A DNA stretch of 63,326 bases, counting the filler, from Octopus bimaculoides (taxonomy: Eukaryota), in assembly GCF_001194135.2 (NCBI RefSeq). It is 2 parts of 2 records of this genome, joined end to end, with 100 filler letters (N's around TTAATTAATTAA, not from the genome) between each part and the next. Parts side by side here need not be neighbours in the genome. Positions count along the whole stretch, not along the records: positions 32,048 to 63,326 come from NC_069004.1; 1 more part is not named here. One strand, written 5' to 3'. Below, in pieces: positions 1 through 63,326 of the stretch (position 1 is the first letter of the stretch; the number at the start of each line of letters is the position of its first letter). The notes beneath the pieces are model-generated. The model was not told where the DNA came from. It made no database searches and saw nothing but the letters and a program-made list of their open reading frames with translations. Position numbers and translations under genes: made by a program.

Positions 1-72
<72 letters not shown>

Positions 73-77
73 TGTAT

Positions 78-320
78 GAAGGCGCAGGAGTGGCTGTGTG
101 CTGAGAAGCTTAGTTCCGGGTTCAGTCCCTCTGCATGGCACCTTGGGTAAGTGTCTTTTAAGGGCCTACCAAAGCCTTGTGAGTGGATTTCGTACATTAT
201 TTATGTCTGTATGTCTGTATTTGTCCCCTCACCATCGATGTTACTGTGTTCTACTAAAGGTGTTGCTCCAGCATGGCCGCTGTCAAATGACAAAAAAGTA
301 AAAGAATAAAAGGATAAAAG
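78..320 (+). mobile_element. SINE family A (tRNA-like head gcaggagtggctgtgtg..., 'ccttgggcaagtg' block, tail ...gctccagcatggccgc...aaagaataaaag), internally deleted copy
   Basis: Head, body and tail blocks recur in more than 20 places in the window. Confidence 0.8.
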
Positions 321-581
321 GATATGTATTTACATATACGTATAAATGCATATATGCATATGTGAGTGTGTAACATGCCATTAAGGAAAAGGAAACGGAC
401 ACGGTTATTGTCTGGAGATAAAAGAGTAGGTGTTCAGAATACGTTTTCTATCTCCATAGCCATCATCAGCACAACAACTGCTTGATATCGTCGTCTGTAG
501 CCGAGAAACTTACACTTTACAAACTGCTGATTCTAGAGGTGGAGATAATATACACACATACACACATGCATACACACACAC

Positions 582-668
<87 letters not shown>

Positions 669-901
669 CATGTAGCGTCTTCAGTTGATAAGCAGGTTGC
701 TGCTCTAAAGATCATTACAAACACATCCCTCACTTTTCTCACTTTCACATGCTACTCTATCCTTTTTGTATTTCTCCTTTATTGATTGATGAGAACAATT
801 ATAAAGTGCCTTGTTATGCCCTTGACGGACATGGCTGTTTACTTCATATATGTATTTCCGGACAGCAAAGTTATTGACTTCTATCTTTTATCTTTGGTTC
901 A

Positions 902-1070
902 GAAGGCGGTGAGTTGGAAGAATACACGCCTAGGTAAAATGCTTACCGGCATTTTCGTCGTCCTTATGTCCTCAGTTTAAGTTCTATCGAGGTCGACTTT
1001 GCCTTTCATCCTTTAGGGAGTCGATGAAATAAATACCAGTTACGCAATGGTGGCGATGTAATAGACTAGC
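902..1070 (+). mobile_element. SINE family B (head aaggcggtgag(c/t)tggcagaa, B-box-like gttc(t/g)ag, body gtcgactttgcctttcatcc...gtaccagtt)
   Basis: Same sequence at 10090-10300, 11245-11445, 12505-12690, 30105-30340 and 37400-37600. Confidence 0.8.
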
Positions 1071-1591
1071 CCCCCCCCCCCACCACCACCACCACNNNNN
1101 NNNNNNNNNNNNNNNNNNNNNNNNNNNNNNNNNNNNNNNNNNNNNNNNNNNNNNNNNNNNNNNNNNNNNNNNNNNNNNNNNNNNNNNNNNNNNNNNNNNN
1201 NNNNNNNNNNNNNNNNNNNNNNNNNNNNNNNNNNNNNNNNNNNNNNNNNNNNNNNNNNNNNNNNNNNNNNNNNNNNNNNNNNNNNNNNNNNNNNNNNNNN
1301 NNNNNNNNNNNNNNNNNNNNNNNNNNNNNNNNNNNNNNNNNNNNNNNNNNNNNNNNNNNNNNNNNNNNNNNNNNNNNNNNNNNNNNNNNNNNNNNNNNNN
1401 NNNNNNNNNNNNNNNNNNNNNNNNNNNNNNNNNNNNNNNNNNNNNNNNNNNNNNNNNNNNNNNNNNNNNNNNNNNNNNNNNNNNNNNNNNNNNNNNNNNN
1501 NNNNNNNNNNNNNNNNNNNNNNNNNNNNNNNNNNNNNNNNNNNNNNNNNNNNNNNNNNNNNNNNNNNNNNNNNNNNNNNNNNNNNNNNNNN

Positions 1592-1642
<51 letters not shown>

Positions 1643-1827
1643 CATACATGCATACATATATATATATATATAAATATATGCATACACACTCCCACACACA
1701 AACATATATCTATGTATGTTTGTAAGTATATAAGTATGTATGTTTTGTTTTATGTATGTATGTATGTATGCATGTATGTATGTATGTATGTATGTATGAA
1801 AGCATGTATATGTGTATATATATTAAT

Positions 1828-1995
1828 GGGCGTACTTACGACGGGTTCCTTCTAGCTTTTATCTACGAATTCGTCGCACGAGACTTTGGTTCAGTCCGGG
1901 GTTAGAGTAGAAGACATTTGTCCAAAGTACTGCGAAGTGGAACTGAACCCAATTCCCAATCATTGGGAAGCACACTTCTCGACAACAAAGACGCA
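1828..1995 (-). mobile_element. SINE family A, 5' half, diverged
   Basis: gtagaagaca...gtggaactgaaccc motif matches the family A reverse complement. Confidence 0.7.
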
Positions 1996-2204
1996 TAGAA
2001 TTTTACAATTTGTTTTTTCTCTTTATTTATTTATTTGCCTACGTCATCCGGCACCATATATTGCCTGTATTAATTATATCACCGTTCAGTACGTCACAAT
2101 TTACTATAAACATTATACTGCTTGTCGCTGATATATCAACTTTCTGGGAAGTTTATGCGCTAAAGTATTGTAAGCATAAGCAGAGCAAATAATAAATGAA
2201 TAGT

Positions 2205-2238
<34 letters not shown>

Positions 2239-3176
2239 CATATATATACATANNNNNNNNNNNNNNNNNNNNNNNNNNNNNNNNNNNNNNNNNNNNNNNN
2301 NNNNNNNNNNNNNNNNNNNNNNNNNNNNNNNNNNNNNNNNNNNNNNNNNNNNNNNNNNNNNNNNNNNNNNNNNNNNNNNNNNNNNNNNNNNNNNNNNNNN
2401 NNNNNNNNNNNNNNNNNNNNNNNNNNNNNNNNNNNNNNNNNNNNNNNNNNNNNNNNNNNNNNNNNNNNNNNNNNNNNNNNNNNNNNNNNNNNNNNNNNNN
2501 NNNNNNNNNNNNNNNNNNNNNNNNNNNNNNNNNNNNNNNNNNNNNNNNNNNNNNNNNNNNNNNNNNNNNNNNNNNNNNNNNNNNNNNNNNNNNNNNNNNN
2601 NNNNNNNNNNNNNNNNNNNNNNNNNNNNNNNNNNNNNNNNNNNNNNNNNNNNNNNNNNNNNNNNNNNNNNNNNNNNNNNNNNNNNNNNNNNNNNNNNNNN
2701 NNNNNNNNNNNNNNNNNNNNNNNNNNNNNNNNNNNNNNNNNNNNNNNNNNNNNNNNNNNNNNNNNNNNNNNNNNNNNNNNNNNNNNNNNNNNNNNNNNNN
2801 NNNNNNNNNNNNNNNNNNNNNNNNNNNNNNNNNNNNNNNNNNNNNNNNNNNNNNNNNNNNNNNNNNNNNNNNNNNNNNNNNNNNNNNNNNNNNNNNNNNN
2901 NNNNNNNNNNNNNNNNNNNNNNNNNNNNNNNNNNNNNNNNNNNNNNNNNNNNNNNNNNNNNNNNNNNNNNNNNNNNNNNNNNNNNNNNNNNNNNNNNNNN
3001 NNNNNNNNNNNNNNNNNNNNNNNNNNNNNNNNNNNNNNNNNNNNNNNNNNNNNNNNNNNNNNNNNNNNNNNNNNNNNNNTGTATAGGCATGTATGTATTA
3101 TTTAACATGTATATATGTATATGCATATACATGTGTATACACATATACACATATATATATATGTACATATACACAC

Positions 3177-3266
<90 letters not shown>

Positions 3267-3879
3267 GTATATGTATGTATGTATCTATCAATCTATCTAT
3301 TTATCTATCTATCTAACTATATCTATCTATATATCCATCTTTATATATATATAAACGCTACACATATATTCATAACGGTGTGTACTTTCTTTCGTTTACC
3401 TTCTGAATTAAAATTCTCAAATTGTGATATGATAAACAAGAAAAAGCCCAACATTCAAATTTAAACATTCTATGCTAATATATTTTATCCCGCATCAACG
3501 ACATAAATTTATATTTTCATATTACATCTATTTTAGGAACAACTCTCAGTGTTCACTGCTGTATATTTAGCTAACAGACAAATAAGGCATGTCAAATACC
3601 ATGTAACATAGATTCTTGGTTTATTAAAATTATCTTCGCCTCTAGAAGTTGTTTTATAGTTATGGTAATTAAGAATTGCGCCATTTGAGAAGGGGAGATA
3701 ATCTCACCATTCATGAATTTCTACAAAGTAGACATGCCATTGACGAAAAGAAAAGGACACAGGTATTGTCTGGAGCTGGAAGGATACGTATTCTGGATAC
3801 GTGTTTCTGCCTTAATAGCCGTCATCAGTACAACAACTGTCCAACCTTGTCATCTGTAGCCAAAGGACTTAGAATTTGC

Positions 3880-4175
3880 AAATTGGCGATCCGATCAACG
3901 GAACAGCATGCTCGTGAAATTAAGGTACAAGTAACTGAGCATTCCACAGACAGGTGTACACTTAACATAGTTCCCGGGGAGATTCAGCATGTCACAGAAT
4001 GTAACAAGGTTGGCCCTTTTAATTACAGATGCAACTCATTTTTACAAGCTGTTTGGAACTGGAGCAACATGAAATAAAGTATCTTGTTGAAGGACATAAC
4101 GCGACACCGGGAATCGAACTCACGACCTTACGATCTTGAGCCGAATACGCTAACCACTAACCCACGTACTTTCAC
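3880..4175 (-). mobile_element. SINE family C (tRNA-derived head plus CORE-like block plus shared 3' domain)
   Basis: Minus-strand A-box/B-box-like head (ttagtggttagc...gagttcgattcc); colinear with 30945-31270. Confidence 0.8.
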
Positions 4176-5344
4176 TCATAAATGTATGCAACATGATATT
4201 CGTTAAAAAAATTAACCTCAAATTGATTATTTCTATAATTTGAAATACCGCCATGTTCCTTTATTTCATGTTCCTTTGTTCCGCCATGTTTTCTTTCCGC
4301 CACATAGATTAATAATTACAGTGATTTATGAAGCTATTTCCTTATTTTCTTATTTATATTCATTCCTTAATGTATAGCTATTTTAATTATTCCCTGTCAT
4401 GATCAATCTGCGCATACCCTTGCCTTTTATTTAGTCTTGTACCTACTGTTTCATTTGTTAGCTTTGAATTCGTTATCTTTCAAATATGAATTTCTTCAAA
4501 TTAATAACTGCAATCTTTTATCACGACCCTATCACAGAAGAAACGGAATTCTTGGATTGTTTTATCAAATAATTAATTTTCTATAAGCAACGCAAATTAC
4601 TGTTATTGAAACCAAGAACTACTATCAATGGTTATATGCCAATTATTTTTTGCATTCAAATTAGACATCAGAAAGTATCTTGAGTAAAACATTCCGTTCG
4701 AGGTGAGCAAGCAGCTCAGCAGGTTTTCCATCTATAGTAACACATCTTTCTGTATCAACCTTGTCACTTCGTTCATAAACACGGAAGATACCGCACTCAG
4801 CAAATAGAGAAAGGAATTGTCTTAGTAGGAGTCAATAAGAGACCTCCGGTGTCCTCGGCTTCGAAACTGCTCTTCTTATGTATGAAATTGAGAAAGAGGC
4901 GCCGCATACAGGGAAAGAAACTGCATATAGAATATCGAATGAAGCGAATATCGATGGTGGTTCTTTGCAGTAACACATTTGCAAACATATCCTTCGGGTT
5001 TACGTAAGAGAAATTGAAATATAATATTTGTTTGTTTGTGTATATTTTAGTGAAAATGCATACAAATATTTGATTTATGAGATATACATATATTATAATC
5101 ACTAAATGAGCCCATAAAAAAATATATTGTTTAATAGAAAAATCGATTGTTTCTGATATTTTGAAAATTGTAAATATAGTTTTATCGTATGATATAATCA
5201 ATCACGATTAAACTTATAAAAAGTATAACGTTCTTTAATTAATGTAATCTGTATTTCATCATTTTATATTCAGAATACTGTATAGATAGTTAGAAAGTGA
5301 TTAACATATATTATATCATATCCTATGACCCTCGCGCACGCACA

Positions 5345-5620
5345 CATATTCACCTCCCTTTTTCACTCTCCTGTCTTAGAAAGAACTTTTCCTCCACCAC
5401 TTCCTCTTCCTGTCCTTCCACAATGTAACCTCGTGGGCATCGGTGCCGATTTTTTTCTTCCTCCGTTTTTCCATTCTTCGAACTTTCCTTGTTTCCGACG
5501 AAGGGCTCCGCCGGAAACGTCATGCTCTCTCTCTTTCCTTTCCCGAGCGTCTAATAACACTATCCGTATCACGTCCTCACGTTGTTGTTCTTTGTCATTG
5601 TTTTTTGTCTTTTTTTTTAC
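5345..5620 (+). mobile_element. Penelope-like element terminal (pseudo-LTR) segment with hammerhead motif
   Basis: Pyrimidine-rich segment containing gtttCCGACGAagggctccgccgGAAACGTC, followed by ttcccgagcgt, which is also found after the motif at 48.0 kb. Confidence 0.6.
5491..5525 (+). ncRNA. Minimal type I hammerhead ribozyme motif (degenerate, U4C variant core)
   Basis: gttt-CCGACGA-A-gggc(tcc)gccg-GAAAC-GTC-atgc; palindromic ACGT stem III typical of Penelope-associated hammerheads; stems I and II imperfect. Confidence 0.5.
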
Positions 5621-5642
5621 CTATATATATATATATATTCAT

Positions 5643-5773
5643 ACACTCTCAAGAATTTTAACAGCCCAAGGCTATAGTAGAAGACACTTGCCCAAGATGC
5701 GACGCAGCGAGATTGAACCCAGAACCATGTGGTTGATAAGGAGACTTCTGACAACACGGCAGCGGCTGCGCCT
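5643..5773 (-). mobile_element. SINE family A 5' half
   Basis: ggctatagtagaagacacttgcccaag...gaacccagaaccatgtgg. Confidence 0.8.
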
Positions 5774-5823
5774 GTATATGTATATATATATATATATATG
5801 CACATGTATATTATATGTATATC

Positions 5824-6140
5824 TAACGAGCCATCCCATAAATAACGTGATTTTTTTAATTGCCTGCACTAAAATCGGAAGTGGACGGAAGTGGATTTCG
5901 TACATCAACTACCTGCATCAACTTGCTATAAAAGCAGGTAGTAATTTTACCTTGTGTTTTTTTTCTTTTATTGCAAGGTTTTTGAAAAGTGCAATTCGAC
6001 TTTAACGGTTATTTTTTTTTCAAAGCTAGAATGGAAGTGACAAATGAGCATATTCGGCATATTTTGCTTTATGAATTCAATAACGGCAACAGCACAAAGG
6101 AAAGTGCGAGGAATATTAATGCACTCTATAGGGATCAGAC
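5824..6140 (+). mobile_element. Tc1/mariner 5' fragment (left end plus transposase N-terminus)
   Basis: 6031 onward translates MEVTNEHIRHILLYEFNNGNSTKESARNINALYRDQ, resembling the mariner N-terminal HTH; truncated. Confidence 0.8.
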
Positions 6141-7229
6141 AGCCTTTTACCTAAATTAGAAACCAACATCAGGTAAATAGTTCAAGGTATTTTCGGTTAT
6201 TTCGGTGTTTCGGTTGTTTGTTTGTTTCCTTCCAACGAAAGGAAAATATAGATATTGGCGTTCAGTTTTCCAAGCTTGTTAAAATGATGGAATCCTCTAT
6301 AAGTGTAACAGAATCCAGTGAAAGTGAAATGGTGGTAGTGTAAGTCTTTATGTCTCAGATCTATTGAACTTAACTGTAAAGTGGACTACTTCGTTTTACC
6401 AAACACATTCATTGTTGGATAGTGAGTTTTAAGGGATTTATGAAGAAAGTGACGAATTAAGTAAAATGGTTTGGTACGCATAGACTGGAATTTTTTGAGG
6501 AAAAATTAATGAGCGAAAAACAAACACAGGAAATAATCCATCGATCTTTTGCATAAAGAGCTCTAAAGGTAAATAATACAACTGAATAAGTATATCAGTT
6601 ATTGAAGAACATCAATTCAATATAAAAAGGACATGACTCATTCTTATCACGTTTAATCAGAATACAACGAGTATAAAACAAAACCAAAAAAAAAGAGTAA
6701 GATTAGGTGGTCGTTAACGACGCAGTTCGACCTGTAAATGCATCCAAAAGGTAAAAATATCATCAAGAACCATCTAAGAAGCCAATAGGTAGACGGTCGA
6801 TCGGCTTGTAGTAGCAACCCCAAAATAAGAAAGAATCCATTTTAATGACATTACATCTGGTAAAAGGCAATATTACACTGGATAATGTAGTCCTAGATAC
6901 ATTATTTCTGAAAATAAAAAGAACGATATCATCAAAGCTGAAAAGTATTTGATTTTAAGCTTATTACCACAAGCTTGATTTCAAATTGGTGTTCAGCAAC
7001 AAATGAAGAACACATTGGATTATGTAGCCCAAACTTTCTTTCTTCTGTTACGGTGCAAAAAATAGTAAAGCGGGATGGCCAAGATTAGAACGTCATTGAT
7101 CTCAATTTTAAAGGATCAATCTTGTCCTGAAGTTAAGCACTATCGTTATCAACTAAAATATCACTTTTTCAATGATATCCATGAAATATTCCATTTGCAA
7201 GAAACTGCTTTATCTACGATTCCGTCCAG

Positions 7230-7301
7230 TATTTTTCACAAAAGACACCAAGAATCTGAAGACACTGAATGGTAGCATTCCAAATATACTTTCCGAAATA
7301 G
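7230..7301 (+). other. Candidate 72-nt phase 1-1 exon (FFTKDTKNLKTLNGSIPNILSEI)
   Basis: tccgtccag| acceptor, ag|gtataa donor, frame open; no partner exons identified. Confidence 0.2.
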
Positions 7302-7553
7302 GTATAATGTATTTAATTTGTTTTTTCTTTATAAAGAGATTTCCCTTTTCTCGCTATTTTAAACATTAATTATATTATATTATTCTTATACTGTTATTCA
7401 TTGCTTCTTTTTATTTTTAGTGGAAGTGAGAGGTGTCACATTTCCCTTACTGGTGAATATGTAAGCTCACAACCAATAAGAAAACATAATTTATCTTCAC
7501 GCTTTTTGCTTCCCTTATCGCAGGAACGAATGTAACAATTCAGAGTTACAGGA

Positions 7554-7594
<41 letters not shown>

Positions 7595-7604
7595 NNNNNN
7601 NNNN

Positions 7605-7647
<43 letters not shown>

Positions 7648-7648
<1 letters not shown>

Positions 7649-8097
7649 GTACAGCAAATATTCTGCTCAATACCAGAGATTTGCTTGTCAGTTGATTGAC
7701 CTTGGTGGCTGACGATATGTGCATCTCTGATCATGAGCAGAAGTAGTGGGAGAGCATTAAAGGCACGTGCTGAGAGGAATTCTTTGGGGTTTGGATAATT
7801 CACCTTTGGAAACATGGGTGTTTTGATCAACATCCTTAAACAAACCTTATTCAGGGACATTTTCAGCGGGATGGGCTAGTCGACCTGAAGAAAATTCTAA
7901 CTGGGCCTCATCTGCAATGTCATGCGCTGTTTATCTTGATATCAGAATACTGTGTCGCGCACATACGATTGTGATGTATGGGCCTGCTATACCCTTATCA
8001 GGCGTGTATTCCGTGTATTCATAATGGATATGTTGGGCTTCGTATATTTGTACCCAAATGTAACTTTGATGGCATGCGCTGTTCTCTGAGTCAACAC
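7648..8097 (+). mobile_element. Interspersed repeat, probably the 3' non-coding segment of a non-LTR retroelement
   Basis: GC-richer 450-bp block bounded by (GAT)n and (ACT)n trinucleotide tracts; resembles an abundant octopod repeat from memory. Confidence 0.5.
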
Positions 8098-8111
8098 TAC
8101 TACTACTACTG

Positions 8112-8143
<32 letters not shown>

Positions 8144-9105
8144 GCTGCTAATANNNNNNNNNNNNNNNNNNNNNNNNNNNNNNNNNNNNNNNNNNNNNNN
8201 NNNNNNNNNNNNNNNNNNNNNNNNNNNNNNNNNNNNNNNNNNNNNNNNNNNNNNNNNNNNNNNNNNNNNNNNNNNNNNNNNNNNNNNNNNNNNNNNNNNN
8301 NNNNNNNNNNNNNNNNNNNNNNNNNNNNNNNNNNNNNNNNNNNNNNNNNNNNNNNNNNNNNNNNNNNNNNNNNNNNNNNNNNNNNNNNNNNNNNNNNNNN
8401 NNNNNNNNNNNNNNNNNNNNNNNNNNNNNNNNNNNNNNNNNNNNNNNNNNNNNNNNNNNNNNNNNNNNNNNNNNNNNNNNNNNNNNNNNNNNNNNNNNNN
8501 NNNNNNNNNNNNNNNNNNNNNNNNNNNNNNNNNNNNNNNNNNNNNNNNNNNNNNNNNNNNNNNNNNNNNNNNNNNNNNNNNNNNNNNNNNNNNNNNNNNN
8601 NNNNNNNNNNNNNNNNNNNNNNNNNNNNNNNNNNNNNNNNNNNNNNNNNNNNNNNNNNNNNNNNNNNNNNNNNNNNNNNNNNNNNNNNNNNNNNNNNNNN
8701 NNNNNNNNNNNNNNNNNNNNNNNNNNNNNNNNNNNNNNNNNNNNNNNNNNNNNNNNNNNNNNNNNNNNNNNNNNNNNNNNNNNNNNNNNNNNNNNNNNNN
8801 NNNNNNNNNNNNNNNNNNNNNNNNNNNNNNNNNNNNNNNNNNNNNNNNNNNNNNNNNNNNNNNNNNNNNNNNNNNNNNNNNNNNNNNNNNNNNNNNNNNN
8901 NNNNNNNNNNNNNNNNNNNNNNNNNNNNNNNNNNNNNNNNNNNNNNNNNNNNNNNNNNNNNNNNNNNNNNNNNNNNNNNNNNNNNNNNNNNNNNNNNNNN
9001 NNNNNNNNNNNNNNNNNNNNNNNNNNNNNNNNNNNNATAATAATAATAATAATAAGAAAAAGAAGAAGAAGAAGAAGAAGAAGAAGAAGAAGAAGAATTG
9101 TTTTA

Positions 9106-9404
9106 ATTCCTATCATAGTAGGTGCCTTAGGTATAATAAAAAAATATTCAGACAAATACATAACAAAAATACCAGGACTTACAAATATATATAACATACA
9201 GAAAATTGCACTACTGGGTACTGCACACATTCTACGCAAAACACTTTCAATACAGTAAACATAAGAGCACCACAGCAAACCACAGCACATACCCAAAGCA
9301 CACAGAGCTGCGCTCGGTAGTGAAGTGAAAGCACGTTATAAAAATAAAACTACTGAACAATAATAATAATAATAATATGATGATGATGATGATGATGATG
9401 ATGA
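9106..9404 (+). mobile_element. R4/Dong-clade non-LTR retrotransposon 3' end (restriction-like endonuclease C-terminus, 3' UTR, (AAT)n/(GAT)n tail)
   Basis: 9106-9258 translates IPIIVGALGIIKKYSDKYITKIPGLTNIYNIQKIALLGTAHILRKTLSIQ*, matching the P-I-I-V-G-A-L-G...QK-ALLGTA-ILRK signature; open frame, 5' truncated. Confidence 0.85.
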
Positions 9405-9895
9405 AAAAGAGGAAACTTCTCATATCTAACTTTTGTAAGGTTTAATAACTAACGAATATATATCACACATCATATATAAATACTAGCGCTACTCTTAAAA
9501 AACTATTACAACAACAGTTCGACGACAACCGTTACAGCCATATCATGCATTAAAAACAACGACAATAGCACCAACATAGATCCCATCTGATACGAACAGA
9601 AACTGATATAACTAACTAAATAAATAGATAAAAACATGGTTTTGTAACATAATGCATGGAATATTTTGGTTTTGTAGCACCGACTGAAATATTAATACGT
9701 ACTGTTACGATTCCAAGGCAACTGAAGAATCTTATAAATACTTAAGATGGTTCCAGATATAAAATACTTGCAAATTCCCATGTGCACACATACATATATA
9801 TATGCACACTTGTATAAGCGCAAATATTCAAGCATTCATACATACATGCATACATATACAACCATCAACCCACACATATGTACACACACCATATT

Positions 9896-9939
<44 letters not shown>

Positions 9940-10089
9940 NNNNNNNNNNNNNNNNNNNNNNNNNNNNNNNNNNNNNNNNNNNNNNNNNNNNNNNNNNNNN
10001 NNNNNNNNNNNNNNNNNNNNNNNNNNNNNNNNNNNNNNNTTATTATTATCATCATCATCATCATCATCATTATTATTATTATTATTATC

Positions 10090-10300
10090 TTTTCTACTCT
10101 AGGCAGAAAGCCCGAAACTGTTGGGGAGTTGGGCCGTCGATTAGATCGACATCTGTACGCAACTGGTACTTAATTTATCGACCTCGAAAGAATGAAAGGC
10201 AAAATCGGCCTCAGCGGAATTTGAACTGAGAACGTAAAGACAAACGAAATGCCGCTTAGCATTTCGCCCAGCGTGCTAACGTTTCTGGCAGGTCACCGCC
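10090..10300 (-). mobile_element. SINE family B
   Basis: Reverse complement of the family B consensus. Confidence 0.85.
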
Positions 10301-10304
10301 ATTA

Positions 10305-10387
10305 TAATAGTAACAACAGCCCACAACAACAACCACAACCACAACAACAACAACAACAACAACAACAAAAACAACAACAACAACAAC

Positions 10388-10444
<57 letters not shown>

Positions 10445-10445
10445 A

Positions 10446-10498
<53 letters not shown>

Positions 10499-10530
10499 CC
10501 TTATTATTGTTATTGTTATTATTATTATTA
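10305..10530. repeat. Compound (AAC)n/(AAT)n/(TTA)n microsatellite
   Basis: Direct reading. Confidence 0.95.
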
Positions 10531-10544
10531 TTTCTCTTTTTCAC

Positions 10545-10840
10545 AGGTTTTGTTGGAACTCCTGGAGTCATGCATGCATAGCGGGTTTGCTACCTGCAGC
10601 CTAGATTATCATGTTATTCGTTCTTTTCACCTATCTGATACTTTCCTGATTATTCTGGCCGTGCCAAGGAGGCCAACCTTTTATAACATTTCTACTGGGT
10701 ACTCTATTTCAGTTTCCTTTATATTCCTCTTGATGCCTTCTGATACTGTTCTCAAGGACCTAACAATAATTGGCACTATCTTCACCTTCATTTTCCATAG
10801 CTGGGATATTTCATACTTAAGAGTGTTGTATCTCTCTCTG

Positions 10841-10925
<85 letters not shown>

Positions 10926-11194
10926 TTCCACATTCCTTCTTGACTATTCATGAGTCAACGTGACATGCAACATCAACTATGCAGCATATGTGGTGTATCT
11001 TGTCCACTACCACTAGATCCAGTCTTTTTTGCTCTGGCATCCGTCTGTTTGAACTGGGAAATCCCAGAGGATTTTGCAGGTCTCTGATTACACCACTCTC
11101 TGCGGTTTGTGCTTATCCCACGTCTTGCTTCTCTCTATTCCCCCACTTTTCGCACAGTTTCCAATGTAGAACTTGCGCTACATGATCTTGTTTA

Positions 11195-11195
<1 letters not shown>
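10545..11195 (-). mobile_element. R4/Dong-clade non-LTR retrotransposon, decayed C-terminal region, interrupted by (CT)n at 10831-10921
   Basis: Minus strand, across stops and frameshifts: DHVAQVLHWKLC...KILWDFPVQTD...RLDLVVVDK...IVDVA...YNTLKYEISQLWKMKVKIVPIIV...KVGLLGTARIIRK; AAT tracts on both sides. Confidence 0.85.
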
Positions 11196-11244
<49 letters not shown>

Positions 11245-11445
11245 GAGGCGACAGGGTGGCAGAACTGTTAGTACCCCGGAAAAATACTTAACGCCTGAAT
11301 GCAAATGCTGCCAAGGACGATTTAGCATTTCATCCTTTTAGGATTGATTAAATAAATACCAAACAAGTACTGATTACTAGTGTCGATGAAATCAACTTCG
11401 CTCCTCCTCTCAAGTCTGTTGGCCTTGTGTCAATGTTTGGAACCA
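11245..11445 (+). mobile_element. SINE family B, diverged
   Basis: gaggcgacagggtggcagaactgttag head; gccttgtgtc...gaacc tail. Confidence 0.7.
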
Positions 11446-11529
11446 TTACTGAAGGGAAATTTGGCTGCTATTTTTAGCATATCATGAAAGATGTTCGTTG
11501 TTTTTATCGTTTGATTTTGATGTTGTTCA

Positions 11530-12040
11530 TTTTTTTTTTACTGTTATATTTCTTTCAGTGTTGTCGTTATGGCTACGTTCCTTTAACCGTATTCGCTGAT
11601 ACTGTTCAGCTGCAGGCCATTTTTGATCTGTCCAAAACGTTCCAATCGAGACCATCAAAGTTATTCTTTAGAATACACCTACATCTGAGATTTCATTATT
11701 CGCTGTATCATTCCTTTCTTGAGACGGCTGGTTAAGCTTCCACATTAAATAGTGCACATCTGTAATGAACGGCATTCCAACTAGGACCGTTTCATTTATT
11801 TTTAAAGCCACAGTGTACCTGGGACAATATGTACTTTCTTTTAACGTAACATAGTGATGCGATTCAAGTAACATGTCGCTGTTGTTTCCAGCAGATAGAC
11901 CGCCTACATACACTATTCCTCATTCGTTCCGTTCAATGATCGTTTCTGTGATATAGTAAATTATTTCGAGTTAGTTGTTTAGTTCCAGGCTTGTCTTGGT
12001 CGACGCACTTATAATTATAAACAATCCAACCATGACCATT
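11530..12040 (-). pseudogene. Possible decayed reading frame of unknown identity
   Basis: About 170 codons with only 3 stops (MVMVGLFIIISAST...GIVYVGGLSAG...VLVGMPFIT...GTFWTDQKWP); family not recognised. Confidence 0.25.
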
Positions 12041-12155
12041 GATTCCTTCTTTTGTCTGTACGTCTATGACTGCATTATTAGCTACTACTCCCAGCAAGTT
12101 GAGTAGCCACATAAGTACATAACTTTTTTGTTTGTTGTTTGTTTTTGACACTCAC

Positions 12156-37884: not shown

Positions 37885-38335
37885 ACCTTATTCATGTTGT
37901 AGGTTTTTACAAAATCAAAATATATCAGATCCACTTCTAGCTGATTCGTAAGTTGTTTCAACACCCCATCATGATGCTGCAGGAGCTGTGTAAAACAGTT
38001 TCTTTCTGAGCAGAAGCTATGCTGGATATCAAAAAGCAAGGCATTATCGTCTTGGAACATGCTCTGTTTTCTTTTGATAATTCATTCCATGACTTTGCTG
38101 ATATGCATGGTTTGTGAGTCAGGTCTACAATTTTTAGCATCTTCTCTGCTTCCTCCTTTATAAATCGGACACATTATGCCTTCCTTTAACTTTGTGGCAA
38201 GTCTACCACTTGCAAGGAAGCTTTGGGAAAGGATCTGCAGTAATCTTCATAGGGCCCTTTAGGCATTTCTTTAGAATTGAACACAGAATCATGTCATTGC
38301 AAGACACACCTGGAAGGTTGCTCATTTATTCATTC
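37885..38335 (-). mobile_element. CR1/L2-group LINE reverse transcriptase fragment, decayed
   Basis: KEGIMCPIYKGGSREDAKNCRP...ISKVME; QHSF...RNCFTQLLQHHD...VDLIYFDFVKTY (canonical QHGFR..RSCLTQLL...VDVIYLDF.KAFD). Confidence 0.85.
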
Positions 38336-38565
38336 GTTTTGTATGCTGCCTGTTTTTCCATGCTAGCGTGGCTTTGACAGGAAGTAATGAAGACATGTCT
38401 TTACAACTGGATACTCACCCTGTCACCAAGTCTCACCAGTTTTTAAAACAAGCGATTTGTTTTACTCCAATGGAATTTGAAAGTGCAGAGCCAGTGGATG
38501 ATTTGTTGACAAGAAATGTGAACACATGTCACCGTTTGTGGCTTTTGCTCAGTGTAGGGTGTAAA

Positions 38566-38654
<89 letters not shown>

Positions 38655-38661
<7 letters not shown>

Positions 38662-38805
38662 CTGTCTGCAAAATTTCCTCATGGGGCATTGGGTGTCCTG
38701 ATGCTTTAGTAAAAGACACTTGGCCAAGCTGCTACTCTCTGGGACTGAACCTAAATTCATATGGTTTTAAAAGCAGACTATTTTGCCATACAACCACATC
38801 TGTGT
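38655..38805 (-). mobile_element. SINE family A head
   Basis: tagtaaaagacacttggccaag...gggactgaacc. Confidence 0.7.
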
Positions 38806-38926
38806 GCACAAGCCAGGCCCACAAAATATAAATATTTAAGTCTATGATGTATTTCCATTTAATATCCATCTTTTCTTATTTTACACTCGCAAAACCTTCA
38901 TTCTCTTGACAAAGCAGTCCCCTCAC

Positions 38927-38990
38927 CTGTGTATGCATGTACATCATCATCCAATTTCTCAACATATCCCTATAAATTTCAAGTTCTCAC
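38927..38990 (-). other. Candidate 64-nt non-coding or UTR exon
   Basis: Acceptor ttttgttgtttctccattcctgttcatacag| and donor cag|gtgagg; stops in all frames. Confidence 0.3.
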
Positions 38991-39584
38991 CTGTATGAAC
39001 AGGAATGGAGAAACAACAAAATAACAATTGTGATGTTTTCTTAACATATATATTAATTTGTTTGGTTAATTAAAATATTAATTCATTGATATTAATTTAA
39101 TAAGGGGAAAAAGGGTAGGTGAGCACCATAAAATGAGAGGCTAGCTGCCTGGCATGATGTTTGTATAACTTTGTCTCATTTCACTGATTGTCATTTTATT
39201 TTTATTTTCTCCTTTATTTCAATTTATCTGTGTTGCTTAAATCTCTTTACAGAAAGGGCATGAATGCCTTGTAATCTCATTTCTTCATGCTGTCTACATC
39301 TGTATGTCTATGCGTGTATATCTCTGTCTATCTCTATATATTTATCTGTCTGTGGTCTTGTTTTGGTTATGTGTATGAAGTCTATAATGGTTCTGTACCA
39401 TTCCCGTTCTGAGAGATTTGCCATCCTTCATCATGTTGCCTGTGTTCTCTGCTTTTCTTTTTCTTATTTTACAAGCATTCTAAGGATTGTGTATGTGTTT
39501 GTATATGCTGCAGGTATATGTGGGTGCAGATACATATATATGTGCGTGACAGTGTGTGTGTGTGTGTGTCAGTGCGTGTGTTTG

Positions 39585-40140
39585 TATGGCTGAGTGGTTA
39601 AAAAGCTTGCTTTGCAGTCTTGTGGTTTTGGGTACAGTTCCATTATATGGCACCTTGGCCGAGTATCTTACACAATGGCCCCAGGCCAAACAATGCTATG
39701 TGAGTGAATTCTGCATGGAAGTTTGGTGTGTGTGTATGTGTGTGTGCATGAGTGGCTGAGTGACAGTGTGTGTGTTCTAGGTTCAGTCCCACTGTGTGGC
39801 ACCTTGGGCAAGTGTCTTCTGCTATAACCTTGGGCCAATCAAAGCCTTGTGAGTGGATTTGGTAAACAGAAACTGAAAGAAGCTTGTGTATATGTGTGTG
39901 TGTGTGTGTGTGTCCTTGTCTGTATTTGTCCCTCCCCATCACTGCTTGACAACCGGTGTTGGTGTGTATATGTCCATGTAACCTAGCAGTTCAGCAAAGG
40001 AGACCAATAGAATAAGTACTAGGCTTAAAACAAAAACAAAAACAAAACACTCTCGGTGGGGGTCGATTTGTTTGACTAAGACCCTTCAAGGTGGTGCTCC
40101 AGCATGGCCACAGTCAAACGACCGAAACAACTAAAAGAAT
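39585..40140 (+). mobile_element. SINE family A: extra head (39585-39720) plus full-length CpG-decayed copy
   Basis: Complete head-body-(TG)n-tail order. Confidence 0.85.
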
Positions 40141-40146
40141 ATATAT

Positions 40147-40210
<64 letters not shown>

Positions 40211-40409
40211 ATATTTCTTTTAGTTTCCATTTAGTAAATCTGAGACTTTAAAAATTCACTTGCAGCAGATACCACACGATGGAACTGAACCCCAAAACCA
40301 TATGGTTATGAGACAAACTTATCTACACAGCCACGCCTGCCCTTTCACCCCACTTACATATTACACGGTTTAATTTGAGTAAGTGAATCCTTAAATACCA
40401 CCCTGCTTG

Positions 40410-40593
40410 CGATCTAACTTCCTGTTTTAAAAAAGTGATCTAAGTTTAAAAACCTTCCATTGAAATTTTATGGTAATCTATTTTCCAAATACCAGTTTAA
40501 TAATGACGAAGTTTTTTTACTAAAATCTTTATTATTTTTCAAAATTACAAGAAACAAAGGCAGCCTATTTCTACAGAAATATGCTAACAGGGT
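40410..40593 (-). mobile_element. piggyBac-type MITE family (ttaacccttttgtt...), partial
   Basis: Reverse-complement similarity to 51697-51928. Confidence 0.65.
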
Positions 40594-40904
40594 TGTTTAT
40601 GGTATCATAGTGGTGAAATTTTATTCCATTTGGAATAAATGAATAAATGAGTCTTGTTTTCTGCATAAGTATTTATCTGGTTGCTTTAGAAAAAAATAAT
40701 AATAACAATGGCTATTATTGTTTTTTTAAGCTGCCTGTTGAATGGTGACAAAGAAGAGAAACTTTGTTTATGCCAAACTGGGGTAAAATTTCACAGGGCA
40801 TGAAACTTGAGTTGTTGCATCTGTATTGTTAATGTACTTTAATTAAAACTTTCTAAACTCCTATTTGAATTTGCATCCTAAAAACTATATGTATATCCTA
40901 TATA

Positions 40905-41240
40905 TCTTCTATCTTTTACTTGCTTCTATCATAAGACTGTGGTCATGCTGGGGCACCGCCTTGAAGGGTTTTAGCCAAATAAATTGACCCTCAGATGTAT
41001 TGGTTTTTGAAGCCTAGTGCTTGTTCTATCAGTCTCATTTGCTGAACTGCTGAGTTATGAGGATGTAAATACACCCCCACTGGTTGTCAAGCAGTGATCA
41101 CACACACACACACACGACGAACTTCTTTCAGTCTCTGCCCACCAAATCCACTCACGAGGCTTTGGTTAGCCCGAGGCTATAGTAGAAGACACCTGCCCAA
41201 GGTGCTATGCTGTGGGACTGAAACCGGGACCACGTGGTTG
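40905..41240 (-). mobile_element. SINE family A, near full length
   Basis: Tail, internal (CA)n and head in reverse order. Confidence 0.85.
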
Positions 41241-41349
41241 GGAATCAACCGTTGTATATATGATGAAGATAAATGAGTATATATATATGTGTGTGTGTTT
41301 GTGTGTATCATCTGACACAAGATCATCTCTTCCAACACCTCCTAAAAGC

Positions 41350-41384
<35 letters not shown>

Positions 41385-41386
<2 letters not shown>

Positions 41387-41560
41387 CTACACTCTCTGAG
41401 TGGTTGGCGTTAGGAAGGGCATCCAGCTGTAGAAACTCTGCCAAATTTAGATTGGAGCCTGCTGTTGCCATCCGGTTTCACCAGTCCTCAATCAAATCGT
41501 CCAACCCATGCTAGCATGGAAAGCGGACGTTAAACGATGATGATGATGATGATGATGATA
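41385..41560 (+). mobile_element. Retroposon family E 3' end with (GAT)n tail
   Basis: Near-identical to the reverse complement of 35084-35200. Confidence 0.85.
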
Positions 41561-41754
41561 TATATATATAATAATATTAGGGACAAAATCCCAAATTACA
41601 GGTAAAAACTGTAATTTGTAATAAATTAAAATTAAATTGAGCTTTACAGATTAAAATATATATAAATATATGGTTTTAGGGAAAAGAACCAAGTTTCATG
41701 AACTCATCGATGGTTCTTTTCCCTAAAAGTATATATTTATATATATATATATAT

Positions 41755-41803
<49 letters not shown>

Positions 41804-42286
41804 TACATACATATATACACACACATGATGAGCTTTTAGTTTCCATCAACCAAATTCACTCACAAGGCTTTAGTAGAACTCACTTACCCAAGGTGCCATA
41901 CAGTGGAACTGAACTTGGATTTTCTTGTCTTCTGCAGTTTCTTGTTGAATAACCTGCACAGATGATTTGCTTATAGTCATCTAATGTTGCTGCTCTACAT
42001 TATCTCTCTTCTGCCATCAGTCTGATGCTGCCTTTTCTGGGGCACAACGTGCCTGTGTGTCAGATATTGAAGTGACCTCGGAAAAACTCAAAGTGATTTG
42101 CTCAAGAACACAATGCACTACTAGGTTAGGAATTGAACCCATGGTCTCAGGATTATGACTGGAACACCTTAGCCACTAGACTGTAGTTTTTCACAGACAC
42201 ACACATTTCCAAGCCATGCAGCAGGCAATACTTATCCAACCCCTGCAGATATTGAAAAGTGGATGTAAAACCTCAAAAATATATAC

Positions 42287-42354
<68 letters not shown>

Positions 42355-42370
42355 NNNNNNNNNNATATAC

Positions 42371-42409
<39 letters not shown>

Positions 42410-42524
42410 ACGTCCTGTACCCTGATATGCATATATATACACATGTAGATGTAAGTATGTACATATATGTGTGTATACATGTATATATATTCTTTGTATT
42501 ATTATATATATATATATGTATTTG

Positions 42525-42717
42525 TGTGTCTGTGTTTATCCCTCCCCGCACACATGCTTGACAACCGATGTTGGTGTGTTCATGTCCCTGTAACTTAGTG
42601 GCTCGGCAAAAGAGAATAAGTACTAGGCTTACAAAGAATGAGTCTTGGAGTCGATTTGGTCGACTAAAGGCGGTGCTCCAGCATGGCCAAAATCACTTGA
42701 CTGAAGCAAGTAAAAGA

Positions 42718-42720
<3 letters not shown>
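42525..42720 (+). mobile_element. SINE family A 3' half
   Basis: gcttgacaaccgatgttggtgtg...ggcggtgctccagcatggcc. Confidence 0.8.
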
Positions 42721-42754
<34 letters not shown>

Positions 42755-42942
42755 ATATTTATGTCTGTGAGTGTGTTTTTTAATATGTTTTTCTAATTCT
42801 CTTTAATTCCTTTTCATATTGGACACATTAACTTCTGTGTGTATGTGTGTGTGTATGTATATGTGGTGTTGCGTGCGTGTGTCGGTGTTTGTGTGGTATG
42901 TATATAAGGGGTGTGCAGTGTGTATATGTGGAATGTGTCTTG

Positions 42943-42974
<32 letters not shown>

Positions 42975-43219
42975 CTATGTGATAATACCAACCAGTTCCT
43001 CCACCCACTTGCCCGCGTCCACCCGTACTTCCTTCCCTCCTCACCCCCACTCTCTCTGTTGTTTCTGTAAATGTCTGTGTGGTTTTCTAATTCACGCCCC
43101 CCCTCACTCTCACAACATGTATGTGCACACACACACACACACACATGCATAGGTATATACATATACACACACACATAAGCATATGCAAACAAATATATAT
43201 TATATATACATATACATAC

Positions 43220-43252
<33 letters not shown>

Positions 43253-43627
43253 NNNNNNNNNNNNNNNNNNNNNNNNNNNNNNNNNNNNNNNNNNNNNNNN
43301 NNNNNNNNNNNNNNNNNNNNNNNNNNNNNNNNNNNNNNNNNNNNACGTTCAACAATACACACACACACACGAATGTAATGTGTCTTTGTGATTGTATATA
43401 TGTGTATTCATATGTATATATGTGTGTGTGTGTGTGTGTTACATCTCTCCTGTTTACTCATTCTTACCATTGTTGACATTTACCAAAATTGGTCACCACC
43501 ATTCCTAGCAGCGTTACCGGCACCACTCCTTCTGCCATCTCACCACCACCACCACCACGACTACCACCGCTATTAGGATGCCACCACCATTACCACCACT
43601 GTTACCATTATACTCGCACTTCGTCAT

Positions 43628-43670
<43 letters not shown>

Positions 43671-43694
43671 TACACACACACACATACAAACAAG

Positions 43695-43915
43695 GAGCTA
43701 CTTTCAGTTTCTGTTTACCAAATCCACTGACAAGGTTTGGGGGCTATAGTAGAATACACTTACCCAAGGTGCCGTGCCGAGGGACTGAACCCAGAACCAT
43801 GTGGTTGGGAAGCAAGCTTCTTTCCACACAGCCATGCCTGCACCATTTGACTAAATTTCTTCACGGCGGTGTCCCAGCATGGTTGTAGTCTAAGGACTCA
43901 GACAAGAAAAAGATA
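43695..43915 (-). mobile_element. SINE family A head with an adjacent tail fragment
   Basis: Family motifs. Confidence 0.75.
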
Positions 43916-45187
43916 AAAACAAAACTGGGTATCTACTTTAACACCAGTCCACATTAGACCACCATGTCTGCTCCCTGGGTGGCACTGGATTTTGGTCATC
44001 TAGAGTTTTGTGTGTGAAATCTAGTAGATGGTAAATGGTGATACCACTCTTGCTTTTGAGTGGTCTTTGTTAAAAGTACTTAACAAAGCACTTCTGTGCC
44101 TTTAATAGAATTCCAGTCTGTGGACAAATTCTTCACAATGGTCTTGAGAAGTCCCTAAGACACCATTTCTGTTTTTTGGGTAGTCTCTGTTAAAGGTACT
44201 CAACATGGCACCGATGTTGCAGGCCCAAAGGCACTATTTTTGTATTTTGAATGATGGTTTATGTTTAAGAACCCCAACATGGCACTTGTGTATAGAGTTC
44301 CAGTCTGTAGCCGATTTCTTCCTGCAATTCTTGGAGGCATTAGAAAAATAAAAGTTCATATGTAGCATTTTCCTTCCTCTTTTTAGCTAAGCCATAAAAA
44401 TAAAATAAAATAAAAAAAAAAATCAGACCGCTTTTCCTTCAATGGGGGCCCCCACATCCAGCCGACAGTAGCTTCCTCTGTTAGATAAAAATATTAAAAC
44501 CCCCCCCAAAAAATTCCAACTAAATGCAACAGTAGTTAAACCTCCCTCAACAAGTCCCTTCTTATCTTCATTAATAGTGACACCACAAGATCCCAACAAT
44601 GGAATCTCTGTTGAACAAATAAACCATCTCAATGAAACAGCCAGTAGGGTGGTGAAGGGGTGGACTGTGTTTTGGATTTAAAGAACTTCTTGACCTTATC
44701 TTTAATCCACATGGTACCACCCTGTCTTTGGCAGTGGTATCTTTGGTATAAAAACCCACCCTACTTTTGTAGTTTTATGTGAGAACTCTCTTCTGCTCCA
44801 TAAACAACTTACATTCTACAGAATGCTCGTTTAATGCACCAATTAAGAAATATGTCTTTTAATTAGCGTTAATTACTCTTTGGATGGTGCAGCAAAAGAA
44901 GATGATAGCAGAAGTACCAGGCTTTTACTGGGGGTGAATCAGTCGACTAAAACCCTTCAAAGCAGTGTTCCAGTCCGAAGAGATGCATTCATGTATTCTT
45001 TTACTCTTTTGTTTGTTTCTGTCATTTGACTGCGGCCATGCTGGAGCACTACCTTTAGTTGAGCAAATCGCCGCCCTGAATGTACTTATGATAAATAATA
45101 GACGTCATTGTTCATAGGTCTGCTTTGTCAGGGGCCAACCTTGGGCTAAACCACCACCACCACCACCACTACTACGCTCTTATTGGT

Positions 45188-45530
45188 TCATTAACAGATG
45201 GCGCTGGCAGTAACACTATCTTTCTGTCTGTTGTAGGACTGCCAGAGTAAGAGAGCCAGCAGCAGTAACTCTATCCTTTTCCTGTTGCTGTGCTTGACTG
45301 ACAGGGGTCGCCACTGGTTTAAACCTTGCCTCTCCTTCTCAGTCTTGACAGCTGGGTGTTGAAAGCAGCACTTTCATCTCTTTAGTCACTCACAGAGGGC
45401 GCTTACTGACAACTCACAACTCAACTTCCCTCCAATTTTTTTTTCTTTTTTTCCCCCATTTTTTTTTTATGTTACTAACTGGGTGTTAACAGCATTGTCT
45501 CTCCTTCTTCTCCAACAGAGGGCGCTACCA
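45188..45530 (+). promoter_or_regulatory. Cluster of four co-oriented CTCF-like motifs (candidate insulator or boundary element)
   Basis: ttaacagatggcgc (45191), ctgacaggggtcgc (45298), ctcacagagggcgc (45389), ccaacagagggcgc (45512), compared with the bilaterian CTCF core CCASYAGRKGGCRS. Confidence 0.55.
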
Positions 45531-45689
45531 GCAACACTTTCTCTTTATTCCTTGACACAAGGAGATTATAGTTGAACTCTCAAATAATGGCATGTGTATT
45601 GTATTGTAACCTTAACAGCCATCTCTAAATTAACACAATGTGTGTGTTTTGTTTGTGTGTGTGTGTGTGCATGTGTGTTTAATTCAATG

Positions 45690-45905
45690 TATGTTTTATC
45701 TTGTACTTGTCTCAGTCATTAGACTGCGGCCATGCTGGGGCACAGCCTTGAATTTTTAGTTGAATGAATCGATGCCAGTACTTATTTTTTAACCCCCCCC
45801 CAGTACTTATTCTATCAGTCTCTCTTTTGCTGAACTGCTAAGTTACAGGGATGCAAACCCACCAACACCTATTGTCAAGCAGTGCTGGGGAATAAACACA
45901 GACAC
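45690..45905 (-). mobile_element. SINE family A 3' half
   Basis: ctgcggccatgctggggcac...ttgtcaagcagtg. Confidence 0.8.
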
Positions 45906-46049
45906 AAAGATACACATGTAGATACACACACACATGCATATATATTAAAAATGAGGAAGGAAGGTCAGTTTATAGGATTACCTTAGGTTTCCTGTCCATA
46001 AAGGGTTTAGCTCCTGAACAGAACAGCAGTTCGTTGCAGAGTTACACCC

Positions 46050-46185
46050 TTGTACACCATGGAGCCACATGAAATGAAACATTTTGTGCAAGAACACAGC
46101 ACACTGCCTGCTCTGGGAACTGAAACCATGAGCTGGCAATCACGAGTGCAGCACCACTAACCGCTAGGCCATGTGCTTTCACCTT
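46050..46185 (-). mobile_element. SINE family C head, diverged
   Basis: caagaacacagcac...ctgggaactgaaacc...ccgctaggcc. Confidence 0.6.
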
Positions 46186-46959
46186 TTCCCCCACCAAATG
46201 ACACCACATTTACTTTGAATAATGCCCCATATTTTGTATGAAAAGTTGATACAAAACTTTGATAATTAAAACCTCCATGAGAGATGACATTGCAAGAATC
46301 ATTGTACTTTTCCAAACGATGTTACATGTTCTAGATTGTTATTAGTAAAGTAAGACGATTAAACAGGTCGTTATACTGAACGCATTTATTAACTAAATAA
46401 ATTGCAATATATGGTTAATCACTGCAAAATACATTACATTATCAAAGAAATCATTATAGCAAATTAAATGATAATGGAAAAAGAAAGTCGTCAAAGTACG
46501 TTTAAGGTCAAGTGCAATTATGAAAGTATTAATTAAAAAAAATAAATAAAAGATTATTAATTACAACTTTAATGAAATAAAATTTAATATCAATTTAAAA
46601 GCCATCAAAGCCAAATTCTTCAATGTCACTGATGCCAAAAATGGTCCTCTTGTTCTTGTTGCATCAATTTTTTGTTTTTTGTCTGCCATTCTTGAATGCT
46701 TCCCTCTGTTTTTGTCTTCTTGTTCTTAGTCGTCTTGGCCATTATTAGTCTGCAAACGGTCATCTTTGATGCCCTTCACGTCACTTGATATTCCTGTCAT
46801 CACAAGAAACGTCATCACTATCACGGTTGTTATTGCCACCACCACCATCATCATTTTAGAGTGGGTCAGACAATGTGTTGAGGCAGGTTTCCTATGACAG
46901 ACCTCATCACAATCACCACAACCACTACCATCATCATCATTGTTGCCATCATCATCGTC

Positions 46960-47170
46960 ATCATCATAGTGTCTGCTTTTCCATTTTTGTACGGGGTCAG
47001 TCAGAATCGTTGATGCAGATTTTGCTGTGGCCAGATGCCCTTCCTGTCACCAATTTTCACTCCTTTCCAAGCAATTTAGAAAAATCTCCGTGACTGGACA
47101 TGTTTTCTTGGAAGACTGGAAATGAATGATGCCATTCAAATTATGGTGACACTCGTTTACAGCCATCACG
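46960..47170 (-). mobile_element. Retroposon family E 3' region
   Basis: gatgcccttcctgtcaccaa...gacactcgtttacagc. Confidence 0.7.
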
Positions 47171-47218
47171 CAATGTTAAGACAAAGACAGAGAGAGAGTT
47201 ACTTTGTCTGTCTGTCTG

Positions 47219-47255
<37 letters not shown>

Positions 47256-47409
47256 TATTTAGGGCAAGCAGGTGTGAGAAAGGTAAACTCATTATAGATA
47301 ATAAAGAATAGTGCCCAAATGGACATGAACTTAGGGTCAGCGCCTCTGCATCGAAAGTGGCTGTAAGTGTAACCCTAACATAAATGATATATATATATAT
47401 ATATATATA

Positions 47410-47757
47410 TATAGATAGCTTTATAATCATAAATATACAGGGATTAGCATTGAGTTGCTTCTCCAACATACTGAAAATTTAGAAATAGCAGTCAAAGAAC
47501 TACTGATTCTAAACTAAATATCGCCATCCATTTAGAGAAAAATTTGTAGTTTAGAATCAGTAGTTCTTTGACTGCTATTTCTAAATTTTCAGTATATTGG
47601 AGAAGCAACTCAATGCTAATCCCTGTATATTTATGATGATAAATGGTTTTACCGATAAAGGTTTTTTCATACTGAACTACTTGGCAAAATTGTTAATTAT
47701 TAATTCTATTATTAATTGACGATTCCCTGCCCTTATTCTTGTATAGATAGCTTTATA
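47410..47757. mobile_element. Foldback insertion: 96-bp inverted arms, 30-nt loop, 99-bp tail, 16-bp flanking direct repeat
   Basis: Arms 47421-47516 and 47547-47642 (2 mismatches); tatagatagctttata at 47410-47425 and 47742-47757. Confidence 0.75.
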
Positions 47758-47860
47758 GATAGCTTTATACGGTCAATTATACACTGATGTAACAACTATG
47801 AAGCTTGAAACACGTGTACCGCAGAATCCTTTGTGTTTTGTTTTTATTTTTACATTTACA

Positions 47861-47898
<38 letters not shown>

Positions 47899-47904
47899 TT
47901 GGAA

Positions 47905-48070
47905 TTTAGAAAAGAAAACAAGACAAAAGACGAAGACAGGTGTGGAAATAACAAACAGATGTATTAGTTTAACGCTCGGGAAGTGAGAAAGTCTTTTATG
48001 TTTCGAGCCTATGCTCTTCGACAGAAAGGAACACAGAAATAAACAGGAAGAGAAAATAAAAAAGAATATA
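47905..48070 (-). mobile_element. Penelope-like terminal segment with hammerhead motif
   Basis: Minus strand ctttCTGTCGAagagcataggctcGAAACATAaaag...ttcccgagcgtt. Confidence 0.6.
47993..48028 (-). ncRNA. Minimal type I hammerhead ribozyme motif (A6U variant core, probable G-to-A decay at the cleavage triplet)
   Basis: Perfect stem I (cttt/aaag) and stem II (gagc/gctc) around CTGTCGA-A and GAAAC. Confidence 0.6.
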
Positions 48071-48104
48071 TATATATATCTGTATGTATGTGGGTCTGTC
48101 TGTC

Positions 48105-48325
48105 TGTGTGTGTCTTTGTGTCTGCCTGGCAACCTGTGCTGGTTTGTTCATGTTACCGTAACTTAGCTGTTCAACAAAAAAGACTGATAGAATAAATACC
48201 AGGCTTGGAAAAAAAAACAAATTTTTTTTTTCAAGTACTGGGGTTGTTTCATGCTGCTCAAAATTCTTCAGGGTGGTACCCCAGTATGGCCAGAGTCCCA
48301 GTGACTGCAGCAAGCAAAAGATGAA
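48105..48325 (+). mobile_element. SINE family A 3' half
   Basis: Family motifs, CpG-decayed. Confidence 0.75.
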
Positions 48326-48369
48326 AGATACATATGTACATATGCTCTCTCTGTCTCTGTCTCTCTCTT

Positions 48370-48409
<40 letters not shown>

Positions 48410-48583
48410 CTATATATCTATGTATGTATGTCAGTGTGTGTTGTGTTGTGTGTTTTGCAGCCTTTCACATTTGACCTATCACAAGACCCACAAGTCTCTC
48501 ATTACAGGCAATCAGCCGACTTCCTGCATTTAATGAGCTGTCCATTTTCTAGTTGAGGCCTTTGAGTCTGTGACTGACTGAAT

Positions 48584-48625
<42 letters not shown>

Positions 48626-48680
48626 ATATATCTATGTATGTGTATTTGTGTGTGTGCATATATATGTATGAATTTATGTG

Positions 48681-48711
<31 letters not shown>

Positions 48712-48772
48712 GTGAGTATGTATATGATGTATGTGTAATGTGTGGATGTTTATGTGTTTGTGTGTATATATG

Positions 48773-48808
<36 letters not shown>

Positions 48809-49411
48809 GTGTGTGTGTGTGTTTATGTATGTGTATAGATGCATGTGTAGATATATGTGTGTATTTGTATATGTGTATGTATATATATCTTATATGCATG
48901 CACAATCATGTGTGTATGTATGTGTGTTATTTATATATGCCATGCCTGAGTGTGTATTTGTGTGTGAAAATATGTGTATATATGGATGTGAGTGGCTGTT
49001 TGAGTGCATGGGAACGCGTGGATAAAAATATACGCAACGTGTAGGAGTCAATGAAAACCTCCATCTATACAACACACCCGCATACTCATACATAAACCCC
49101 TAGGGTGTGTGCGTGTGTGGATATTGTGTGTGTGTGCATATGTATATGTGTGCACGTGTGTGTGTGTGTGTGTATATGTGATATTTCTCTGTGGTCGCTC
49201 TTCCACCCATCTACCTGTCTCTCATTCTCTCATTAATCTTTTTCCTGTCACCTCTCTCCCCACCCCGTCTCTCCCATCTAATTGTCCCCTGATAATTCTG
49301 TGAATGGGATTTCTACCTTCCGAATTTAACGGAATCTATTTCATAGGGAGGGTCAGTCAGTAGGGGACAGTTGCTGACATTTTGAATTCCTTCAATATAC
49401 ATACATACATG

Positions 49412-49476
<65 letters not shown>

Positions 49477-49477
49477 G

Positions 49478-49890
49478 CACAACTATGGGTGTGTGGTAGG
49501 AAGCTTGCTTCCAAACCACATGACTTCAGGTTCAGTCCCACTGTGTGGCATTTTGGGCAAGTGTTTCTACTAAAGCCTCAGGCCAACCAAAACCTCGTGA
49601 GTGGATTTGGTTGAGGGAAACTGAAAGAAACCTATCAGAAATGTGTGTGTTTGTGTGTATATATCTGAGTTTGTGTTTCATTGTCTTGATATCATTTAAT
49701 AGTTGTAAACAAGTGTCACTGTCTTACAAGCAGTGTTGTTTCCACTCATCCGTAGAAACTTGTCCAGTCATGAAGATATATTACCTTGGCTGGAAACTAG
49801 TGAATGTTGGTGACAGGAAGTGCATCCCAGCTGCCTTGACAAATTCTGTCCAACCCATGCAAGCATGGAAAAGTGGATTTTACAACAATA
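49478..49890 (+). mobile_element. SINE A head joined to a family E-type tail
   Basis: Head 49478-49630; tail ...gtccaacccatgcaagcatggaaaagtgg; similar chimera at 55290-55590. Confidence 0.7.
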
Positions 49891-49954
49891 CCATGGTGAT
49901 GATTTGTACATACATGCATACACACACAGCTTATTTACTTAGGGTTGTGAAGTG

Positions 49955-50085
49955 GTGAGTACAGTTTCTGGTCGGCCTGAGGCTATAGTAGAAGACACTT
50001 GCCCAAGGTGCCTCACAGTGGAACTGAACCTATAACCATGTGGTTGGTAAGCAAGCTATTTACTACACAGTCACTACTGAGCCTA
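49955..50085 (-). mobile_element. SINE family A head
   Basis: ggtcggcctgaggctatagtagaagacacttgcccaagg. Confidence 0.85.
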
Positions 50086-50673
50086 TAGATATAGTTTACT
50101 TTTCCATTAAGGTAAGGTCAACAAAGAAAGTACTCCATCTGGTGGGAGAAACAAATATTATTTAATACACACAGTTTTTGGGTATGTACCACTTATAGTT
50201 TCATATTCTGAAGATTTATCAAAGTAGGTTTTGGGACACTCCTGGGGTCTTCAAGTAATGTCCAGGCTCCACACCCATGATCCGTAATGGGAAACAGCTT
50301 TTGGTTTGGATGTGTGGATCTAAAAAATTTGACTCGTGTTCTAGTTATGTAATTTTTGTCAATATTATTCTGTTTCATAGTTTTGTTATTGCTGAGAGCT
50401 CGTAGAAATGAGACCAAAAAAAAGAACAATCTTAATATAAATATGATGTTATGTGTGTATATATTTATGTGTGTGTGTATATATATATGCACAAAATGAT
50501 GATGAATCATTTGTCATGTTTCCTAGTCTCTCCGATGCTGTCCATTAGCGGTGTCATTGTCCTCCCCTCCCTCTTTGGTCTTAAGTACCGACAGTCAAAG
50601 ACTTAATGCTTTCTCCGGTTTACCAAAAAATTATCTGACTCAATGAAATGACAACATTTTCGCTGCTACTTAC

Positions 50674-50727
50674 CAAAGTCTGATGTCTCAGCCGTTTTCT
50701 TACTGCTGGTGATGCAGACCCATCCAT
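50674..50727 (-). other. Candidate exon segment (could encode MDGSASPAVRKRLRHQTL) ending at a |gtaagt donor
   Basis: Strong donor; acceptor position ambiguous. Confidence 0.2.
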
Positions 50728-51137
50728 ATATAGAAACAAATTCAAAGAGCAACAAACACCCAAAAAGACATTCACAGTTGATATTGGTTTCAAATTTTGA
50801 CACAAGGCCAGCAGAAAGAAAAATGTTATAGAATGAAATTGTAGCATTTTGGACAAAGTCTTTCATTGGACACTGGAGGAATGTCCATGTTGACACAATG
50901 AAAAGACGAAAGTACATACACATATCTATCATTCTGTGCATCTTTCTCTAAAGATATAGAAATATATATATGTAGTAATATTTGTAGCCACTTCAACATA
51001 GCTGTCCATTTGGATGGCCCCCTTCTGCGATTTTTTTAGCCCGAAGCTTCTGTTCTGTATGAATTTCAATGTAATTATGAACATTGTAAACTTCACGACT
51101 GTAACTGTTACATTGGATAAACAAATACAGCACTTAC

Positions 51138-51168
51138 TTGGCCTTGCATTTACAACAAGAGGTTATTG
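51138..51168 (-). other. Candidate 31-nt micro-exon
   Basis: Acceptor ttttcattttccaatttatatacag| and donor |gtaagt. Confidence 0.35.
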
Positions 51169-51349
51169 CTGTATATAAATTGGAAAATGAAATAAAATCA
51201 TATTGATAGATACATTAGTTTATAGCACTACTGTTCCATAGAGATTCCACAAGCAAAAAAAATAAAGCTTACCTATAGCTGCAATTATTAATCCTTTTGA
51301 AATCATGTCACTCGAAACTTCTCCTAGTTAAGTGATAGAAATTCCACAT

Positions 51350-52007
51350 TTTAAAGTGATTTAAACTAAGATCTTCCATTGAAATTCTATGTTGGTCTGT
51401 ATTCTAAACGCCAGCTAAATAACAACAAAGAATTAACTTGGAACAAAGGCTGCATATTTCAACAGAAATATGGTAACAAAAGGGTTACCAGAGAAATACA
51501 AACCAAAAATCATATCCAAACACAGCACGAGTGGAATAATGAAAGGTTAACGTATTTGTTGCCATATTTCTCTTGAAATACGCTTGCCTTTGTTTCTGTT
51601 TATTTTCAAAAATAATGAAGAATTTAGTAAAATTACTTTCTCATTATTAATCTTGTATTTGGAACATAAAATAACATGAAATTTTGATGGAAGATTTTAA
51701 CCCTTTTGTTGCTAAATTTTTGTTGAAATAAAACTTCCTTTGTTTCAGAATAGTTTTGAAAATGATGAAGAATTTAGCAAAATAACTTCATCGTTATTAA
51801 GCTGTTGTTTGGAAGATAAATTAACATGAAGTTTTGATGGGAAGTTTTAATTTAAGTCTCTTTAAAACAGGAAGTTTATAGCATAAGACCAAGGGTGATC
51901 TCAAGCAGATTGGTATCAAAAGGGTTGATTTAGAAAATTTTAAAGAAGGGGGATTGTATCATAGAACCGTGGGTGGTCTCCAGCGGGTGGATATTAAAAA
52001 TGTTAAT
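51350..52007. mobile_element. Cluster of piggyBac-type MITE copies (inverted partial 51350-51487, partial 51547-51696, full 51697-51928, extra 3' end to about 52007)
   Basis: ttaa-cccttttg...caaaaggg-ttga termini; mutually homologous bodies. Confidence 0.75.
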
Positions 52008-52071
52008 CATTTAAAAATTTGGCTGTAATGATTTTGTCAGTCACAAATGCATTTTTCTGATCCATCAAAGT

Positions 52072-53079
52072 TATGAGGTCTGATCAAAAAGTACCTGTAT
52101 TGGTGCTATAAAGAGCAAACCACAACACACATCAACTTGGCATTTAATTTCCTTCAAAGTAATCTTTTGAAGCCACACATTTTATTCAGCATCATTTCCA
52201 TTGGTGGAAGCATCCTTGGAACTCTTGTTTTTGGATTGCAGGCACCTGCCTCATCACATTCTCTTGGACTTCCTCGAACATCTTGAAATCTTGTAGTAAA
52301 GATTGTTTGCCAACATAACATGGCAGTCCCGGTCTAAGACGAATGTTGCTGTAATTTAGCCCCAGGAGACATCGTCTCCAGCTGGCTATATGACACGATC
52401 TGTGTCCTTATATTTTCGAACCAGGGAATCTAGCACTCCTCACTCAGCTCAAAACAATATCTGTGTAACCCAGAAATCGCGATACACAGATATTGTTTTG
52501 AGCTGAGTGGGGGTGCTAGATTCCCTTGTTTGAAAATATAAGGACACAGATCGTGTCGTATAGCCAGCTGGAGACGATGTCTCCTGGGGCTAAATTACAG
52601 CAACATTCATCCTAAACCAGGACTGCCATGTTATATTGGCAAACAATCTTTACTACAAATTACTGTTGCTGAATATCTCACGCTATGAGATTTAAAAATA
52701 CTAATTTTCTTATCTTGAAATCTTGTGTGTGTGTCTTCCACTATGAAGACTGAGCCTTAGTTTTGGGGTCATAGCCACAGACCCATGATTTGTCACCTGT
52801 TATGACTGTTTCCCAAAAGTTTTTGTCTCCCTCGAAACAATCAAAAAGATCCTACACGGCTGAAGCCCGATCTTTTCAAGATGACCACACTCTACATACT
52901 TCACAGCCAAGCACTGTTATAAACAACAGAAGTGAGAGAGAACATTGTAACTTGGTGAGCATGTGCGACAGAGTTTAAGCTCCGAGTTCAAGGTCAGTCT
53001 GTGCCAGAGGTCTTCACTCTGTGTACTTCAGCTCTGTTATCACAGCAAGAGTCCTGAAACTTTATGGTCGGACCAAATA
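52072..53079 (-). mobile_element. Non-autonomous mariner (internal deletion) interrupted by a foldback insertion
   Basis: TA-bounded TIRs matching 16/21; minus strand VITGDKSWVCGYDPKTKAQSS joined to RFQDVEEVQENV...FHQW...DYFEGN*. Confidence 0.85.
52280..52726. mobile_element. Foldback insertion: about 177-bp inverted arms, 15-nt loop, 53-bp tail, 15-bp TSD
   Basis: Arms 52291-52467 and 52483-52658; atcttgaaatcttgt at 52280-52294 and 52712-52726; the host mariner rejoins when the insert is removed. Confidence 0.85.
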
Positions 53080-53349
53080 TGGTTACAACACACCCACTAT
53101 TATTACATTAATCTGAAGATGAGTCCAAGAAGGTCTTGAAATGCTGAAGAACTCCAGGAACTTTGTTCCAAACTAAACAAGGAAAACTAATAAGGAAATG
53201 TATTCTAAAAGACAACAAACAAAAAAAAAAACACCTGAATAAAAAAAGTTATAACTTGAACATAATCGTGTCTTCTCTGTATAACTTATTTGAAAAGAAA
53301 ATCTTTACTTATATATACATACCAGTGTGTGTGTGTGTGTGTGTGTATG

Positions 53350-53387
<38 letters not shown>

Positions 53388-53399
53388 TATGTTGCCAAC

Positions 53400-53620
53400 T
53401 TTTGGAGGCGTGTGACTTAGTAGTTAGGGTGTCAGCATCATGATCGTAGGATTGTGGTTTCGATTCCTGGACTGGGCGACACGTCTTCTTGAGCAAAACA
53501 CTTTATTTCACGTTGCTCCAGTCCACTCAGCTGGCCAAAATGAGTAACGCTGCGATGGACTGGTGTCCCATCCAGCAGGGGAATGCAAATGCCATAGAAA
53601 CCGGGAAACCAGTAGTCAAG
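53400..53620 (+). mobile_element. SINE family C head plus CORE-like block with an alternative 3' domain
   Basis: ggtttcgattcc B box; cttgagcaaaacactttatttcac; then gcgatggactggtgtcccatccag. Confidence 0.8.
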
Positions 53621-53664
53621 CGATGGTGGGAGGGGGTGGGGGNNNNNNNNNNNNNNNNNNNAGA

Positions 53665-54250
53665 CAGATAGACAATACAAAGCCTGATAGGAGAAACAAC
53701 AATTAGAAAGACAGGCAAAAAAGACAGGTCATTCGTGGCCGTCTTTTTTCAGTCAAGTTACTAGAAGTCCTTACTGTTTCGAGCAGTTACATTCGAGACT
53801 GTTTGATCTGGTTGCACCCCAAAAAAGTCTTAGCTAAGAGCATTAGATTTTTTTTTGTAAGAAAGCTAGTGAATGTGTACGACAACAAAAACAAAAAAAC
53901 AGAGAACATAGTACATAATTACAAATATAAGCAAGAAGAAAATAATAAAAGGGGAATCAAGTTTAGCTGGTGTGTATGAAGTGAAAACCTAAAGGCAGGA
54001 ACATAGATGGACATAAGATGTGTTGGTGGTCAGCAGTCAGGCCAAAGAAAGAAAGATCATGGCTGGCCGGACACTGGTCATGTGGAAGGAGAGAGAAGGG
54101 TAGAGGCGGTGGGATTGAAGGATTAGAAAAAAAAAATCAGAGATAAGGAAAGGTACAGGGGAAAAAGTGGGAGTTAAAGAAAGAGAGGACCAAGAAATGT
54201 GAGAGAGAGAGAGGGGGAGCATATATGACCAACATACCCTGTGATCTTCA
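53665..54250 (-). mobile_element. Probable Penelope-like 3' region, decayed
   Basis: Minus strand half-hammerhead ...actgctcGAAACAGTAagg; purine-rich plus strand similar in style to the 5345-5620 segment. Confidence 0.4.
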
Positions 54251-54382
54251 GTTGAAAATAACATTTTAACATCTATTTCTAAAATATTTCTTTATTTTAT
54301 CTTTATTGTGAGTTTCTGGTGGTTTTCAAGCCTTGGCTCTGATTTTAGCAAATGGTATTATAAACCCTACTAAATCTCTCTT

Positions 54383-54443
<61 letters not shown>

Positions 54444-54535
54444 NNNNNNNNNNNNNNNNNNNNNNNNNNNNNNNNNNNNNNNNNNNNNNNNNNNNNNNNN
54501 NNNNNNNNNNNNNNNNNNNNNNNNNNNNNNNNNNN

Positions 54536-54571
<36 letters not shown>

Positions 54572-55694
54572 GCCATTTGGTTCATCAGTCTTCAGTCAAA
54601 TCGTCCAACCCATGCTAGCATGGAAAGCGAACATTAAACGATGATGATATATACACACATACAAAAACAAATTTTATTTCCTCTTACTTTACAATTTCAT
54701 GCAGCAGCACATTTTATGGTTGTTACGACTTTAAATACTAACTGTTGTGGGTTAACTGTAACCTGAAACATAATTGAGAGCCACTACAATATCCACCCAG
54801 ATAATATATCCCTCTAAGCTCATACCACACACACACACTCACATATATATATATATGTAGTAGAGCTTGGCAGAATACTCTGGTTTGCAAACTGTTGTAA
54901 AGCTGTCCAAATCATGCCAGCATAGGAAACGGGCATTAAATAATGATGATGATGATGAGATAAATATTTGCTGCAAGGTGTGATGCACAACCAAAAGTTA
55001 GGGTTTGGTAGTATATTCCACATTCCACTCCTCCTCTATCCAGTGTCGATAAATGCAGGGTCTCAAATTACCAAATAAGCAAATTTTCAGAATAATAGCC
55101 ATATAATAGTATGATTAATGCACAAAAAAGCACATTTGGTGTTTCAACTTTTAGGAAATATACATGTATTTCTGTAAACTGACTGACAAGATTACACAAC
55201 TGTTTGGTGAAATTATATAATCTCGCTGGCACTTCATCAGTATTTGACAAAAAAGGAAAGAAGCAGGGTGTCTCCTACTATAGCCCCAGGTCAACTAAAG
55301 CCTTTTGAGTGAATTTGATAGATGGAAACTGAAAGAAATCCATTGTGTGTGTGTATATGGATGTTTATTTTTGTGTTTCCTTGTCTTGGATTCATCTGAT
55401 AGTTGTAAATGAATATCACTGTCATACAAGCAACGGTTCGCTTCCACATTTCCATGAAAACATCTAGTCATGGGGTAGTAATATGTTTCTTGGAAACAAG
55501 TGAGGATTGACAATAGGAAAGGCATCCCATCTGTAGAAAATTTAATCCATGCAAGCATAGATAAGTGGACTTTAAAACAATGATGAAGATAAACATACAT
55601 ACATACATACAGTCTTGTTGTGTGTCCTTCAATGTTTCAATAAATAGGATGTGAGCTGGCTGCTGTTTCTAACAGTATTCAGAAATATCTCTGA

Positions 55695-55874
55695 ATCTTT
55701 TACTAGTTTCAATCATTAGACCGTGACCATGCTGGGGTACCATCTTGAAAAACTTTTAGTCAAGTGAATCAACCCCTGTACTTATTTTCCGTTTCAAGAT
55801 TCTTTTGCAGCACCAATAAATTGTCGGGGATGTAAACAAACTGACACCAGTTGTTAAGCATCGATGGAGGATAA

Positions 55875-55907
<33 letters not shown>

Positions 55908-56055
55908 CATGCATACTCACACATGTATATACAACAGGCTTCTTTCAGTTTTGATCTACCAGATCCACCTATAAGGCTTTGGTCAGCTCGAAGCTATAAC
56001 AGAAGACAATTACTCAAGGTGCCATGCAGTGAGATTGAACCTGGAACCATCTTGT
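55695..56055 (-). mobile_element. SINE family A, near full length with internal (CA)n
   Basis: Family motifs in reverse order. Confidence 0.75.
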
Positions 56056-56422
56056 TATTGATGATGCACCAAGGCACCATTTCTTGTATTGATATGCACA
56101 TCTTATAATTCATTGATAGATTCCTTATCTTTTTTTATTAATCTTTAGAAATGTGTGTGTGTGTGTGTGTGTGTGTGTTGGTGGTGTTGTTTAACCCATG
56201 GTCAGTCCTGGTCCAAGGGATCAATGATCAGAATCATTCTAGATCTGACTAGCCTGATAATATTTCTGTTCTTTTTTGGTGTTTTTTTGCACACGGTGTA
56301 TCTAAGAGTACACAATCCAATGTCTTCCCCTCTTATTTTTTACAAAGGTCTTAGGTGAGATGTGACTGCTATTTCTAGCAAGCTGAATGATTACAAAACA
56401 AGGATCCCCCCTCCCCTTTGTT

Positions 56423-56475
<53 letters not shown>

Positions 56476-57143
56476 NNNNNNNNNNNNNNNNNNNNNNNNN
56501 NNNNNNNNNNNNNNNNNNNNNNNNNNNNNNNNNNNNNNNNNNNNNNNNNNNNNNNNNNNNNNNNNNNNNNNNNNNNNNNNNNNNNNNNNNNNNNNNNNNN
56601 NNNNNNNNNNNNNNNNNNNNNNNNNNNNNNNNNNNNNNNNNNNNNNNNNNNNNNNNNNNNNNNNNNNNNNNNNNNNNNNNNNNNNNNNNNNNNNNNNNNN
56701 NNNNNNNNNNNNNNNNNNNNNNNNNNNNNNNNNNNNNNNNNNNNNNNNNNNNNNNNNNNNNNNNNNNNNNNNNNNNNNNNNNNNNNNNNNNNNNNNNNNN
56801 NNNNNNNNNNNNNNNNNNNNNNNNNNNNNNNNNNNNNNNNNNNNNNNNNNNNNNNNNNNNNNNNNNNNNNNNNNNNNNNNNNNNNNNNNNNNNNNNNNNN
56901 NNNNNNNNNNNNNNNNNNNNNNNNNNNNNNNNNNNNNNNNNNNNNNNNNNNNNNNNNNNNNNNNNNNNNNNNNNNNNNNNNNNNNNNNNNNNNNNNNNNN
57001 NNNNNNNNNNNNNNNNNNNNNNNNNNNNNNNNNNNNNNNNNNNNNNNNNNNNNNNNNNNNNNNNNNNNNNNNNNNNNNNNNNNNNNNNNNNNNNNNNNNN
57101 NNNNNNNNNNNNNNNNNNNNNNNNNNNNNNNNNNNNNNNNNNN

Positions 57144-57192
<49 letters not shown>

Positions 57193-57608
57193 ATATATAA
57201 ATTTATAGAGCAAGAAGATGGAATGTACAGGGTTTAATCACAAATCACAACATTTGTTTCTGTGCAATGGCAACAGCTGTGGATTGCTGAGTTTTCCCTA
57301 TCATACTATGCACATTATGAGGTTACCACTCAAGGACTTTCCAGACTCCAATTGATGAGGGGAATCAGCTGCAAATGTTCCGTGTGTCATATTTTTGTCC
57401 TGTTTGCCGTTTGTCATGCTATCATCTGTTTTTCCGCACGTGGTGTTTTGTTGTTTTCTATTTGTTGTGTTCTTCCTGTCCTACCCGATTGCTCATACTT
57501 TTCACTGGTGTTGCTGTTGATGTTGAAGGATGAAATGAAATTTTCAGTTTCTTCAGAAGCCATCATCAGATGAAGAATCAGTTAATGTTAATCCTTGATA
57601 GCATAGCT

Positions 57609-58204
57609 CAGGGGTTCTCAACCATTTTTCATCTCTGGACCCCTTAGATTACAGTTTCATTCTGGTGGATTCCTAAACATCCATTCCATGCTTAAAAACT
57701 AGTTTTATAGAAACTTCTTTTAAAATCCCTATTTTGTTTTTCAAACATTAACTTGTTTGAATGATGTAAAATGTTGGAGAAAGAAACCCAGCTGTTTCGT
57801 GCAATACATATCAATACATACATTTAAAGAGGGGTTCTCAACCATTTTTTTTACCTATGTGCCCTTTTGATTACCATTTTATTCTGGTCGACCCCCATAG
57901 CCATTCGATGTTTAAAAACTAGTTTTATAGAAACTTCTTTAAAAGTTCCTATTTTGTTTTTCACACATTAAACTTATGTAGAAAGAAACCGCACCGTTTC
58001 TTGCAATACAACCAATACATACATCTAAAGCAGGGGTTCTCACCCATTTTCTGTCTAGGGGTCTTTTTGATTATTATTTCATTCTGGTCGTATAAAGCAA
58101 AATTTTTTCAAGGGCCCTTAAAATACTGATGTGGATCTCCAATTTACTATTTTTTTTGTGTGGAACCCCTAAAACCCTATATGGACCCAGGTTGAGAACA
58201 ACTG
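57609..58204 (+). mobile_element. hAT-type MITE with three tandem left-end units (about 210 bp) and one right end
   Basis: caggggttctcaacc (57609) versus ggttgagaacaactg (58190-58204); flanks gcatagct/gtatagcc (8-bp TSD, 6/8 match); left-end motif recurs at about 57829 and 58031. Confidence 0.8.
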
Positions 58205-58277
58205 GTATAGCCGAAGGAATTACAAACAATAACTTTCTCTCACCCTCTCTCTGTTTTCATATGTCAATCTGTTTCTT

Positions 58278-58314
<37 letters not shown>

Positions 58315-58683
58315 CTCTCTCTGTCTTTCTCTCTTTATCTTTATCTCTGCATTTTTTTTTTCTTTTCAAAGGGGGTTGTGGGTTGAGGCAGTTTTCTTCC
58401 TTTTCTTTTTTTTTTTTTCCATTTTATGCATAAAAAATGCTTGAATAGCTCAAAATGTCCAGTCCACTCCATCAAATCAACATCATTGGTCTCTCATTTC
58501 CATCATCATCATCACCATCAGTATCAGCATTACCATCATTATTGTAAACATCCCCACCGCCATAAGCATCATCATCATCATCAACTCTGCTCTCCTCATC
58601 ATCATCACCCATCATCATCATCACCACTATTCTCATCGTCATCACCATCACCACTGTTCTCATGTTACCCTTCCTCCTCCCCC

Positions 58684-58719
<36 letters not shown>

Positions 58720-58939
58720 GTGTCAACCGCAATAACATGAAGGCGGGGAAGGAGAGGATCAGAAGCAGAAGGAGGGGGGGGAAAGGAAGAAAGACCCCAA
58801 TACAAAAAAAAACAAGAGAGAGATGATGTTGGCATGGCAACCAGAGGGAGGAAGTGATGGTGAGAGGAAAGGGAGGAGGAGGGGAAGTAGTGGTTTTGGG
58901 GTGAGGGTGTTTGTGAGTGGGGGATGGAAAACAGATGGT

Positions 58940-59305
58940 GTGGGTGGAGACTTAGGCATGTGCTTTGATTTGTGTGTGTGAATGTTGTATGATTTGTGTG
59001 TATGTGTGTGTATACACTGATGTGTGTATGTGCTTGGTGTGTATGGTATGGTATGTGTGTGTGTGTGTATACAGTGTGTGTCCCCAATGTGTATGTATGT
59101 TATGGTGTCTATGTATGTGTGTATGGTGTATGTATGATGTACAAATATGTGTGTATAAGGTATGTATATTGTGTATATGTATGTGTATGGTATGTGTGTA
59201 TGATTGTGTGCGTATGGTGCATATGTAAGATGTATACGTATGTATGTATAAGGTATGTATGTTGTGTGTGTGTATGGTATGTGCATATATGGTATGTGTG
59301 TAACT
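58940..59305. repeat. Degenerate (TG)n/(TATG)n tract
   Basis: Direct reading. Confidence 0.9.
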
Positions 59306-59549
59306 ATAATAGGCCATACCAGTAATTATAACTGACATTTCCATGACACATCAGTCTACTTGCGAAAATTGGTCCATTGGTGGGGGTAAAGCTGGTGGTG
59401 GTGGTGGTGGTGATTAATGTTGTTCAACCCCTGGTCAATCCTGTTTTAACAGACCTAACATGATCAAAGGCATTCCATATGTGCCCGTCCTCTGATAAAG
59501 CTATATCTAAGACCACAATAGCTACCATGCCCATTTTTTTTTTAAAGGG

Positions 59550-59960
59550 AGGCACGGCTAAGTGGTTATGAACCTTGCTTTGCAACTGCCTGGCTTTGAG
59601 TTCAGTCCCACTCTGTGGCACCATGGGTGTCTTCTGCTGAAGTCCTTGGCTGAATTTGAACTCAGAACCTGGAGACAGATGAAATACTGCTAAGCATTTT
59701 GCCCAGCGTGCTAATGATTCTGCCAGCTCGTTTGGTTGATGTCGATAGATTGATGTCAGGGTCTTTCTCATTGTTCCCATCTCTCACTGTATGATAGCTG
59801 GTGTTAGTTTGTTTACAACCCTGTGACTTAGCCATTCAACAAAAGAGATTGATAGAATAAGTACCAGACTTGAAAAAAAAATACCGGGGTTAATTTGTTA
59901 GACTAAAACCCTTAAAGGTTGTGCCCCAGTATGGCCACTGTCAAATGGCTGAAACAAGTC
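59550..59960. mobile_element. SINE A (+) halves with a nested SINE B fragment (-, about 59642-59730)
   Basis: Family motifs. Confidence 0.65.
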
Positions 59961-60319
59961 ACGACAAATGGTATAATTCGAGGGAGACTCAGCTGCTGTT
60001 TCTAGTTAGTCAAGCAAACAGTGGTACTTATTTTACCAACAGTAGTGATGTTATTGTTCTTCTTGTTGTTGATCTAGCAGACCTCCAATCAGTAAGATTC
60101 CTGCCATGACCATCTCACTGATTTACATCTGTCAGAGACTAGCGACCATATTTGTTTTATCGATTGAGTCCTTTACTTTTGAAGGCAATCAGGTTGTTAT
60201 TTGAAGGAGAATTCAAGACTTAGCTGTTGTTTCTTGCAAACCAGACAACCATTTAGAAGTTCTGGGTTACTTGACAATCTCTGCATCTGTTTTAGCTTAT
60301 GACTGTTTACTCTTTGAGT

Positions 60320-60449
60320 GTGGTTAGTCTTGCTGTTGTGTGTGTGTGTGTGTGTGTGTAGGTATGTGCTACAAATATTTGTGTCTATCTATCTATCCAT
60401 TCATCCGTCCATCCCTCTCTTTCTCTCTCTGTCTCTCTCTCTCTCTCTG

Positions 60450-60484
<35 letters not shown>

Positions 60485-61662
60485 GCCTATCTATCTATCC
60501 ATCTAGCCACCTCTCTCTCTCTCACTTTCTATCTATCTATCTATTTTCTATATATATATACATGCACATATGTATTTAAATATATATGTGCACATATATG
60601 TATATGTAGACACGAGTGTGTGTGTGTGTGTATGTATGTATATATATATAAAATATATTTTATGTGCGTGTGCATATGTTAGTATGTATATATATATATA
60701 TATATATATATACGATGGGTGTAGACACGAATACCTACCTATATATATATATATATATATATTCCATGTATATTTAAACACACCCATGTCCTTTTAAACA
60801 TGCTTAAAATACATATGAATATAAGTATGTTTAAATGCATAATATGATGTGTATATGAGTAGTATAAAATATATATACACACACATGCATATAATTTCTG
60901 GAACCTCGTTTCATACATACCATGTCACTTCTACTACACACACACACACACATGTAAGTGTAAACACACATACACCTACCCATATACACTCACTTGATGC
61001 TGGTGGTGGATAATTGTGGGTAATATTGATTAACAAATTCTGGCTTAATTATTTGATAATTTAGAGTATTTTTGGTGGTGATGGGTGGTGGTTGTGGTGA
61101 GGTGTATATATGTGGTGATGTGTGTATATATGTGTTCATATATGCGTGCATGTGTTTTTGTGTATGCGTATACTTGTGTGTGTGTGTGTGTGTGTGTGTT
61201 TGTTTGTGTGTGTTTTGTGTGTGTTTGTGTTCATATGCATGTGTTTGTGTGTGTATATGGGCATGTATACAACTGTCTATATGCATGTATGTGTATATAT
61301 ATATATACATATGTGTGTGTGTGTACTTCTGTATATGGGCATGCATACATCTGTGTATATATGTGTGTGTATAAATATGTATATATATGTGTGTGTGTGT
61401 GTGTGTGCTTGTGCTTCTATATATATGTGTGTGTCTGTGTTCACATATACATGTGTGTGTGTGTGTGTGTTTGTGTATACATGTGCATTTGTTGTGTGAT
61501 TGTGTGTACCTCTGTATATGGGCATGTATACATCTGTCTGTGTGTTTGCATATGTATATGTGCTTGTGTGTGTGTCTGTGTCTGTGTGTATGTGGTAGAA
61601 GAAGCTGAGTGTGGGCAGTAAGTATTTTTGTTCCAAGGGTGGATGATGGCTTTCTGGTGCGA

Positions 61663-61696
<34 letters not shown>

Positions 61697-61816
61697 GTGT
61701 GTGTGTGTGAGGGGTAGGTGTGATTTGGGTGGATGGAGGGGCAATCTATGTTTGTGTGTGTGTGTGTGTGAGAGGGGTGTAGGTGTATATGTGTTTGGGT
61801 GAGAGAAAGTGTGACT

Positions 61817-61854
<38 letters not shown>

Positions 61855-61930
61855 AAAATCTGACCCTGTATGTGTGTGCGTGTGTGTACATGTGAGAGAA
61901 AGTCAAACTCTGTGTGTGTGTGTGTGTGGG
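60320..61930. repeat. Long compound degenerate microsatellite region (TG, CT, TA, GAT)
   Basis: Direct reading; source of many spurious ORFs. Confidence 0.9.
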
Positions 61931-62583
61931 ATGATGGGCAGGGGTGGTTGTAGAGGGGGGTATCATTGGATGGTATGTTGTGAGAAGGGGTCTCCACTGA
62001 TGGATGGCTGGTGTTCCTGGGTGGTAGTAGTGGGGGGTGGAGGGAAACTGTAGTCACTCCCCGTCATACCCTGACCCTACCNNNNNNNNNNNNNNNNNNN
62101 NNNNNNNNNNNNNNNNNNNNNNNNNNNNNNNNNNNNNNNNNNNNNNNNNNNNNNNNNNNNNNNNNNNNNNNNNNNNNNNNNNNNNNNNNNNNNNNNNNNN
62201 NNNNNNNNNNNNNNNNNNNNNNNNNNNNNNNNNNNNNNNNNNNNNNNNNNNNNNNNNNNNNNNNNNNNNNNNNNNNNNNNNNNNNNNNNNNNNNNNNNNN
62301 NNNNNNNNNNNNNNNNNNNNNNNNNNNNNNNNNNNNNNNNNNNNNNNNNNNNNNNNNNNNNNNNNNNNNNNNNNNNNNNNNNNNNNNNNNNNNNNNNNNN
62401 NNNNNNNNNNNNNNNNNNNNNNNNNNNNNNNNNNNNNNNNNNNNNNNNNNNNNNNNNNNNNNNNNNNNNNNNNNNNNNNNNNNNNNNNNNNNNNNNNNNN
62501 NNNNNNNNNNNNNNNNNNNNNNNNNNNNNNNNNNNNNNNNNNNNNNNNNNNNNNNNNNNNNNNNNNNNNNNNNNNNNNNNNNN

Positions 62584-62625
<42 letters not shown>

Positions 62626-63236
62626 CTTACATGCACATACATACATACATACGTACACATATTCATCCCTCAATAGCAGTTTACTCCTCTGATCCATTCT
62701 GCATCTAATCATGATACGACCGGCATTCATAAAGGTTTGGATTTATTTTCTCATTCAGTATTTATGGTGCAACGCATCATCATCATCATCATTATAATAT
62801 TCACGTTTCCATGCTTTCACTGGTCAGACGGAATTTGTCAAGGTATATTTTTCTATGGTCAATTGCGTGGCTGTGTGGTTAAGAAGTTAGCTTTATAATC
62901 TTTGAGTTCTGGGTTCATTCTTACTGTGCTGTACCTCGATCAAGTGGCTTCTGTTTATAGCCCCGGGAAGCTACGTGGAAGCACATTGTGTTTCTGTTTA
63001 TATATCGATCTAAAGGAAAACAGAAATATTGATACACTCCTGTTTATTCCTATCATTACCTCTTATTTCTGAGCTTTAACACCAATGGCCATGATTAATT
63101 ATAGGTAATACACCTGTGGATTCATAGCGTACAATTGTTATTACCTTTAACTTAACCTCACCTATATATCTATCTATATATATTTCACTGGCAGTGCCCG
63201 AGCATGGCCACAACCTTAGGGCTGAAATGCATCAAA

Positions 63237-63273
<37 letters not shown>

Positions 63274-63326
63274 TGTATATCTGTCTATGTATATATATAT
63301 TTGTATATGTATATATATATATATAT

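What the first reader, a model, noticed from the sequence alone, without database searches (positions are those of the whole stretch)
45188..45530. Four co-oriented CTCF-like motifs that carry every CpG in the segment: candidate cephalopod insulator array
Seen: ACAGATGGCGC, ACAGGGGTCGC, ACAGAGGGCGC and ACAGAGGGCGC start at about 45194, 45301, 45392 and 45515, all on the + strand and 91-123 bp apart. The last (ccaacagagggcgc) differs from the CTCF core CCASYAGRKGGCRS at one position. Flanks share decayed repeat blocks (agtaacactatc / agtaactctatc / agcaacactttc; ctgggtgtt twice). From 45181 to 45540 I count exactly four CpGs, each at the same motif position, inside a domain where SINE CpGs have mostly decayed. 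Established: CTCF and its core motif are conserved across bilaterians, and bound sites tend to be protected from methylation. Inference: an old tandem duplication created a homotypic CTCF (or other C2H2 zinc-finger) site array whose CpGs were kept by binding or selection. All four sites have A rather than C/G at motif position 4, which could be a lineage-specific preference.
Basis: partly seen in the sequence, partly recalled or inferred. Interest (0 to 1): 0.72.

Follow-up and report, generated by a model that had tools for sequence, protein, structure and literature searches.

The report
Decayed repeat carrying CTCF-like motifs
Four same-strand copies of an 11-base GC-rich motif, holding the only CpGs in about 550 bases, do sit in an eroded local duplication between two SINE copies. 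Only one copy is a good CTCF site, and nothing available here shows it works as an insulator.

Summary
ACAG[AG][GT]G[GT]CGC occurs four times in the 31-kb piece, at 45194, 45301, 45392 and 45515. All four are on the + strand within 332 nt, and they hold the only four CpGs between 45176 and 45726.

- **Duplication origin:** weakly supported. A second block (CAGYAACACTWTCT) recurs, sites 3 and 4 share an upstream flank, and k-mer sharing exceeds shuffles. Tandem Repeats Finder sees no array, and most flanks cannot be aligned.
- **CTCF likeness:** only site 4 (CCAACAGAGGGCGC, 45512-45525) is a near-consensus CTCF core. The other three lack the 5' CCA triplet, and all four carry a disfavoured A at core position 4.
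- **CpG content:** the segment is not CpG-rich (o/e 0.23; piece 0.33).
- **CpG retention:** keeping all four CpGs is unusual (about 0.01 or less) under a decay rate calibrated on local SINE copies. That figure is post hoc and model-dependent.
- **Untestable here:** no octopod DNA was within reach of the tools. Copy number, cross-species conservation, methylation, accessibility, occupancy and insulation could not be checked.

Most likely this is a relic tandem duplication with one chance or residual CTCF-type site. A selected zinc-finger binding array remains possible. Interest is modest.

The parts
45181..45572 (+). Whole eroded array: four intact motif copies, recurrent B blocks, pyrimidine-rich spacers and possibly decayed extra units
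   Evidence: There is no other copy in the 31-kb piece. Tandem Repeats Finder reports no array.
45194..45204 (+). Site 1, ACAGATGGCGC (CpG at 45202), followed directly by a B block. The preceding triplet is TTA, not CCA.
   Evidence: PWM score 5.8 bits, p 1.3e-4.
45301..45311 (+). Site 2, ACAGGGGTCGC (CpG at 45309). The preceding triplet is CTG, and T replaces G at core position 11.
   Evidence: PWM score 8.8 bits, p 4e-5.
45392..45402 (+). Site 3, ACAGAGGGCGC (CpG at 45400). The preceding triplet is CTC.
   Evidence: PWM score 4.4 bits, p 2.2e-4. Its upstream flank is homologous to that of site 4.
45509..45527 (+). Site 4, TCTCCAACAGAGGGCGCTA (core CCAACAGAGGGCGC at 45512-45525, CpG at 45523). 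This is the only near-consensus CTCF-type site.
   Evidence: one mismatch to CCASYAGRKGGCRS; 20.6 bits, p 7e-8, best in the piece; one base from a validated human CTCF core.
45208..45221 (+). B block copy 1, CAGTAACACTATCT, directly after site 1
45263..45276 (+). B block copy 2, CAGTAACTCTATCC, 38 nt (start to start) before site 2
   Evidence: 2 mismatches; expected about 0.007 by chance in the array
45363..45376 (+). B block copy 3 (weak), AAGCAGCACTTTCA, 29 nt (start to start) before site 3
   Evidence: 3 mismatches, chance level on its own
45529..45542 (+). B block copy 4, CAGCAACACTTTCT, directly after site 4
45352..45360 (+). CTGGGTGTT block, first copy. It starts the segment shared upstream of sites 3 and 4.
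   Evidence: (D7)
45479..45487 (+). CTGGGTGTT block, second copy
   Evidence: (D7)
45555..45566 (+). Possible decayed fifth motif, ACACAAGGAGAT. It has 4 mismatches to ACAGAGGGCGCT, no CpG, and sits 26 nt (start to start) after a B block.
   Evidence: (D1, 72% over 29 nt). Not recovered at 3 mismatches or fewer, so support is weak.
45436..45468 (+). T-rich slippage-prone tract that lengthens the spacer between sites 3 and 4
44990..45157 (+). Upstream flanking SINE copy. The alignment reaches 45128 and the envelope 45157. It runs into the (ACC)n at 45150-45169.
45684..45930 (+). Downstream flanking SINE copy, preceded by (TG)n at 45639-45678

Best explanation
The segment is the eroded remnant of a local tandem duplication in non-coding, CpG-poor DNA between two SINE insertions. 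The unit was either a monomer of about 45-55 nt (B block, pyrimidine-rich spacer, then the GC-rich 12-mer ACAGAGGGCGCT) or a period of about 100-120 nt made of two such monomers. Slippage and small indels in the pyrimidine- and T-rich spacers, together with substitutions, erased most unit homology. The compositionally complex 12-mer and the B block stayed recognisable (inferred). The 12-mer happens to equal the 3' two-thirds of the bilaterian CTCF core. In one copy (site 4) a CCA triplet completes a near-consensus site. If cephalopod CTCF reads DNA as vertebrate CTCF does, site 4 could be bound, with zinc fingers 3-7 on the core (inferred from known CTCF biology). The array as a whole is not shown to be a CTCF array or an insulator.
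For: - The motif cluster is real and beyond chance.
- There are traces of duplication beyond the motif. The B block has three copies with 2 mismatches or fewer inside 330 nt, against one elsewhere in the piece. The flank shared by sites 3 and 4 gives p=0.002, and the downstream flank shared in register by sites 1 and 4 gives p=0.045. K-mer sharing outside the motif gives p about 0.02. A monomer consensus of about 48 nt is recoverable.
- The spacers are 60-90% pyrimidine and include a T-run tract, which fits fast indel erosion.
- The segment is single-copy within 31 kb.
- No coding, RNA-family or tRNA signal is present.
- Only one of the four sites is a good CTCF core.
- The segment's CpG o/e is 0.23, so it is not an island.
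- At flank identities of 66-72%, a well-kept 11-nt window somewhere in the unit is common in neutral simulation (0.77-0.98).
Against: - Survival of the CpG in all four copies is unlikely under the local SINE-calibrated CpG decay rate. SINE CpGs are retained at 21-28%. In simulation, P(all four kept) is about 0.01 at 72% flank identity and about 0 at 66%.
- CpG depletion is general in the piece, not specific to SINEs.
- Most flank pairs show no homology at all. If that reflects substitution rather than indels, the 12-mer is far better kept than neutrality predicts: P(any such window) is 0.02-0.17 at 48-56% identity.
- The kept block matching YAGRKGGCRSY is a specific coincidence.
Confidence: 0.5

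Rival explanations
1. A selected homotypic array of binding sites for a sequence-specific zinc-finger protein. This could be CTCF with a lineage-specific tolerance at core positions 1-4, or another C2H2 factor that reads ACAGRGGGCGCT. Occupancy or purifying selection would keep the motif and its CpG, and the array might act as a boundary, tethering or regulatory element.
For: - The four copies keep 40 of 44 motif cells while most flanks are unalignable.
- All four CpGs are retained against a local CpG retention of about 21-28% in SINEs.
- Two of the three substitutions fall at the R and K positions of the CTCF core with allowed bases (hand count on the sequence; p about 0.12, not significant).
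- Site 4 is one base from a validated human CTCF core and is the top PWM hit.
- CTCF-like motifs are reported at cephalopod TAD boundaries and loop anchors (PMC9023564; PMC13652810). The vertebrate-type CTCF motif is the most abundant motif in annelid open chromatin (PMC7854359).
Against: - Three of the four sites lack the CCA triplet, and all four have a disfavoured A at core position 4.
- No functional data of any kind is available.
- The statistics are post hoc, on a feature chosen because it looked like this.
- The segment has no accessibility-type signature in its sequence: CpG o/e is 0.23.
- In the annelid, active CTCF motifs are mostly single and in promoters, not arrays.
- Octopus intergenic CpGs are largely unmethylated in soma, so binding is not needed for a CpG to survive.
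Confidence: 0.27
2. A fragment of an unrecognised transposable element whose internal or subterminal short repeats carry the motif. Such repeats could be binding sites for the element's own proteins or promoter monomers. The motif copies would then be inherited from a family consensus rather than kept locally.
For: - The locus is embedded in repeat-rich DNA between SINE copies.
- Co-oriented short motifs at irregular spacing are typical of subterminal or promoter repeats (general knowledge).
- A weak inverted pair, 45186-45202 with 45618-45634, could be read as terminal repeats (I2).
Against: - No second copy of any part of the array exists in the 31-kb piece, intact or CpG-decayed.
- The inverted pair is at chance level (about 1.6 such pairs expected per kb by my estimate), and no target-site duplication is evident.
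- There is no significant similarity to the local SINE family.
- No transposon protein was found nearby.
Confidence: 0.18
3. A set of alternative 3' splice acceptors (pyrimidine tract followed by ACAG) for non-coding or very short exons.
For: Each motif begins with ACAG after a window that is 65-90% pyrimidine.
Against: - The whole + strand of the array is 60% pyrimidine, so the tracts reflect composition.
- Every frame downstream hits stops or low-complexity peptides.
- No gene, exon or protein match exists anywhere in the piece.
- The conservation lies downstream of the AG, in GGGCGCT, not in the tract.
Confidence: 0.02

Closest known systems
Vertebrate CTCF core sites, e.g. human CCAGCAGAGGGCGC and TCAGTAGAGGGCGC, which bind CTCF in vivo and in EMSA (PMC6101590); consensus CCASYAGRKGGCRS (PMC6746451)
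   Same: Site 4 (CCAACAGAGGGCGC) differs from CCAGCAGAGGGCGC by one base. All four sites share the 3' part of the core, and three of them match YAGRKGGCGC exactly.
   Different: Position 4 is A in all four sites. Sites 1-3 lack the CCA triplet. Binding has not been tested, and no cephalopod CTCF matrix exists.
Tandem-repeat-borne CTCF site arrays, such as the DXZ4 macrosatellite (PMC3491370) and the repeat-derived CTCF sites of the Igf2/H19 imprinting control region (cited in PMC6746451)
   Same: Co-oriented CTCF-type motifs are supplied by duplication of a repeat unit.
   Different: Those units are hundreds to thousands of bases long, clearly homologous, and shown to be bound. Here the period is about 50-120 nt, homology is almost erased, only one site is strong, and the H19-type methylation-sensitive CpGs lie in the 5' half of the core rather than in GGCGC.
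CTCF-like motifs enriched at Euprymna scolopes TAD boundaries and at coleoid loop anchors (PMC9023564, PMC13652810)
   Same: The same presumed clade and the same kind of sequence-only inference.
   Different: Those are statistical enrichments over 100-kb boundary regions or loop anchors. No individual site, array or occupancy has been described, and this locus could not be placed relative to any boundary.
Transposon-borne CTCF motif expansions such as mammalian SINE B2 (Schmidt et al. 2012, listed in the references of PMC12221973; details recalled from memory)
   Same: Repeats act as carriers of CTCF motifs.
   Different: The motif here is not part of the local SINE family, and no dispersed copies were seen.
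Ordinary decayed minisatellite or local tandem duplication
   Same: Irregular period, recurrent short blocks, slippage-prone spacers, non-coding context.
   Different: One block, which contains the only CpG, is kept much better than the rest.
INSM1-type C2H2 motif TGTCAGGGGGCG (recalled from memory, not checked)
   Same: Site 2 (TGACAGGGGTCG) matches 10 of 12 positions. This shows that other zinc-finger motifs share the CAGGGGGCG core.
   Different: Sites 1, 3 and 4 fit less well. It is a lead only.

Membership tests
CTCF binding site (core CCASYAGRKGGCRS) | Match to the full 14-nt core including the 5' CCA triplet: site 4 | tested here: met
   45512-45525 has one mismatch, at position 4. PWM score 20.6 bits, p 7e-8 (matrix from memory).
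CTCF binding site (core CCASYAGRKGGCRS) | Match to the full 14-nt core including the 5' CCA triplet: sites 1, 2 and 3 | tested here: not met
   They have 3, 4 and 3 mismatches, counted by hand on the sequence, and none is recovered at one mismatch or fewer. PWM p values run from 4e-5 to 2.2e-4.
CTCF binding site (core CCASYAGRKGGCRS) | Occupancy by CTCF (ChIP, CUT&Tag, footprint or EMSA) | not testable with these tools
Chromatin insulator or domain boundary | Insulation minimum or loop anchor in Hi-C or Micro-C, or enhancer-blocking activity | not testable with these tools
   The genomic position of the piece is unknown, and no contact maps are available.
Chromatin insulator or domain boundary | Conservation restricted to the motifs in orthologous loci | not testable with these tools
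   The DNA scans gave only single matches. The metagenome and viral hits have unrelated flanks, and the SINE string found nothing in prokaryote genomes. The protein-based route found nothing.
Tandem repeat (minisatellite) | Head-to-tail units that are homologous along their length | tested here: inconclusive
   Tandem Repeats Finder finds none at score 30 or above. Four of six flank pairs are at chance on both sides. Against that, the B block recurs, the site 3-4 flank gives p=0.002, and k-mer sharing gives p about 0.02.
Dispersed repeat family or transposable element | Further copies elsewhere | tested here: not met
   There is no other copy in 31 kb, intact or CpG-decayed. Genome-wide copy number is not testable here.
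Local SINE family | Significant alignment to the SINE model or consensus | tested here: not met
   The nhmmer envelope of the upstream copy ends at 45157. The SINE head and 3' end aligned against the four sites give p 0.23-0.97.
CpG island or hypomethylated island | Raised CpG o/e and G+C relative to the surroundings | tested here: not met
   CpG o/e is 0.23 against 0.33 for the piece, and G+C is 45%.
Known structured RNA (Rfam) or tRNA | Match at the gathering score | tested here: not met
   Only sub-threshold snoRNA-like hits appear (21 and 20 bits against gathering scores of 42 and 65).

The most novel reading that the evidence does not exclude
The 12-mer ACAGRGGGCGCT is the recognition site of a cephalopod architectural or zinc-finger protein. 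This could be CTCF with relaxed 5' requirements, or a lineage-specific C2H2 factor from the expanded octopus repertoire. On this reading the four co-oriented copies form a selected, CpG-protected boundary or tethering element built from a tandem duplication. It would be the first individually defined insulator-type element in a mollusc.
Probability: 0.12. Interest if true: 0.6.

Novelty: new member of a known kind. Interest (0 to 1): 0.3.

Why it matters
Direct evidence for how invertebrate genomes other than those of flies build chromatin boundaries is lacking. For cephalopods only motif enrichments have been reported. If the array were bound and insulating, it would give a concrete, mutable element for testing CTCF-dependent insulation in a spiralian, and for asking whether tandem duplication supplies such sites. 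As it stands, it is a candidate locus and cheap to check against existing octopus Micro-C, ATAC and bisulfite data. On sequence evidence alone it is most likely an ordinary eroded duplication.

Tried and rejected
1. **Array derived from the flanking SINE.** By eye the 3' end and head of the SINE resembled the motif plus B block. Alignment against shuffles gave p 0.23-0.97, so this was rejected.
2. **MITE with terminal inverted repeats** (45186-45202 paired with 45618-45634, I2). The pair is at chance level and no target-site duplication is visible. Not supported.
3. **CTGGGTGTT blocks and 45244/45555 as decayed motif copies, giving an alternating dimeric higher-order repeat.** This is suggestive in alignments A1 and A2, but none is recovered at 3 mismatches or fewer. 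Left as an idea.
4. **Coding exon, RNA gene or tRNA.** Nothing found.
5. **Fetching related DNA.**
   - Exact-ORF look-ups of two window ORFs found nothing.
   - A chimeric six-frame protein query gave no hit at E 0.001 or below.
   - The motif-plus-B-block pattern gave one hit in the metagenome collection and one in the viral collection, both with unrelated flanks.
   - The SINE pattern gave nothing in prokaryote genomes.
   - The SINE string is in no paper.
   - As a result the taxon was not confirmed with tools. It looks octopod from the SINE, which I recall from memory.
6. **Splice-acceptor reading.** Rejected on composition and the lack of exon signal.

Full report
**Observation**

- ACAGATGGCGC, ACAGGGGTCGC, ACAGAGGGCGC and ACAGAGGGCGC start at 45194, 45301, 45392 and 45515 on the + strand.
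- They are the only matches to ACAG[AG][GT]G[GT]CGC on either strand of the piece 32048-63326.
- Allowing the CpG to have decayed (ACAGRKGKYRC) adds no match. The expectation is 0.40, and 0 of 100 shuffles reach four.
- The core-like 10-mer YAGRKGGCGC occurs three times, against 0.05 expected.
- The CpGs between 45176 and 45726 number exactly four, one in each motif.
- The quoted flank blocks are present.

The cluster is far beyond chance.

**Context**

The piece is draft-quality, non-coding, microsatellite-rich DNA with many N gaps.
- No ORF has Pfam support.
- No Rfam family or tRNA is found.
- A SINE family is present in 11 copies.
- One SINE copy ends just upstream of the array: the alignment reaches 45128 and the envelope 45157, running into the (ACC)n at 45150-45169.
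- Another SINE copy starts at 45684, after a (TG)n tract.
- CpG is depleted throughout the piece: o/e 0.33 overall, 0.34 with SINEs and microsatellites masked, 0.37 in the SINEs.
- The array's own CpG o/e is 0.23, so it is not an island.

I could not confirm the organism with tools. The SINE looks octopod to me, but that is from memory.

**Origin of the four copies**

Tandem Repeats Finder reports no array. With the motif excluded, 50-nt flanks are at chance for most pairs. Two pairs are exceptions:
- the upstream flanks of sites 3 and 4 (p=0.002);
- the downstream flanks of sites 1 and 4, marginally and in the same register (p=0.045).

A second block, CAGYAACACTWTCT, occurs at 45208 and 45529 directly after sites 1 and 4. 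It occurs again at 45263 with 2 mismatches and weakly at 45363, each 29-38 nt (start to start) before sites 2 and 3. Only one comparable match lies elsewhere in the piece.

K-mer sharing outside the motif is modestly above shuffles (p about 0.02). A monomer consensus of about 48 nt (B block, pyrimidine-rich spacer, 12-mer) can be drawn.

I conclude that the copies descend from a local duplication that is now almost erased. The spacers are pyrimidine- and T-rich and prone to slippage. That could explain the loss of alignability without much substitution; this step is inferred.

No other copy of the unit exists in the 31 kb. It is not related to the SINE.

**Is it a CTCF array?**

- Only 45512-45525 (CCAACAGAGGGCGC) matches CCASYAGRKGGCRS with one mismatch or fewer. 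The consensus is as cited in PMC6746451.
- One such match in the window is not significant on its own: 14 of 100 shuffles give at least one.
This is a lead rather than a curated test. Sites 2, 1 and 3 reach only p 4e-5, 1.3e-4 and 2.2e-4.
- Site 4 is one base from CCAGCAGAGGGCGC, a human site bound by CTCF in vivo and in EMSA (PMC6101590).
- The block conserved among the four copies runs from core position 4 to about position 15. It begins with an A that is disfavoured in the matrix. It also omits the CCA triplet, which is among the most informative core positions.
- The shape of the conservation therefore does not follow CTCF's information profile. That argues against CTCF as the constraining agent at sites 1-3. 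It does not argue against some other factor.

**CpG retention**

Across the 11 SINE copies, inferred ancestral CpGs survive in 19 of 89 cells (21%; about 28% for the six clearest sites). Identity at other positions is 81%.

I ran a star-tree simulation with that calibration:

| Flank pairwise identity | P(all four CpGs kept) | P(some 11-nt window kept at 40/44 or better) |
|---|---|---|
| 80% | 0.045 | 1.00 |
| 72% | 0.010 | 0.98 |
| 66% | about 0 | 0.77 |
| 56% | about 0 | 0.17 |
| 48% | about 0 | 0.02 |

The motif's general conservation is therefore not remarkable if the erosion is mostly by indels. The fourfold CpG survival is unusual.

Several caveats apply:
- the test is post hoc, on a feature picked for this property;
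- the true tree and the age of the duplication are unknown;
- if two to four decayed units are counted, the binomial probability rises to about 0.03-0.11 (my arithmetic);
- somatic octopus methylomes show under 10% of CpGs methylated, concentrated in gene bodies and nearly absent from intergenic DNA and transposons (PMC9476566), so the local methylation history is uncertain.

**Literature frame**

- CTCF-like motifs are enriched at E. scolopes TAD boundaries (PMC9023564).
- They are also detected at loop anchors in three coleoids (PMC13652810).
- Direct evidence for loop extrusion in invertebrates is lacking (PMC10658181; PMC12221973).
[quoted passage not shown] It occurs mostly as single promoter motifs without directional arrangement (PMC7854359).
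- Tandem-repeat-borne CTCF arrays are known in mammals, for example DXZ4 (PMC3491370).

A cephalopod CTCF-type site is therefore a known kind of candidate. An individually validated one would be new.

**Verdict**

| Reading | Probability |
|---|---|
| Relic tandem duplication whose best-kept block resembles the 3' part of the CTCF core, with one near-consensus site that may or may not be bound | about 0.5 |
| Selected zinc-finger or CTCF binding array | about 0.27, of which a true insulator about 0.12 |
| Transposon fragment | about 0.18 |
| Splice acceptors | about 0.02 |

The discriminating data are copy number, orthologous alignment, methylation, accessibility, occupancy and insulation. All lie outside the reach of the tools here. 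Every attempt to fetch related DNA failed.

Noticed in passing
window 52291-52658: Large near-perfect inverted repeat: outer arms of 149 nt at 94% complementarity, inner arms of 30 nt at 97%, and a 15-nt loop. It is a foldback or hairpin-type element or an inverted duplication. I spotted it because the CTCF matrix hit the same 19-mer on both strands (52561 + and 52370 -).
   Followed up: partly
window 44867-44980 (-) and 44990-45157 (+): Two copies of the local SINE family lie head to head immediately upstream of the array. The family has 11 copies in the 31-kb piece, and most of its inferred CpG sites have decayed to TpG or CpA.
   Followed up: yes
window 37719-38060 (-): A 113-aa ORF with a decayed reverse-transcriptase-like stretch (…SERNCFTQLL…DLIYFDFVKTY…). 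It has no Pfam support and no database hit, so it is probably an old LINE fragment.
   Followed up: partly
window 58835-58853 (+) and 50130-50148 (-): The next-best CTCF-matrix hits in the piece are TGGCAACCAGAGGGAGGAA (p 1.6e-6) and CTCCCACCAGATGGAGTAC (p 7e-6). Both lack the GCGC end and are near the chance level for 31 kb.
   Followed up: no
window 45602-45634: TATTGTAACCTTAACAGCCATCTC resembles the sequence leading into site 1 (TATTGGTTCATTAACAGATGGCGC). The heptamer AGATGGC is replaced by its reverse complement GCCATCT, which looks like a micro-inversion of a fifth copy. Statistically it is at chance level.
   Followed up: partly
window 58400-62050: A long CA/TG- and CAC-rich microsatellite domain that gives spurious His- and Cys-rich ORFs. 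GC skew is extreme (0.68 at 61048-62047), and the domain is interrupted by an N gap.
   Followed up: no
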